This document shows, piece after piece, positions 1 to 64,000 of a stretch of DNA of 64,000 bases. The notes beneath the pieces were generated by a model. That model did not search any database, was not told the DNA's origin, and worked only from the letters and a program-made list of their open reading frames with translations. The number at the start of each line of letters is the position of its first letter. Positions within the stretch are counted from its first letter, which is position 1. Origin of the DNA: Oceanispirochaeta sp. (GTDB lineage Bacteria > Spirochaetota > Spirochaetia > DSM-2461); the NCBI GenBank assembly GCA_963663385.2, contig CAXXXD010000003.1, positions 1,504,001 to 1,568,000 of the forward strand, read 5' to 3'. The position numbers and the translations under genes were made by a program.

Positions 1-237
1 GGAGAGCAGTTCCATTTTATCCGACCAGGCGGAACCGTCTCTGGAATAGGAACCGAAATAGTGAATAATCTCATCATCATTGCGGTTATACTCCTGCCAC
101 ATCATAAAAAGGTATCCCTGATCCGAAGTGATTATCTGCGGATAGTAGGCTCCTGCTCCGGTAAGATCCAGAGGATGTTCCCAATAAAGTTCCTGAGCAT
201 TCAATGGAAACAGACAGGCAAAGAGGAGAAGTAACAC
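1..237 (-). CDS. Partial (runs off window start) secreted hypothetical protein
   Basis: Open minus-strand frame VLLLLFACLFPLNAQELYWEHPLDLTGAGAYYPQ... directly downstream of the 993-aa gene; signal-peptide-like N-terminus; start codon uncertain (GTG at 237). Confidence 0.6.
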   Translation of the reverse strand, partial: MLLLLFACLFPLNAQELYWEHPLDLTGAGAYYPQIITSDQGYLFMMWQEYNRNDDEIIHYFGSYSRDGSAWSDKMELLS

Positions 238-254
238 TGTACAACAGGGATATT

Positions 255-3236
255 TTAGAATTTTGATTCGAGTCTCCTTTTCAAATCCTGCAGAGGCGGA
301 TAAGTAGCATTATCCTTATCTTTCAGCAATTGCTGTACAATGGCATAGGCTTCAAAATAATCACCCTTGATATATTTCTCTTCGGCAGATTTGAACTGGG
401 ATTGAGCGGCAGATGATAAAACAATGGTAGTTTGTCCTCCCGCATCCAGCTGAATACGATCTTTCAGTTCTATAGCGCGGCTGTTTTCCGGATTCAATTC
501 TATAGCTTTATCCAATTGAGCCAGAGCAACGGGGAACTGGGACCGGACATTTCCTTCAACAATGGCAAAGGCTTTCTGATACAGGTCCTGACTCTCTTTA
601 AGCGCCCTTGTATCGGGTGGAGGAATACGAATCCCGAGTATAATTTCCGCATCATAGATGGCCTTTGCGATTCCCGGATAATCCGGCTCTATGGCAGAAA
701 GGTCTTTTAAATCTATGTAGGCTTCGTCCGGTTCTGTCTGCAATTTGCTCCTGGCGCTTTTATATTTTTCAGAGAATACAACAATAAAGAGATCCGGATC
801 GCGAAGCTGCTGAATCCGCAGTTTCAGAACGCTGGCGGCCTGATTCAGAGGCATGGGAATCAGGATCTCATTCAGATTCTGATCCGATCGATCCAGGTAT
901 TTAAATCCCTCAGCCGTATTTCCCTCTTCAATCAGCTTTTTCCCTGTTTCAAAATTGGAATAGGCCAGATTCAGAAATTGCGTCATCTCAGCATAAAGGG
1001 GTTCTGTATCCTCAATGGTCCGGCCCGATTCCACTGAGAGAGCGGCGCGTACCAGGTTCAGCCAGTAATTGATTTCGCTGTTTGGTTCTGTATTGGTTGT
1101 AAACCAGCGGCTTTCTGCCCTGAGCAGGACAATTTCACTCTGGGCGTAACGGCCCTGCAGGTAGAGACTTTTTCCCTGGTTGACATTTTCCCGTACATAA
1201 CGGATGACTTCCTTATTCTCCTCCAGGAGGATTTCGGCCTGAAGATCGGCAATCCTCCTATCCACTTCATCCCTTGCTATAATATCCTCATCATAGGATA
1301 GAGCCTGAACAAACAGATCCTGGGATGTTGTGAGTTCCTGTATTGCCTGGGCAAATGATTTTCTGCCTAAGGCATCTTCCGATTCGGCGAAACGGTACTC
1401 GGCTTCATTAAGAAAACGTTCGGCCAGCACCAGATTCTGATCAGCCCGTCTGGTTATTCTGCCGTATTCCTGCCCGGCAGATTTCAAGCCGGCCAGAATG
1501 GATTCCCCTCTCTGAAGGTAACGATCCATCGGATCTTTTTGGGGCACATCTTCCCTGATGTTCCTGTAGTCATCCAGAAATTCCTGAATATTCTCCTGAA
1601 GAACAAGGTTATCGGAAGAGAGGATTTCCAGAAGATTCAGAGAACGCCGGGGATAGACGTAGAGAATATTCAGATCATCCTCCAGTTCTTCCGGAGTAAT
1701 CCCCTCCAGAAGTTCCAGAGCATTTGCCTGTTCATCCAGAATCCGTTTATATTCAGTTTCCAGAGGATTAAGGACGTATTCGGCCATATCCAGAGCGATT
1801 TGACCTCGCAGCAGCCCATAGGAATCTATAACCTGTTCAATACGATCAAGGGAGAAAGCCGCCAATTCACCGGAGCTGCTGCCTTTGTAAAGGTTGTCCC
1901 GGCCTATAGTATCCTCAAGAGTCTTCCAGGAATCCCTTTGAGGAACAAGATTTTCAATTTCCTCCTTCAGAATACTCCTTCGTCCCGTCATCAGAGGATA
2001 GTCCTTATTGTTATAGACTCTGTAACTCTCCAGTCTGTCATTAAACTGACTCAGTACTGCAAAAAGGCGGGCATGGTCATATTTAGTATTCAGATCTACA
2101 AGCTTGTCGTAATAGATATTCAGGATATCCCGGCTCTTATCATTCAAAGCCATGGATTCATCCAGATTCATAATATCTGACCTGAGAGTATTATAGGAAA
2201 GAGCCTGCTCAGCCCAGTATTCACTCTCTTCGTAGGATTCCTGTGCGGTTACCCAGCTCTCTGCTCTATAGGAGCTCTCCGCTCTGGTAAGAGAGTTTTC
2301 AAGGTTCCGGTCAATCTGGTTTATAATCGGATTAAGGGTACTTTCCCAGAACCCGTCCATAGCCACGACCAGACCTTCATTCTGTTCTACCGTGGTTCTC
2401 CCGTATACGATTCTCCAGGCGAAACCCAGAAAAAAGTCTTCCTTATATTCTGAACTGATCTCTCCCAGCAGCCTGTTCTGTTCCCGGAATGTCCAACCCG
2501 CATGCCAGACTGTATTCCGCAGCTCTGCAAAACGGGAAATCAGCTCTCTGGCCCTGCCCAGTGTTTCACTGGTCCGTGCGGACGGTGTAACGATCCCCTG
2601 AGCTGTCAGCCCGGACATATTCTCATAACTTGAAAGGAATTCAGCAGTTGCTGCCATCAGTTTTTCCAGGCTTTTATCTACAGGGCCCTTGATCAGGTCT
2701 CCGTAATCCCTTTCATCATAGGTTCTTTTGTGAAAATTATACGCTGTCAGGTAGGTGGAAACAGCCTCGTTATACTGACCGGCCTGATAATACCCGTAGG
2801 CCCTGTCCATCGCCTCATTAAAAAGCAGTCTGAAGTAGATAAGCTCCGCACTGATTCGGGCGTCCCGAATCGTATCTTCTGTGGAAGGGTTGGGGTTTTT
2901 ATCCAGTTGTTCCAGCTCATCGATTATCTCCAGCCCCTTCTGATAATCGTTTTCATCAAAAAGGACCCGTATCAGCTCTTCATATTTATCGTTGAATTCC
3001 TCTTTTTTCTGACGTATATCCTGGATCATACCCTGAGCTTTCTCCATTTCTTCAGGGTTTTCCTTCACAATATCTACCAGAAGGTTTATAGCCTGATTAT
3101 AATCCAGTACTTCGATAAGCCTTTGAACTTCCTTATATTTATCTGACACCTTCATTTTCCCATCCTGTGCGAACAGGCTTACCAGAATCAGAAAAAAGAG
3201 GAGAATTGATGATGTTAAACACTTATTAAATGTCAA
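255..3236 (-). CDS. Large secreted alpha-helical/TPR-like protein
   Basis: 993-aa ORF, N-terminal signal peptide (LLFFLILVSLFA|Q), repeated TPR-like helices (e.g. ALAQLDKAIELNPEN). Confidence 0.75.
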   Translation of the reverse strand: MTFNKCLTSSILLFFLILVSLFAQDGKMKVSDKYKEVQRLIEVLDYNQAINLLVDIVKENPEEMEKAQGMIQDIRQKKEEFNDKYEELIRVLFDENDYQKGLEIIDELEQLDKNPNPSTEDTIRDARISAELIYFRLLFNEAMDRAYGYYQAGQYNEAVSTYLTAYNFHKRTYDERDYGDLIKGPVDKSLEKLMAATAEFLSSYENMSGLTAQGIVTPSARTSETLGRARELISRFAELRNTVWHAGWTFREQNRLLGEISSEYKEDFFLGFAWRIVYGRTTVEQNEGLVVAMDGFWESTLNPIINQIDRNLENSLTRAESSYRAESWVTAQESYEESEYWAEQALSYNTLRSDIMNLDESMALNDKSRDILNIYYDKLVDLNTKYDHARLFAVLSQFNDRLESYRVYNNKDYPLMTGRRSILKEEIENLVPQRDSWKTLEDTIGRDNLYKGSSSGELAAFSLDRIEQVIDSYGLLRGQIALDMAEYVLNPLETEYKRILDEQANALELLEGITPEELEDDLNILYVYPRRSLNLLEILSSDNLVLQENIQEFLDDYRNIREDVPQKDPMDRYLQRGESILAGLKSAGQEYGRITRRADQNLVLAERFLNEAEYRFAESEDALGRKSFAQAIQELTTSQDLFVQALSYDEDIIARDEVDRRIADLQAEILLEENKEVIRYVRENVNQGKSLYLQGRYAQSEIVLLRAESRWFTTNTEPNSEINYWLNLVRAALSVESGRTIEDTEPLYAEMTQFLNLAYSNFETGKKLIEEGNTAEGFKYLDRSDQNLNEILIPMPLNQAASVLKLRIQQLRDPDLFIVVFSEKYKSARSKLQTEPDEAYIDLKDLSAIEPDYPGIAKAIYDAEIILGIRIPPPDTRALKESQDLYQKAFAIVEGNVRSQFPVALAQLDKAIELNPENSRAIELKDRIQLDAGGQTTIVLSSAAQSQFKSAEEKYIKGDYFEAYAIVQQLLKDKDNATYPPLQDLKRRLESKF

Positions 3237-3350
3237 GTAAAACCTTCAAAATCACGATAATAAAGCTGTTCAGTTATATACTATATTATTATCGGCATCA
3301 TAGGAACTAAACTGGATAAAACCACACCTGACGGGTATAATATATTTAAG

Positions 3351-4604
3351 ATGAAAAAGGGATTAGCCGCAGCACTCTTTATTTTACTCACTGCTTCTTT
3401 GTTTTCAGGCTCAAATACTGCCGCTACATATGCCTATCTCAGCGAGATTTTCGGCATTGATGATAATGCGGGACTGAATTCCTTCCTGACCCTTACCATA
3501 CCCGCGGGAGGTAAATACGAGGGAATGGGCACTGCGTTTACAGCCATGAGTTCTGATTCCAGTTTTCTGGATTCCAATCCGGCGGGAAGCTCCTTTGTTC
3601 AGAACTCGGAACTGACCTTTTATCATAATAACTGGATCGAAGAGACCAACATAGAAAGCGTAACCTACACCGCCAGGTGGGATAATCTCGGTGTAGGAAT
3701 CGGGGGGAAATTCCTGTACCTCCCTTTTACAGGGATTGATGAATGGGGGGACCGGGCAAAGAATGACAACGGCAGCTACGCTACCGGTTACTACACGGAA
3801 ACAATCGCAACAGCCAATGCGGCATATACATTTCTGAACGACTATTACTACCATGGGTTCTCGGTTGGCACTAATTTCAAACTGGGATACAGGGGTATCC
3901 CCAACTCTATAGCCCCGAACCAGTCTGCCCTGGCTGTAATGGTGGATGTAGGCCTTCAGACACGGCTCAATCTACTGAAATACTACAGCTCCCGTGAAAA
4001 GAATTTTTCCTATGGGCTCGCAGTAAAAAATATTGGAAGTGAACTGATTGATACCCCCGATCCTCTGCCCACCACATTTTCAACAGGGATTGCCTATTCT
4101 CCTATAAAACCTCTCACCTGGGCTTTTGATATCAACTACCCCTTCAACCTGGACGGAACGCCTTCCGAAGCGATCAGTTATTCTACCGGATTTGATATTA
4201 ACCTGGCCTCGTTTTTATCTGTACAGTCGGGATTTCTGCTGAAACGGGGACTCCCCCGGTTCAGTGTGGGAACATCTTTTGATGCGGAAAAATTCAGCAT
4301 TACTGCAAATTATACTCTGGATTTAACCACGCAGTTTACCAAACTGGACAGATTCAGCCTCTCCCTCCGTTTGAATCTGGGAGATTTCGGCAGGATGAGC
4401 CGAAACGAAAAAGCCCAGATTCTCTACCTCGAAGGTCTGGAGACATATGCAAACGGGAATATTAGCGGAGCCATTGATCTGTGGGAGGAGTGTCTTTCCA
4501 TACGGGAAGATTTCACTCCTGCCAAAGAGATGATTCAGACAGCCCGTAAAACCCTTGAACTGAACAACAGACTCCAGCAGAACCAGACTATCGAAGACGA
4601 ATAG
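3351..4604 (+). CDS. UPF0164-family (FadL/PorV-like) outer-membrane protein with C-terminal TPR
   Basis: Signal peptide; IPAGGKYEGMGTAFTAM..DSSFLDSNPAG motif typical of treponemal UPF0164 proteins; amphipathic beta-strands; C-terminal helical TPR. Confidence 0.75.
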   Translation: MKKGLAAALFILLTASLFSGSNTAATYAYLSEIFGIDDNAGLNSFLTLTIPAGGKYEGMGTAFTAMSSDSSFLDSNPAGSSFVQNSELTFYHNNWIEETNIESVTYTARWDNLGVGIGGKFLYLPFTGIDEWGDRAKNDNGSYATGYYTETIATANAAYTFLNDYYYHGFSVGTNFKLGYRGIPNSIAPNQSALAVMVDVGLQTRLNLLKYYSSREKNFSYGLAVKNIGSELIDTPDPLPTTFSTGIAYSPIKPLTWAFDINYPFNLDGTPSEAISYSTGFDINLASFLSVQSGFLLKRGLPRFSVGTSFDAEKFSITANYTLDLTTQFTKLDRFSLSLRLNLGDFGRMSRNEKAQILYLEGLETYANGNISGAIDLWEECLSIREDFTPAKEMIQTARKTLELNNRLQQNQTIEDE

Positions 4605-4613
4605 GACCGCCTT

Positions 4614-5339
4614 TTATTTATTCTTCAAGTATTCGGAAAGCTGTTTGAACAAAAACTTCAGTTCCGGATAGTCTTCAGTCTGAACCCAGGCCCTTTTCTT
4701 TGAGAACCTTCCAGGGCCTCTGCGGTTCTGATCGTTCAGAAAACCTTCAAGAGCTTTCCGGAAGTCCATCATCTCCTGACTATAGCTGTTAAAGAAAAGA
4801 GGCACCCCCCCCTCCTTTATATATTCGGCTTTTTCAGTTCTGCTCATTGACGCGATTTTTTCCAGATACAGCTCAACCTGTTTCAGAAAATCCACACGTT
4901 CGAAGGGGATCCGGTTCAAAGAATGAGTCAGTTCCTGTTTCTTTAAAAGAGCTTTCTCCGATTGTACATCCTGGTTTACAAGGCGGTACCATCCCAGTGC
5001 AGCCAGAATAAGAGAAAGAACAATTTCATCCACCAGAGGAAGGGGATCTCTGATTACATACGAAAGAAAATAGAAGGAAAGAAGGAAGATACCGGTAGCC
5101 AGTATAAAATGCAGAATGAATTTTGAATCATTGAACCAGGCGCGGACTGCCAGATCAATCTTAACTTTCCAGTTTGCCTGGAAAGACTGCATATCTTCTG
5201 CTGAAGGAGAGGACCCGTAATACCCTCTTATATCCTCATTTTCCAGAAAATCTATTAATGCCGCCTTGGCGGGAGGATTGGCTATAAAACAACGGTTGCT
5301 GTTCCAGTGTAAAAAATAAATATTTCTGTGTTTCAACAA
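4614..5339 (-). CDS. Hypothetical membrane protein (two TM helices)
   Basis: 241-aa ORF abutting upstream gene, GAGGAG RBS before TTG; hydrophobic hairpin around RDPLPLVDE. Confidence 0.65.
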   Translation of the reverse strand: MLKHRNIYFLHWNSNRCFIANPPAKAALIDFLENEDIRGYYGSSPSAEDMQSFQANWKVKIDLAVRAWFNDSKFILHFILATGIFLLSFYFLSYVIRDPLPLVDEIVLSLILAALGWYRLVNQDVQSEKALLKKQELTHSLNRIPFERVDFLKQVELYLEKIASMSRTEKAEYIKEGGVPLFFNSYSQEMMDFRKALEGFLNDQNRRGPGRFSKKRAWVQTEDYPELKFLFKQLSEYLKNK

Positions 5340-6254
5340 TTACTCCTCATCGGATTTGGAAGGCATGTAGGCTAGCAGCTCCTTCATACCGTACAATTCT
5401 GCGTATTTCCGGGCGGACAACCCCAGAGAATCATTTATATCCGCATTAGCCTGCTTCTTCAATAACTCTACAGCACAATCAATCTGTTTATTTCCCACCG
5501 AGAGCACAAGGGCTGTCTGTCCGCTCTTGCTCTGGATTTCGATATCCGCCCCATTTTCAATCAGATAACGGACAATCTCGACATGACCCTCTGAAGCGGC
5601 ATCCATCAGGGGAGTGTTGTTCCTGTCGGTGCTTATCTGATTTACCACAGCACCGGATTCAACCAGGATTTTGACCAGTCCGAAATACCCGTTTCTGGCA
5701 GCCAGTCCCAGAAGGGTGACCTTGTCAAGGGACTCTTTATTTATATCAAAACCCGCTTCCAGATAGACCCCGACCATAAAGCGGTCGCCTTTTTCTACGG
5801 CTCTGGCCAAACCTTCAAAAGCATGCTCTTCAAGTTTAGCTTCCAGGGAGCGGCGGGCAATACTGGTTCTGGAATCCCTATCCCAAAGAGGCATAATGAG
5901 TTCCAGACTGTCTTTCAAGCCGCTTTGAGTTGTAGACCATGGATACAGCGAAAGAATATCCCCATACGGCAGAAAAGAATCATCTTCTGTTGTATTTATC
6001 AGAATCTGCCTGCGCCGGGAGCCTGCAAACCCCATTACATAGGAGAACCATTGGGCTTTCAAATCATCTTCCACCGGAATAATCAGGTAGTAATCCGAGT
6101 ACCCCAATCCTTCCTGAATTTTCAGAACCGCTTCAGAATCCCATTTTTTTTCGGGAAAATACGCATGGGACTCAATAAACATTTCCTCAAACAGCGGGAT
6201 GAGATCTGTAAGGATATCTTTTCTTTCATAGGAACAGAATATGGTTAATTTCAT
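5340..6254 (-). CDS. Ankyrin-repeat protein with TIR-like N-terminal domain
   Basis: Ankyrin repeats (TPLMDAASEGHVEIVRYLIENGADI; GQTALVLSV); N-terminus IFCSY...SDYYLII...WFSYVMGFA has a TIR-like pattern. Confidence 0.85.
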   Translation of the reverse strand: MKLTIFCSYERKDILTDLIPLFEEMFIESHAYFPEKKWDSEAVLKIQEGLGYSDYYLIIPVEDDLKAQWFSYVMGFAGSRRRQILINTTEDDSFLPYGDILSLYPWSTTQSGLKDSLELIMPLWDRDSRTSIARRSLEAKLEEHAFEGLARAVEKGDRFMVGVYLEAGFDINKESLDKVTLLGLAARNGYFGLVKILVESGAVVNQISTDRNNTPLMDAASEGHVEIVRYLIENGADIEIQSKSGQTALVLSVGNKQIDCAVELLKKQANADINDSLGLSARKYAELYGMKELLAYMPSKSDEE

Positions 6255-6360
6255 AATAACTAATCAGAACCCCTTTAAAAACAAAAAGAGAATTACTCAT
6301 TATCCTTATCGGAATTGTATGGAAAAAAGTTAACCCCCACGATACAATTGTGTCATTGTT

Positions 6361-7677
6361 ATGGAAGAAAAAGATGATCAGGAAAACGGCGTATTAAGCC
6401 AGTACCTTAAAGAACTCATAAAAATACAGGACCATGCTCTTATAACAGAAGAGGATATTGCCAGGCTGAACGAGATATACTCCCTCTCTACGGAAGAGAT
6501 TGATAAAATTCACATGCTCGCCCACAGGCATATATCAAGGGCGGACCAGTATAAAAAACAGGAAAGATGGGATACAGCCATAGTTGAAACGGAACGAGCC
6601 CTTCTTTTTACCCCCCTTGATCCGGACTTGAGGCTGGACCTGGCAGAACTGTATACCCTTCGAAGCCGCCAGTATGGTTACCTGGAGAAAGATCTCAGAA
6701 GAGCCCGGGATAAAGTAAGGGAAACCCTTATTCTGAACCCCGGGTATAGGGAAGCCATAAAACTCCAGAAGGAACTTCAGGATCTGGACAGGATGCTGAA
6801 GGGAACCGATCAGAACAGGAGGATTATTCCACTGATTATTGCTCTTCTCATTATTATGGGAGCTGTTCTTATTCCCAGGATCCGGAATTTTGATTTCTGG
6901 AATATTAATGAGGAAGAAACCGCCGGTGGTGATCATTCCCCTGAGGAACAGGAGTGGACAAGAAAAGAGATGCTCATACAGCCGGCAGATTCCCTGAAGG
7001 AGCGGTTGGATATTGAAATCAGAGAAGCGGAAATTTTAAAAAGCAGTGATAGTTACGTTCTTTCTCTATCCGGCTATGTTCAGAGTCTTTCCGGTCCTCT
7101 GGAAAATCTGGTACTGAGCCTTTCCCTTGGGGAGATTATGTCTCCCGTACTCAAGGAGGAACTGTCCCTGCTGGATAATAATGACCCGATTCTACTTCCC
7201 GGAGAATCTCTTCCCTTCTCGGCCTATTTTCATATGACCAGTTACAACGATGAGGAATCCCTGCTACTGGGAATATCGGCAATACAAAAGTCTGATGCTT
7301 TATATGATCCTGCGAAGTGGACAGAGTCAGTCCCCTTCTGGGAGATTCCCCGCCCTAACGATATCAATCTTAAGTTTACAAGCAAACTTCATAATCTGAT
7401 TGAGGGGTATGACAGAACCTACCTCTTTCAGGATATTAAAATGGATAACAGAAGCATTGATTCCCTGGAAAAGCTGGAGATAAATGCGAAATGGTATGAT
7501 ACGGATAAAAATGAGATTGCCAGCCGCCTGATAGACTGTATCCCCTCCGGTGGCCCTCCCATAAAAGGGGAATCCGTGCAGACTTTCAGAGTAATGCTTG
7601 ATCTCCCCAAAGAGCAGATGCACAGAATGACCGATTATGCTCTTTATATTGAGTCTATAAAAAAGGTGAATAAATGA
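6361..7677 (+). CDS. Membrane-anchored hypothetical protein (N-terminal TPR-like helices, one TM, C-terminal beta domains)
   Basis: 438 aa; TPR-like segment (WDTAIVETERALLFTPLD), TM IIPLIIALLIIMGAVLI. Confidence 0.65.
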   Translation: MEEKDDQENGVLSQYLKELIKIQDHALITEEDIARLNEIYSLSTEEIDKIHMLAHRHISRADQYKKQERWDTAIVETERALLFTPLDPDLRLDLAELYTLRSRQYGYLEKDLRRARDKVRETLILNPGYREAIKLQKELQDLDRMLKGTDQNRRIIPLIIALLIIMGAVLIPRIRNFDFWNINEEETAGGDHSPEEQEWTRKEMLIQPADSLKERLDIEIREAEILKSSDSYVLSLSGYVQSLSGPLENLVLSLSLGEIMSPVLKEELSLLDNNDPILLPGESLPFSAYFHMTSYNDEESLLLGISAIQKSDALYDPAKWTESVPFWEIPRPNDINLKFTSKLHNLIEGYDRTYLFQDIKMDNRSIDSLEKLEINAKWYDTDKNEIASRLIDCIPSGGPPIKGESVQTFRVMLDLPKEQMHRMTDYALYIESIKKVNK

Positions 7678-8192
7678 CATCAAAACTGAAATTATCCCTC
7701 AAGGACATTGACTGGAGTAAATGGGTTCCTACAGAATCTGCAGTGATCACCTATATCCTGAAGGGATCAGAAGTCCTGCTTATAAGAAAAAAGACTGGTC
7801 TTGGAGCCGGAAAGGTGAATGCACCCGGTGGTCATATTGAAGAGGGAGAAACGCCAGAAGAGGCGGCTATCAGAGAAATAGAAGAAGAAGTAGGACTAAA
7901 AGCGGAAAACCTGAAGTACTCGGGAGAACTTTTTTTTCATTTTACTGACGGATTAAAGCTTAAGGGAACGGTATTCCTGAGTAAAAGGTTTTCCGGTACT
8001 CCCATCGAGACAGACGAAGCGGATCCCTTCTGGTGTCCGATTTCCGAAATTCCCTGGGAGAAAATGTGGGAAGATGACATTCACTGGCTTCCAAGGGCAC
8101 TGAACGGAGAGTGTTTTACAGGTCATTTTATTTTTGACGGTGATTCAATGGTTGATTCGGATCTGCATTTTTATGATTCCCGTTCCTCATAG
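7674..8192 (+). CDS. Nudix hydrolase, 8-oxo-dGTP diphosphatase (MutT/MTH1-like)
   Basis: Nudix box GGHIEEGETPEEAAIREIEEEVG; MTH1-like IPWEKMWEDD. Confidence 0.9.
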   Translation: MTSKLKLSLKDIDWSKWVPTESAVITYILKGSEVLLIRKKTGLGAGKVNAPGGHIEEGETPEEAAIREIEEEVGLKAENLKYSGELFFHFTDGLKLKGTVFLSKRFSGTPIETDEADPFWCPISEIPWEKMWEDDIHWLPRALNGECFTGHFIFDGDSMVDSDLHFYDSRSS

Positions 8193-8464
8193 ATGGAGAG
8201 CATCCTTTCGAATGGGGAGTTTTCTTTTTTCAGCTCCTTCGATCCCCTTGTAATTTTACATAAACTCAAACCCAGTTTATCTGCGATCTTACGCTGGGAC
8301 ATGCCCTCTTTTATCAGTTTTACCAGAGCCCATCTGGTTGCCAGTTCGTGTGTTTCATTAGGGGTCAGCAAACCATTACAAAGGAAGTCGTAAATCAATT
8401 CACTATCGTTACATTCAGCCAGAGCCTGTGAAAGCTCTTTAATAGAATTCCTGTCATCCATCAC
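8171..8464 (-). CDS. TrpR/YerC-YecD-like HTH regulator
   Basis: LLTPNETHELATRW...SQRKIADKLGLSLCKITRGSKELK matches the Trp-repressor family pattern. Confidence 0.85.
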   Translation of the reverse strand: MMDDRNSIKELSQALAECNDSELIYDFLCNGLLTPNETHELATRWALVKLIKEGMSQRKIADKLGLSLCKITRGSKELKKENSPFERMLSIYEERES

Positions 8465-9869
8465 TTGACTCCTGTTGAATATTCTTCAGGAACTCCTGTT
8501 CCATGCCAAAATCGTGTATTTTCCTGTGCAGGGTTTTACGGCCTATCCCCAGAATCTCGGCAGCCCTGCTCTTATTCCCGTTAACATAATTCAAGGTGGA
8601 ACGTATTATCGCTTTTTCTGCTTCAGCCATATTTGAACCCATTTTGATTTTAATATATCCTTCTTCCGATCCTTCAATAACAGAAGGCGGAAGGTCATCA
8701 CTCATAATAAAATGTCCCCGGCAGAGAACTACAGCACTTTCCATACAGTTTCTCAGTTCCCTGACATTTCCCGGCCACGAGTAATTATAGAGAGCCATAG
8801 CGGCTTTGTTATCAATACCTTCAATACTTTTCCCGTTCTCTTCATTAAACTCTTTCAGAAAGGCGCTGGCCATCAGAGGTATATCCTCTTTCCTTTCCCG
8901 CAGAGGGGGGATATGGATATTAACGACATTGAGACGGTAGTAGAGATCCTCCCGGAAATTCCCTTCCTGTATCTCTTTTTTCAAATCCCGGTTAGTGGCT
9001 GCGATCACCCGGGTATCTATTTTCACGGTTTCCGTTCCTCCGACTCTTTCAAACTCCCTCTCCTGCAGAACTCTGAGAATTTTAATCTGTACGGACTGGT
9101 TGATTTCCCCGATTTCATCCAGAAAAATGGTTCCCTTATCGGAAAGTTCAAAACGGCCTTTTTTTTGTCCCACCGCCCCGGTAAAAGCGCCTTTTTCATG
9201 ACCGAACAGTTCACTCTCAAGAAGCGATTCGGAAAGAGCGGCACAGTGAACCTTAACCAGTGAGTGGTCCTTTCTGTTTGACTGTCGATGAATCGCATCA
9301 GCCACCAGTTCCTTTCCGACACCGCTGTCCCCTGTAATCAGAACAGATGCTTTTGTCGATGCAACCTGATCGATCAGTTCGAAGACTTTCTGCATCTGGC
9401 TGCTTTTACCTATAAAACTGGATGTCTCTTTTTTATTTTCAAGACGGGCTACTTCCTCCTGCAGTTCCCGGTGTTTCAGCACCAGTTCCCTGGAAGAGAG
9501 AGCCCTTTTTACAAGCAGAGAGAGACGGTCAAGGTTCAGGGGTTTGGTCAGGAAATCATACGCACCGTCCCTCATGGCGTTTACGGCATTTTCCACAGTA
9601 CCATGCCCGGTCAGGATTATAACGGGCACCGTCGGATAGGCGGATGAGATCTTTTTAAGCAGCTCTTCTCCGGAAACCTTCGGCATCCTCAGGTCTGTCA
9701 GAACAAGATCGATATCGGTCTTTACCATTATTTTCATGGCTTCATTGCCGTCTTCGGCCAATGAAACGTTATAACCGTCCATCTCCAGAGCCTTCCCCAG
9801 CCCCATACGGATATTTTTTTCATCATCTACGACAAGGATATTGAATTTCATGATTCCGCACCTTCCCAT
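8454..9869 (-). CDS. Sigma-54-dependent response regulator (NtrC/Rrp2-like)
   Basis: Receiver domain, Walker A GDSGVGKE, GAFTGA, FLDEIGE, C-terminal Fis HTH; start probably at MKFNIL. Confidence 0.95.
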   Translation of the reverse strand: MGRCGIMKFNILVVDDEKNIRMGLGKALEMDGYNVSLAEDGNEAMKIMVKTDIDLVLTDLRMPKVSGEELLKKISSAYPTVPVIILTGHGTVENAVNAMRDGAYDFLTKPLNLDRLSLLVKRALSSRELVLKHRELQEEVARLENKKETSSFIGKSSQMQKVFELIDQVASTKASVLITGDSGVGKELVADAIHRQSNRKDHSLVKVHCAALSESLLESELFGHEKGAFTGAVGQKKGRFELSDKGTIFLDEIGEINQSVQIKILRVLQEREFERVGGTETVKIDTRVIAATNRDLKKEIQEGNFREDLYYRLNVVNIHIPPLRERKEDIPLMASAFLKEFNEENGKSIEGIDNKAAMALYNYSWPGNVRELRNCMESAVVLCRGHFIMSDDLPPSVIEGSEEGYIKIKMGSNMAEAEKAIIRSTLNYVNGNKSRAAEILGIGRKTLHRKIHDFGMEQEFLKNIQQESSDG

Positions 9870-11026
9870 CCTAAAAGTTTTTTATCAGTCTGGGGAACAG
9901 GAAGCAGAATCGTAAAGGTTGTTCCCAGATTCTCCTTGGAATGGACATGAATCTCTCCCCCATGTTCTTTTATAACCTTATAAACCAGGGTAAGCCCCAG
10001 TCCAGAACCGTTATCCTTTGTGGTAAAATAAGGTTCGAAGATCTTTTGAATCTGCTCTTTGGATATCCCGCTCCCTGTATCGCTGATTTTGAGGATCACA
10101 TGATCCTCCCTATACAGAGTGGAAATACTCAACTGGCCACCCCTGGACATGGCAGCCAGAGCGTTCTTGACAATATTCAGAAGGGCCTGTTTCATCAGTT
10201 TTTCATCAATACGGATATCCGGCAGTTTTTCATCCAGATCCTCATCCAGTTCAACATCCGCTTCCATAAGTTCGTACTGCATAAAAGTTACAAGCTCACG
10301 AATAATGTCATTAAGACTGCCCATGAGAGGATGTGTATCCATCGGCCTGACCGCAAAAAGGTAGTCGACAACAATGGCATTCAACCTCTCCACCTCTTCG
10401 CTGATAATACCGAGATACTCCTCCATCTCTTCCCGGCAGCCTCCCCCTTCGGATTTAAGGATCTTCTGCATCAGCTGAAGATGAATACTCATACTGCCGA
10501 GAGGATTCTTTATTTCGTGGGCCACTCCGGCAGCCATTGTAGTCAGGGAAGCCAGACTCTCGGCCCGGCGTAATCGGGCTTCCTCCGCCCGTTTGCTGGT
10601 GACATCTTCCACATAGACAAAGTCCCCCTGAATCTTCCCCTCTTTCACAACAGGCATAACCCCGATGGACAGGGTCACATCGCGCGAGGGGGTTTCCAGC
10701 GTAAAATCTCTTGGACGAATATTACCAAGGTCGGTAAGGGAGTCTTTTATAAAAGCCCCGATATCCCTGTCCAGAATGATATCCCAGGGCAGGCGGTTAA
10801 AATAGTCCACCTGCCTCATGGGGAGCATCCGTCTTACTGGAATATTCATGAACTGGATATTGTGATCCGGTTTAGCCACTATCACCCCGTAGGGAAGCGA
10901 TGAGAGGACCGTTTCAAGCAGTTCAATATCTTCTACCTCTTCGACAAGAACATCTATCAAATTTTTAATCTGATGCTCATCCATATTAGGCAGGGATTCT
11001 ATAGCTTTTTTAACAAAGTGCCTCAT
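9848..11026 (-). CDS. Cytoplasmic PAS sensor histidine kinase (Hk2-like)
   Basis: PAS-like region, H-box AHEIKNPL, N-box, DTGSGI, GSGLGL; overlaps cognate regulator. Confidence 0.95.
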   Translation of the reverse strand: MRHFVKKAIESLPNMDEHQIKNLIDVLVEEVEDIELLETVLSSLPYGVIVAKPDHNIQFMNIPVRRMLPMRQVDYFNRLPWDIILDRDIGAFIKDSLTDLGNIRPRDFTLETPSRDVTLSIGVMPVVKEGKIQGDFVYVEDVTSKRAEEARLRRAESLASLTTMAAGVAHEIKNPLGSMSIHLQLMQKILKSEGGGCREEMEEYLGIISEEVERLNAIVVDYLFAVRPMDTHPLMGSLNDIIRELVTFMQYELMEADVELDEDLDEKLPDIRIDEKLMKQALLNIVKNALAAMSRGGQLSISTLYREDHVILKISDTGSGISKEQIQKIFEPYFTTKDNGSGLGLTLVYKVIKEHGGEIHVHSKENLGTTFTILLPVPQTDKKLLGWEGAES

Positions 11027-12218
11027 ATATATCTCTTGCTTTATAAAATAAGCATTCCAGAAGAAAAAGTGAATTCTGATTATAAACTTCCGAATTTATG
11101 GAACACTTATTGATTTCGTTCATTATTTTCTTAACGACTGACTGTCCTGCCACACTTCCAAGCAGCTCCGGATCCTCCCGGAATCGCATATGGACCTCTT
11201 CCGAAAGGAGCCTGAGAAAACTGTTCAGAACAACCTTGCCTTTATTATTATCAATAAACTGGAAAAGGTCGTCCAGATCTGTAATGGATCCTCTGGTGGA
11301 AACCGCATCGGCAAAAGTCCTGACGTGTTCCCTCATAAATCCATAATCGATATCACTCCATCTTTGAAAGAAAGCAGTCAGCCCCAGGTTTTCCTCTTCT
11401 GTTCTGAAGAGCTTCTGGAGGATTTCCGCTGAAACCGATGGGTTTCTGGGTATAAAATCGAATGTCCTGACCCGGGAAAGGATGGTTGGAATAATTGCTC
11501 CCCTCCGTTCCGTAAGAAGGATGAAAGTAACATGGGGAGGCGGTTCTTCCAGTATCTTCAATAGAGAGTTGCTGGCACTTTCCAATAGAGTTTCAACCTG
11601 TTCCAGGATTACAATCTTGGCAGAACCGGTACTGGTCAGATGCGCCCACTTGCTGATATTCCGCACCTGGTCCACAGGAACGGTTGCCGGTACTGCGGGA
11701 ACAAGGTTACGGGCCAGGGATATGGTTTCATCCAGAAATTTCTGTAATTCCTTGTCCTCCGGCAGCTCCTTTCCAGGATCAAGAAGCTCTATATTTTCTG
11801 TGATCTGGGCAAGGGTATTACTGTATTTTGAAAGCTTTTTCTCCATTCCCTCCCAGATAATAGGTTCAAACCGTTTAAGAAGTTTCCTGATATTCCTAAT
11901 AAACATATACTGGGCAAAAACAGCCCGGGATCTGACCAGAAGATCAGCGGAAGCCTTTATTTCAGAAATAAAATAACGGTTTCCAAGCATAAGAATATCG
12001 GGATTGACAATAAGACGATGATCCCGACAGGCTCTGCAATCGCAATCCCAGCCTCCGTTTTTTTCGCAGGTAATATTCCTGGCCAGTTCAAGAGCTGTTG
12101 TCAGTTTTCCGGAATGAGCCTCTCCCGAGAATAAAAGAGCTTTAGGAAGAGCTTTCTTCTGCAGTTCTGAGCTTAACTGGTCTCTGATTCCATCCTGGCC
12201 TATTAGATTTTCAAACAA
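11010..12218 (-). CDS. DNA polymerase III delta-prime-like AAA+ protein
   Basis: LLFSGEAHSGKLTTA, CxC..C zinc motif, SNSLLKILEEPP, TILSRV. Confidence 0.8.
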   Translation of the reverse strand: MFENLIGQDGIRDQLSSELQKKALPKALLFSGEAHSGKLTTALELARNITCEKNGGWDCDCRACRDHRLIVNPDILMLGNRYFISEIKASADLLVRSRAVFAQYMFIRNIRKLLKRFEPIIWEGMEKKLSKYSNTLAQITENIELLDPGKELPEDKELQKFLDETISLARNLVPAVPATVPVDQVRNISKWAHLTSTGSAKIVILEQVETLLESASNSLLKILEEPPPHVTFILLTERRGAIIPTILSRVRTFDFIPRNPSVSAEILQKLFRTEEENLGLTAFFQRWSDIDYGFMREHVRTFADAVSTRGSITDLDDLFQFIDNNKGKVVLNSFLRLLSEEVHMRFREDPELLGSVAGQSVVKKIMNEINKCSINSEVYNQNSLFLLECLFYKARDIYEALC

Positions 12219-12227
12219 AGGGCAACC

Positions 12228-12722
12228 TCAAATATTTAACTGTTCCATAACATTGCAGCTTGTGGCATCCAGCGCCGGAAGAAAACGCTCCATATAGGGT
12301 GCTATTTCGGATCCTCTCATTATTTTGCCGGTATCGAAAAAAGTCTGGAAATTCAAAAGATACACTATCAGAAAACAGAGGAGGATCCCTTCCAGGATAC
12401 CAAAGAAAAAACCAAGCAGTTTATCCACACTCTCAAAGGGTGTTTCATTTATTAAATAGACAATTCCTTTCTGCAGAAGCTTGAAAGCTATAAAGGCAGC
12501 GAGAAAGAGAACCGAAAAAGCAATTATAAACGCAGCATCCTCGAGGGATGAACGGGATTGAATCCATTCTGCACCGTCCTGATAAAATACAGCAGCCAGC
12601 AGGAGACTGATAAACAGTGCGGCAATAGAGATCAGTTCACCGATCATCCCGATGAAAGCCCCCCTGATCGATGCTATAAGTATTAGCGCAATAAAGATTA
12701 TATCAATAACAGCCCAACTCAT
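12228..12722 (-). CDS. cvpA: CvpA (colicin V production) family membrane protein
   Basis: IDIIF...RGAFIG..GEL; DKLLGFFFG..EG; four TM segments. Confidence 0.85.
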   Translation of the reverse strand: MSWAVIDIIFIALILIASIRGAFIGMIGELISIAALFISLLLAAVFYQDGAEWIQSRSSLEDAAFIIAFSVLFLAAFIAFKLLQKGIVYLINETPFESVDKLLGFFFGILEGILLCFLIVYLLNFQTFFDTGKIMRGSEIAPYMERFLPALDATSCNVMEQLNI

Positions 12723-13807
12723 TTTGTCTCCTCATCCATAATGCTGGAAAGAATAATGTCCTCAGCCGGTTTCTTGACAAAACCGGCGGCAGCCTGCTTC
12801 ATTTTGCTCAATATATCCTGATTATCCAGGATTTTCCGGACGGATTGTACAAAGAGATCCTTGTCTACAGATTCCGGAAGAACCTCAGCCGCACCCTGCT
12901 CCCCGAATATGGCGGCATTTCGAATCTGATCCCCCCTTGATCCGGCGGCCAATGGAAGAAGCAGAGCCGGCGTACCCGCTGCTGCAAGCTCCCAGAGCGT
13001 TCCTGCACCGGATCTGGAAAAAGCAAGATCCGCCTTCCGGAAAAGGGCCGGCAATTCCTCGTTTATATAAGGCAGGGGCATATAGTTTTCAGAATCGGAG
13101 GGTGTGTAATTCTTTTCCCCCATCTGATGGATAACAAAAATATCCTCTCCCAGTTCGGCAAGGGATTCCCTCACCAGGCTGTTAAGCTGAACTGCCCCCA
13201 GACTGCCACCGATAACAGCAAGGACCTTTCTGCTTCCGATACGCTCCAGCCAGGAAGCAGGAAGCTTCAGGGATTCATCAGAAAATTCAGATCTGACAGG
13301 ATTTCCGGAAACAACAATCTTATGCTGAAGTTTAGCCGGATAGAACTTGAGACTCTTATGGTATGCTACAAAAATCTTGCGGGCAAAACGACTGTTTATT
13401 CTGGTGGCCAGCCCCGGATCGACATCTGAGTCATGCGTATATACGGGTATTCCCAGACACCAGGCCGCCAGAACAGGCGGGACGCTGACAAAGCCTCCCT
13501 TGGAAAATAAGAAAACCGGTTTCAGCCTTCCCAGTATAATCAGAGACTGGAAAAACCCTAATAAGATTCTGAAAATATCCGTAAAATTCCTGAATGAAAA
13601 ATAACGCCTCAGCTTTCCCGTACTGATACCTTTGTAGGAGAGATCCCACCGGTCCGCCAGATCCTTTTCTATACCCGCAGCAGAACCTATCCAGTAAATA
13701 GTACAAGCCTCAGCCTTGAGTTTCCGTATGAGAGGTAAAGCGGGATAGACATGACCGCCCGTGCCTCCTCCGGTCATGACGACTATTTTTCCGTGTATAT
13801 GATTCAA
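12719..13807 (-). CDS. murG: Undecaprenyl-PP-MurNAc-pentapeptide GlcNAc transferase
   Basis: TGGGTGGHVYP, SKGGFVS, GNPVR, GGSLGA, SRSGAGT, DQ..NA motifs. Confidence 0.97.
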   Translation of the reverse strand: MNHIHGKIVVMTGGGTGGHVYPALPLIRKLKAEACTIYWIGSAAGIEKDLADRWDLSYKGISTGKLRRYFSFRNFTDIFRILLGFFQSLIILGRLKPVFLFSKGGFVSVPPVLAAWCLGIPVYTHDSDVDPGLATRINSRFARKIFVAYHKSLKFYPAKLQHKIVVSGNPVRSEFSDESLKLPASWLERIGSRKVLAVIGGSLGAVQLNSLVRESLAELGEDIFVIHQMGEKNYTPSDSENYMPLPYINEELPALFRKADLAFSRSGAGTLWELAAAGTPALLLPLAAGSRGDQIRNAAIFGEQGAAEVLPESVDKDLFVQSVRKILDNQDILSKMKQAAAGFVKKPAEDIILSSIMDEETK

Positions 13808-13901
13808 GACAGGTAATCCCCCTGATGATAAGCCTTGGTTGAATGCCTAAACTCTACACCAGAATTCCAAAATAATCTATAAACTATTAAAAGCAATTTT
13901 C

Positions 13902-13929
13902 TTGCTTTTCTTCATGACTATGTTACAAT
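13902..13929 (+). promoter_or_regulatory. Sigma-70-like promoter driving an orphan small transcript
   Basis: TTGCTT-16 nt-TACAAT with extended -10 TG (TGtTACAAT). Confidence 0.6.
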
Positions 13930-13934
13930 TAATA

Positions 13935-14121
13935 GTGTAAGGAATTTCTATAGGAGGTTGATATGAAAGATACTCCACCTAGAAGAGGAAGCCGGTGAAC
14001 GCCGGCCCTGTGAATCTGAATAAACCTACGGTTCTCCCTTAAGAGAACTAAAATATAAAGTGAGATTGCATGCCCTAAGAAAGCATGAATCCGTAGTGCC
14101 GGCGACTGCCGGCTTTTTTTT
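13935..14121 (+). ncRNA. Candidate structured small RNA (about 185 nt) containing an 11-codon mini-ORF
   Basis: Bounded by promoter and intrinsic terminator; several nested stems; no downstream same-strand gene. Confidence 0.45.
14098..14121 (+). terminator. Intrinsic terminator
   Basis: GCCGGC-GACT-GCCGGC followed by T8. Confidence 0.85.
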
Positions 14122-14165
14122 AATAACCAATCCTCTCGGCTCCGCTCGAAGATCTGTAAGTATGA

Positions 14166-14397
14166 TAAAAAAAAACAGGATCCTTGCGGATCCTGAATTA
14201 TTATGGGCGATGAGGGACTTCTGTCCGGAGATTATCATCCTGATAATCTCCAACCAGCCGGCTCCATCGTTAAAACAGCATCCATGCTGTTTTACGCTCC
14301 AGGCATTCGCGCCACTCTTCCGCTTCAAGTCCCTCATGAAGGTAAAAAAAAACAGGATCCTTGCGGATCCTGAATTATTATGGGCGATGAGGGACTT
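14166..14397. repeat. 55-bp exact direct repeat (tRNA-Val 3' 17 nt + terminator) flanking a palindrome-rich insert
   Basis: 14166-14220 identical to 14343-14397. Confidence 0.9.
14344..14372 (-). terminator. Intrinsic terminator of tRNA-Val cluster
   Basis: Minus strand CAGGATCC-GCAA-GGATCCTG followed by T9; second copy at 14167-14195. Confidence 0.9.
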
Positions 14398-14453
14398 GAA
14401 CCCCCGACATCCTGCTTGTAAGGCAGGCGCTCTCCCAACTGAGCTAATCGCCC
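14381..14453 (-). tRNA. tRNA-Val(TAC)
   Basis: GGGCGATTAGCTCAGTTGGGAGAGCGCCTGCCTTACAAGCAGGATGTCGGGGGTTCAAGTCCCTCATCGCCCA; cloverleaf, anticodon TAC, CCA not encoded. Confidence 0.98.
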
Positions 14454-14530
14454 TTTAAATAGGGTGGATTGTAATAATCCTGTTTTACGAAGCCCCTTTA
14501 CTTTTCTGTGAAAAAAAACAAAGGAACTTA

Positions 14531-14603
14531 TGGGCGATGAGGGACTTGAACCCCCGACATCCTGCTTGTAAGGCAGGCGCTCTCCCAACTGAGCTAATCG
14601 CCC
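14531..14603 (-). tRNA. tRNA-Val(TAC)
   Basis: Identical copy of 14381-14453. Confidence 0.98.
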
Positions 14604-14678
14604 TTTAAATAGGGTGGATTGTAATAATCCTGTTTTGCGAAGCCCCTTTACTTTTTTATGGAAAAACAAAGGAACTTA

Positions 14679-14751
14679 TGGGCGATGAGGGACTTGAACC
14701 CCCGACATCCTGCTTGTAAGGCAGGCGCTCTCCCAACTGAGCTAATCGCCC
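14679..14751 (-). tRNA. tRNA-Val(TAC)
   Basis: Identical copy of 14381-14453. Confidence 0.98.
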
Positions 14752-14772
14752 TTTTGTTTAACAACGATGTGG

Positions 14773-14801
14773 ACTTTATCATATGGTTCTTTACAGGTCA
14801 A
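14773..14801 (-). promoter_or_regulatory. Promoter of tRNA-Val cluster
   Basis: Minus strand TTGACC-17 nt-TAAAGT with extended -10 TG. Confidence 0.65.
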
Positions 14802-14851
14802 TAGCTTTCCGTAAAAAAACTTTATGTCCCCTATTGCCCCGATCGGAAACC

Positions 14852-15895
14852 TTATTTGTCCTTGATCTCAATCATTCTGTTCTCGTCCAGATTCCAGTCA
14901 AAAATATAGTTTTTTCTGTCTGAAGCCGTAATAACAATAATATCACAAAGGTTTATCTGATCAGTCAGAAGAAACTCCAGCTCACTTTTGGGCGAGAGGA
15001 CTTTCCCGTCAAGGACTTTCAGCCTCTTTCCGGTTGCCTGATCAATCAGGAAGATCTCTTTTAATTCCTCCTCTGTTGTATTGATAAAATTCAAAGGAAT
15101 ATTTTCCCAGTCCCGATACATATCCGAATCGTAAAACACAAGAAAATCATTTTCAGAAGACCCGTCCAGTTCTTTTTCGTAAAGCCTGTTTTCAGGCCCC
15201 TTCAGCTGAAGCTTATAACTGATATCGGGTACCAGTACCAGTTCCAGGCTTATACTTTCCTGGGGATTGAGAACCTTGCCGCCCAGAAGATTCTCGGGAG
15301 GGATCACGTCTGTATCCCTGTATCCTGCAACAGCATTATCAATGGGTATGCAATAGACCCTGAAAATAGTGGAATTGGTATAGTTAAAGAGTTCCAGTTC
15401 TGTTTTGTACTGATTCTCCGGAGACTCTTCATCCATCTTTGCGTAATCCGAACGGTCAAAAAAATGGGCTCCGTACACAGCATCGGGATTATCCACATCA
15501 TCGTAAATCCCGGAGGCTTCATGATAGTGCTCCGGCAGAATATACACTATTGAGTTCTGTTCAATGGCAACATCCTCAATGATGTAGTTCTCGTTGGAAA
15601 TACCGAACAGATAGAAACTGCAGAAAATCAGATCCTCTGCTGAACTGATGTGAATGTTATGGCGGGCACCGGGTTCCAGACCTGTTATTCCAAAATTAAA
15701 ATAGTAGTTACTGTCCTCCTGATCCGTTTCAATCAGAATTTCCTGGAAGATGATTTCCCCTCTGTTCAATATTGCAAAGTCCAGAGCAGAAACTCTGATT
15801 CCAATAAGGACCAGGAACAGGAGGATAATTTTTTTTCTGGTTATAACGCGGGATGCCCTGTACATAAAATGTAGTATCCTGTGAATCTGATTCAT
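14852..15895 (-). CDS. Secreted hypothetical protein with repeated small beta domains
   Basis: Signal peptide (KKIILLFLVLIGIRVSA); internal repeat FNYTNSTI...GKVLNPQES / FINTTEEEL...GKVLSPKSE; real start probably downstream of 15895. Confidence 0.65.
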   Translation of the reverse strand: MNQIHRILHFMYRASRVITRKKIILLFLVLIGIRVSALDFAILNRGEIIFQEILIETDQEDSNYYFNFGITGLEPGARHNIHISSAEDLIFCSFYLFGISNENYIIEDVAIEQNSIVYILPEHYHEASGIYDDVDNPDAVYGAHFFDRSDYAKMDEESPENQYKTELELFNYTNSTIFRVYCIPIDNAVAGYRDTDVIPPENLLGGKVLNPQESISLELVLVPDISYKLQLKGPENRLYEKELDGSSENDFLVFYDSDMYRDWENIPLNFINTTEEELKEIFLIDQATGKRLKVLDGKVLSPKSELEFLLTDQINLCDIIVITASDRKNYIFDWNLDENRMIEIKDK

Positions 15896-15933
15896 CCGGA
15901 CTGTTTCCAGCCCGGATTTTCTTTACCTTATGA

Positions 15934-16278
15934 TCAGCCCGGAGGCCAACTCATCTGACGATCTCCCAGGATGTGTGCATGAAGGTAATCTACAGTCTGC
16001 TGACCGTTTTTACCATAATTCAGAACAATCCTGTATCCATCATTATCCAATCCGAGGGAAGAGGCCACCCGGGAAACAGACTGAAAGAATACTCCCGTAT
16101 CGTTCAAATCATGATCCTGAAGCTCTTTGAAGTCCCGGATTTTCTTACGTGGAATAACAATGACATGTACGGGAGCCTGAGGATTGATATCCCTGAAGGC
16201 CATGACATTTTCATCTTCATAAACCACATCAGCCGGAGATTTTCCAGCCAGAATCTTGTCGAAAATAGTATCTTCCAT
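15934..16278 (-). CDS. HIT-family (Hint/PKCI-like) nucleotide-binding protein
   Basis: TIFDKI, AFRDINPQAPVH, GQQTVDYLHAHILG, C-terminal WPPG. Confidence 0.93.
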   Translation of the reverse strand: MEDTIFDKILAGKSPADVVYEDENVMAFRDINPQAPVHVIVIPRKKIRDFKELQDHDLNDTGVFFQSVSRVASSLGLDNDGYRIVLNYGKNGQQTVDYLHAHILGDRQMSWPPG

Positions 16279-16349
16279 ATTATTCTCCCAGATATCGCAT
16301 TTTTATATGATAAAAATAATACAATCAATTTGGCTTGCAGTCCAGCCTA

Positions 16350-18614
16350 TCAGGAACATTTACTCCATCCGCATTCTGGACAGGTAACGCACCCATCCCT
16401 GAATACCAGTTTACCTTCACACTCTTCACATTTGGAGTCTCCTGCAATAACTTCCTCACCGTCAACGATATACTTTTTCAGGACCCTGGAGATCACCCGT
16501 TCAAAATCTTCGAAATTGGTATCTTTTGCCAGCTGTTCGACAACAAACTGGATGGGAGTTCCATGACGCAGGGCCATTGAGATAAAACGGGCCAGGGAAC
16601 TGTTGGGAGAATCAAATGTACGGGTAAAATCCTTGAGTTTTGCTTCTACGGGACCGGATTCGATCAAAAGATCATAACGCCCCTTACCGACTTTTCGAAC
16701 GACTCCGGAAGAGTATTTCTTCAGATCAATATGGTTTTCCGGATCATCAATGACAAAAATTTCGTATAGTCCGCCGTTCATGATTCCCACAATAACAATA
16801 TGCTTTTTACCCTTTACTTTAATCTGGTGGATTTCACAGGAGAGATCCACAGGGCGCTGGGGAGCCAGTACTCTTTTTATTGTCTGGTTGTCCTTCTTGT
16901 CTGAATACTCAAGAATCCCCTTGAGGCTCCCGTCGGGGTTGAAAGTAGTAAAACCTTTCAAACCTTTTTTATAGGCATACATGTACAGGTCTTTATACTC
17001 TTCAAAACTTGTTCCCGGAGGAAGGTTCAGTGTCTTTGAAATACTGTGATCAACATATTTCTGAATAACCGCCTGCATATCGATGGCCTGCCTGGGATCT
17101 ATATCCACAGTCGTAACAAAATAGGGAGGAATGGTAACGTCTCCTTCCCTCTCTTCATCTGTAAGAGTCTCCAGATAGGCCATCCAGGAGTAATCATAAA
17201 CCGTTTCCGTTCTGGTTTCATCTTCGATTCCCGTTCTGATATTTCTATCATACTGAAGAGCGAACATGGGCTCGATACCGGAAGAACAGTTCTGTCCCAC
17301 CGACAGGGAGGTTGTACCGGTAGGAGCTACCGTATTAAGCTGAATATTTCTCAGTCCGTTTTTCCGGATTTTATTACGGATCTCTTCGGGCAGGGTTTTA
17401 ATGAAGTTGGCTTCCAGCAGCTTTTCAGTATCACAGGCCGGGAAAGCGCCCTTCTCTGCGGCCAGATCAGCGGAACTGTCATAGGATGTATCTCTGAGTG
17501 ATCTTCCAATATCTTCTGCCAGTTTAAGGGATTCCTTACCGCCATAGGGGATTTTCATCATAGCGAAAACATTACCAAGGGCTGTAAACCCCAGCCCGAC
17601 CCGACGCCACTGTCTGGAGAAGGTTTCTATCTTTTCAAGGGGATATTCGGTTCGATCCAGTACATTATCCAGAAAACGGATAGCAAGACGAACAGTTTTA
17701 CTCATCTCATTAAAATCGAATTCCGCTTCATCCGTAAAAGGATTCTTTACAAATTTGGAAAGGTTGACAGCAGAGAGACAGCAGAGTGAGTAGGGAGGCA
17801 TAACAAGCTCACCGCAGGGATTGACTCGGTCCATTTTAAAAGCCCAGTAACCGTTGTTGAATTTCTCTACATGATCTTTATTGAAAATTCCCGGTTCATT
17901 ATGAAAATAGGAGTTTTTTGCCAGAAGATCATACAGATACCGGGCCTGTACAGTTTTGTAGACCTTCCCATCAAAAACAAGATCCCAGGAGGCATCTTTT
18001 TCAACAGCTTCGATAAATTCATCAGAGATCTTTACAGAGATATTAAACTGGGTCAGCTCTTTATTCCGATCCCCCTGTTTGATAGTGATAAACTCCTCAA
18101 TATCAGGATGGGAAATATCCAGAAGAGCAATATGGGCGGAACGCCTCTGCCCGCCTGTCATAATTGTCTTGGCAGACTGATCAAAAATCCTGAGAAAAGA
18201 GATAACTCCGGAAGAATTCCCGCCTCGTGACAGAACTTCCCCCTTGGGCCGGAGTTTGGAAATATCAAAACCGACGCCCCCTCCCATCTTGCTGATCATG
18301 GCATCCTCTTTCAGCGAGTCATATATGCCTGTCATGGAATCTTCCACATCAATGGTAAAACAGTTGTTATAGTTTTTCATGGGACTGTCCGGTCTGGCAT
18401 TGGCCAGGATTCGTCCGGCGGGAATAAGTTTTCCCGACAGAAGCTGTTCATTGAACTGAGCTTCTATACTCTCTCTGATTTCTGCTCTTTCGGGACCTGA
18501 AACTTCTGCAGCGATACCGCTGAAAACTTCCTCGGGAGTGTTCTCTCCGTGGAGCATATATTTTGCCTTGAAAATCTCTTCGCTCAGCTTCTGGTTCCAT
18601 TTAAAATTACTCAC
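16350..18614 (-). CDS. nrdJ: Adenosylcobalamin-dependent (class II) ribonucleotide reductase
   Basis: PAGRIL, NNCF, GGGVG, NPCGE, APTGT, SISKT motifs; C-terminal CxxC...CxxC..SKC; GTG start at 18614 after GGAGG. Confidence 0.92.
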   Translation of the reverse strand: MSNFKWNQKLSEEIFKAKYMLHGENTPEEVFSGIAAEVSGPERAEIRESIEAQFNEQLLSGKLIPAGRILANARPDSPMKNYNNCFTIDVEDSMTGIYDSLKEDAMISKMGGGVGFDISKLRPKGEVLSRGGNSSGVISFLRIFDQSAKTIMTGGQRRSAHIALLDISHPDIEEFITIKQGDRNKELTQFNISVKISDEFIEAVEKDASWDLVFDGKVYKTVQARYLYDLLAKNSYFHNEPGIFNKDHVEKFNNGYWAFKMDRVNPCGELVMPPYSLCCLSAVNLSKFVKNPFTDEAEFDFNEMSKTVRLAIRFLDNVLDRTEYPLEKIETFSRQWRRVGLGFTALGNVFAMMKIPYGGKESLKLAEDIGRSLRDTSYDSSADLAAEKGAFPACDTEKLLEANFIKTLPEEIRNKIRKNGLRNIQLNTVAPTGTTSLSVGQNCSSGIEPMFALQYDRNIRTGIEDETRTETVYDYSWMAYLETLTDEEREGDVTIPPYFVTTVDIDPRQAIDMQAVIQKYVDHSISKTLNLPPGTSFEEYKDLYMYAYKKGLKGFTTFNPDGSLKGILEYSDKKDNQTIKRVLAPQRPVDLSCEIHQIKVKGKKHIVIVGIMNGGLYEIFVIDDPENHIDLKKYSSGVVRKVGKGRYDLLIESGPVEAKLKDFTRTFDSPNSSLARFISMALRHGTPIQFVVEQLAKDTNFEDFERVISRVLKKYIVDGEEVIAGDSKCEECEGKLVFRDGCVTCPECGWSKCS

Positions 18615-18714
18615 CTGATTCCTCCAGTAATTCAATCATCTTATGTGAAAATAGAGTTCCGGATCCGGAACTTATTGGAATGATTATCAATTCAATTCAT
18701 AACAAACACACATC

Positions 18715-18761
18715 ACACCATATATTGTGTATATTCAAACTAACAACACCACAATTCCACT
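18715..18761. promoter_or_regulatory. Tandem NrdR boxes upstream of nrdJ
   Basis: ACACCATATATTGTGT (18715-18730) matches acaCwAtATaTwGtgt; half-matching ACACCACAATTCCACT starts 31 bp later; minus-strand TTGACA at 18767-18772. Confidence 0.75.
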
Positions 18762-18906
18762 ACTACTGTCAAGACAGGGAGAATACTTTTTTCTTAAGAA
18801 TCCCTTCTGATTCCCGATTCTTCTCCTGCGGCGGCGGCCTCTCCTGCAGATTGATCTTTCAAAGTTTTTTTGTTACTATCCAAATCGAATTCAACAGGAG
18901 AAATTT

Positions 18907-20937
18907 ATGGCCTCACAGAAGATAAGAAATATAGGTATTATGGCTCATATTGATGCCGGAAAAACCACTACAACAGAGCGGATATTATACTACACAGGCA
19001 AAAGCCACAGGATCGGTGAGGTTGATGAGGGCAGCGCCACAATGGACTGGATGGAGCAGGAACAGAACCGCGGAATTACTATTGTTTCTGCTGCGACAAC
19101 CTGTTACTGGCAGGATCATCAGATTAATATTATCGACACTCCGGGCCACGTGGATTTTACTGCAGAGGTGGAACGCTCCCTGCGTGTTCTTGACGGGGCC
19201 GTAGCTGTCTTCTGCGCTGTTGGAGGTGTTGAGCCCCAATCTGAAACAGTCTGGCATCAGGCCGATAAATATAAAGTACCCCGGGTAGCGTTCATCAATA
19301 AAATGGACAGGATCGGGGCTGACTATTTTGAAGTAATCAAAGAGGTTGAAGAAAAACTGAAAGGGAATCCGGTTCCCATCCAGATTCCCATTGGTGCCGA
19401 ATCGGATTATGAAGGTAACATTGACCTGATTAAAATGAAGGAAATCCACTGGAATATAAATGATCAGGGAAGCAGCTTTGAATACAGGGATATCCGTGAC
19501 GGGTACCGGGATCTGGCGGAAACCTGGCGTGAGAACCTGATTGATAAACTGTCGGCCTATTCTGATGAAATAACAGAGCTTTTTCTCGAAGGAGAAGATG
19601 TCCCGGAAGAGCTGATACAGAAAGTCCTCCGCAGCGAAACGATCAATCAGAACGTTCTGCCAACGTTTGTCGGTTCTTCTCTTAAAAATAAGGGAGTACA
19701 GCCGGTTCTGGATTCTGTCGTCAGCTATCTGCCTGCTCCCGAAGACCTTCCTCCCGTGAAATGCTTTCACGCGAAGAAGGAGGAGTATATAGAGCTGGAG
19801 AGAAGCGAATCAGGTCCGCTGGCCGGTCTGATATTCAAGATTCAGCAGGATAAGGAAGCCGGTCCCCTTTGTTATGTCAGGATCTATTCGGGAGAACTTA
19901 AATCCGGAACGGCCGTAATGAACGTGAACAAGAAAAAAAGAGAGAGGGCAAACAGACTGCTCCGCATGCACTCCAACCATCATGAACAGATAACCAGAAT
20001 TTCAGCCGGTGATATTGCTGTCATTGTAGGTATGAAACTGGCTCAGACCGGTGATACCATAGGGTCGGAGGGATATCCTGTTCTTCTTGAGGAGATGGAC
20101 TTCCCCGAACCTGTTATCTCTGTTGCCATAGAACCTAAAACCATCAGCGACCAGGATAAACTCAGGAACGTACTGGAAACCCTTCAGAAAGAAGACCCGA
20201 CCTTCAAAGTCAAGGAAAATAATGAGACGGGACAGCTGATAATCTCGGGGATGGGAGAACTTCACCTGGATGTCCTTGTAACCAGGATTATGGACGATTA
20301 CAAAGTAGCTGCCAATATCGGGAATCCCCAGGTATCCTACAGGGAATCCATTGCGGATACGGTTACTCATAAGGAAGAATTTCACAGAACCCTTGCGGGG
20401 AAAGAGAACGATGCCGTAATTACCCTTAAAGTCGAACCCCTGTCCCGGGGGGAAGGCAATAAATTCACCAGTGATGTTCCCAAAAACAGGCTGCCTCTGG
20501 AATACCAGCAGGCTGTAGAAAGAGGCGTTCTGAATGCCATGCAGTCCGGTACCCTGATGGGTTATGCCACAATTGATATCAAGGCAACTCTTGTAGATGC
20601 GGAATATAGCGAAATGAGTTCTACCGAACTGGCCTTTGAAACGGCGGGAGCTCTGGGGTTTGACAATGCCTGTCGTTCTGCTTCTCCTGTACTTCTTGAG
20701 CCGGTTATGCATATTGATGTAATGTGCCCGGCCGAATATGTTGGAGACGTTATCAGCCAGTTAACCCAGAGAGGCGGGATGGTTAACTCCCTGGAGTCCA
20801 GACCGGCTTTTGAGATTGTAAAGGCACAGGCTCCCATGGTCAGCATGTTCGGGTATACCACATCATTGAGGAGCCAAACCCAGGGAAGGGGAACATTTGC
20901 CATGGAATTTTCTCATTTTGCGGCAAAGACGGATTAA
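18907..20937 (+). CDS. fusA: Elongation factor G paralogue (spirochaete EF-G2/recycling type)
   Basis: [33 protein letters not shown]; domain IV tip loops non-canonical. Confidence 0.93.
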
Positions 20938-20993
20938 TCGAACCCCCTCTTCTCGCATGCTCTAATTATTTTCATATACTGAAAGGAAAAATT

Positions 20994-21024
20994 AAAAACC
21001 GTATCTTCCATGGTACGGTTTTTT
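20994..21024 (+). terminator. Intrinsic terminator between the two EF-G genes
   Basis: AAAAACCGTATC-TTCCAT-GGTACGGTTTTTT. Confidence 0.75.
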
Positions 21025-21147
21025 CTTGCGCGGAAAACGCCATAAGAGAACGGTCTTTCATGAGAAAAATGTTAATTTCATTTGACGTTTCAGAAAATCA
21101 GGTCCTATGATGAAAGTAACATTTTTCCAAATCAAGGAGGATCTAAG

Positions 21148-23208
21148 GTGGCTTTTACAACCGATACCATCAGAAATATTGCAGTCTGCGGACATGGCGA
21201 CACAGGAAAAACAACCCTGGTTGAACAGATTTTGTTTAATGCCGGCGTAATCAGTAAAGCGGAGACAGTTGATTCAGGTCGGACTGTCAGTGATTTTACA
21301 GACGAAGAGATTGAAAAGAAAATTTCCATCCATTCCTCTCTTACCAACGTGGTTTGGAAAGACAGAAAGATTAACATTTTCGATACCCCCGGTGCTTCAG
21401 ACTTTGTCGGTGAAGTTGTTTCATCTTTCAGGGCTGCAGAATCGGCGGTTATGCTTATAGGCGGACGTTCGGGTGTACAGATTGAAACTGTGAAACTGTG
21501 GAGACGGCTCGATGCCAGAGATATGCCCCGGATAGCTTTTATTAACAAGATGGAAAAGACCAGGGCAGATTTTTATAAAGTCCTGGAAGATTTGAAGGAT
21601 TTCCAGATTACTGCGATTCCCCTGACGATCCCCATGGGACAGGCTGAAGAGTATCAGGGCGTTATTAACCTGATGAATATGAAAGCATACAGGAAAGACG
21701 GTGGCGGTAAAGAAGAGAATGCCATTGAAATTCCTGATGAATATAAAAAGATTGCGGAAGAATATCATCTCAAGATGATAGAGATGGCAGCTGAGGGTGA
21801 CGACGAACTGACAGAAAAATATTTCGACCAGGGGAACCTGACAGTAGAGGAAGCAATTAAAGGTTTGCGGGAAGGACTCTTTGACAACCGGTTTGTTCCG
21901 GTTTTTTGCGGAAGCGCCGTTGATAATTCGGGAATCACCCCGCTTATGGACTTTATATCCCTTGAATCCCCGGCTCCCGGAAGAGTGGAAGAACCCTGTA
22001 TTTCCGGTGAAAAATCCCATATGATTTCTCAGGATGGTGAGTTTTCAGGAATTGTCTTCAAAACCATGATTGATAAGTTTGCCGGCAGAATGTCCTATAT
22101 AAAGGTTATCTCCGGGATACTGAAACCGGGAACGGAAGTTTTCAACTCCCGGGAGGAAAAGAAAGAGAGAATCGGAAAGATTTTCCTTTGCGAAGGGAAG
22201 GAACTGAAGGAAACAAACGAAGTTTGTGCAGGTGATATCGCTGTTATTACAAAGATTGAAACCCTTAAAACAAATGATACACTCTGCCAGCCAAATGATG
22301 TGATCCATTATAAATCACTGGCCCTCCCCCACCCGGTCTACTCCCTGGCAATTAATGCAGAAAAACAGAAGGAGGAGGACAAGATGGCGGCTCAACTTCA
22401 TAAGGTCGCCGAAGAAGACTTGACTTTTACCATCAATTACAATGAGGAAACCAGGGAAACGGTTATTTCCGGAATGGGAGAACTGCATATTAATATTATC
22501 CTGGAAAAGCTCCTGAAGAACTACAAAATCAATGTTAACCGCAGGGTTCCCAAAGTTCCCTACAGGGAAACGATCAGTGCTCCTGCAGAAGCAGAATACA
22601 CTCACAAGAAACAGTCTGGAGGACACGGTCAGTACGGTAAGGTCTGTATCCGTATCAAGCCACTGGAGAGAGGTGAGTTCTTCAGCCTGACCAATGATAT
22701 AAAGGGAGGCTCCATCAGCAAGGGTTACATGCCCGGTATTGAAAAGGGTCTCCTGGAAGGTATGCAGGAAGGATATATAGCAGGTTATCCCCTGAGAGAT
22801 ATTGGCGTTTCCGTATATGACGGTAAGGAACACCCCGTAGATTCATCGGAAATGGCTTTTAAACTGGCAGCCAAACATGCTCTGAAGGAAGCCGTGGGAA
22901 AATCCAAACCGACCCTCCTGGAACCTATTATGAATCTGACGGTTTTTGTGGAAGATCAGTATCTGGGAGATGTGCTATCCGACCTTTCCACCAAAAGAGG
23001 ACGCGTTTCCAATCAGAAAGCGATCGGCGGCGGCATTCAGTCCATAGAAGCACAGGTTCCCCAGGGAGAACTGATGCGCTATAGTATTGATCTTAAGTCA
23101 ATGACATCCGGAACTGGTGCATTCGAAGTGGAATTCAGCCATTACGACCCTGTTGGAGGCAAAATATCACAGGATATAATAGCAGCCAGCAAGGCTGAAC
23201 AGGCATGA
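21148..23208 (+). CDS. Elongation factor G-like protein (EF-G II type, divergent GTPase centre)
   Basis: GHGDTGKTT, DTPGASDF, NKME, KKQSGGHGQYG, HPVDSSEMAF; GTG start at 21148 after AAGGAGG; upstream TTGACG-18 nt-TATGAT promoter-like. Confidence 0.92.
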   Translation: MAFTTDTIRNIAVCGHGDTGKTTLVEQILFNAGVISKAETVDSGRTVSDFTDEEIEKKISIHSSLTNVVWKDRKINIFDTPGASDFVGEVVSSFRAAESAVMLIGGRSGVQIETVKLWRRLDARDMPRIAFINKMEKTRADFYKVLEDLKDFQITAIPLTIPMGQAEEYQGVINLMNMKAYRKDGGGKEENAIEIPDEYKKIAEEYHLKMIEMAAEGDDELTEKYFDQGNLTVEEAIKGLREGLFDNRFVPVFCGSAVDNSGITPLMDFISLESPAPGRVEEPCISGEKSHMISQDGEFSGIVFKTMIDKFAGRMSYIKVISGILKPGTEVFNSREEKKERIGKIFLCEGKELKETNEVCAGDIAVITKIETLKTNDTLCQPNDVIHYKSLALPHPVYSLAINAEKQKEEDKMAAQLHKVAEEDLTFTINYNEETRETVISGMGELHINIILEKLLKNYKINVNRRVPKVPYRETISAPAEAEYTHKKQSGGHGQYGKVCIRIKPLERGEFFSLTNDIKGGSISKGYMPGIEKGLLEGMQEGYIAGYPLRDIGVSVYDGKEHPVDSSEMAFKLAAKHALKEAVGKSKPTLLEPIMNLTVFVEDQYLGDVLSDLSTKRGRVSNQKAIGGGIQSIEAQVPQGELMRYSIDLKSMTSGTGAFEVEFSHYDPVGGKISQDIIAASKAEQA

Positions 23209-23226
23209 AGCTGACCTAGGTTAATC

Positions 23227-23260
23227 AGACAGCCCTCAAAAGGGGCTGTCTTTTTTTTTT
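23227..23260 (+). terminator. Intrinsic terminator
   Basis: AGACAGCCC-TCAAAAG-GGGCTGTCT followed by a long T run. Confidence 0.9.
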
Positions 23261-24997
23261 TTACCCGTTACCGCTGTATCTATCTTCAAGCAGATCCGGA
23301 AGATAGCCGTATTCCATTTGCATATTGATTTCGGAACTGGAAAGAATGGTTTCAAGAAGAGAAACGGAGTTTTTCCGGTCATGCAGCAGGACAACGCCTC
23401 CGGAACCTGGCAGGATCAGCTCCCTGACGTGATCGAAAATCCTGCTGTTCTGCCAATACCCTTTTTCTGTGTAGGCATAATCGTATGTATCAAATTGAAG
23501 GGAGATCAGAAACATTGACCGGTCAATTAGAAGCTGATCCAGAACAGGAGTCCTCCCAGGTTCCGCATAGGGAGGGCGGATAAGTACTAGGGGATAATGA
23601 AAACCGAGAACCCTGTCCAGTTCCTGCTGTGTCAGATCGAATTCTTCTTCAACTTCTGAATAATCCCCTATTCCATCGGTAAAATGATCCCCGGCAAGAT
23701 TGTAATGGTGATAACTGTGATTACCTATAATATGCCCTTCCCGTATCATCCGCATAAGCAGCATACGCAGTTGCCGGTCCTTTTCCTCGGATTGAAAGGC
23801 GAGGTTTTTCCCATTAATAAAGAAGACTGCCCGGATCCGGTGATATGAGAGGATATCCAGGATAGAGGAAGTGACCGATTTAACACTGCCGTGGTGCAGG
23901 ATCTCTTCCATATTCGGGCCGTCATCGAAAGTGAGATAGAGTTTATTATCAAACTCTTTTTCATACCAGAAGATCCCTCGTAGCCTGTTACCTGTATCGG
24001 GGATTTCTTTGATCCTTTTTATCGAATAAAGGGATGTCTGCCAGCTGAGTGATGCTGCCCTATATTCAAAACTCCCTCCGGACAGCCAGTCAGACTGATT
24101 CAATTCCCCGTATAAAGGCTCAGGTTCTTCTGCCGAATAAGGAAACCCCGGTCTGTTTAGCGGCAGGGCGTGGCTATAGAGACTTAACAGAATACCAAAG
24201 AAAATCAGAGAAAAGGAATATACCGGCACAAAACTGTAACTCCTGCCCAGAACATCTGAGATCTGCTGTCCCTGTTTCCGCAGCGAATCTATCAGGATTT
24301 TTCGTCGTCTCTGATACCTGCAACGATAGTACAGTAACCGTCTGCTACGGATCCGGCCTGATTTATCCTGTTTCCGTTTATGAGGAGAGATATTTTCTGC
24401 GAGGGGGATCTCTTTCAGGAAACGTACTGTTTTACAGTGAAAAATACTTTTTTTTATCAGGGGGGGGCTTTTTAAAAAAGAGAGTCTGTTTTTTCTGCTC
24501 CACTCCTGATAGAGAGACAGGGAATCCAGCTCCGGAGAAGAAAAACAGGTGAAAAACCAGCCTGTTCTCCTGTTCTGCCAAACCGGAAGAAACAAGGACA
24601 GTATCTCTTCCCGAATAAAAATAAATGGCAGTTTTTTCAGATGAGAAAGAAAAGATTCAAAATCCTCTCCACTGCCGATTTCAATCCTGATCCACCCCTT
24701 ATTAATATTCCGGATAAGGGAAGAGGGAAAATGGAAAAAATCCCGCTCCGTGCTGACAATCCATATCTCAACAGGGAAACCGGGACGTATCCCGATGGGA
24801 TAATAATAGGTCTCTATTGCATTGAGCCAGTCAGCTGTAAAACGATCAATCGTATTTTTTACGGAATTGTTATTAATAAAATCGTCCTGCAGCTGAGCGA
24901 TAAGATTCTGAAGCAGGGTCTTCAGATTCTGTTCCCGAATATCCGAACGGGAAAAGTGGAAAATCTGGGGCTTTTTATCCTGAATCTCCGGGTTCAT
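23261..24997 (-). CDS. Membrane-anchored polysaccharide deacetylase (NodB/CE4) with long N-terminal extension
   Basis: LTFDDGP, GNHSYHH, RPPY, LLHD motifs; TM segment near residues 255-278. Confidence 0.8.
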   Translation of the reverse strand: MNPEIQDKKPQIFHFSRSDIREQNLKTLLQNLIAQLQDDFINNNSVKNTIDRFTADWLNAIETYYYPIGIRPGFPVEIWIVSTERDFFHFPSSLIRNINKGWIRIEIGSGEDFESFLSHLKKLPFIFIREEILSLFLPVWQNRRTGWFFTCFSSPELDSLSLYQEWSRKNRLSFLKSPPLIKKSIFHCKTVRFLKEIPLAENISPHKRKQDKSGRIRSRRLLYYRCRYQRRRKILIDSLRKQGQQISDVLGRSYSFVPVYSFSLIFFGILLSLYSHALPLNRPGFPYSAEEPEPLYGELNQSDWLSGGSFEYRAASLSWQTSLYSIKRIKEIPDTGNRLRGIFWYEKEFDNKLYLTFDDGPNMEEILHHGSVKSVTSSILDILSYHRIRAVFFINGKNLAFQSEEKDRQLRMLLMRMIREGHIIGNHSYHHYNLAGDHFTDGIGDYSEVEEEFDLTQQELDRVLGFHYPLVLIRPPYAEPGRTPVLDQLLIDRSMFLISLQFDTYDYAYTEKGYWQNSRIFDHVRELILPGSGGVVLLHDRKNSVSLLETILSSSEINMQMEYGYLPDLLEDRYSGNG

Positions 24998-25037
24998 CAG
25001 CTTATTCTAATGATTTCCGGAAGATTCAGGAAGATGG

Positions 25038-26399
25038 TCAGGAACGATCTTTGAGTTCGGAATAGGGGATTTTGGGAGAAACGCTCTTATAAGCGGGACG
25101 GATGATTCTTCCTCCGCTTACAATTTCCTCAACCCTGTGAGCACACCAGCCGGGAATCCGGGCTATGGCAAAGATCGGCGTATACAGATCTTCAGGAATA
25201 TTCAGTATACTGTAAACAAATCCCGAGTAAAAATCCACATTGGCACAAAGGGGTTTGTCATTGTTCCTTATTTTGTGAAAAAGCTCAGGTGTGACACGTT
25301 CGATAATGGCGTACAGCTCAAACTCGTCCATCCGTCCCGACTCTTTGGCCAGGGCTTCCGCTTTTTCCTTCAGGATTTCCGCACGGGGATCGGAAAGAGT
25401 ATAAACCGCATGCCCCATTCCATAGATCAGTCCCTTTTTGTCAAAAGCATCCTTTCTGAGTATGCGGGACAAATAGGCTTTAATCTCTTCTTCATCGGAC
25501 CAGTCTTTTACATTGGCCTTGATATCATCCATCATCCGCGCCACCTGAATATTGGCGCCGCCGTGCAGAGGTCCCTTAAGGGCACCTATGGCCGCAGCTA
25601 TGGCGCTGTATGTATCGGTACCGGAAGAAGAAACAACATGGGTCGAAAAGGCAGAGTTGTTTCCGCCTCCGTGTTCAGCATGGAGGACAAGGGACAGGTC
25701 CAGGATTTCCGCTTCCAGTTTGGTATACTTCTTATCAAAACGAATCATCCTCAACAGGTTTTCCGCGGTACTGAGCTTGGGATCAGGTTTATGCAGAAAA
25801 AGGCTTTCCCCGTTATGATAGTGGGCCTTGGCCTGATAGGCATAGGCGGCCATGGTGGGAAGCTGGGCTATCAGTTCGACACTCTGTCTCAGGATATTGA
25901 TAACAGAAGTATCATCGGCCAGCTCGTCCCATGAATAGGCAGCCAGTACACTCCGGGCAATTTTATTCATAATACTGTTGCTGGGGGCTTTCAGAATCAT
26001 ATCCTCGGTAAACTGATCGGGCAGTTCCCGCATTTCTCCCAGTCTTTCACGGAACAGATCCAGTTCATCTTTCGGAGGCAGGTAGCCAAAAAGCAGAAGA
26101 AAGATGGTTTCCTCAAAACCGAATCGGCCATCCTTCTGGAAACCTTTTGCCAGTTCCTTGACATCAATCCCCCGGTAGCGTAAAACACCATTTACGGGAA
26201 TTTTATCCCCTTCTTCCATCATATAACCGTGAACGTCTCCGATTTCGGTTAAACCGACCAGGACACCTCTGCCGTCCCGGTGCCGGAGTCCCCTCTTTAC
26301 GTCATATCGTTCATAGAGATCAAGAGGGATTTTATTATGGGTATCCATGATTCCCGAGTACTTCTTCAGAAACTGTTCGTTCATTTCGCTTTTAATCAT
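25038..26399 (-). CDS. gltA: Citrate (or 2-methylcitrate) synthase
   Basis: HAEHGGGNNS, GPLHGGAN, GMGHAVY..SDPR, NVDFYSG. Confidence 0.93.
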   Translation of the reverse strand: MIKSEMNEQFLKKYSGIMDTHNKIPLDLYERYDVKRGLRHRDGRGVLVGLTEIGDVHGYMMEEGDKIPVNGVLRYRGIDVKELAKGFQKDGRFGFEETIFLLLFGYLPPKDELDLFRERLGEMRELPDQFTEDMILKAPSNSIMNKIARSVLAAYSWDELADDTSVINILRQSVELIAQLPTMAAYAYQAKAHYHNGESLFLHKPDPKLSTAENLLRMIRFDKKYTKLEAEILDLSLVLHAEHGGGNNSAFSTHVVSSSGTDTYSAIAAAIGALKGPLHGGANIQVARMMDDIKANVKDWSDEEEIKAYLSRILRKDAFDKKGLIYGMGHAVYTLSDPRAEILKEKAEALAKESGRMDEFELYAIIERVTPELFHKIRNNDKPLCANVDFYSGFVYSILNIPEDLYTPIFAIARIPGWCAHRVEEIVSGGRIIRPAYKSVSPKIPYSELKDRS

Positions 26400-26437
26400 A
26401 TTTACCTCCCAAATGATTCTGTTCCAGGAGCCGATAT

Positions 26438-27106
26438 TTACTTTATAAACATCAGCTCATAAATGGAATGCGATTTTTCTTTGCCTTTTCGTTCAAACTT
26501 GGTTCCGGGACGCCAGTCCTGCGGTTCAGCATAGGCAGAGTACCTGTTATTAAGGTTGCTGCGGTTCAGTACGTCCAGCATATGCTCTGCATAGTTTTCC
26601 CAATCAGTAACAGCGTATAAATACCCGCCGGGTTTTAGTTTCTCCGTCAGTCTGCCTACAAATTCATCCTGAATAAGGCGCCTTTTGTGATGCTTCTTTT
26701 TAGGCCAGGGATCCGGAAAGAATATATGGAATCCCGCAATACTATCAGAGGGGATCATCCTGTCCAGGACTTCAACGGCATCGTGCTCGATTACTCTGAG
26801 ATTCCTGAGGCCATACTGTTCTACTTGATATAATAGTTTGCCCACACCAGGTTTGTGGACTTCTATTCCCAGATAGGATTTATCCGGGTTATCCCGGGCA
26901 ATCTGCCAGGTAGCATCCCCCATACCGAAACCGATCTCAATTGTCAGAGATTCCCTGCCATCCAGAAGTACATCTTCACTCAGGACCCGATCCTGATAGG
27001 ATACTGAAAACTGATCCAGTAAAGTATCATAAGCCTTCTGCTGTGCCGGACTCATACGACCGGCTCTTAATACATAACTCTTTATTACTTTGAGTTTCTT
27101 GTCCAT
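26438..27106 (-). CDS. trmB: tRNA (guanine-N7)-methyltransferase
   Basis: EIGFGMG, GIEVH, FPDPWPKKKHHKRRL, TDWENYA, TKFE. Confidence 0.96.
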   Translation of the reverse strand: MDKKLKVIKSYVLRAGRMSPAQQKAYDTLLDQFSVSYQDRVLSEDVLLDGRESLTIEIGFGMGDATWQIARDNPDKSYLGIEVHKPGVGKLLYQVEQYGLRNLRVIEHDAVEVLDRMIPSDSIAGFHIFFPDPWPKKKHHKRRLIQDEFVGRLTEKLKPGGYLYAVTDWENYAEHMLDVLNRSNLNNRYSAYAEPQDWRPGTKFERKGKEKSHSIYELMFIK

Positions 27107-27273
27107 GCTGCCAAATATAGATCAACCTGTTCTGTTTGACAAGCAGCAGATATATGAATATTTATACAAACAATACCCGTATTTTTGTATTATTATTTAT
27201 TTATTATTCCATTTTGTCAATACTTATGTAAATTATTGCTGATTGAGACTGTTTATTGGATTAGTATATAGAT

Positions 27274-29982
27274 ATGAAATTTTTTCCGCCCCTGATATAC
27301 CTCATCCTTATTCCTGTTCTCTCGCTTTTTCCTAAAGAAATGGAAGGGGTAGTAATCAGAGTGGGGACATTTTCAAAGACAGTCCCCTATATTATCCCCT
27401 ATGAAAACGGAACAGGTTTTTATGGTATAGAAAATGATATAATATCTCTGCTTGAGAAAAAACTGAATACCAGAATTGAACTGATACAGGGAAAAAGAGA
27501 AGAGCTTCTATCTGGATTTGATAATAGACATGTCTCCGCCCTTCTTGTACAGAGCGATGAATTCGATCTTCCGGAGGGCTACCTGAAATCTGAAAAGATA
27601 CTGGATTTACCTCTTGCTGTTTTCAGTCAGGATCACAGTATCTATCAGTTGAGGATTAATCAGTTTCCCAACAGCAGGATCGGTATTTCACAGCAATCCG
27701 ATGCAGCCAAAGCCTATATGAAAAGTCTGAATATCCCCTATAGATCTTTTCCCGATACAGAGAAAGGACTCTATAGACTATCCCGCGGTGAAATTGACTT
27801 TTTCCTGGATGACCTTTTCCATACAAAATACCAGGCTGATAACCAGAATTTGAAGCTCAGTATAAAAGGAATCATAGAAAATGAAAAATCCCATTACATT
27901 CTGATTTTTCCTCCTGAGTCAACTGTTCTCAGAAATCAGTTTAATTTTGCCATAAACCAAATCAGGAAAGATGAATCCTATTCCATAAGGAACCGATGGA
28001 TTGGGCTGTATCCCACTCAGAGGTTTGATCAGATGAAATTCAGCAGCCGGGAAATCTCCTGGATGGAGGAAAATCCGGAGGTCCTTTATAAAGGCGAATC
28101 ATCCATGGGGCCGATTCTCTTCGAACAGAACAATAATTATGTTGGTATAGTCGCCGATATTCTCAGGATAATTACTGACCAGACCTCGATCAGGTTCACC
28201 CCCGTCAACGACAAGAAACTGCCAAATCCTCTATCGGATAAATCTGCATTTGAAAATGTGATCTTACCCATGACCACTTTTGATGATACGGATCTTGCGG
28301 ATTATCACTTCAGCGATCCCTATCTGACTATACCCAATGTTATTTTTGCCCGAAAAAACGACAGGATTTATATAGATAATATTTATGAAATGACCAACCG
28401 GAAAATTATCCTGGTAAAAGGGATGGGTGTTAATCGGTATATGATGAATAAATACCCGGAAATGGATTTTATTCAGGTCAATACGGTCAGAGAAGCACTC
28501 CGTGCCCTGATTCAGTCCAAAGCGGATTTTTATGTGGGAGACATGATAACCGGCAGCTATTATATTAATAAAGCAGGATACAACCAGCTGAGTATGGTAG
28601 GAGAAATCAAGCACGATATGGAGCTGCGTATTGCTGTTCCCGATGAAATGAGCACACTTGTCCCCATACTGAACAGAGCCCTCAAGCAGATATCACCGGG
28701 TGAAAATACATCCATTATCCAGAAATGGACATCTCTGAGACTGGAAGATTCGATCAATTACTCCCTCCTGGGTCAGATTCTGATAGTTTTTACCGTAATC
28801 ATCATGATTATTCTTATCTGGAACAGGAAACTGAAGCTGGAGATTCAGGAGAGGGAGAGATCGGAAGAAGCCCTCCGTTACAGCGAACACAAGTCCCGGG
28901 AAGCGGAAGAGGTTTCAAGAATTGCCCGGGAAAAAGCGGAGCGGCTGGCGGTAATGGCCGAGGATGCCAGCAAGGCGAAATCCCAGTTTCTGGCCAATAT
29001 GTCTCATGAGATCAGGACGCCCCTCAACTCGATAATCGGTTTTTCCGAGCTCCTTGAGACCACAGAGACCTCACCGATACAGAAGCAGTATCTGGATTCG
29101 GTCAAGACTTCCGCAGAAGTCCTGCTTGTTCTGATCAACGATGTTCTGGACCTGTCCAAGATTGAAGCGGGAAAGACAAAAATCAACACAGCTCCTGTAA
29201 AACTTTCAAAAATCTTCAATGACATGAAAGTCATATTTTCACAGAGAGCAGAAGATAAAGGATTGAATTTCCGTTTTATCGAAACGGAAGAGCTGGAATA
29301 TGATTTTTTACTGGATATGCTTCGAATTGAACAGATTTTAATGAACCTTATTGGAAACTCCCTGAAATTCACCGAATCCGGTTTTATTTCAATCTCGGCC
29401 CGTTTTAAAAGACTGGACCATTCGGATAACTATGATATTACTCTCATTGTGGCTGATTCCGGAATCGGAATAAAAGAGGATCAGAGAGACAAGATATTCC
29501 ACTTGTTTGAACAGTCTGACAATCAGGATACCCGAAAATTCGGGGGAACCGGACTAGGCTTGGGGATTTCAAATAAACTGGTGGAATTAATGAACGGTTC
29601 CATTCATGTAGACAGCCTTTACGGCAAGGGTTCTGTATTTTCAGTCAACCTTCCCAAAGTCCCCTGTGTAGGAAAAGGGATGCCTGCAGGTGAGACTCCG
29701 GATTCTTTAAACCTCTCCGTGGAATCGGGATTAAAAAATAGGGATAACCGGAAACTGATAACAGACAGGGATCTGGTTTGTCGATGGATCAAAGTCAGAG
29801 ACAGCGGCGATCCCGAAGCTATCAGGAATTACTGCCATAAACTCCTGCTCCTGCGGGAAGTGCGGGAATTCCCGTCAGCAGTGAATACCATGCAGAGCAT
29901 GATAAAGGCTGCGGAAGAGTATAACCTGGACAGGATACTTTTGCTATCCAATCAGATGAACGATTATTTTGCGGAGACATAG
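27274..29982 (+). CDS. BvgS/EvgS-like sensor histidine kinase with two periplasmic solute-binding domains
   Basis: Signal peptide, two PBPb-like domains, TM, AKSQFLANMSHEIRTPL, GGTGLGL; no receiver domain recognised. Confidence 0.9.
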   Translation: MKFFPPLIYLILIPVLSLFPKEMEGVVIRVGTFSKTVPYIIPYENGTGFYGIENDIISLLEKKLNTRIELIQGKREELLSGFDNRHVSALLVQSDEFDLPEGYLKSEKILDLPLAVFSQDHSIYQLRINQFPNSRIGISQQSDAAKAYMKSLNIPYRSFPDTEKGLYRLSRGEIDFFLDDLFHTKYQADNQNLKLSIKGIIENEKSHYILIFPPESTVLRNQFNFAINQIRKDESYSIRNRWIGLYPTQRFDQMKFSSREISWMEENPEVLYKGESSMGPILFEQNNNYVGIVADILRIITDQTSIRFTPVNDKKLPNPLSDKSAFENVILPMTTFDDTDLADYHFSDPYLTIPNVIFARKNDRIYIDNIYEMTNRKIILVKGMGVNRYMMNKYPEMDFIQVNTVREALRALIQSKADFYVGDMITGSYYINKAGYNQLSMVGEIKHDMELRIAVPDEMSTLVPILNRALKQISPGENTSIIQKWTSLRLEDSINYSLLGQILIVFTVIIMIILIWNRKLKLEIQERERSEEALRYSEHKSREAEEVSRIAREKAERLAVMAEDASKAKSQFLANMSHEIRTPLNSIIGFSELLETTETSPIQKQYLDSVKTSAEVLLVLINDVLDLSKIEAGKTKINTAPVKLSKIFNDMKVIFSQRAEDKGLNFRFIETEELEYDFLLDMLRIEQILMNLIGNSLKFTESGFISISARFKRLDHSDNYDITLIVADSGIGIKEDQRDKIFHLFEQSDNQDTRKFGGTGLGLGISNKLVELMNGSIHVDSLYGKGSVFSVNLPKVPCVGKGMPAGETPDSLNLSVESGLKNRDNRKLITDRDLVCRWIKVRDSGDPEAIRNYCHKLLLLREVREFPSAVNTMQSMIKAAEEYNLDRILLLSNQMNDYFAET

Positions 29983-29985
29983 GGG

Positions 29986-31077
29986 ATGAACAAAAAAAGG
30001 ATCATACTTATAGTAGATGACATACCCAAGAATATTCAGCTTGTAGCCCAGCATCTGAAACCTCTGAATTACAAACTCCTCTTTGCCACTTCCGGAAGCA
30101 AAGCTTTGAAACTCCTTGAGGAAAATCCGGTCGATCTGATTCTGATGGATATTATGATGCCCGAGATGAATGGTTTTGAAACCTGTCGGATAATAAAGGG
30201 AAAGTCCCAGTACTCCCGTTTGCCCATTATATTCCTGACAGCCAGGAATGAGGTCAGCGATATTGTGGAAGGCTTTGATGCGGGGGGCTCAGATTATATA
30301 ACCAAACCTTTTCATGGACAGGAGTTAATTGAACGGGTTAAAACTCATCTGGAATTGAAGATTCACAGGGATCAGCTGCAGGAAAGGCAGAGACAGCTAC
30401 AGGAGCTGCTGCACATTCTGTCCCATGATCTGAGAAACAGCCTTTCAGGAATTACCATGACCATGGACCTGGCGGATATGGAAAAAAGGCCCCTGAATAA
30501 CTATGAGCTTCGTCTGAGAGACCTCTCCCAGAACGGATTGAGTATTATTGATCTGGTAAGAACCATGCTCTCTTTAAATGAAAAACCCCTGGAACTGAAA
30601 CCGACGAATCTGAATGAATCTCTCAATCAATCCCTTACCATTCTCAAACCCTTTATTGATTCGAAGAAGATCAGAGTAAAAATCCATCATACCAGTGATC
30701 TGCAGGTAATGGCAGAACCGACATCCCTTGTCAACTCCGTATTAAACAATATTCTGACCAATGCCTGCAAATTCACGGAAGAGAAAGGAGAACTGATCAT
30801 CACTATGGAGGAAAAGAACCAGAATACCGTTCTGACCCTGCGGGATTTCGGCGTCGGGATCCCCGAGGAAATACAGAGTTATCTCTTTGATATTCACAGG
30901 GCAACCAGCCGCCCGGGAACAAATGGTGAGAAAGGGACCGGATACGGACTGCCCCTGGCCAGGAAATTTATGAATGCCTATGGAGGAACCATTCATATCC
31001 GTTCAAAAACAGCCGGTACCCCGGATTTCCCGCGGGGAACGGAAATATCCCTCTCCTTTCCGGAGATTGAAATCTGA
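29986..31077 (+). CDS. Hybrid response regulator-histidine kinase (REC-HisKA-HATPase)
   Basis: ILIVDD, LMDIMMP, DYITKPF; SHDLRN; GEKGTGYGL. Confidence 0.92.
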   Translation: MNKKRIILIVDDIPKNIQLVAQHLKPLNYKLLFATSGSKALKLLEENPVDLILMDIMMPEMNGFETCRIIKGKSQYSRLPIIFLTARNEVSDIVEGFDAGGSDYITKPFHGQELIERVKTHLELKIHRDQLQERQRQLQELLHILSHDLRNSLSGITMTMDLADMEKRPLNNYELRLRDLSQNGLSIIDLVRTMLSLNEKPLELKPTNLNESLNQSLTILKPFIDSKKIRVKIHHTSDLQVMAEPTSLVNSVLNNILTNACKFTEEKGELIITMEEKNQNTVLTLRDFGVGIPEEIQSYLFDIHRATSRPGTNGEKGTGYGLPLARKFMNAYGGTIHIRSKTAGTPDFPRGTEISLSFPEIEI

Positions 31078-31084
31078 TTCCCGT

Positions 31085-34000
31085 CTACAACAGCAGCATC
31101 AGTTTTTCCTTCAGGAATTCAGATTTCTCAACAAGCCCTATCTTTCCGGTTTCAATAATCAACCTTTCTGGATGGGCCGCATCCAGTTTGACCTGCCCGT
31201 TGGAAACGGCAATCATCTTCATAAGATTATCGACAGATATTATCGCAACCTTTCCGAAGTCGATATAAACAACACCCTGCCTCTCTTTCATGGCGGAGAT
31301 CCAGAGTTGACGGCAGATAATGCGGATTTCCGCCAGCGCCAGAAGACTCTGCATTTCCGATGGAAGGGGACCGAAACGGTCATACAGTTCGGCATAGATC
31401 CTGTCCTGCTCCTCTTTTTCAGAAATAGAGGCAACTTTTTTATAAACTTCCATCTTTTCTGTGGGATCATGGATGTAGGTGTCCGGGATAAAACCTGTGT
31501 AATCCAGTTCAAGGTAAACTTCAGGCGGCTCTTCCTCCCGTTCCTCCTGGCTCCTCTCTATGATGGCGTCTTCCAGCAGTTTAAGGTACATATCAAATCC
31601 GACCGCCAGGATTTCACCGGACTGCTCGCTTCCCAGCAGGTTTCCGGCTCCCCGGACTTCCATATCCTTCATGGCAATCTTGAATCCCGATCCCAGATCC
31701 GTAAAATCGGAAATTATCTGAAGCCTTTTCATGGCAATATCCGACAGGACCCGGTTTTCCGGGTATAACAGGTAGGCATAGGCCAGCCGCTCCGACCGGC
31801 CTACCCGTCCGCGCAGCTGATAGAGTTGTGATATACCATACATATCAGCCCGGTCAATTATAATCGTATTGACATTGGGTATGTCTATTCCGTTTTCGAT
31901 AATTGTCGTAGAGACAAGAACCTGAAAGGCTCCGTGGATAAAACGGTGCATAATCTCTTCCAGTTCCCTGGGGGTCATCTGGCCGTGGGCTATTTCGACA
32001 AAAACCTCGGGAACCAGTTCCTGCAGAAATATCTGTATGCTTTCCAGAGACTCCACCCTGTTGTGAAGAAAGAACACCTGCCCGCCCCGCTCCATTTCCC
32101 GCCGGATGGCACGGGCTACCGTATCCGGATCGAATTCCTGAATAAATGTTTCGATGGGCTGCCTGTTTTTCGGCGGGGTTTTCAGAACCGACATATCCCT
32201 TATTTTTACAAGTGACATATGCAGGGTACGCGGGATAGGCGTAGCCGACAGGGTCAGACAGTCTATATTATTTTTAATTTCCTTTAAGCGTTCCTTGTCT
32301 TTAACGCCGAAACGCTGTTCCTCATCGATAATCATCAGACCAAGGTTCTTGAATTTAATATCCTTTGACAGGATACGGTGGGTTCCTATCAGGAGGTCGA
32401 TCTCCCCTTCGGTCAGACGTTTCAGGGTCTCCTTCTGTTCCGCTTTGGATACGAAACGGGACAGCATCGCTATTCGTACAGGAAACCTTTTAAACCGTTC
32501 CAGAAAATTCTCGTAGTGCTGTTCCGCCAGAATCGTCGTGGGACAGAGAAAAGCGACCTGCCGCCCTCCCATAACCCCCTTAAAGGCGGCCCGCATGGCA
32601 ATCTCTGTTTTACCGTATCCCACATCGCCGCACACAAGACGGTCCATGGGCCGGGGAGATTCCAGGTCCTGTTTTATATCGGCAATGGCATTGAGCTGAT
32701 CCCGGGTTTCCTGGTAGGGAAAGGACGCTTCAAATTCAATCTGAAAATCGTCATCCTTCGGGAAAGCGTATCCCCTGGCCGTCTGCCTGCCCGCATACAG
32801 CTTGACAAGACGGTCTGCCAAATCTTCAACAGACTTGCGGACCTTCTTCTTTTTGTTATCCCAGCTCTTTCCTCCGATTTTATCCAGCCGGGGGCGGCGG
32901 CTTTCCTGTCCGATATAGCGCTGGACCAGGTTCACCTGTTCTATGGGGATGAAGACAGTTTCTTCGCCGGCATATTCCAGTGAGATATAGTCTCTCTCAT
33001 TGCCGGCGGCCCTGATCCGTTCGATCCCCTTGAACAACCCGATTCCGTAGTTTACATGAACCACATAATCACCGGGATTCAGCTCGACAAAGGAGTCGAT
33101 GACTTCGCTTTTAGCCTTGCTGACAGAACTGGGAACCTTCTTCTTGCGGCCGAAAATTTCATTTTCCTGAATAACGAGGATCTTGTCCGCAGTAAGGCAG
33201 AACCCGCCCGAAATGCTTTCCGGAATCACCACAGGTTCAAATTCTTTCAGCATGAAACCGATCCGGTCCGACTGGGATTCCGATTCGGCAAAGATAAAAA
33301 TCTGGTAGTTCTGGTTCCGGAATCCGGCCATTTCCTCTTTGAGATAGTTTATGTTCCCGAAGAAGGAACGTCCCGGATCGCATTCAAAATGGAGGGCGTC
33401 CGGGCTGTCCTCCTGTTTAAGGTTGTGAATAAGGAGGGTTTTACGGTGAAGCCTTATCCTCTCGTCCAGAGGCGAGATGAATCTTTCGGGATGGGGAACA
33501 ATCATCCCCTGTTCCCTGGCCTTCAGGTAGAGTTCGTCATACTCCTTGAGAAGGACCGCTTCTCCGGATTTGAACCCTTCCATGTCTATAAGGTAAAGGA
33601 AATCCTCCACTCCGATAAAATCCGTCAGGGCTGCGGGTTTTTTAAAAGCCAGGGGGTAGTATAGTTCTTCCCCTCTGAATTCCCCGCTGACCGAAAGCAT
33701 ATCCAGAATCTTTTCAAAAGCGGCGCTCTCCAGGTTGGTTTCCAGTTGTCCTATTCTCTCGTCATCCCACACGACTTCCTTTGAAGGATAGATATGGATC
33801 CGGGGAATTTTCTCCTGCGAAGCCTGTGTGACCGGATTAAAGAACTTGATCTCCTCTACTTCATCAAATTCAAATACGATACGGACAGCCTCTTCATAAC
33901 CGGGTAGAAAGATATCCAGAACTTCCCCTCTCAGGGCGAATTCTCCGGGAACACTGACCCTGGGAACCCTCAGGTATCCATACTCCTGCAGCCTCTTTTC

Positions 34001-34468
34001 CAGGAAAATCGGATCAATTTCCGACCCGATATGAATATCCAGCAGAAGGGATTTCATATAGTCCGCCGGAGGAAGACTGGAGAGGTAGGTCCGCAGGGAG
34101 GCGACAAATACGGCGCCTTCGGCATTCATCATTTCATAGAGGGTTTTAACCCTTCTGCCGAAGACCGAGGCCTGGGGAGAGACTCCTTTATACAGCATGG
34201 TTCCCCACCAGGGCATATGGCTGACCTTCGGATGAAACAGGGACAAGTCACGAACCAGTTCTTCCGCTTCCTTTTCGCCGGAAACAATCAACAGGGCGTT
34301 TTTACGGGACAGGTTCTGAAGATGCCCGACCAGACCTGCCAGGTAGCTGCCTCTCAAACCGGTTAAATGCACGGGGAAATGACCGGAATTGACCTGGTCC
34401 AGAAGGGAATTGAAGATATCATTTTGCTTGAAGTGCTTTGTAATCGTATTTTGGTATAATGTTATCAT
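31085..34468 (-). CDS. mfd: Transcription-repair coupling factor
   Basis: UvrB-like module, CarD/RID (VVHVNYGIG), GDVGYGKTE, DEEQRFG, QLRGRVGRS, TRCF C-terminus. Confidence 0.98.
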   Translation of the reverse strand: MITLYQNTITKHFKQNDIFNSLLDQVNSGHFPVHLTGLRGSYLAGLVGHLQNLSRKNALLIVSGEKEAEELVRDLSLFHPKVSHMPWWGTMLYKGVSPQASVFGRRVKTLYEMMNAEGAVFVASLRTYLSSLPPADYMKSLLLDIHIGSEIDPIFLEKRLQEYGYLRVPRVSVPGEFALRGEVLDIFLPGYEEAVRIVFEFDEVEEIKFFNPVTQASQEKIPRIHIYPSKEVVWDDERIGQLETNLESAAFEKILDMLSVSGEFRGEELYYPLAFKKPAALTDFIGVEDFLYLIDMEGFKSGEAVLLKEYDELYLKAREQGMIVPHPERFISPLDERIRLHRKTLLIHNLKQEDSPDALHFECDPGRSFFGNINYLKEEMAGFRNQNYQIFIFAESESQSDRIGFMLKEFEPVVIPESISGGFCLTADKILVIQENEIFGRKKKVPSSVSKAKSEVIDSFVELNPGDYVVHVNYGIGLFKGIERIRAAGNERDYISLEYAGEETVFIPIEQVNLVQRYIGQESRRPRLDKIGGKSWDNKKKKVRKSVEDLADRLVKLYAGRQTARGYAFPKDDDFQIEFEASFPYQETRDQLNAIADIKQDLESPRPMDRLVCGDVGYGKTEIAMRAAFKGVMGGRQVAFLCPTTILAEQHYENFLERFKRFPVRIAMLSRFVSKAEQKETLKRLTEGEIDLLIGTHRILSKDIKFKNLGLMIIDEEQRFGVKDKERLKEIKNNIDCLTLSATPIPRTLHMSLVKIRDMSVLKTPPKNRQPIETFIQEFDPDTVARAIRREMERGGQVFFLHNRVESLESIQIFLQELVPEVFVEIAHGQMTPRELEEIMHRFIHGAFQVLVSTTIIENGIDIPNVNTIIIDRADMYGISQLYQLRGRVGRSERLAYAYLLYPENRVLSDIAMKRLQIISDFTDLGSGFKIAMKDMEVRGAGNLLGSEQSGEILAVGFDMYLKLLEDAIIERSQEEREEEPPEVYLELDYTGFIPDTYIHDPTEKMEVYKKVASISEKEEQDRIYAELYDRFGPLPSEMQSLLALAEIRIICRQLWISAMKERQGVVYIDFGKVAIISVDNLMKMIAVSNGQVKLDAAHPERLIIETGKIGLVEKSEFLKEKLMLLL

Positions 34469-34513
34469 TTAAAAAAACCGAAATTAATAAAAAGAATTTG
34501 TTTGGGAGTTCCC

Positions 34514-35458
34514 ATGACCAGAAAGCGAATAAGCTTAATATTCCTGTTGTTCCTGATCCCGGTCGTTGCCGCTGTCGCCGCAGAACCGGTATTCAGCATA
34601 AGATATTATAATAAGAAAATCTATTACCCCGAGAGTCCCATTCAGATAAAAGTGATTCTGTCGAACCCGGATTCCGCGCCGATTTCCTTCAAGATTGCGG
34701 AAAACAGAACATTCAATTTTCTCTTTACCCTGAAAACCCTTAAGAACGAGTCCCTGCCGCCCTCCCGGGAATATCTGATAAACTACAGCAGCAATGAGCC
34801 TGCCTACTACAGGATGGTAACCCTTGAACCGGGAGAGGAGTTTGGTTTTATACTGGACCTGGACTCTTTTGTAGATGTATCCGATCCCGGTGTCTACATA
34901 CTGGACGGCAGGTTTTTTTCCGACCTGAACAATAAGGCGGCTGATGGAATAGAATCCAATAAACTCTCCCTGACAATACGCCCCGGCATGTACGCTTCCG
35001 ATTATTCTGATAAAATTGATCTGGAAACCGGCGAGATCCTGAGGCAGGAAAGCCTGCCCCCCGATGAAATCGTGGAATATTTGCTTAAGGCCAGACAGAA
35101 AAACCAGTGGAACAAGTTCTTCCTCTATCTTGATTTAAAGGAAATCCTTCTTCAGAATGACAGGATTCGCCGCCAGTTTGAAAAGATGTCGGAGGAGGAG
35201 CAGCGCCTTTCCCTGGAAGAGTATAAAGAAGAGCTTAAAACGGGTCAGATGCCCGAGAACCAGAATATAGTGAATATCCCTCAGGATTTTGAAATTCTCC
35301 AAACCAGTTATAACAGCAACGAAGCAACGGTCATCGTCAAGGAAGTCTTCCGGAATATTGGATTCAATGAAATTAAAAGGTACACGTACTATCTGAATAA
35401 ATATGATAACGTATGGAAAATCCATCGCTATGAAGTTAAGAATGTCGGGACAGAATAA
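34514..35458 (+). CDS. Conserved secreted hypothetical protein
   Basis: ATG at 34514 after GGGAG; signal peptide MTRKRISLIFLLFLIPVVAAVAA. Confidence 0.7.
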   Translation: MTRKRISLIFLLFLIPVVAAVAAEPVFSIRYYNKKIYYPESPIQIKVILSNPDSAPISFKIAENRTFNFLFTLKTLKNESLPPSREYLINYSSNEPAYYRMVTLEPGEEFGFILDLDSFVDVSDPGVYILDGRFFSDLNNKAADGIESNKLSLTIRPGMYASDYSDKIDLETGEILRQESLPPDEIVEYLLKARQKNQWNKFFLYLDLKEILLQNDRIRRQFEKMSEEEQRLSLEEYKEELKTGQMPENQNIVNIPQDFEILQTSYNSNEATVIVKEVFRNIGFNEIKRYTYYLNKYDNVWKIHRYEVKNVGTE

Positions 35459-36163
35459 ATGAAACTACTTTTTGTGAATCAGGATGAAAAAACCACCGCC
35501 AGAGTATTCCGCTATTTTACCCCCCTGGGATACTCGGTCATCCAATACGACAACCCTCTTAAAGCCATGGATAATTTCAGGGAGATCCGGCCGGAGGCTG
35601 TTATTTTCAATGAAATGGATTATCCCCGCCACTGGAAGCTGGCGGTACAGTTTCTACGGCAGAATTTCTCGAAAGAAACCGCCCCCTTCCTCCTGGTGGT
35701 AAACAGGGACTTCCCGGAAACCGAACTGGACAAGGCCCATCTTCTGGGAGTTAACGGGATTCTGAAAGTAGAAGAGGAAGCGGATCTTTCCCTGAAAGAT
35801 CTTGAATCCCAGATTCTCCGCTACAAACCTTCGCCTGATGTAAGGAAAGAACGGCACCTTCTTCCTCTGGGGAGCCGGGTTATGGATATAATGTTTATGA
35901 ATCCGGAAAATCTGCAGCTCGTAACATCACGGGTTCTGGAGTTATCCGAGAATGGGGCTATTGTAAAACCGACGGAACGGATCAAGACGGAAGGGTTGAA
36001 AGAAGGAGTGGAGCTTAAGGGTTGTTCCCTTAAAACAGGCGAGTCCATTGTCAGCATGACTGTCCGGATTGTTAAAATCAACGGTATTTTCGAACTGGAA
36101 TTTCTGGAAGGCAAAGATGACTGGAAAGATCAGGTTTTAGCGGCAATCCAATCCTTTAACTGA
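35459..36163 (+). CDS. Pseudo-receiver domain + PilZ-like domain protein
   Basis: N-terminal CheY-like pattern lacking canonical Asp residues; C-terminal RKER..ELSENGA beta-barrel pattern. Confidence 0.6.
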   Translation: MKLLFVNQDEKTTARVFRYFTPLGYSVIQYDNPLKAMDNFREIRPEAVIFNEMDYPRHWKLAVQFLRQNFSKETAPFLLVVNRDFPETELDKAHLLGVNGILKVEEEADLSLKDLESQILRYKPSPDVRKERHLLPLGSRVMDIMFMNPENLQLVTSRVLELSENGAIVKPTERIKTEGLKEGVELKGCSLKTGESIVSMTVRIVKINGIFELEFLEGKDDWKDQVLAAIQSFN

Positions 36164-36171
36164 TTCCTGTC

Positions 36172-36200
36172 TTAACAATATTTCCAAATCACTGTATATT
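36172..36200 (+). promoter_or_regulatory. Candidate metK promoter
   Basis: TTAACA-17 nt-TATATT. Confidence 0.45.
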
Positions 36201-36318
36201 AGGATCGGCTAAGGCATTAATTTATGATGAAGTTGGCCCCGGGCCGCTTTCTCATTTATAATAAAATTTGAATCCATGTAAAAAATGGGTCTTGTGAATA
36301 TCTTTAGGAGGATTTTTC

Positions 36319-37479
36319 ATGAATTTACGAAATACTTACCAGTTCACCTCTGAAAGCGTTGGAGAGGGACATCCGGATAAAGTCTGCGATATGATATCTG
36401 ATGCGGTTCTTGATACAGCACTGGCTCAGGACAGCGAATCCAGAGTAGCCTGTGAATGTTTTGCGTCTACAGGTATGGTTCTGGTCGGCGGAGAGATAAC
36501 GACCAACGGCTATATTGATATTATTCAGGTAGCCAGAGAAACTCTGAAAGAGATTGGTTACGATGACCACCGTTTCGGTATCGATTACCACTCATTTTCC
36601 GTGCTCTCTGCTATCAAGCCCCAGTCTGCGGATATCAGCATGGGGGTTACGGAAGGTCAGGGCCTTCACAAAGAGCAGGGTGCAGGAGACCAGGGTCTTA
36701 TGTTCGGTTACGCCTGCCGCGATACGGAAGAACTGATGCCCGCCCCTATTCAGTATTCCCATCAGATTATGAAACGGGCTTCGGTTGTCAGAAAAAACAA
36801 GGTGCTGGACTTTCTGGGTCCAGACGGAAAGTGTCAGGTGACAGTAGACTATGTGGGTGGAAAGCCCTCCCATATCTCAACAGTTGTCCTGTCCCACCAG
36901 CATGTTGAGGTTCCCTACGAAAGGATCCGGGAAGGCCTGATAGAAGAGGTTATCAAAAAAGCCCTTCCCATGGACATGATAAACGACAAGACCATTTTCC
37001 ATGTCAACCCAACGGGGAATTTTGTCATTGGCGGTCCCGAAGGAGATGCCGGCCTGACGGGCCGTAAGATTATTGTTGATACCTACGGCGGTGCTGCTGC
37101 TCACGGTGGCGGAGCGTTCTCCGGAAAAGACCCCTCCAAGGTGGACAGATCCGCTGCCTATATGGCCCGTTACGTAGCCAAAAACCTGGTAGCCGCCGGT
37201 GTGGCGGACAAGTGTCAGGTTCAGCTGGCCTATGCTATCGGTATTGCCGAACCTGTCTCCCTTTACATCGATACCTTCGGGACAGGCAAGGTGGATGAAT
37301 CGGAAATCGAAAAAGCTGTTAATTCTATTTTCAAACTGACTCCCTCGGGAATCATCAGCACCTTCGATCTGAAACGTCCCATCTACAAACAGACTGCGGC
37401 CTATGGTCATTTCGGCCGGAGCGAATTCCCCTGGGAATCTCTGGAAATGGTGGATTCTGTTAAAAAAGCCCTGCTGTAG
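36319..37479 (+). CDS. metK: S-adenosylmethionine synthetase
   Basis: [51 protein letters not shown]. Confidence 0.99.
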
Positions 37480-37517
37480 TTCAGCCGGTGTAGTATAATA
37501 CAGTTAAGGAGGGGCAG

Positions 37518-38504
37518 TTGGAAGTTTTTCCCCGTTTGTATGAAAGCACTTCCCGGGAAGGTGAATACAGATGTCTCCTCTGCCCTCATAACTGTCTTCT
37601 TAAAACGGAACAGCACGGCATCTGCCGTGTAAGAATATCAACCGATTCGGGTATAAAACCTGTCCATCCGGCTCCCGTTACCGCCCTGGCGGTGGATCCC
37701 ATAGAAAAAAAGCCCCTTTTTCACTTTCTCCCGGGGAGTTCCATCCTCTCCATCGGTTTTGACGGTTGCAACCTGCGCTGTCCCTTCTGCCAGAACTGGC
37801 GGATAGCCCAGAGTGTTTCCCACGAATATTACGATCTCCCGCCGGAGGAGCTGCCACCGCTGAGCCGGCTGAAGGAGAGCCCCGGAGTCGCCTTTACCTA
37901 CTCGGAGCCCCTGATCCATTACGAGTATCTGATTCAGGCCGCAGAGCTTCTTAAAAAGGAAAATTTAGTATCCATTCTGGTTTCGAACGGATACATAGAA
38001 AAAACACCCGGTAAGTACCTTGCCGACCGCCTGGATGCTGTTAAAGTGGACCTGAAGGGCTTTAGTGAGGAGTGGTATGCCGGAGAGCTGAAGGGGCACC
38101 TGAAGCCGGTACTGGACTTTATTACGATCTGCGCTGAGAGGACCCATCTGGAGGTGGTAACTCTGATTGTCCCGGGCAAGAACGACTCCACCGATGAGAT
38201 CAGGGAGAGTGCCAAATTCCTGGCTTCCCTGAGTCCTGAAATTCCCTTTCACCTGAGTGCTTATTATCCCCAGTACCACTACACTATCCCTCCCACGGAC
38301 AGGGAAACGGTCCTTAATCTGGCGGATACGGCCAGGGAGTACCTTAAGTATGTGTATACGGGGAATATCGGCGCTCCCAACCGGACACTCTGTTCCGGCT
38401 GCGGGGCTGTGTTGATTGATCGAAGCGATTATTCGGTTAATTCGGAGGGTTTGAAAAACGGCGAGTGCCGGGAGTGCGGGACTCCCCTTCCGGGACGTTT
38501 CTGA
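37518..38504 (+). CDS. amrS: AmmeMemoRadiSam system radical SAM enzyme
   Basis: CLLCPHNC...GICRVR, DPIEKKPLFHF, CNLRCPFCQN, FTYSEP, YVYTGN, C-terminal CxxC pairs. Confidence 0.9.
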   Translation: MEVFPRLYESTSREGEYRCLLCPHNCLLKTEQHGICRVRISTDSGIKPVHPAPVTALAVDPIEKKPLFHFLPGSSILSIGFDGCNLRCPFCQNWRIAQSVSHEYYDLPPEELPPLSRLKESPGVAFTYSEPLIHYEYLIQAAELLKKENLVSILVSNGYIEKTPGKYLADRLDAVKVDLKGFSEEWYAGELKGHLKPVLDFITICAERTHLEVVTLIVPGKNDSTDEIRESAKFLASLSPEIPFHLSAYYPQYHYTIPPTDRETVLNLADTAREYLKYVYTGNIGAPNRTLCSGCGAVLIDRSDYSVNSEGLKNGECRECGTPLPGRF

Positions 38505-38521
38505 TTTTTTTACAATAATAG

Positions 38522-38550
38522 TTGACAGTTTTTCGCCTGTCTTGTATATT
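38522..38550 (+). promoter_or_regulatory. tRNA-Asn promoter
   Basis: TTGACA-17 nt-TATATT. Confidence 0.8.
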
Positions 38551-38568
38551 ACCTCTCGTTACTGATAT

Positions 38569-38641
38569 TCCCCTGTAGCTCAGTCGGTAGAGCGGGTGGC
38601 TGTTAACCACCATGTCAGCAGTTCGAGTCTGTTCGGGGGAG
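38569..38641 (+). tRNA. tRNA-Asn(GTT)
   Basis: TCCCCTGTAGCTCAGTCGGTAGAGCGGGTGGCTGTTAACCACCATGTCAGCAGTTCGAGTCTGTTCGGGGGAG; anticodon GTT; CCA not encoded. Confidence 0.97.
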
Positions 38642-38645
38642 CTTG

Positions 38646-38681
38646 AAAGACTGTCTGGTTTTTCCGGACAGTTTTTTTTTT
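38646..38681 (+). terminator. tRNA-Asn terminator
   Basis: ACTGTCTGG-TTTTT-CCGGACAGT followed by a T run. Confidence 0.85.
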
Positions 38682-38871
38682 GCCCTTTTTGATTCACATT
38701 TGTATGAATCTCCCCTATTCCGATAAAACCTTCATTTGCCTGAAACTGTGAAATTCCATGCAATCCCATAGCGCGCTAGTTATATCGATGTCTATATAAC
38801 TTTCTCCTGGGAGGGCGATTACTGCGTCTCTATAAATTTCAAAATTCAATTAATATATAAAGGATAAATAT

Positions 38872-39196
38872 ATGCACGAAAAAAAACATTTCTCTTTCTA
38901 CTATTTGGTACATTCAATATATTTGCACAAGTTCCTTTCGAGGTTAATTATTCTGCTGGCCCATGATTATTGGGATGGGTTTCCAGTTAATGGATTAATA
39001 ATTTCTAATGGTTTTGTATCAAGAAGAAATTCAACATTATTCGAAAAAAATAATAGAGCTCATCAAATTCAAATATCTTCTGGTGATGGTAATTTTTCAT
39101 TTGTATATGAATTAGATGATATTTCAGATTTGCAAGTATTAAAACTTCCAGCTTATGCATCTGAAATAACAATAAAATCTGTATATCCAGTATTTA
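38872..39196 (+). pseudogene. Decayed secreted protein gene (NADase-type glycan-binding/discoidin-like domain)
   Basis: Out-of-frame signal peptide KTFLFLLFGTFNIFA|Q after an A8 run; C-terminal IISNGFVS...LFEKNNRAHQIQI...ELDD...LQ...IKSVYP ends abruptly. Confidence 0.55.
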
Positions 39197-39233
39197 ATCG
39201 GGTAGCCGGAGGCTTCTAACCTCCAGCTACCAC
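39197..39233 (-). mobile_element. Probable group II intron (class C, attC-type) domain VI / 3'-end remnant
   Basis: Minus strand GTGGTAGCTGGAGGTTAGAAGCCTCCGGCTACCCGAT|TAAAT: hairpin ending in GCTACCCGAT. Confidence 0.6.
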
Positions 39234-39246
39234 TCCTCAATTTCTC

Positions 39247-40179
39247 TTAACATTCATATATGGCAGCTATATCATGTATCCTGCGCTTCATTTCCCTGCG
39301 GATAGGCAACGGCTCCAGACACTCGCATTTACCCCCGAAACCGAAAAGGATATTGTAGTAGTATTCGTTCTCTATAAAAGGAAAACTGACAATATAGTGC
39401 TCCTCACCATCTGGCGAAATGTGTTCATAAGTACAATAATCCAGAACCCTGTCCATGACGGATTTATGAATACGGATTTTTATTCTTGTCTGCAGAGTCT
39501 CCAGAATATCCGAAAAATCCAACTGTGGTTTCTGATAATCCCGCGGCGTAAAAACTTCCTCCTGCATTTGCAGGTTTGATATGCGGGACAGTTTAAATAA
39601 ACGAAAATCATTTCTTTTACGGCAATACCCTTGCCAGTACCAGTGACTGCTTTTTAATACAAGCTGATACGGCTCGGCTGTTCGTGCCGTTCTATTTCCG
39701 TAGCGGTCTGCATATTCAAACGAAAGCAGCCTGCTTTCCTGTAAAGCTGTTTTGATAGTTTCTAAATAGGATTGTATGTTCCTGTTGCCCATCCATGGAG
39801 TTAAATCGATATAGATTTGATTTGCTCTAAATTCAATGTCTTTGGCTCTGTCGACTGGGATAAAACTCTTTACTTTCGCAAGAGCGTTTATCAGCTCATC
39901 ACCCCGTATCATATTGGAAAGGCTGGAAAGCCCCATTAAGATAGCTGAAAGGTCGGCAGTCGAAAAAACCTTTTTATCCATCTTGTAGTTCTGCATGATT
40001 TCAAAACCGCCGCCCACTCCCGATGTTGAGTGAACAGGAATTCCAGCCATGTTGATTGAGTCTATATCGCGGTAGATTGTGCGGAGTGACACTTCAAACA
40101 TATCTGCCAACTCTTGTGCGCCTATACGCTTTTTATCAAGTAGTATCATGATAATGCTTACAAGCCTGTCAATTTTCAT
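39247..40179 (-). CDS. YafY-family HTH-WYL transcriptional regulator
   Basis: MKIDRLVSII..AQELADMFEVSLRTIYRDI; GVGGGF; EPYQL..HWYWQGYC..RNDFRLFKLSRI; ATG start at 40179. Confidence 0.95.
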   Translation of the reverse strand: MKIDRLVSIIMILLDKKRIGAQELADMFEVSLRTIYRDIDSINMAGIPVHSTSGVGGGFEIMQNYKMDKKVFSTADLSAILMGLSSLSNMIRGDELINALAKVKSFIPVDRAKDIEFRANQIYIDLTPWMGNRNIQSYLETIKTALQESRLLSFEYADRYGNRTARTAEPYQLVLKSSHWYWQGYCRKRNDFRLFKLSRISNLQMQEEVFTPRDYQKPQLDFSDILETLQTRIKIRIHKSVMDRVLDYCTYEHISPDGEEHYIVSFPFIENEYYYNILFGFGGKCECLEPLPIRREMKRRIHDIAAIYEC

Positions 40180-40218
40180 CTGATAGCAGCCTGCCAATAT
40201 TTTTTATAGTTGTTATAG

Positions 40219-40244
40219 ATTGTTGCCATACTGATGTCAACAAT
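40219..40244. promoter_or_regulatory. Palindromic operator between yafY-like gene and cysteine hydrolase
   Basis: ATTGTTGCCAT-ACTG-ATGTCAACAAT (one mismatch); core TGCCA-N6-TGTCA. Confidence 0.7.
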
Positions 40245-40297
40245 TACCGGGTATATTAAAAGTAAATAAACCAATTTACCTGTCTGGAGGAGACACA

Positions 40298-40783
40298 ATG
40301 CAGAAAAAAGCTTTAGTCATAATCGATATTCAGAATGACATAACAAAGAATTACAAGGAGATTATAGGCAATATCAATAAAGCGATAGATTGGGCGGTCA
40401 ATAATGAAATTCATGTTATCTATATCAGACATGAAAATTTATCAGCCGGCACAAGGAATTTTAAATCCGACACATTTGGGGCTGAATTAGCTTCCGATAT
40501 GAAAATAGTATCCAAGAACGTTTTTACAAAATATAAAGGAAATGCCCTAAGCTGTGAAGAATTTACCGACTTTATCAGTCAAAATGAAATAGGAGATTTT
40601 TACATAGCAGGAGCAGATGCCGCTGTGTGTGTTAAATCAACCTGTTACAACATGCGTAAGGCAAATTATGGCGTCCATGTCCTGTCTGACTGCATTACCA
40701 GTTATGATAAAAGGAAAATTGAAGAAATGCTGCGTTATTATGAAAGTAAAGGCAGTAAAATTATCTGTCTGGATGATCTGTAA
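40298..40783 (+). CDS. Cysteine hydrolase (isochorismatase-like)
   Basis: ALVIIDIQND, FTKYKGNAL, AVCVKST catalytic D-K-C triad; GGAGGAG RBS. Confidence 0.92.
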   Translation: MQKKALVIIDIQNDITKNYKEIIGNINKAIDWAVNNEIHVIYIRHENLSAGTRNFKSDTFGAELASDMKIVSKNVFTKYKGNALSCEEFTDFISQNEIGDFYIAGADAAVCVKSTCYNMRKANYGVHVLSDCITSYDKRKIEEMLRYYESKGSKIICLDDL

Positions 40784-40793
40784 TTATTATATA

Positions 40794-40881
40794 AATCGGG
40801 GAACTGGAGGCATCGGACTCCAGTCCCGGATGCATGGACGAGCAGCAAGCAAAGCGCGCGACCAGTCCCGGATGCATGGAC
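40794..40881. repeat. Hairpin plus 20-bp direct repeat CCAGTCCCGGATGCATGGAC x2
   Basis: Copies at 40820-40839 and 40862-40881; hairpin GGGAACTGGAG/CTCCAGTCCC. Confidence 0.8.
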
Positions 40882-41186
40882 TGATGCAATTGCAATAGCA
40901 GATTTGTCCATATCCAGTACTTTTACCGCATCAGTAATTCTTTGATCATGAATTGTTTTATCCCAGTTCCCTTCTACAGAAACAAATTTTAATTTATTGC
41001 TAAAAAACACTTTAAAGCCCTTTCGGTACAGAAATAGTAATTTCCTGGATCATCAGTTTAATCATTTTATATTATAGTACGTTAATAATAGATGAAACAG
41101 GAAACACTATTATACAGTTCAGGAGAATATAAAGAATATATGTTTGAGAGTTTTATAGTTTCATCGTAAATTTTATAAACAAAGAG

Positions 41187-41843
41187 ATGAAAGAAATAAG
41201 CAGCATAAACAGGACTAAAGGCGAAGCCCGGAATTACTATAATAGAATAAGCAAATACTACGATATTATATCAGGAAAAAAAGAGAATAAAATTAATAAA
41301 CTGGGATTAAAGAGACTGGGGACTGAGCCTGAAGACGAGATCCTGGAAATAGGATTTGGAACAGGAAAAATATTAAAGGAAATCATAACACAACCAGATT
41401 ATAGAGGAACATTATTCGGAATTGATATATCTGACGGGATGATAATTGAAGCGGGAAAACGATTCAACAATGAAGAAAAAAAGAGAATCAAACTAATTTG
41501 CGGAGATGCGGTCGTTTTACCATTCGGGAATGAGGAATTTGATAAGATTTTTATCAGTTTTACTTTAGAACTATTTGATACACCGGAAATACCGGTCGTT
41601 TTGAAGGAATGTAAACGGGTACTGAAGAGCAGTGGAAAGATCTGTGTAGTATCAATGTCTAAACGGAAAGAGAGTATAATGGAAAAAATATATGAATGGT
41701 CTCATAGGCATTTTCCAAAACTGATTGACTGCAGACCCCTATACACAAAAGAAGTACTGGTAGAATCAAGATTCAAAGTTGAAGAACTGATAGAGGAATC
41801 TCTATATGGACTACCGGTTGATATAATAATCTGTAAAAAATAA
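41187..41843 (+). CDS. Class I SAM-dependent methyltransferase (UbiE/MenG-like)
   Basis: YNRISKYYD, ILEIGFGTG, GIDIS..M, GDAVVLPF..EEFD, RVLKSSG; very AT-rich. Confidence 0.9.
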   Translation: MKEISSINRTKGEARNYYNRISKYYDIISGKKENKINKLGLKRLGTEPEDEILEIGFGTGKILKEIITQPDYRGTLFGIDISDGMIIEAGKRFNNEEKKRIKLICGDAVVLPFGNEEFDKIFISFTLELFDTPEIPVVLKECKRVLKSSGKICVVSMSKRKESIMEKIYEWSHRHFPKLIDCRPLYTKEVLVESRFKVEELIEESLYGLPVDIIICKK

Positions 41844-41914
41844 ATGCTTTAACCCAAACAGACTGCAGAATACCTTCGAGACTGCCCCGTCAGACAGTCC
41901 CGAAAACATCCTAC

Positions 41915-42508
41915 TTAACCTTTCCGGTATTCTGCCAGGTAATTATGGCCCATATCCGTCAAATCGAACCTTTGGAATCCGGCAGATTCTACAAGATCAT
42001 CCAGCTGTTCCACCGATATCCGGCGAGCCAGGGGCGGTCCGAAAGCGGTCTGTTCCTTCCTGCACTCCACAACAAAGAATCTCCCCGAAGGTTTCAGAAT
42101 ACGAAAGATTTCCCTGAACAAACCGTCCGCACACCGGGGCAGATCCAAAGCATGCAGGACCGTGCAGATAAAGCAGACATCACAAAGACCATCTCCAAGG
42201 GGAATTTTTCCGGTCAGATCGGCAACGACACCTTTTACCTGATCCGAACCGTTCATCCGGGCTTCTTCCGCTAATGCATGGATCCCGCTTTCATTCCGGT
42301 CCAGGGCGTAAATATGCCCCCTGCTGCCGACGATCTGTGCAGCCGCAAGAGCATAACTGCCGGATCCGCAGCCCAGATCGGCAAATGTATCGCCCTTGCT
42401 CAGATTGAGCCGATCGAATAAAAGATCAGGATCCTGCATCCAGAAGCTGTCCGGTCCCCGGTGGGAACGGCAGCCGTTCCGGCAGGCATGGGCTATCTCA
42501 TGTTTCAT
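41915..42508 (-). CDS. Class I SAM-dependent methyltransferase
   Basis: FADLGCGSG, IYALD, VLH, EIFRILKPSG, FGPP; ATG at 42508 after GGGAG. Confidence 0.9.
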   Translation of the reverse strand: MKHEIAHACRNGCRSHRGPDSFWMQDPDLLFDRLNLSKGDTFADLGCGSGSYALAAAQIVGSRGHIYALDRNESGIHALAEEARMNGSDQVKGVVADLTGKIPLGDGLCDVCFICTVLHALDLPRCADGLFREIFRILKPSGRFFVVECRKEQTAFGPPLARRISVEQLDDLVESAGFQRFDLTDMGHNYLAEYRKG

Positions 42509-42527
42509 AATAACTCCCTTTCCGTTT

Positions 42528-45500
42528 CTATAGATAAAACAGGAATGATTCGATTTTCTTTCTGGTATTTTCATTCGAAGTCCCGTCAAAAGTCAGGTTC
42601 AACAGAGGCTTCGAATCCCCGTCGGTTCCTCCCTTATACAGGGAGCTCATGGTTATACCCGTATTCTCGTAAGTGGAGGCAAGGGACAGGACTCCGTCGA
42701 CATCCCCATGGGGTGCAACAGCCGCGGCAAAGCGGTACCGGCCGAATGCGCCGGCATAATACCCGACGGACTGGTCCGCCCGGCGGTGGAGTCTGGCAAG
42801 ATCCGGGTGGAAAACGGAGTTCGCCCCCATACTGCGGGATACAGCGGCATGGATTCTTTCCAGACCGGAGAGGATTTCCTCATAAAACGGGTCGGCCCTG
42901 CCGGCAGCAGCCTGTACAGCGGCATAATCCCGCCAGAGCATAAGAAGGGCTTCTGCCAGAGAGGCATATAGAATCCGGTGTTCCTCCTCCAGACCGGCCA
43001 GCATCCGATCGGTCAGATTCCGATTATAAAGGATGGACGGTTCGCCAACCGCCAGGAGACATTTTCCCGCAGAGAAGTCGGTCCAGAAACGGCTTACGTC
43101 CTCTGCCAGAGCTGTAACACCGAAAAGGGAAAGATTCCCGTCCATACCATCCAGCAATCTGTCCAGACAGCGCATCCGCATAGGGGACGGTGTATTATTG
43201 ACCAGATCACCGCACAGGATCCCCAGAAAAAACCGTTCGGCCCACTCCTTTCCCATAAGGGGAAAATCCTCCGCAAAAGGCGCAAAGACCCGAGAGCCGA
43301 TGTACCCGGACTCATCCATCCTGGTCCGGACAAGGCGGGCGAACTGGCCGTCCACTTCCGCCCCTTCGAATTGAGGGATAAAAAAAGCGGCAGACTGGGA
43401 AGCACCCTCTTCCCGGAGGGTCTTGAGACGGGTAAAGATATCGCCGAATAATGCCGTCAGAGACAGAAGCTCATTGGTGAGCGTATACCTGCGGCCTTCC
43501 GCCAGGGAGGCATTTTCCGCCAGGGGAAGCACCTCGGCTTTCACCCCGTTGCTCCGAAGCTGAACGGCCGCTATATCAGAATAGGGAAACAGGTTCGGCA
43601 GATAGAGTGTCTGATCATCAGAAAGGTCCTTCAGCGCACGGCAGAAGCCAGCAGAAGGGGCATCCTTTTCATCTGGTGCCGGAGAATCGGCAGCGGATAC
43701 GGAAGGAGCGCCGAGACTGCCGAGGAACGCTTCGATCCGGGTAATGACCCCCACTTCCGAAGAGTGCTCATCCACTTCGATATTCAGATAGGGTTTATCT
43801 CCCATGATCTCGCTGAAATAGTGGATAAAAACGGAGTCGGGTCCGCAACAGTGGTGAGTCAGAAAAACCGCATGCATATTGGGGTAATTGCGAACCATTT
43901 TGGCCGTTTCCAGAATATGCTGTCCGAAAGGCCAGTACATATTGGGGTGCTCCCGGGAAACATCGCCTTCGGGAAGCTCGAAGAAAGAGAGAACTTTGTA
44001 TCCCTGGTCCATCAGTATCCCGGGGATTCCCATGTTTAGAACGGGATCGGCTACGCCATAGATTTTCGAGATCAATACAAAGACCTGTTCATCCGGCTTG
44101 ATATCCTCCCAGACCTGTTTCCCATTGGCTTTGAGCCTCTCTTCAAAAGCAAGGGCCGCCATCATCCCTTTCTGGAGGGCATTGCCTATCTCCTCTTTCG
44201 ATCGTCCCAGTTCCGCGCCCAGCGAAGCGAAGCTGCTCCTCATAAAATCCTGACCTCGATTAAATGCGATAGTCGGAGCAAGCAGCCTGATTCCCCTGCT
44301 TTGAAGTTCCATATTCCGGTTGATGATTTTAAAAGCCAGCTGCATGTAGGCACAGCCGTAATTCTGCCTGGATTGGGAATCGGGATGTTCAATCGTATGG
44401 AGATCGGGAAAGAAAATATAGTCCACATTCTTTTCAATAAGTTCTGCCACATGACCGTTAATCAGCTTCATGGGATAACACAGTTCATCCTGGGAGAACT
44501 CCTGTCCAAGGGAGATAGTTCTTTCACTTGTCGGATCGGAGAGAACCACATTGAATCCCAATTCCCGGAATATGGTACTGAACATGGGATACATGCCGTA
44601 GGTAAACAAAGCCCGGGGGATCCCCACCGTTTTTTTCTCAGAATCCGCCTTGGTATCATATCCCTTGAAGATCAGATCCGAAACCCTTTTATTGAACTGA
44701 CCGTTCCGATCGACAGCCTTTTCACGGGGACGAGACTCTTCCATCCGGGAGAAATCCGCTGCAAATCCCCTGAAATCGGAATTCAGGCACAGGCATTCGT
44801 CCATTGCCAGAAGGGCTGCACCAAAAGCGCCGGTCACACTGAAATACGGCGGTACAACAACATCCTTACCTGTTAGAACCCGGAACGCGTTGACCACACC
44901 CTGATTATAGGCGATACCCCCCTGCAGAAAAATCTTATTTCCGATCGGCTTTGATCCAACGACCCGGTTCAGATAATTTCTGACAATGGAATAACAGAGG
45001 CCTGATGCTATATCCTCCATGGAAGTCCCCCGCGAGAGAGCGGCGGCAATACTGGATTCAATGAATACGGTACAGCGCTCTCCCAATTCCAGCGGATACC
45101 CTGATTTCAGAGCCAGAGGACCGAATTCCTCCAGGGGAATACTGAATTTCTTTGCCTGTTCTTCAATAAAGGATCCCGTTCCGGCCGCACAAACCTTATT
45201 CATCTGAAAATCCTTTACCCGACCGTCTTTCAGCCGGATAAACTTGGAGTCCTGTCCGCCGATTTCAAAAACCGTATCCACATGAGGATCCAGAAAGGCC
45301 GCCGCCCTGGCCTGGGCCGTGATTTCATCCCGGATCAGGTCCGCACCGATTATCTCCCCGATCCGGTACCGCCCCGATCCGGTGATTCCCGCGCCTGTAA
45401 CAGTCAGGGTATCCCCCCATTTTTCATGTATACGGCTGAAACAGGTCTGCAGGGCACCGAGAGGATTACCGTGCGTACGGATATATTGCCACTCCATAAC

Positions 45501-46526
45501 CCCGCCTCCGGAATTGATCAATACCACATTTGTACTGGTGGAACCGATATCAATCCCCATATGACAGGAGAGGGAATTCCGGTTTACCGGATCTGCCTGA
45601 AGTTTATGCTTTCCCTCACTGTCACCGTTTCCGAACAGATGCAGAGGGAGCAGCGTACTCTCCCTTTCGGGAGACCGGGAAGCGGGAGCTTCCAGAAAGC
45701 GGATCAAAGCCGGGACATCCAGGCAATGGTTGTTCTGATGGGCGATAATTGCCGTTCCCGCCGCCTGGAGAATACCGCAGGATTCGGGAACAACCAATTC
45801 TCCGGATTCCAGCCGAAAAACGTCTTCCAGCGCCTTTACGATCCCCCGGTTGAACCCGACGCCTCCCGTAAAAATCAGCGGCTTCTCCACCTTCTGTCTC
45901 TTTACAATAGTCCCCCTGTAGTTCTTTACAAGGCCGTAGGCCAGTCCCATAAGGATATCCTCTACGGGGGTTCCCTCCTGCAGATGGTGGGTTATATCCG
46001 TTTTGGCAAAAACGCTGCACCGTCCGGCAATGCGGGGAATGCTGGCAGCTGCCATGGCGTATGTCGAATAATCCTCCAGTTTCAAATTCATTCTGGAGAC
46101 CTGTTCCTCCAGAAAGGATCCCGTACCGGCAGCGCAATCGGAGTTCATGGAAATATCGATACCGCCCGTACTATCCGGTGCGAATCCCGTAATGTATTTG
46201 GCGCTTTCTCCGCCGATTTCAACGATCGAACGGGCAGATCCATGGAAAAGCGAAACCCCTTCGATCAAAGCTGTCGTCTCGTTTACCAATGTGCCGTTTC
46301 CCTGCTCCTGAAGGAACCGGCTTCCGCTTCCGGTAAAGGCTCCTGCCGTTACTGATTCCAGAGACGGTAAGTCAGGACAATCCGACTCTATGGATTTCAA
46401 AATATCAACCAGGACCTCCCGGGGCCGACCATGATGCAGAACATATTTCTGATAAAGGCATTTTTCGCCTTCCAGCAATACGGCTTTTACAGATGAATAA
46501 CCGATATCAATACCCAGACTTAACAT
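42528..46526 (-). CDS. Acyl-CoA dehydratase activase-like protein: two ASKHA (BadF/BadG/BcrA/BcrD) ATPase domains + DUF2229-like region
   Basis: GIDIG x2, EIGG x2, CAAGTGSF x2, RCSVF/RCTVF; later LCYPMKL..GHV, YGCAY, HHCCGPDS, EVDEH..TRIEAF. Confidence 0.9.
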   Translation of the reverse strand: MLSLGIDIGYSSVKAVLLEGEKCLYQKYVLHHGRPREVLVDILKSIESDCPDLPSLESVTAGAFTGSGSRFLQEQGNGTLVNETTALIEGVSLFHGSARSIVEIGGESAKYITGFAPDSTGGIDISMNSDCAAGTGSFLEEQVSRMNLKLEDYSTYAMAAASIPRIAGRCSVFAKTDITHHLQEGTPVEDILMGLAYGLVKNYRGTIVKRQKVEKPLIFTGGVGFNRGIVKALEDVFRLESGELVVPESCGILQAAGTAIIAHQNNHCLDVPALIRFLEAPASRSPERESTLLPLHLFGNGDSEGKHKLQADPVNRNSLSCHMGIDIGSTSTNVVLINSGGGVMEWQYIRTHGNPLGALQTCFSRIHEKWGDTLTVTGAGITGSGRYRIGEIIGADLIRDEITAQARAAAFLDPHVDTVFEIGGQDSKFIRLKDGRVKDFQMNKVCAAGTGSFIEEQAKKFSIPLEEFGPLALKSGYPLELGERCTVFIESSIAAALSRGTSMEDIASGLCYSIVRNYLNRVVGSKPIGNKIFLQGGIAYNQGVVNAFRVLTGKDVVVPPYFSVTGAFGAALLAMDECLCLNSDFRGFAADFSRMEESRPREKAVDRNGQFNKRVSDLIFKGYDTKADSEKKTVGIPRALFTYGMYPMFSTIFRELGFNVVLSDPTSERTISLGQEFSQDELCYPMKLINGHVAELIEKNVDYIFFPDLHTIEHPDSQSRQNYGCAYMQLAFKIINRNMELQSRGIRLLAPTIAFNRGQDFMRSSFASLGAELGRSKEEIGNALQKGMMAALAFEERLKANGKQVWEDIKPDEQVFVLISKIYGVADPVLNMGIPGILMDQGYKVLSFFELPEGDVSREHPNMYWPFGQHILETAKMVRNYPNMHAVFLTHHCCGPDSVFIHYFSEIMGDKPYLNIEVDEHSSEVGVITRIEAFLGSLGAPSVSAADSPAPDEKDAPSAGFCRALKDLSDDQTLYLPNLFPYSDIAAVQLRSNGVKAEVLPLAENASLAEGRRYTLTNELLSLTALFGDIFTRLKTLREEGASQSAAFFIPQFEGAEVDGQFARLVRTRMDESGYIGSRVFAPFAEDFPLMGKEWAERFFLGILCGDLVNNTPSPMRMRCLDRLLDGMDGNLSLFGVTALAEDVSRFWTDFSAGKCLLAVGEPSILYNRNLTDRMLAGLEEEHRILYASLAEALLMLWRDYAAVQAAAGRADPFYEEILSGLERIHAAVSRSMGANSVFHPDLARLHRRADQSVGYYAGAFGRYRFAAAVAPHGDVDGVLSLASTYENTGITMSSLYKGGTDGDSKPLLNLTFDGTSNENTRKKIESFLFYL

Positions 46527-46545
46527 AATACTCTTCTCCTTCCTC

Positions 46546-46995
46546 TCAGGGATTTGTTCGCCGTTGATCCCGGCGGGTAAGCGATTCTTTCATATTGGAA
46601 AGTATCCGTTCCAGCAGGAGAAGCTCCTCCCGGCTGATACACCTCAGGATATGCTGCTCAACCGACTGTTTTATCACCAGCAGTTCATCCCGAAGGGCCA
46701 GACCGGATTCGGTGATGTGTAAACGACTCTGCCGGTTATCCTGCCTATCCGATGATTTGTTAATATATCCTTTCCATTTCAGGGATTTGACGGCATTTCC
46801 GATCCGCAGTCCCTCCCCTCCCGAATCGGAAGCGATATCCTTCTGCAAAATGCCGTCCTTTTCGTATACCCGCAGCAGAACAAGCATCTCGAACCGGTTC
46901 AGTCCGTACGGGTTTAACTCCTCCGCCGACTGGTTATGCATTTGACGTATAATTGTTCGCAGCCCGTCAAAAAACGGCCGATCGGTCATCAACAT
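46546..46995 (-). CDS. MarR-family transcriptional regulator
   Basis: YGLNRFEMLVL..DGILQKDIA..GYI...DNRQSRLHITESG; AAGGAGGAG RBS. Confidence 0.9.
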   Translation of the reverse strand: MLMTDRPFFDGLRTIIRQMHNQSAEELNPYGLNRFEMLVLLRVYEKDGILQKDIASDSGGEGLRIGNAVKSLKWKGYINKSSDRQDNRQSRLHITESGLALRDELLVIKQSVEQHILRCISREELLLLERILSNMKESLTRRDQRRTNP

Positions 46996-47065
46996 AGCTC
47001 CTCCTTATTGTTACGCGCTGACGCAAGCGCATTCTTACCTTTTCCCGTCTGTTTCTTCGATAAAA

Positions 47066-47845
47066 TCACGGTGCAGCCCGCCCGAATGTCCTCTCGGCAA
47101 CAGACTTGACAGATAGAGAGACCAGATGCTCGGGACAGTACTGCTGCACAGAATTGAGATGCAGTAACTCGATGATTCTGTTCCGGATATCGGTAAGAAC
47201 GGGATCCTTCAGATCCCGGCAGGCCTGTTCTGTCTGAATAGAGAACTGTTCTGCTATTTGTGCCGGATTTTTCGATAACACCAGAATTCTATCCGCAATC
47301 AGAAGGGCTTCGTCTATCTCATGGGTTACATAGATCAGACTCCTTCCTGTCTGCCTCAGCAGATGGAGAATCCGCCCGATCAGGTTCATCCGCAGGGAGA
47401 GGTCAAGGGATTTAAGAGGCTCGTCCATCAGCATGAGTTCCGCCGGATAAAAGAATCCCCTTGCGATGGACACACGCTGCCGCATCCCTCCGCTCAGACT
47501 GTAAGGCTTATATTTTTCATACCCCTCCAGATCGACGAGACGAATGATCTCCATCAGTTCCCGCCGTCCGGCATCGGGACGGACAAGATGGATGTTCTCT
47601 TCCACCGTACACCAGGGAAAAAGACGGTCCTCCTGAAAAACATAACTCAATCGGTCGAATCGGCGCAGAACCCGCCCTTTCGAGGGAGATAAAGTTCCGG
47701 AAAGAACGCCCAGGAGAGTTGACTTTCCGCACCCGGAAGGACCGATGAGACAAATTTTTTCCCCTGCGGAAATATTCATGGAAATTCCCGACAGAACTTC
47801 ATGCCTGCCATACCGTTGGTACAGATCTTTCACTTCAAGAATCAT
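47066..47845 (-). CDS. ABC transporter ATP-binding protein (NitT/TauT family)
   Basis: GPSGCGKST, VFQEDRLFPW, LSGGMRQR, LMDEP, VTH. Confidence 0.95.
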   Translation of the reverse strand: MILEVKDLYQRYGRHEVLSGISMNISAGEKICLIGPSGCGKSTLLGVLSGTLSPSKGRVLRRFDRLSYVFQEDRLFPWCTVEENIHLVRPDAGRRELMEIIRLVDLEGYEKYKPYSLSGGMRQRVSIARGFFYPAELMLMDEPLKSLDLSLRMNLIGRILHLLRQTGRSLIYVTHEIDEALLIADRILVLSKNPAQIAEQFSIQTEQACRDLKDPVLTDIRNRIIELLHLNSVQQYCPEHLVSLSVKSVAERTFGRAAP

Positions 47846-48590
47846 GTTGTTTCACTCCTTTATTCATGCTCTTCTGCGATGCGATACAAAGAAAAACAAC
47901 TACCACTCCAAGAGCGAACACTTTGTCCGTTTCCAGATTCATTTTGGCTTCGGTCAGCATTGCTCCCAGGCCTGTACCGGAGCTTAGAATCTCACTCATT
48001 ATCAATATTTTCCAACTCAGACCGATCATAATCATCAGCCCGGATTTAATAGAACTCACCAATGAGGGAATAATGATGCAGGACAGGATTTTCCTGCGGG
48101 AGAAACGGAAAACATGCCCTACTTCGACCAGCCCGGGATCGATCCGGGAAAACCCTTCAAAAAGACTCACCGCCAGCACCGGGAAAGACACAATCGTAAC
48201 GATAAAAATGGCGGCTCTCCCGTTCAGACCGAACCATATCATGGCAAACGTCATATACAGGATGGGCGGTACACTCTGTATCAGATAGAGAATCGGATTC
48301 AAAAGGTTCTCCAGAGTTTTGTTCACCCCCATCAGGATCCCGTAGAGAAAACCGATCAGGGCAGACAGAACCAGCGCGACGAAAAGTCGGATAAAGCTGA
48401 CTGTCAAAGCCCGATAGAACTCCAGACTTCCCAGGCAGAACCATAGACTCCGAAAAGTTTCCCGGGGACCGGGGAAAATGACCGCGTTATATCTACGGGA
48501 AAGCAAATGCCATACAGAAAGAAGGATAAAAGCTGTCAGCGCATACCGGTAACAACAACAGGATTTTTCTGCCTTATTATTCCGTTTCAT
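47835..48590 (-). CDS. ABC transporter permease (NitT/TauT family)
   Basis: FPGP, QSVPP, MIWFG, GLGAML; multiple TM; likely ATG at 48590 overlapping the SBP gene end. Confidence 0.92.
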   Translation of the reverse strand: MKRNNKAEKSCCCYRYALTAFILLSVWHLLSRRYNAVIFPGPRETFRSLWFCLGSLEFYRALTVSFIRLFVALVLSALIGFLYGILMGVNKTLENLLNPILYLIQSVPPILYMTFAMIWFGLNGRAAIFIVTIVSFPVLAVSLFEGFSRIDPGLVEVGHVFRFSRRKILSCIIIPSLVSSIKSGLMIMIGLSWKILIMSEILSSGTGLGAMLTEAKMNLETDKVFALGVVVVFLCIASQKSMNKGVKQHDS

Positions 48591-49593
48591 ATGTGAAATA
48601 AACTCCTTCTTCCGGAAGCTTCCCACCGATTACTGCCGGTTTCATTGCCAGTAGAACCTCAAAATACCGTAAGACATCCTGCCGGACCGACGTCAGAGGA
48701 AGACAGGATAATCCGGAATTCCCCATAGAACGAGCAATAAGGTCCCGGTTACCTCCGGTAAAATCTTCAGCCAGTTTTCCGGCGGCATCAGGTTCCCGCA
48801 CCACCGCAGTAACGGCAGCGGCAAAAGCTTCATTGACATCATTTAATAGCTCAGGCTGCTGCAGGAGGTCGGGATTCCGGCAGATCATACAGAAACCGGG
48901 CATTCGAAATCCTTCTCCGGCGATTTCCTGCCAGTCCGTACTGTAATCGCTGATAATGCGGTATTCCGCAACACTCTGCAGGTGCACGGTAACAAAAGGC
49001 TGCACATCAACTGCGTAGGAAGCAATTCCCTGAGCGAGCAGCTGGGCAATTTCCGTATGGCTGGAGTAGACGGCGTCCAGATCTTCTCCGATGGCCATTC
49101 CGCAGTCATCCAGGAACAGCTGGGTAACCAGATCCGGAACGGTTCCTTTGGCCGGAATGAAGAGCTCTTTCCCAGCCAGATCTTTCCAGGACCGGCAGGA
49201 AGGATCAGTCGTACTGAGATAAAGGCCGCCCCACTGGAAAACATTCATCATACAAATATTAAATCCCTTATTATAAAGAACCGCCGCCGTATTCACCGGC
49301 ATAAGCACAAAGTCCACATCACCGGATTGGGCCGATGCCATCATGGCATCCATACTGGAGTAATACACTGCTGCAACAGGAGGGATATGACCGGAAGAAC
49401 CGTTTTCCTGCAGCCAGATAGAAGGCAGAGAAGCGATCGATCGGGGACCGGCTATCACGATTCCTTTGGGGACTTCACTTTTCGGGATATCCCTACTCCG
49501 GACGGGTTCAACTTCCCGGTTTCCTTCCGAATATATAAAGACAGCAGCCAAAACGATTATAAAACCCGTCAGTAATTTTTTTTTCATATTCAT
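48577..49593 (-). CDS. ABC transporter substrate-binding protein (SsuA/THI5/MqnA-MqnD-like fold)
   Basis: N-terminal anchor; PVNTAAVLYNKG..WGGLYL, KGTVPD, VIGGKLP; AGGGAAGGAGG RBS. Confidence 0.85.
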   Translation of the reverse strand: MNMKKKLLTGFIIVLAAVFIYSEGNREVEPVRSRDIPKSEVPKGIVIAGPRSIASLPSIWLQENGSSGHIPPVAAVYYSSMDAMMASAQSGDVDFVLMPVNTAAVLYNKGFNICMMNVFQWGGLYLSTTDPSCRSWKDLAGKELFIPAKGTVPDLVTQLFLDDCGMAIGEDLDAVYSSHTEIAQLLAQGIASYAVDVQPFVTVHLQSVAEYRIISDYSTDWQEIAGEGFRMPGFCMICRNPDLLQQPELLNDVNEAFAAAVTAVVREPDAAGKLAEDFTGGNRDLIARSMGNSGLSCLPLTSVRQDVLRYFEVLLAMKPAVIGGKLPEEGVYFTYETE

Positions 49594-49674
49594 TCACCTC
49601 CTTCCCTGAATGTAATAATTCCACACTTGTTATAATTACCTAACTAAGATAGATTATCCTTATGCTCATAAAAA

Positions 49675-49688
49675 GTATCTGCAGATAC
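49675..49688. promoter_or_regulatory. Perfect palindrome, candidate Crp/Fnr-family site
   Basis: GTATCTGCAGATAC in the divergent intergenic region between the ABC operon and the Crp/Fnr gene. Confidence 0.6.
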
Positions 49689-49703
49689 AGAGAAGGAGGA
49701 AAA

Positions 49704-50378
49704 ATGAGGGAATATGCCCCGGCCCTGATGCAGTGCCCCTTATTTACCGGAGTGGAATACGAGAAGCTCTTTCAGCAACTGGACGATACGGCATCCCTAT
49801 TCAGGGAATTCCGGAAAAAAGAATACATAATGCGGTCGGACAGACTCTACCCGTTCCTTTCCGTTATCCTCGATGGAACAGTGGAAATACACCGCCCCCT
49901 GCTGAACGGCCGGAACCTGTGCATTGGACTGAGATCGTCAGGCGATCTTTTCGGCGGTGCAACAGTCTTTTATAATGCCACTTCCGGTTGCGATATATTT
50001 GCCAGAACGAAAGTCCGGCTTATGGAGCTGCCTCAGGAAAAAGTCCTAAGGTTATCTGTCCTATTTCCTCAAATCATGCAGAATATGAATAATATGTACA
50101 GCCGGCGGATACTCGCCTACCAGCAGCGACTTGAACTGATGAGTTACTCTTCCATCAAACAGAAAATTGCCTACTACTGCGTGTATATTCTGAAAATGGA
50201 TGAAACCGGCATTCGGCCGTTACCCTTCTCCAAAGCCAAATGGTCGGAATACATGAATGTATCCCGGCCGTCTCTTCTGCGGGAATTGAAAGATCTTTCC
50301 CGGGAAGGTATCCTGACTGCTGAAAACAACTCCATCAGGATTCTGGATAAAGCCGGGCTGGAGGATTATCTGTTTTGA
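49704..50378 (+). CDS. Crp/Fnr-family transcriptional regulator
   Basis: CPLFTG, cNMP-like domain (ILDGTV..GDLFG), HTH MNVSRPSLLRELKDLSREG; ATG 49704 after AAGGAGG. Confidence 0.92.
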   Translation: MREYAPALMQCPLFTGVEYEKLFQQLDDTASLFREFRKKEYIMRSDRLYPFLSVILDGTVEIHRPLLNGRNLCIGLRSSGDLFGGATVFYNATSGCDIFARTKVRLMELPQEKVLRLSVLFPQIMQNMNNMYSRRILAYQQRLELMSYSSIKQKIAYYCVYILKMDETGIRPLPFSKAKWSEYMNVSRPSLLRELKDLSREGILTAENNSIRILDKAGLEDYLF

Positions 50379-50556
50379 TTCGACAGGACGAATCTCTGAT
50401 ACAGGGAGGAAATCCGCTAGATTATTCCCCTTTTATATATAATAGGTAAAATGAACAAATAACTTTTCAATAATGTATTCAACAGCTGACAGCCAGTTTA
50501 ATACTTTATTTTATTGATACATAATACGAGACATAGGGAAATTGACGGAGAATTAT

Positions 50557-51639
50557 ATGGATATAAAACCATCATTGAAGTTTTACACGAAAAAGAATGA
50601 GATAAATCTGATTACCTTTGCCCTGTTGGTGTTATCAGATATCTTCATTGCTGTTCTATTATTTTATGGTCTCAGTCAACAAATCGAACAGTTTACTGAT
50701 GAGTTCGAGTATTTTCCCTATGAATATAGAGATATGCTTATATCAGATGACTGGGTTGAAAATAATATACTGGAAAAAATATCAGATAAAGTATTATTCA
50801 GTATTCGCTCAACTCTCGAAAGAGAAAATCTGATTGAAAAATTACATCCCGGATGCAGGGAAATTCAGATTATATTCTCTGAGGTTGAGAATGATAAAAC
50901 TTTGATTGCGGATTTTCAGATTTATGAGCGATTGCACAAAAACTATAATGCACTGAATCATAGTGAAAAAGAAGGAGAAGAAGGGCAACGGTTACAGGAA
51001 CAGATCAGGATTATTGATAAAAAACTCTTAAATAATCCCTCCCTGAATAATCTTATTGGATTAATATATAAAAATCAGAAATACGACTATACTACGGATA
51101 TCAGCAGATTTCGAAAAATATTTGCCCTTAAGAGAACCTTATTCGATTTTCTGTTTTTACTTCCAATAGTAGCGGCATTTATTTTCTGGAATAGAAAATC
51201 CATCAGAAAAGATCTGTATATTCAGACCATTATTAGCTCTCATTATATAGTTCTTTCTTTTCTACCTGTTCTATTTGAAAGCATCAGATTAATAATTGAG
51301 ATCATTCCAAAAATATTACTTAAAACCATTTACGATTTTCTTTTACAATTAAATCTCATAACAATCTGGTATTATGCTGTTTTAATAATCTCCATATTGT
51401 TTATCGTTTTTGTAATCTGGATCTTTCAGACAAGGATATTCCCAAAAGAAAAAAACAGTATAAAGCTTTATGAGAAGCATAGATGCATGTCCTGTAACAC
51501 AAAGATTGATTATCGAAATAAGTTTTGTCCGATTTGCGGAACAAATCTGCATATTCAATGCGCCGAGTGCAAAGGGGACACAATTAATTTTCTTCCTTTC
51601 TGTCAGAATTGCGGAGCAAAATTGGAAAAAGAAATATGA
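50557..51639 (+). CDS. Membrane protein with C-terminal double zinc ribbon
   Basis: About four TM helices; CMSC..FCPICG..CAEC..FCQNCG; AT-rich; ATG at 50557 after GGAG. Confidence 0.8.
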   Translation: MDIKPSLKFYTKKNEINLITFALLVLSDIFIAVLLFYGLSQQIEQFTDEFEYFPYEYRDMLISDDWVENNILEKISDKVLFSIRSTLERENLIEKLHPGCREIQIIFSEVENDKTLIADFQIYERLHKNYNALNHSEKEGEEGQRLQEQIRIIDKKLLNNPSLNNLIGLIYKNQKYDYTTDISRFRKIFALKRTLFDFLFLLPIVAAFIFWNRKSIRKDLYIQTIISSHYIVLSFLPVLFESIRLIIEIIPKILLKTIYDFLLQLNLITIWYYAVLIISILFIVFVIWIFQTRIFPKEKNSIKLYEKHRCMSCNTKIDYRNKFCPICGTNLHIQCAECKGDTINFLPFCQNCGAKLEKEI

Positions 51640-52334
51640 AGACAACAAATATGAAAATAAAATCGATTCCAGCGATCATATGGGGTGAAAAGTCGGACAA
51701 TATCTATATTTATGTCCATGGAAAGGGCAGCCGTAAAGAAGAAGCGGAAAAACTGGCAGAGGAAGGTATAAAAAAAGGATTCCAGGTTATCAGCTTTGAT
51801 TTTCCGGAACATGGAGAAAGAACAAATAGCAGGGGATCGTTTATAATTCAAAACTGTGTCCATGATTTAAAAGCTGTATATAATTATGTGAGTAACAATT
51901 GGCAAAGAGTTTCGATATATGCCTCCAGTATTGGAGCGTATTTCAGTTTGGTTGCCTTTGAAAACATTACATTCGACAAATGCCTTTTTGAATCACCTGT
52001 AGTGGATATGGAAAAATTAATCACCAATATGATGCGATGGTTTGGAGTAACTGAAGACGATCTTGAAAGGAAGGGAGAAATCGAAATTCCAAATGGAGAA
52101 ACACTCTCCTGGGCATATCTGGAATATGTTAGGGAAAATAAAATAGCAGATTGGAAAAGCAAAACCCATATTATCTACGGCGATAAGGATATACTTGCAG
52201 AAAAGGATGTAGTGGACGGTTTTAAGAATAAATATGGAACCGATATTACTGTTGTCAAGGATGGAGAACACTACCTCCATACGGCAGAGGATTTGAAAGA
52301 GCTGAATATCTGGTTAGGAAAATGTGCTGAATGA
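51636..52334 (+). CDS. Alpha/beta hydrolase
   Basis: YVHG, DFPEHGER, ASSIG nucleophile elbow, IIYGDKD, GEH; ATGA overlap with upstream stop. Confidence 0.88.
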   Translation: MKTTNMKIKSIPAIIWGEKSDNIYIYVHGKGSRKEEAEKLAEEGIKKGFQVISFDFPEHGERTNSRGSFIIQNCVHDLKAVYNYVSNNWQRVSIYASSIGAYFSLVAFENITFDKCLFESPVVDMEKLITNMMRWFGVTEDDLERKGEIEIPNGETLSWAYLEYVRENKIADWKSKTHIIYGDKDILAEKDVVDGFKNKYGTDITVVKDGEHYLHTAEDLKELNIWLGKCAE

Positions 52335-52425
52335 ATTAAGAAATCTTCCGTTGAAACTGTCGAGGGAAGATGTTTTTACTTTTCCTCCAGGCTTCCATCT
52401 CTTACAATTAAATTAGAGGTGCCAC

Positions 52426-54093
52426 ATGAAAAAATACTACATAAGAAGATCAGCAGACGCAGAACCGGAAACCCTGAGAGCCAGTCAGACACTGAAAACC
52501 CTCTTTTCCGATAAAGAATCCGTCAAAGACGGTTTCTCTCTGGTAGCCGCCCGTTACAATAATGAAATCTATTCCCTTAACAGCCATCCGGACATGAACG
52601 GCATAATCAAACCGGTCTACCTGAACAGCAGCGACGGGGTTCGTCTCTACCGGAAAACCCTCTGTTACGTACTGGAAATGGCTGCCAGAAAACTCTTTCC
52701 CGACAGACCCCTTATTCTCAGCCACTCCCTTGGCCAGAGCTACTACTACCACCTGAACAATGATCCCAGCTTTACCGAAGAGGAAATCGGTTCCATAAAA
52801 AAGAAGATGATTTCCCTTATCAGGGAAGACTTCCCCATCATTCCGGATGTAGTTTGCTGGCAGGAAGCTGTGAACTATTTCCGGGAAGCAAAACAGGAGG
52901 ATACGGTGCTTCTCCTGGAAGAGAACAACAACAGCAGGATTGCCATCAACCGGACCGAAGAGTACATGGCTTTGAAACATGAAAGCCTCCTGCCCTCCAC
53001 AGGACAGCTTAAGGTATTCGACCTGATTCCCTATACAGGAGGTTTCCTGCTCCACTACCCTTCCAGCAAAGACCCCCTTACACTGCAGCCCTTTCAGGAC
53101 CAGCCCCTGTTGTTCTCTATTTACAGGGAGTATAAATCCTGGGGAAAGATCCTGAATACCAACACAGCCGGTAAAATGAATGCCATGACAAAGGACAAGC
53201 AGAAGACCACCCATTTTATCCGGGTTTCCGAATCCCTGCATAATAAAAAAATCGCCCAGATCGCCGATCAGGTTCTGCAGAGGAGAGGGGAGGTTAAGGT
53301 GGTTCTGATAGCCGGTCCCTCCTCTTCGGGAAAGACAACCTTCACAAAGAAGCTCTGCACCCAGCTGCAGGTTGTCGGATTCAACCCCATTATGGTCTCA
53401 CTGGATGATTACTACCTCAGCCATGACAAAGTCCCTCTGGATGAATTCGGAAAACCCGACCTGGAAGCTTTATATGCCCTTGATGTCCCTCTGCTGAATA
53501 AAAATCTGCTTCAGCTTTTTTCCGGAGCGGAAACGGAATTCCCTATTTTCGATTTTAAAAAGGGCGGACGCCTGGAAAATGGACGCCTGCTTAAAATGGA
53601 TGAAAGAAGCATCCTTGTTATGGAAGGGATCCATGGCCTGAATAGAGATCTTACACCGGATATCCCCGCATCCCGCAAATTCAAAATCTATATCTCAGCC
53701 TTAACCCAGCTGAATCTGGACGACCATAACAGGATATCGACAACCGATAACCGTCTGATACGGCGTATAGTAAGAGACCATCAGTTCAGGAACTATACGG
53801 CCCTGAAAACCATCCGTATCTGGCCTTCTGTCCGCCGCGGAGAGGACAAAAATATCTTCCCCAATCAGGATCAGGCGGATGCCGCGTTTAATTCTGCTCT
53901 GGATTATGAACTGGCTGTACTGAAAGTATATGCGGAACCACTGATAAAAGGGATAAGTCCTGATCTGGAAGAGTATTCAGAGGCAAAACGGCTCCTGGCA
54001 TTCCTTGAAAATTTCTCCCCCATCCCCTCCTACATGGTACCTGCGGATTCCATACTGAGAGAATTCATAGGAAACAGCAGCTTCAAGTATTAA
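52426..54093 (+). CDS. Nucleoside (uridine) kinase-like protein with N-terminal ThrRS-like domains
   Basis: ThrRS N-terminal-like region; IAGPSSSGKTT, SLDDYY, MEGIHGLN, RLIRRIVRD, SILREFIG. Confidence 0.88.
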   Translation: MKKYYIRRSADAEPETLRASQTLKTLFSDKESVKDGFSLVAARYNNEIYSLNSHPDMNGIIKPVYLNSSDGVRLYRKTLCYVLEMAARKLFPDRPLILSHSLGQSYYYHLNNDPSFTEEEIGSIKKKMISLIREDFPIIPDVVCWQEAVNYFREAKQEDTVLLLEENNNSRIAINRTEEYMALKHESLLPSTGQLKVFDLIPYTGGFLLHYPSSKDPLTLQPFQDQPLLFSIYREYKSWGKILNTNTAGKMNAMTKDKQKTTHFIRVSESLHNKKIAQIADQVLQRRGEVKVVLIAGPSSSGKTTFTKKLCTQLQVVGFNPIMVSLDDYYLSHDKVPLDEFGKPDLEALYALDVPLLNKNLLQLFSGAETEFPIFDFKKGGRLENGRLLKMDERSILVMEGIHGLNRDLTPDIPASRKFKIYISALTQLNLDDHNRISTTDNRLIRRIVRDHQFRNYTALKTIRIWPSVRRGEDKNIFPNQDQADAAFNSALDYELAVLKVYAEPLIKGISPDLEEYSEAKRLLAFLENFSPIPSYMVPADSILREFIGNSSFKY

Positions 54094-54114
54094 TAATACC
54101 CCCCTCGCCCTCTG

Positions 54115-54143
54115 GTAGAGGCGGGTTTCAAACCCGCCTCTAC
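54115..54143. repeat. GTAG-type REP-like perfect palindrome
   Basis: GTAGAGGCGGGTTT-C-AAACCCGCCTCTAC between convergent genes. Confidence 0.75.
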
Positions 54144-57082
54144 TATTCTCCCAGAATCGGCAGGATATCTTCCGGGGGAGACAGCAGATCCGGATCGGCG
54201 TCAGAGATATCACTCAGACTCTCATCACTGCCTTCTATCTCTTCCTCCGGAACTTTTTCAGCCCAGACAGAATCGGGGTATTCGTTCAGAAGCATTTCAC
54301 GGGTCCGGTTGTAACTGTCTGTGTCACCGGCATTCCGGTAGGCCAGAGCCGCTTCATAAAGCCCCCGGCTAACCCACTCTTTCTGATTTTCGTAGCGGTA
54401 ACGAATCCTTAAAAAGGCATCAGCCCCCTCTTTCCACTGCTCCTGACGGATTAAAATGCCTGCCAGATAAAACTGCGCTTCTACCGCAACAGAAGGATAT
54501 TCAGCATCAAGAAGATCCGTAAAGATTCCTTCGGCTTCTTCGATATGACCTTTATTCAATAGATAGACACCCTTATAAAGCCCGATCCTTCTGATTTCCG
54601 TCTCTCCCAATCCCTCTGTTTTTTCCAGATCAAGCAGGAGATTATAGGTTTCTTCCTTATCCAGATCCCTGGAATAAAGAGCCAGACGGATAGCAGCTGC
54701 CACATCGGGATCCAGGGGAAGGTTCAGAATTTCATTAATCAGATACAGTTCATCCTCATCCAGTTCATTCTGCCGCAGGATTGTTTCGATGCGCGAGCCA
54801 ATCTGCCGGGCCCTCAGCTCCGAGGGATAACTGAGAAGAAACTCCTCCATCAGCTTCAGCCTCTCTGCAATGCTCTGTTCAATCGACAGAGCCCTGAACA
54901 GGGAGGTTTCCGAGAGGGGATTATCCGGGTACAGATAGAAAACCTGTTTATAGGCATAGACAGCAGAGGAAAGCAGACCTTTTTCCTGAAAAGCTTCAGC
55001 GGCCCGGAAGAGACCGTCCGGAGGAAGGGGACTGTCGGGGAATTCTTCCTGCAGTGCCTCCAGGTATTCCATTGCTGACTCAAAGTCCTCCTTCATGAAG
55101 TAGGACCAGGCAATCTGATAGAGAATCTCCTCACGGAGAGAAGCATACTCTATAAGCTCAAGAGCCGGGATAAAGCGTTCCAGCGTTTCATCCCAGTCCT
55201 CCAGATAGGAAAGAGCTACACCGGCCCGGTACAGGCTGTCACCGGCCAGCTTGTTTTCCGGATAGTCCGCTGCCAGGGTATCAAAACTCTCCGCCGCTTC
55301 TTTAAACTGAACCAGTCTCAACTGACTCCAGCCCTGCTGATACAGGGCTTCCGCCCTGCGGTAGGGGGTTATGGCTGTTTTGACAGAGAGAGCAAAGTAA
55401 TCGGATGATCGGTAGTAGTTTCCGTCTTCCATGGCTATCTGCCCCAGGTAGTAGTAGGCATCCCCTTTCCAGGCATCCGAGTTCTCCGACTCAATAAGAA
55501 TCGTAAAGATTTCACCGGCATCCTCACGATTTGAGACATTCAGGGCACAGATACCGGTAGACAGAAGAGCCCTGAAATAGAGTTCGTTCTTTTCCGAATT
55601 GGCCAGAATCTGCTCAAAGTATCCCCGTGCCCGTGAAAACTCCTTTCTGAGGGTGTAGATATATCCGATTCTGTACCTGGTTTCGTTTAGAAGAACCGGC
55701 TGATCTTCATCAAGGTTCACAATATTCTGATAAAAGCGGAGGGCACTGTTGTAGTCCCCTTCCCGGTAGGAGATATTTCCCCTCATATAAAGGTAGAGTA
55801 TCTTCTTTTCCGTAGCAGGGAATTCACTCAGCATCCGGTCCAGATGATTTTTCAGAGCCAGGTCCTGGGCATTGCGATCATAGTAAACAGCCATCCACTC
55901 CCCGGTCAGCTCACGGTAGGGACTCTCTTTATACTGATTGAAGAGGCGTTCATACAGGAGGATTGTACGCTCCTTCTCCCCTCTTTCATCATAAAGACGG
56001 CCGCTCTGGTAGAGACTCTCCGAAGCCAGATCGGGATCCAGTCCCCTGGCCGCTTTAAGGTACCATTTCAGTGCCTCATCGGGGGTGTCCTTCCAGGTTC
56101 TGGCAAGGTTGTACTGGATTTTCTGAATCTCCACCGGGTCCGTTTCCGAAGCCAGTAGTGTATTCAGAGAAGCCCTGGCCGTAACCATATCACCGGACTG
56201 GAGGTAACTCTCTGCCAGGACAATATGGGCGTCCATTGTATACTCACTGTCCGGGTATTCGCTATTCAGCAGATTCATATACTCTTTGGCAGACTCCTGA
56301 TTATCGTTCTGCGCATAGAGACTTCCCAGTCGGAAAATAGCCTTTTCACGGTTTTCCGATTCGGAATAGAGGCTGAGAAAAGATTCGAACTTCAGTATGC
56401 TGTTTTGTCTGTCTCCCAGCTGATAGTAGCATTCACCCATATAGAAAGTGACATCCTTCAGAAGAAGAGGGATATCACGGAATTCCACTGTCAGTCTTGA
56501 GAAAAGAGAAAGAGCCTCATCATAGGACTTTTCTCCCAGATAGAGGACCCCCTGCCGTTCCATAGCCTGGGCTATTATGTTTTTTTCCGGTTTAAGATCA
56601 ATCAGATCCTGATAGGCCTTAATCGCCTTTTCCGGTTCGTCGGTTTTTTCGTAGCAGTAGGCCAGAAACTGATAACTCTTCTGAAGAAAGTAGATCTCTT
56701 CGGTGAAACCCGTCTGTTTGAGGAATTCATTTATGGCAAATCGGAAGGAATCATCCGCATAATAGCTCAGTCCTTTCCAGTAGTGAATCCTTTTAAGATA
56801 GGCCGACCCGGGATAGTTGGATTCGTATGAACTGAAATGCCGGATTGTTTCATTGAATCGCTTCAGATAGAAATAGGAGACACCTATCATATAATCCGCC
56901 TGATCCACCCGGGGATCCGCCGGATACTGTTCGATAAATTCCTTAAAACTTTCTACAGCCCGCGAGAACAGCTTATCCGAAAAGGCATCGCGTCCTTCCT
57001 GAAAAAGAGCGGAGCCCGTCTGTCCCCAGGCCGATGTCATTGTTAACGTTATAAGAATCAGAGCAAGCGGTCGTCGTTTCAA
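54143..57082 (-). CDS. Secreted multi-TPR protein (BamD/YbgF-type repeats)
   Basis: Signal peptide; many repeats of the type F..F...YP.S...A.Y..G. Confidence 0.88.
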   Translation of the reverse strand: MKRRPLALILITLTMTSAWGQTGSALFQEGRDAFSDKLFSRAVESFKEFIEQYPADPRVDQADYMIGVSYFYLKRFNETIRHFSSYESNYPGSAYLKRIHYWKGLSYYADDSFRFAINEFLKQTGFTEEIYFLQKSYQFLAYCYEKTDEPEKAIKAYQDLIDLKPEKNIIAQAMERQGVLYLGEKSYDEALSLFSRLTVEFRDIPLLLKDVTFYMGECYYQLGDRQNSILKFESFLSLYSESENREKAIFRLGSLYAQNDNQESAKEYMNLLNSEYPDSEYTMDAHIVLAESYLQSGDMVTARASLNTLLASETDPVEIQKIQYNLARTWKDTPDEALKWYLKAARGLDPDLASESLYQSGRLYDERGEKERTILLYERLFNQYKESPYRELTGEWMAVYYDRNAQDLALKNHLDRMLSEFPATEKKILYLYMRGNISYREGDYNSALRFYQNIVNLDEDQPVLLNETRYRIGYIYTLRKEFSRARGYFEQILANSEKNELYFRALLSTGICALNVSNREDAGEIFTILIESENSDAWKGDAYYYLGQIAMEDGNYYRSSDYFALSVKTAITPYRRAEALYQQGWSQLRLVQFKEAAESFDTLAADYPENKLAGDSLYRAGVALSYLEDWDETLERFIPALELIEYASLREEILYQIAWSYFMKEDFESAMEYLEALQEEFPDSPLPPDGLFRAAEAFQEKGLLSSAVYAYKQVFYLYPDNPLSETSLFRALSIEQSIAERLKLMEEFLLSYPSELRARQIGSRIETILRQNELDEDELYLINEILNLPLDPDVAAAIRLALYSRDLDKEETYNLLLDLEKTEGLGETEIRRIGLYKGVYLLNKGHIEEAEGIFTDLLDAEYPSVAVEAQFYLAGILIRQEQWKEGADAFLRIRYRYENQKEWVSRGLYEAALAYRNAGDTDSYNRTREMLLNEYPDSVWAEKVPEEEIEGSDESLSDISDADPDLLSPPEDILPILGE

Positions 57083-57100
57083 GACAGTTCTCCCGATGGG

Positions 57101-59584
57101 TTATTTTTTCAGAGCCTTTGTTCTGGATTTCATAAGGATTCTCCCGTTCCGAAGTTCTCCGGCAATGGTTGCCCCCGGCTGAAAACGGCCCTCCAGGATT
57201 CCCAGCGAAATGGGGTCTTCGATCTCCTTCTGGACAGCTCTCCTGAGGGGTCTGGCTCCGTAGGTAACATCATACCACTTTGATATAAGAAAATCTTTAA
57301 CTTTTCGCGAAATTTCCAGTTCGATTCCCCGGGGAGTCAGGCGCTGCTGTACCTCTTCCAGTTCCAGATTAAGAACGGAAAGGATGTCTTTTTCACTGAG
57401 AGTTTGAAACATGCAGATTTCATCTATACGATTCAGAAACTCCGGTCGAAAAAGACGCTTGAGCTCATTCATGGCAGTGGAGCGCAGCTCGCTCAAAGCA
57501 GGACCGCCCTTATTAATCTGAAACCCCGGAGAAGTCCGGGCCATATCCCTGGCCCCCACATTGGAAGTCATGATCACCACAGTGTTTTTAAAGGAGATGC
57601 GATGCCCCAGATTATCCTGAAGCTCCCCCTCCTCCAGAACCTGAAGCAGAAGGTTATACACATCCATATGGGCCTTTTCAATTTCATCCAGAAGAATAAC
57701 GCTGTAGGGCTGACGCCGGATTTTTTCCGTAAGCATCCCCCCTTCCTCATACCCCACATAACCGGGAGGAGAACCTACCAGGCGGGAGACATTATGTTTC
57801 TCCATAAAATCGGACATATCGATGCGGATAAGCGCGTCTGCAGAACCGAACAGGAATTTGGCCAGGGTTTTAGCCAGCAGGGTTTTTCCCACACCGGTCG
57901 GTCCCAGAAAGATGAAGGAACCGAGAGGCCTGGAGGGAGAGTTGAGTCCCGTGCGTGAACGTCTGATGGCCGAGGCAACCGTACTGATGGCATCCTCCTG
58001 ACCGATAACCGTTTTATGGAGCTCTTTCTCAATCAGCAGCAGTTTATCCGATTCACTCTGAACAAGCTGAGTAATGGGAATACCCGTATTTTCGGAAATA
58101 ATATTCTGAATCTCCACTATGCCTATCAGATTGCGTTCCTCCCGGAGAGTTGTTCGCCAATCGTTTTTCATCCTTTCAATATCCGCTCTCAGGGTGCGTA
58201 CATTATCCCGTACAGCAGCGGCCTTCTCATAATTCTGGGCGTTAACAAAGGAGATTTTTTCGGCAGTCAACTGGGCGATTTTATCTTCAAGATCGGAAAT
58301 TTCTATGGGCTGTACCGCGTTGCTCATCCGCTTTCCCGCTCCCGCTTCGTCCAGCAGGTCGATTGCCTTGTCAGGGAGGCAGCGATCTGTTACATAACGG
58401 GATGAAAGTTCTGCGGCAGCCCTGACCGCCTCGTCCGAGTATGTCACATTATGATGGTCCTCATACCGCTGCCTGATTCCCTTGAGTATGGTGATGGTCT
58501 CATCAATGGTCGGCTCTTCCACCAGAACACTCTGAAAACGCCGTTCCAGGGCTGGATCCTTTTCTATGTGTTTTTTATACTCGTTCAGGGTGGTAGCACC
58601 GATACACTGAAGCTCTCCCCGCGAGAGGGCCGGCTTGAGCATATTGGACGCATCGATTGCCCCCTCTGCCCCTCCTGCCCCGATAATGGTGTGCAGTTCG
58701 TCGATAAACAGGATGATATCACCTCTCTGTTCTATTTCCTTGAGAATTTTTTTCAGGCGTTCCTCGAATTCACCCCGGTATTTTGTACCGGCCACGATAG
58801 AAGCCAGATCAAGACTGATAACTTTTTTCCCGCTGAAAAAGTCCGGGGCCGATCCGTTTTGAATCCGGATGGCCAAACCCTCCACCACAGCGGTTTTTCC
58901 GACCCCCGGCTCACCTATCAGAACAGGATTGTTTTTGGTACGTCTGGCGAGTATCCGAAGAACCCGGTTGATCTCCCGTTCCCGCCCGATGACCGGATCC
59001 AGTATGTTTTTGGCAGCCATTGCGGTCAGGTCCCTGGAGTACTCCTTCAGCAGCCCCGGTACTTCCCGGTTTCCCCCTGATGAGGAGGGAGTAATTTTCA
59101 CGCTGTGAGACAGATTCTCCATATTCTGATTTTTCTGGCGTTTCCTGTTAATATCGTATAGAACGCTCCTGAGGATTTCTGTTGTTATATTGTAGGCAGA
59201 GAGGTACATGGCTGTGGTACTGCCCGGTTCACCGGCACCGGCTATAATAAAATGTTCCGTACCGATAAATTCATGATGCAGAGCTGTCGCTTCATTGGCA
59301 GCGCTTTCCAGCAGAAAACGAAGCCGGCTGGAAGGAGGAACTTCTCCTACAGTGAGATTGACAAATTCGGGAGCGGGAATGGATTTTTCAATCTCTTCCT
59401 GCATCTCCCTGACATTAATTCCCAGTTTACGCAGCAGATGGAATCCGCTTCCTTCCTTATCCTTTATAACAGCCAGGATAACATGCTCGGGCAGGAGTTT
59501 TTCAGACCTAATTTTCTTTGCTTCTTCCTGTGCCAGAACTGATAATACCCGCTGGGCTTCACGACTCAAACCTTTCAGCATCAC
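57101..59584 (-). CDS. clpC: ATP-dependent Clp protease ATP-binding subunit ClpC
   Basis: Two Clp-N repeats, [16 protein letters not shown] middle domain, [24 protein letters not shown]. Confidence 0.95.
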
Positions 59585-59690
59585 AACCTCGCTTATAAAT
59601 AAAAGGGTTTAGAATTCCCCCTGATACATTAAGTTTATTAAATTATTACGCCCGGGTACAGTTTTTTTCCCAATTGAATGAATTTTCGCA

Positions 59691-60152
59691 TTATTCAGGA
59701 TTGCAGTTCAGCTGTTCTTTCAGCTTATTAATTTTATCCCGCAGTTCTACGGCCGCTTCATAATTTTCATGTTTCACCAGTCCTTCCAGATTTTGCCTGA
59801 GACTGTCTATCCGTATCCTCAGATTTCTCCTTTCTTCCGGTTCTCCCTGAAGAATGGAGAGCAGATCATCCCGAAAGACATTGAAACATTCCGGGCATCC
59901 TGTTACGCCCCGTTTCAATACGGATTCCCTGGTAGTTCCGCAACCGGGACAGGCCTGCCGGTCCATAACACAGGAAAACTCCTCCAGACAACGGCTGAGC
60001 TCATCATAATCCAAAAGGACCCCCTCCTTCTGGCGGGTGATACCCCTCTCGGCAGCACAGAGGGAACAGAGAGGAATGTTCTTCTTCTGCCCCTCAAGAG
60101 TCATCCGCAGAGTTATCAGGATTTCATCGCTGCAACAGAAAAAACAGTACAT
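59691..60152 (-). CDS. mcsA: McsA-like zinc-finger/UVR protein
   Basis: Four CxxC motifs (CFFC, CSLC, CPGC, CPEC) and C-terminal UVR ENYEAAVELRDKI, upstream of clpC. Confidence 0.8.
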   Translation of the reverse strand: MYCFFCCSDEILITLRMTLEGQKKNIPLCSLCAAERGITRQKEGVLLDYDELSRCLEEFSCVMDRQACPGCGTTRESVLKRGVTGCPECFNVFRDDLLSILQGEPEERRNLRIRIDSLRQNLEGLVKHENYEAAVELRDKINKLKEQLNCNPE

Positions 60153-60202
60153 ATACCTTCCTTTGGTGAAAGCCCCCCATCAATAGGGGGAGATCTTGTC
60201 TC

Positions 60203-61504
60203 TCAATGTTTCCGGAGAATATCCAGAGGTTTTATTCTGGAAGCTTTCAGCACAGGAATCAGGGACGCTGCGACAGAAAGCAGAACAGTTCCTCCAAAGA
60301 TTACCGCCAGAACAGACACTTTTATTTCAACAGGAAACTCATCCAGATAATAAGCCCGATTGAGCAGTTCCACATGGGTATAGCTTCCCCCCCGCCCCGG
60401 CAGGCTTGAGAAGGAGTACACAAAAAAATTGACAACGGATTCCGCTCCGTGAATAAGGGAATTCAGATTCAAGGCCAGAATACAACCGATTCCTATCCCG
60501 ATCAGGCTGCCGGCGCCCCCTGCCAGAGCAGCGGTGATAACATACTGCAGGGAGAGAGCGGAAGGAGGGAGCCCCATGCTTTTCTGTATACCGATAGCCT
60601 GTTCATTTTCCATAACCAGCATAACCATTGAGGAAGATATATTCATAACAGCAACCAGTACAATCAGGACCATGATAAATACAAGCAGGGTACGGGTTGT
60701 TTCAAAGTTGCTTTGATGGGAACGGTTGAGGGTTTTCCAGGAGTAGATACCCCATTTTCCTTTAAGAACTTGCCTGATATCACTCATAAGGGGGGACATA
60801 TCCCCGTAGGGTGAACGGATTTTTATACCTGTTACGGAAGAGGCCTCGCTGTCCTGAAGAATTTTGAGGGCTCTTTCATAGGGGATAAAAACCCACATTT
60901 TATCCAGATCCTGGTATCCCGTTGAGAAAATTCCCATAACTGTAAAACGGGAAACCTTTGGAATATATTTGCCAGTGGAAAGTGTTTTACCCGTAAGGAT
61001 CCTGAACTCGTCTCCTGTTTTCAGATTAAGACTGCGGGCAATCTCCTCTCCGATCATGGCGGAATTCCCGTCTCCCAGATCAAAATTCCCCTTTTTGATG
61101 GTCAGGAATTTCCGGAACCCCTCATCCCTGCTGTAGAGCCCCGGTTCCAGTCCTCTTACATTGACCATACTCTGCCCCCCGGAAGAATAGGCCATACCCA
61201 TCCCTTTATGCTCAAGGGTTACCAGGGTAATATCATCCAGACTGAGCAGGCTCTCATACATTTCTTCCGACTCTTCTTCATCAGGAACGTTATAGTTTCT
61301 GAGCTGAATATGGTAGGTACTGGTTTCGATAAAGCGGTCTGTAATCCCGCGGATCATCCCGTCGGACATGAAAAGGACAACAATCAGCGGGATCATGCTG
61401 AGAGCGATTCCCAGAACGGAACCCAGTACCGGACGGGATTCTTTCTCTCCTCTCTGACGGTTGGTAAACAGTCGGAGAGCCATTTCCAGAGGCAGTATAT
61501 TCAT
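60203..61504 (-). CDS. LolC/E-family ABC permease
   Basis: N-terminal TM, periplasmic MacB-like domain, FtsX-type C-terminal TMs, YYLDEFP..ASRIKPLDILR. Confidence 0.9.
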   Translation of the reverse strand: MNILPLEMALRLFTNRQRGEKESRPVLGSVLGIALSMIPLIVVLFMSDGMIRGITDRFIETSTYHIQLRNYNVPDEEESEEMYESLLSLDDITLVTLEHKGMGMAYSSGGQSMVNVRGLEPGLYSRDEGFRKFLTIKKGNFDLGDGNSAMIGEEIARSLNLKTGDEFRILTGKTLSTGKYIPKVSRFTVMGIFSTGYQDLDKMWVFIPYERALKILQDSEASSVTGIKIRSPYGDMSPLMSDIRQVLKGKWGIYSWKTLNRSHQSNFETTRTLLVFIMVLIVLVAVMNISSSMVMLVMENEQAIGIQKSMGLPPSALSLQYVITAALAGGAGSLIGIGIGCILALNLNSLIHGAESVVNFFVYSFSSLPGRGGSYTHVELLNRAYYLDEFPVEIKVSVLAVIFGGTVLLSVAASLIPVLKASRIKPLDILRKH

Positions 61505-62175
61505 TTTCGATTCAAACTCCCGCCATGAAGGTGGTAGCGGAGCCCGCCCCGTTCCGCCAGGTCGGGATCATGGGTAACCAGAATCAGAGTCGTTCCCGCC
61601 TCTTCTGTCAACTGAAACAGGAGATCCTCAACCACACGGGAGTTTTTCTCATCCAGGCTTCCTGTAGGTTCGTCCGCCAGGATCAGGGGAGGCTGATTCA
61701 TCAGAGCCCTGGCAAGGGCAATCCTCTGTCGTTCTCCTCCCGAGAGCTGCCCGGGAAAGTGATCCTTCCGACCGGTCAGACCCACTTTTTCAATCAGTTC
61801 ACCGGCCCGCTCTGTCAGGGCTTTTTTATTCCTTCCCTGTATCCGTCCCGGCATCATGATATTTTCCAGTGCCGTAAAATCCTTTAAAAGGTAGTGAAAC
61901 TGAAAGATAAAACCGGTTTTTTCATTCCTGTACCGGGACAGAACGGTCTCATTCATTCCGGTAATAACCTGATCACAGGCTGTGATTTCCCCCTCATCCG
62001 GAGCATCCAGGCCTCCTATCAGATTCAGGAGGGTACTTTTACCGCTGCCGCTCTCCCCCGTAATGACAAGACTTGATCCCCGGGGAACCGAGAAGTCAAC
62101 ACTATCCAGTATAAGAAGGGTATCGTCCCCCGACTGGTAGGTTTTAGTTACATTCCGTAATGAGAGAATACTCAT
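61501..62175 (-). CDS. lolD: LolD-like ABC ATP-binding protein
   Basis: GESGSGKST, FQFHYLL.DFTALEN, LSGGERQR, ADEPTG, between lolC/E-like permeases. Confidence 0.85.
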   Translation of the reverse strand: MSILSLRNVTKTYQSGDDTLLILDSVDFSVPRGSSLVITGESGSGKSTLLNLIGGLDAPDEGEITACDQVITGMNETVLSRYRNEKTGFIFQFHYLLKDFTALENIMMPGRIQGRNKKALTERAGELIEKVGLTGRKDHFPGQLSGGERQRIALARALMNQPPLILADEPTGSLDEKNSRVVEDLLFQLTEEAGTTLILVTHDPDLAERGGLRYHLHGGSLNRK

Positions 62176-62190
62176 AGCTCCCTATTCCTC

Positions 62191-63456
62191 CTATTCGCTT
62201 TGAAACACTTCTGCGGGCTTGATATTTGAATAGGTTCTGACTGAACCGTAGGCTGCAGCCAGAACGGAGACCAGTGCCGCCCCATTAATAATGATCAGAT
62301 CCTGTGCCATTATCTCTACAGGAATATCCGTAAAGTAGAAAAGGGAAGCCCCGGAGGAGGAACCTATCCCGATCTGATAGAGAAACAGACGCATATTCTG
62401 AACAAATGTTACAAAAGCATCCATAATGGCATTGATATTCAGAGAGATCAGAACGCCAGCCGCGGTTCCCAGAAAACAGCCGCTTAAACCGATTATCCCC
62501 CCCTGAAGAAGAAAAATCCTGCGGACGCCGGATGGGGTTCCGCCGATAGCCTTCAGCAGGGCCATTTCCTCCAGCCGTTCCCTGACACTCCGTTTCATGG
62601 AGTGATAGATATTGACGGCTACCACAATAAAAATGAGCCCGACAATCAGCAGCATAAATGTTTTTTCTATTTTGAGAGCATTGAAGAAAGCACTGTTATA
62701 GGTCCGCCAGGACACGATTTTATCCTTTCCTTCCGGAAGAAGATTTCCCAATGAACGGATAGAACCTGTATCCCGGAAATGTCTCTTCAGTTTAATCCCG
62801 TAAACCAGATTTGGATTATTCTCACCCTGTCCGGAAAGATGAAGAGAGGTGAACGCCATATTCCGGTCATATTCATAGTATCCTGTTCGGAAAACACCGC
62901 TTACCCGGAATTCACGGTTTGAAAGGGCAGCCTTACCCTGCTGAACCCTCATAAAGGCAAGAGTAACCGTATCACCCACAATCGCATTAACTTCCCGGGC
63001 CAGATCCGCACCCAACAATATCTGGCCGGGCTGAGAAAAAAGAAAAGATCCTTTTACAATCTGAAACTGCTCCAGAAAGCCCTTATCTTCCAGAGCGGCA
63101 GTTTCATCAATATACCGGATCTGTATACCCGAGGTATAACCGCTGTCGGAAGTGAGAATGGCCTGATAATCCGCAAAGGGAACAACAGCCTTGATATTGG
63201 GAGTTTCAGCGGTGATTTCCCGGAATTCCTCAAAAGATATACCTGGATCATTATACCGGATATGATAAGAGTAGATCTCGTTAATACTTGTAATAAACCC
63301 CTGCTGGAAACCGTTCATAACTGTAAGAACAGTAATAAGAGTCAGGATTCCGATTATAAGCCCCAACACCGCCAGAGCATTGCCCAGATGCCCCTTGCGC
63401 CCGCTATGAGTCAGCAGATACCGCAGGGAAATATGCAGGCTCCAGTTATCTTTCAA
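62191..63456 (-). CDS. LolC/E-family ABC permease
   Basis: SLRYL, VMNGFQ, SWRTYNSAFFNALKIEK, KPAEVF. Confidence 0.9.
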   Translation of the reverse strand: MKDNWSLHISLRYLLTHSGRKGHLGNALAVLGLIIGILTLITVLTVMNGFQQGFITSINEIYSYHIRYNDPGISFEEFREITAETPNIKAVVPFADYQAILTSDSGYTSGIQIRYIDETAALEDKGFLEQFQIVKGSFLFSQPGQILLGADLAREVNAIVGDTVTLAFMRVQQGKAALSNREFRVSGVFRTGYYEYDRNMAFTSLHLSGQGENNPNLVYGIKLKRHFRDTGSIRSLGNLLPEGKDKIVSWRTYNSAFFNALKIEKTFMLLIVGLIFIVVAVNIYHSMKRSVRERLEEMALLKAIGGTPSGVRRIFLLQGGIIGLSGCFLGTAAGVLISLNINAIMDAFVTFVQNMRLFLYQIGIGSSSGASLFYFTDIPVEIMAQDLIIINGAALVSVLAAAYGSVRTYSNIKPAEVFQSE

Positions 63457-64000
63457 GACTTGTCTCCTTCCTCTTGTTCCCGGTTTATTCTTTTTTCATA
63501 AACAGCCTGATTATTCCGATAAAAAATCTCTTTGTCGTATTCATCCTCATGAATTACTTTTTTAATGAGTACCCCGTTACGGTAATAGCTGCTGACTGAA
63601 GGGTCCGCCGTATCGTCTTCATACTCATAGAGCCATTGAAAACGGTTCTTTCCGGAACGTTCCTGATAACGGAGGAGTTTTTCTCCCTGAAATTCCCGGG
63701 TGATTGACTGCCGGAGGATACCCTGAATAAAGAGATTCTCCATCACAGCCTGTCCCCACTCATCAAAATAACTGATTTTCAGAGAAGAATCGGGGTAGTT
63801 CCAGGTTGTTTCGTTGCTGATCGCTCCGTTTTCTCCGTAAACATACAGGGTCTTTTCTATCTCCGCCCCTTCGGTGTATACAGATCGCAGAGAAACTCTG
63901 CCCTTTTCATAGTTGTAGCGGTATCCTTCAACCCCCTCATCCAGCTGAACCTGATCAATAAATGCTTCCATATAGTTGGAGGAGCGCCAGAGGATTCTGG
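63453..64000 (-). CDS. Partial (5' end outside window) hypothetical protein with YD/MORN-like beta repeats
   Basis: Frame is open to the window edge upstream of the ATG at 63971; repeated Y.Y..G motifs. Confidence 0.6.
   Translation of the reverse strand, partial: RILWRSSNYMEAFIDQVQLDEGVEGYRYNYEKGRVSLRSVYTEGAEIEKTLYVYGENGAISNETTWNYPDSSLKISYFDEWGQAVMENLFIQGILRQSITREFQGEKLLRYQERSGKNRFQWLYEYEDDTADPSVSSYYRNGVLIKKVIHEDEYDKEIFYRNNQAVYEKRINREQEEGDKS

Follow-up and report, generated by a model that had tools for sequence, protein, structure and literature searches.

A widely conserved spirochaete RNA family with a predicted Pro-Pro mini-ORF and attenuator-like anatomy but no common downstream gene

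What is the function of a structured RNA of about 185 nt that lies between a divergent murG-like gene and three convergent tRNA genes, with what look like a promoter, a mini-ORF and a terminator of its own? The element sits in a 64,000-nt stretch of DNA from Oceanispirochaeta sp. (hereafter the window, meaning the whole stretch that was analysed), and an earlier note had described it as an unannotated stand-alone unit with a mini-ORF. That description is supported, as a prediction from sequence: the promoter, Shine-Dalgarno sequence (SD), mini-ORF, GCCGG/CCGGC hairpin, inner stems and terminator that it listed are all present in the DNA where they had been placed, and are arranged as follows.

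12719..13807, minus strand: divergent murG-like glycosyltransferase gene (Pfam Glyco_transf_28 N and C)
13902..13929, plus strand: predicted sigma70-type promoter, read from the sequence (−35 TTGCTT at 13902-07, 16-nt spacer, TG-n-TACAAT at 13921-29)
13936..14121, plus strand: predicted primary transcript of ~185 nt, deduced from promoter and terminator
13951..13957, plus strand: SD, TAGGAGG, also the 5′ strand of a weak hairpin, P0, whose partner is the Pro-Pro codons
13963..13998, plus strand: mini-ORF MKDTPPRRGSR, from ATG 13963 to TGA 13998
13975..13980, plus strand: Pro-Pro (PP) codons CCA CCT, predicted pause site and anti-SD
13991..14006, plus strand: hairpin P1, GCCGG/CCGGC, whose loop holds the stop codon
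14030..14049, plus strand: hairpin P2, variable in sequence (z −3.0 here), with a hairpin at the same place in homologues
14057..14092, plus strand: A-rich linker, RUGA motif and hairpin P3 (z −2.6), ending 3-5 nt 5′ of the terminator
14098..14121, plus strand: intrinsic terminator GCCGGC-GACT-GCCGGC-T8 (stem 14098-14113 plus T8)
14381..14751, minus strand: three convergent tRNA-Val(UAC) genes with their own terminators

Over 13700-14195 no base differs between the window and the contigs of four DNA runs. Transcription, and its independence of the neighbouring genes, is predicted from the element's own promoter and terminator. The promoter at 13902..13929 is absent from the output of a consensus promoter scan, and its −35 hexamer matches 3/6. 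By eye, −35/−10-like hexamers at similar spacing, with a variable spacer, recur in 12 syntenic homologues, and a −10-like hexamer lies at most 70 nt from the start codon in 29/35 loci, which is a weak test in AT-rich DNA.

The element is real and belongs to a family missing from Rfam, with homologues at 46 loci in 45 genomes that represent 10 families and lie without exception inside the window's class (39 loci in the main tally plus seven later ones, with 35 in the folding set and 36 in the neighbour set). A BLAST-type DNA search of 61 genomes matched the window alone, with nothing in the 60 relatives, and the homologues were obtained through synteny, models and patterns. The comparison of murG-upstream DNA in relatives that the earlier note had called for showed that the window's genus has the element in 8 of 11 genomes and genus g3 in 4/4; six homologues were recognised by reading and five more with a model of the 3′ portion and over wider regions. 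When trained on the eight window-genus loci, a model recovers three of the four g3 loci at the same coordinates (E 0.001-0.004). Pattern searches of 401 genomes of the class added two and then 21 further loci at unrelated positions, a phylum-wide pattern search one more, an internal motif three more and a sequence profile seven more. For 24 of the 39 tallied loci the search pattern demanded the PP bases, the following purines and the P1 core, and mostly the spacer too, whereas no pattern demanded the reading frame, the stop or the terminator; an SD-like word was demanded in one search (one locus) and an upstream GG in another (two loci). The members of the family are kin.

Candidates were screened case by case. 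Forty regions were fetched from 90 pattern-matching genomes, of which 20 were real and 20 were rejected as lying within ORFs or lacking an SD or terminator; the remaining matches among the 90 were judged by the listed match alone. In smaller sets, 2/10 pattern regions, 7/15 new profile matches and 1/4 regions from the phylum search were real. A pattern scan of a genome collection returned 88 stretches, three of them real (L053, L074 and L099, all named spirochaete records), which were kept out of the tally as they may duplicate genomes already counted. Metagenome scans gave 0 and 11 matches and a viral scan 11, none of them real; murG-upstream DNA from 40 genomes of other families held no homologue; and among ~306 genomes of other classes the listed matches, one of which was inspected, all had one mismatch and lacked an SD plus in-frame PP. 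With the queries used, the element was not found in G008 (98% complete), G010 (93%) or G001 (85%), nor in genera g4, g5 and g6 and several small-genome families of the class. A second match in G000, the window's own genome, MKALPPKT at C3:391134, was discarded as an internal Met of a longer ORF. As a side observation, a ~254-aa ORF at L228 10795-11556 (G000 C3:390800-391550) has an HPD-containing tail, which we take to be J-domain-like, and no Pfam match at E 1e-5.

No Rfam 15 family reaches its gathering score in the window (tRNAs only) or at 20 homologue loci, and loose E-value scans of three members returned only sub-threshold, terminator-level chance matches. The element is not 6S, SRP, RNase P or tmRNA, as the earlier note had largely judged by eye, since a full copy of each lies elsewhere in genome G000. 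P1 was also considered as the P4 hairpin of a cobalamin riboswitch and rejected: no such family matches at E up to 10 and the loop is not conserved. No description of the RNA was found in literature searches covering open-access papers; the supplementary motif tables of large comparative screens (PMC1950547, PMC2864571, PMC5737381, PMC6429828) could hold a motif that Rfam lacks. Leptospira biflexa is the only spirochaete name found in a searched supplement of PMC8632094, and PMC12612679, on dual-function sRNAs, has 0 occurrences of "spiroch". Judged by sequence comparison, this is a new and widely conserved spirochaete RNA family.

The mini-ORF follows the pattern M-x(1-3)-P-P-[K/E/V/R/D]-x3-R-(x)-stop. 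A GGRGG SD precedes it in 38/39 loci, with one ambiguous, and the start codon lies 6, 9 or 12 nt 5′ of Pro-Pro in 14, 17 and 8 loci (39/39), so that Pro-Pro stays in frame through spacings of one, two and three codons in all 39 tallied and all seven later loci. The first Pro codon is CCA in 30 loci and CCG in nine, the second CCT in 31, CCC in five and CCA in three; CCA-CCT is the rarest Pro pair in the long ORFs of the window genome (1.3% of 2133). The distance from the first Pro codon to P1 is 16 nt (in g3, 16-17 nt as far as the stem base) and is equal in eight loci of genus g1 found by synteny and in three found by the internal motif. The P1 loop contains an in-frame stop triplet in 24/39 loci, against three and one for the other two frames, with TGA, TAA and TAG used 11, 7 and 4 times among 22; a stop occupies the same position in 6/7 later loci, and 16/39 ORFs (7-30 aa) have no stop in the P1 loop. 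The earlier note, which had seen the mini-ORF, missed this conserved signal, which consists of the Pro-Pro pair at a fixed distance from P1 and of a stop within the P1 loop, and also missed the partner swap between P1 and terminator described below. Translation of the mini-ORF is likely, given the SD, the conservation of frame and P1-loop stop and the rarity of CCA-CCT, and we are highly confident, on the basis of this conservation, that the element is a genuine conserved gene whose mini-ORF is translated.

The peptide could itself be the product, in which case the element would be a small mRNA for an M-x-PPK peptide and its hairpins would only stabilise the transcript and limit initiation. 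The strong SD, the putative promoter and terminator, a length of 9-13 aa in 23/39 loci and the lysine that follows PP in 28 of 39 loci all suit that reading, although the lysine was partly demanded by the search patterns and E (6), V (3), R (1) and D (1) also occur. Against it, the only constant residues are the two prolines and the Arg encoded by P1, the peptides (7-30 aa, mostly polar and variable) have unrelated tails, and 100-190 nt of RNA with a conserved architecture lie 3′ of the stop; we consider it improbable. Three peptides of 26-30 aa were not found in a search of a protein collection. Type I toxin mRNAs encode a conserved hydrophobic peptide of ~30 aa, and the polar, variable peptides here, mostly 9-13 aa, do not fit that class. 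Selenocysteine read-through of the three in-frame TGA codons was likewise rejected, since TAA and TAG replace TGA; there is no tRNA-Sec among the genome's 58 tRNAs, and a SelB domain was not found in it. The genome does have EF-P with a PGKG loop, adjoining an epmA-like gene. The residue before PP takes 11 different values, so the putative Pro pause is not optimised; CCA has been found to strengthen weak Pro pauses in a his-leader reporter (PMC8129111).

A second role for the Pro-Pro codons is suggested by their pairing with the SD. The earlier note's proposal that the ribosome-binding site pairs inside the ORF holds in that the SD can pair with the Pro-Pro codons, but the resulting hairpin, P0, folds alone at z −0.3 in the window, no better than shuffles, and has fewer than two expected pairs in 9/35 loci. 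The pairing spans a central purine-purine mismatch in 38/38 loci and its core G-C pairs never vary, while the flanking pair is A-U, G-U or G-C in 35/38, being broken in the other three and in four f25 loci. A C at the sixth PP position faces a G of the SD in 5/5 loci, whereas other bases there do so in 6/33 (Fisher p 0.0009, overstated because about four lineages are involved), and G086 provides a sixth co-varying C/G case. It is probable that the PP bases have two functions, one as codons and one as a partial anti-SD. Since CCR-CC codons also pair with the SD, Pro-Pro may even be a by-product, and the RNA could then serve as a decoy or scaffold for a protein that would recognise the SD:CCRCC hairpin and its purine-purine mismatch, with translation only clearing or protecting the 5′ part. 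The co-variation, the invariant mismatch and the free residue before PP favour such a decoy, while the weakness of P0, the broken flanking pairs beside an invariant core and the fixed PP-to-P1 spacing, which it leaves unexplained, weigh against it, and we regard it as unlikely.

The remaining anatomy is fixed across the family. The five pairs of P1 are kept in 39/39 loci, the outer pair changing from G-C to U-A in four, and its inner pair occurs as six types in 35/39. A variable middle follows, with hairpin P2 plus clade-specific insertions, then an A-rich linker carrying a RUGA/RCGA-like motif in 31/39, then P3, whose stem base shows U-A/C-G changes among homologues, and finally the terminator, whose five core pairs are kept in 39/39 with G-C to A-U changes at three positions. 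Two clade-specific features deserve mention on their own. Members of g2 and f10 (L282-L285, L288, L289, L340, L342, L344) have a common inserted motif, GGAGRCGCCTATMGA, with a second SD-like word; in a motif search this insert was confined to these RNAs (5/191 genomes). Those of f2 (L295-L301) and f40 (L241, L286) have an extra 5′ hairpin between promoter and SD, with a GNRA-type loop in some.

Folding of the 188-nt stretch gives z = −4.4, with 0/200 shuffles as good, and four of its five local hairpins (P1, P2, P3 and the terminator) fold singly at z −2.6 to −3.5; when the terminator is left out, the RNAs of 35 loci still fold at a median z of −2.7. P1 and the terminator have nearly identical GCCGG/CCGGC stems, so their strands can swap, and in the window genome the predicted lowest-energy fold of the whole RNA does pair P1 strands with terminator strands. 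The unswapped hairpin fold drawn in the earlier note dominates in 32/35 loci, but is thus not the lowest-energy fold of the RNA for which it was drawn. Two other parts of that drawing are present in the window and do not extend to the family: the CTACG/CGTAG closing helix was not seen in alignments and folds of homologues, and the CC(T)TAAG common to two loops occurs twice in 1/39 loci and is genome-specific.

A leader ORF followed by exchangeable hairpins is the architecture of the trpL and hisL attenuators, in which tandem control codons precede segment 1, the stop lies between segments 1 and 2, segment 2 can pair with segment 3, and segments 3 and 4 form a terminator with a U-tract. The spirochaete RNA resembles them in its leader ORF with SD and conserved control codons (39/39 and 7/7), in the stop within the P1 loop, in the possible pairing of the P1 3′ strand with the terminator, and in the U-tract. 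It differs in that its SD is paired with the control codons, that 70-160 nt with two or more hairpins separate segments 2 and 3, that some clades have no antiterminator, and that there is no common regulated gene.

P1 starts 13 nt after the first base of the second Pro codon and the stop lies between its strands; with the edge of the ribosome footprint taken at +16, the P1 start falls at that edge. In transcripts cut 8 nt into the terminator, with an antiterminator defined as at least three pairs, an antiterminator was predicted in 21 of 35 loci with the second proline (Pro2) in the P site and in 25 with the ribosome one codon on, as compared to three for free RNA, two with the first proline in the P site and none with the ribosome at the stop, a stall-versus-stop contrast that is partly built into the ribosome masking. 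Among later loci it formed in 7/10 with Pro2 in the P site. It is absent in 4/4 g3 loci and weak in g2, f6, f38 and f47. The P1 3′ strand prefers its own terminator over 85% of 271 control terminators in 24/35 loci and over 95% in 13/35; 37% of the terminators of the window genome have CCG in the 5′ strand, and compensatory changes in the terminator preserve its own stem and weaken its pairing to P1. The mutually exclusive 1:2, 2:3 and 3:4 helices are accordingly predicted in 21-25 of 35 loci, are absent from g3, and give way at equilibrium, where the terminator returns in the full-length folds of 9/12 loci (P about 1) despite the ribosome mask. The switch would therefore have to be kinetic.

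What such a switch might control is not evident from the neighbouring genes. Among 36 loci the first downstream feature is convergent in 18, on the same strand in 16 and a contig end in two. The 16 on the same strand fall into five families that are not related to one another (DAGK/YegS kinase, HTH-B12 regulator, and Exo_endo_phos, radical SAM and PhzF proteins), so that no functionally related same-strand gene was found downstream. The murG neighbourhood itself is confined to g1 and g3. The earlier note's statement that the element is not a cis-leader is thus correct here and for one half of the family; other loci have same-strand genes, and read-through into a neighbour may occur. The element could on that basis be a cis-acting attenuator whose output is read-through, in sense into the next gene or antisense into convergent units, or else the relic of a lost operon. 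Its full attenuator anatomy would be accounted for, and same-strand genes begin within about 115 nt in g3, f2, f6, G392 and G194; g2, f10 and f12 have corrinoid or URO-D genes downstream, and G194 has a B12-binding regulator there. Yet these genes share no common function, URO-D genes are abundant (10-53 per genome) and ~25% identical between lineages, and conservation across 10 families makes a relic unlikely. Genus g3 has a same-strand gene, for the DAGK/YegS kinase, yet no antiterminator, and this gene occurs elsewhere without the RNA in 13 other genomes. In three of the four g3 genomes (L211, L213, L214) it has, by eye, its own extended −10-like site 6-7 nt before the start and no SD, which suggests a leaderless mRNA. 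We judge cis action of this kind to be distinctly unlikely. As the anatomy is kept while the neighbours change, the output is probably not the downstream gene, and in the absence of a cis target common to the family it most likely acts in trans. In short, the predicted anatomy is that of a proline-sensing attenuator that has no common downstream gene.

Several rearrangements were observed around these genes. On the minus strand of the window, 14161-14337 is a degenerate fourth tRNA-Val-like repeat, in which the terminator and both tRNA ends are kept (identical terminators at 14176-95 and 14353-72) around ~110 unrelated bases; a similar remnant occurs in L004 (G010). In G013 (L151 6300-7000) the tRNA-Val repeats form an inverted duplication beside a second partial murG match near a contig end, possibly an assembly artefact. 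In six g1 genomes (L139-L144) murG and the RNA are separated by a D12-class adenine methyltransferase gene, which G000 has at another place, C3:479375. The RNA gene is present twice in G080, as near-identical copies separated by 5.6 kb (L288 2680-2980 and 8330-8630), each followed by a convergent URO-D/corrinoid cluster, which may mark the insertion of a catabolic cluster at the RNA gene.

Among RNAs that may act in trans, a CsrB-like sponge was one candidate: the earlier note had proposed that three GGA motifs at the 5′ end could bind CsrA, and csrA is present in the genome and the SD contains GGA in many members. The motif count is not conserved, with one GGA before P1 in 11, two in 13, three in 10 and four in five of the 39 loci, and the loop motif ANGGA is not repeated (0-1 in 19/39, at most four). 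In addition, csrA adjoins a fliW-like gene, and FliW is a protein antagonist of CsrA. A sponge is therefore very improbable.

Other precedents combine a short ORF with a structured transcript, and we compared them as far as the accessible portions of the cited texts allow. Dual-function sRNAs (PMC12612679) similarly unite an ORF and a structured non-coding part in one transcript, and the spirochaete RNA has the promoter and terminator of its own, as predicted elements, that such an RNA needs; it differs in its peptide, barely conserved beyond PP, and in the stop within a conserved hairpin loop. There is no conserved single-stranded seed beyond RUGA, and in a crude scan of 3032 start regions of one genome the best duplexes were near the shuffled best for four of five segments. 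Neither Rae1-type NYN nor ProQ domains were found in G000. Sinorhizobium rnTrpL/peTrpL (PMC6614838, PMC12612679) is alike in its short ORF, terminated RNA and possible trans role. It is unlike in having Trp rather than Pro codons, a gene that it controls in cis, trpE(G), and known targets for base-pairing, whereas no common cis gene and no target were found here. In Salmonella mgtL and mgtP, Pro codons in a short leader allow translation to switch stem-loops, and mgtP responds to the level of EF-P (PMC5021804, PMC12856214). The link between proline codons in a short ORF and stem-loop switching is shared, as a prediction for the spirochaete RNA, whereas mgtL and mgtP are cis-acting leaders of mgtA and mgtCBR, the first working via Rho; no Rfam match ties these leaders to the spirochaete RNA.

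Taken together, we favour a reading in which the Pro-Pro mini-ORF, likely translated, would be a sensor of ribosome speed. With a ribosome held at the second proline, P1 would open and its 3′ strand would become available for pairing with the terminator, while a ribosome that reaches the P1-loop stop would allow the terminator to fold. Proline or EF-P status would in this way set the amount of terminated, correctly folded RNA that is released to act in trans, and the P3-terminator junction (RUGA motif, P3, 3-5 nt, terminator) is proposed as the trans-acting part, binding a hypothetical protein partner. The idea that a pause at Pro-Pro controls how a trans-acting RNA folds or whether it is released is a tentative proposal, to which we give somewhat less than an even chance. 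The more specific version, a free-standing attenuator without an operon in which Pro-Pro translation reads EF-P or prolyl-tRNA status and turns it, through the amount or fold of a trans-acting RNA, into a signal of translation stress, is possible but rather doubtful. If the switch is true, it would be a new way to relay the status of the ribosome or of EF-P to other genes, and the weaker readings, too, would mean a new family of small RNAs or small peptides, in a group of bacteria with few known riboregulators.
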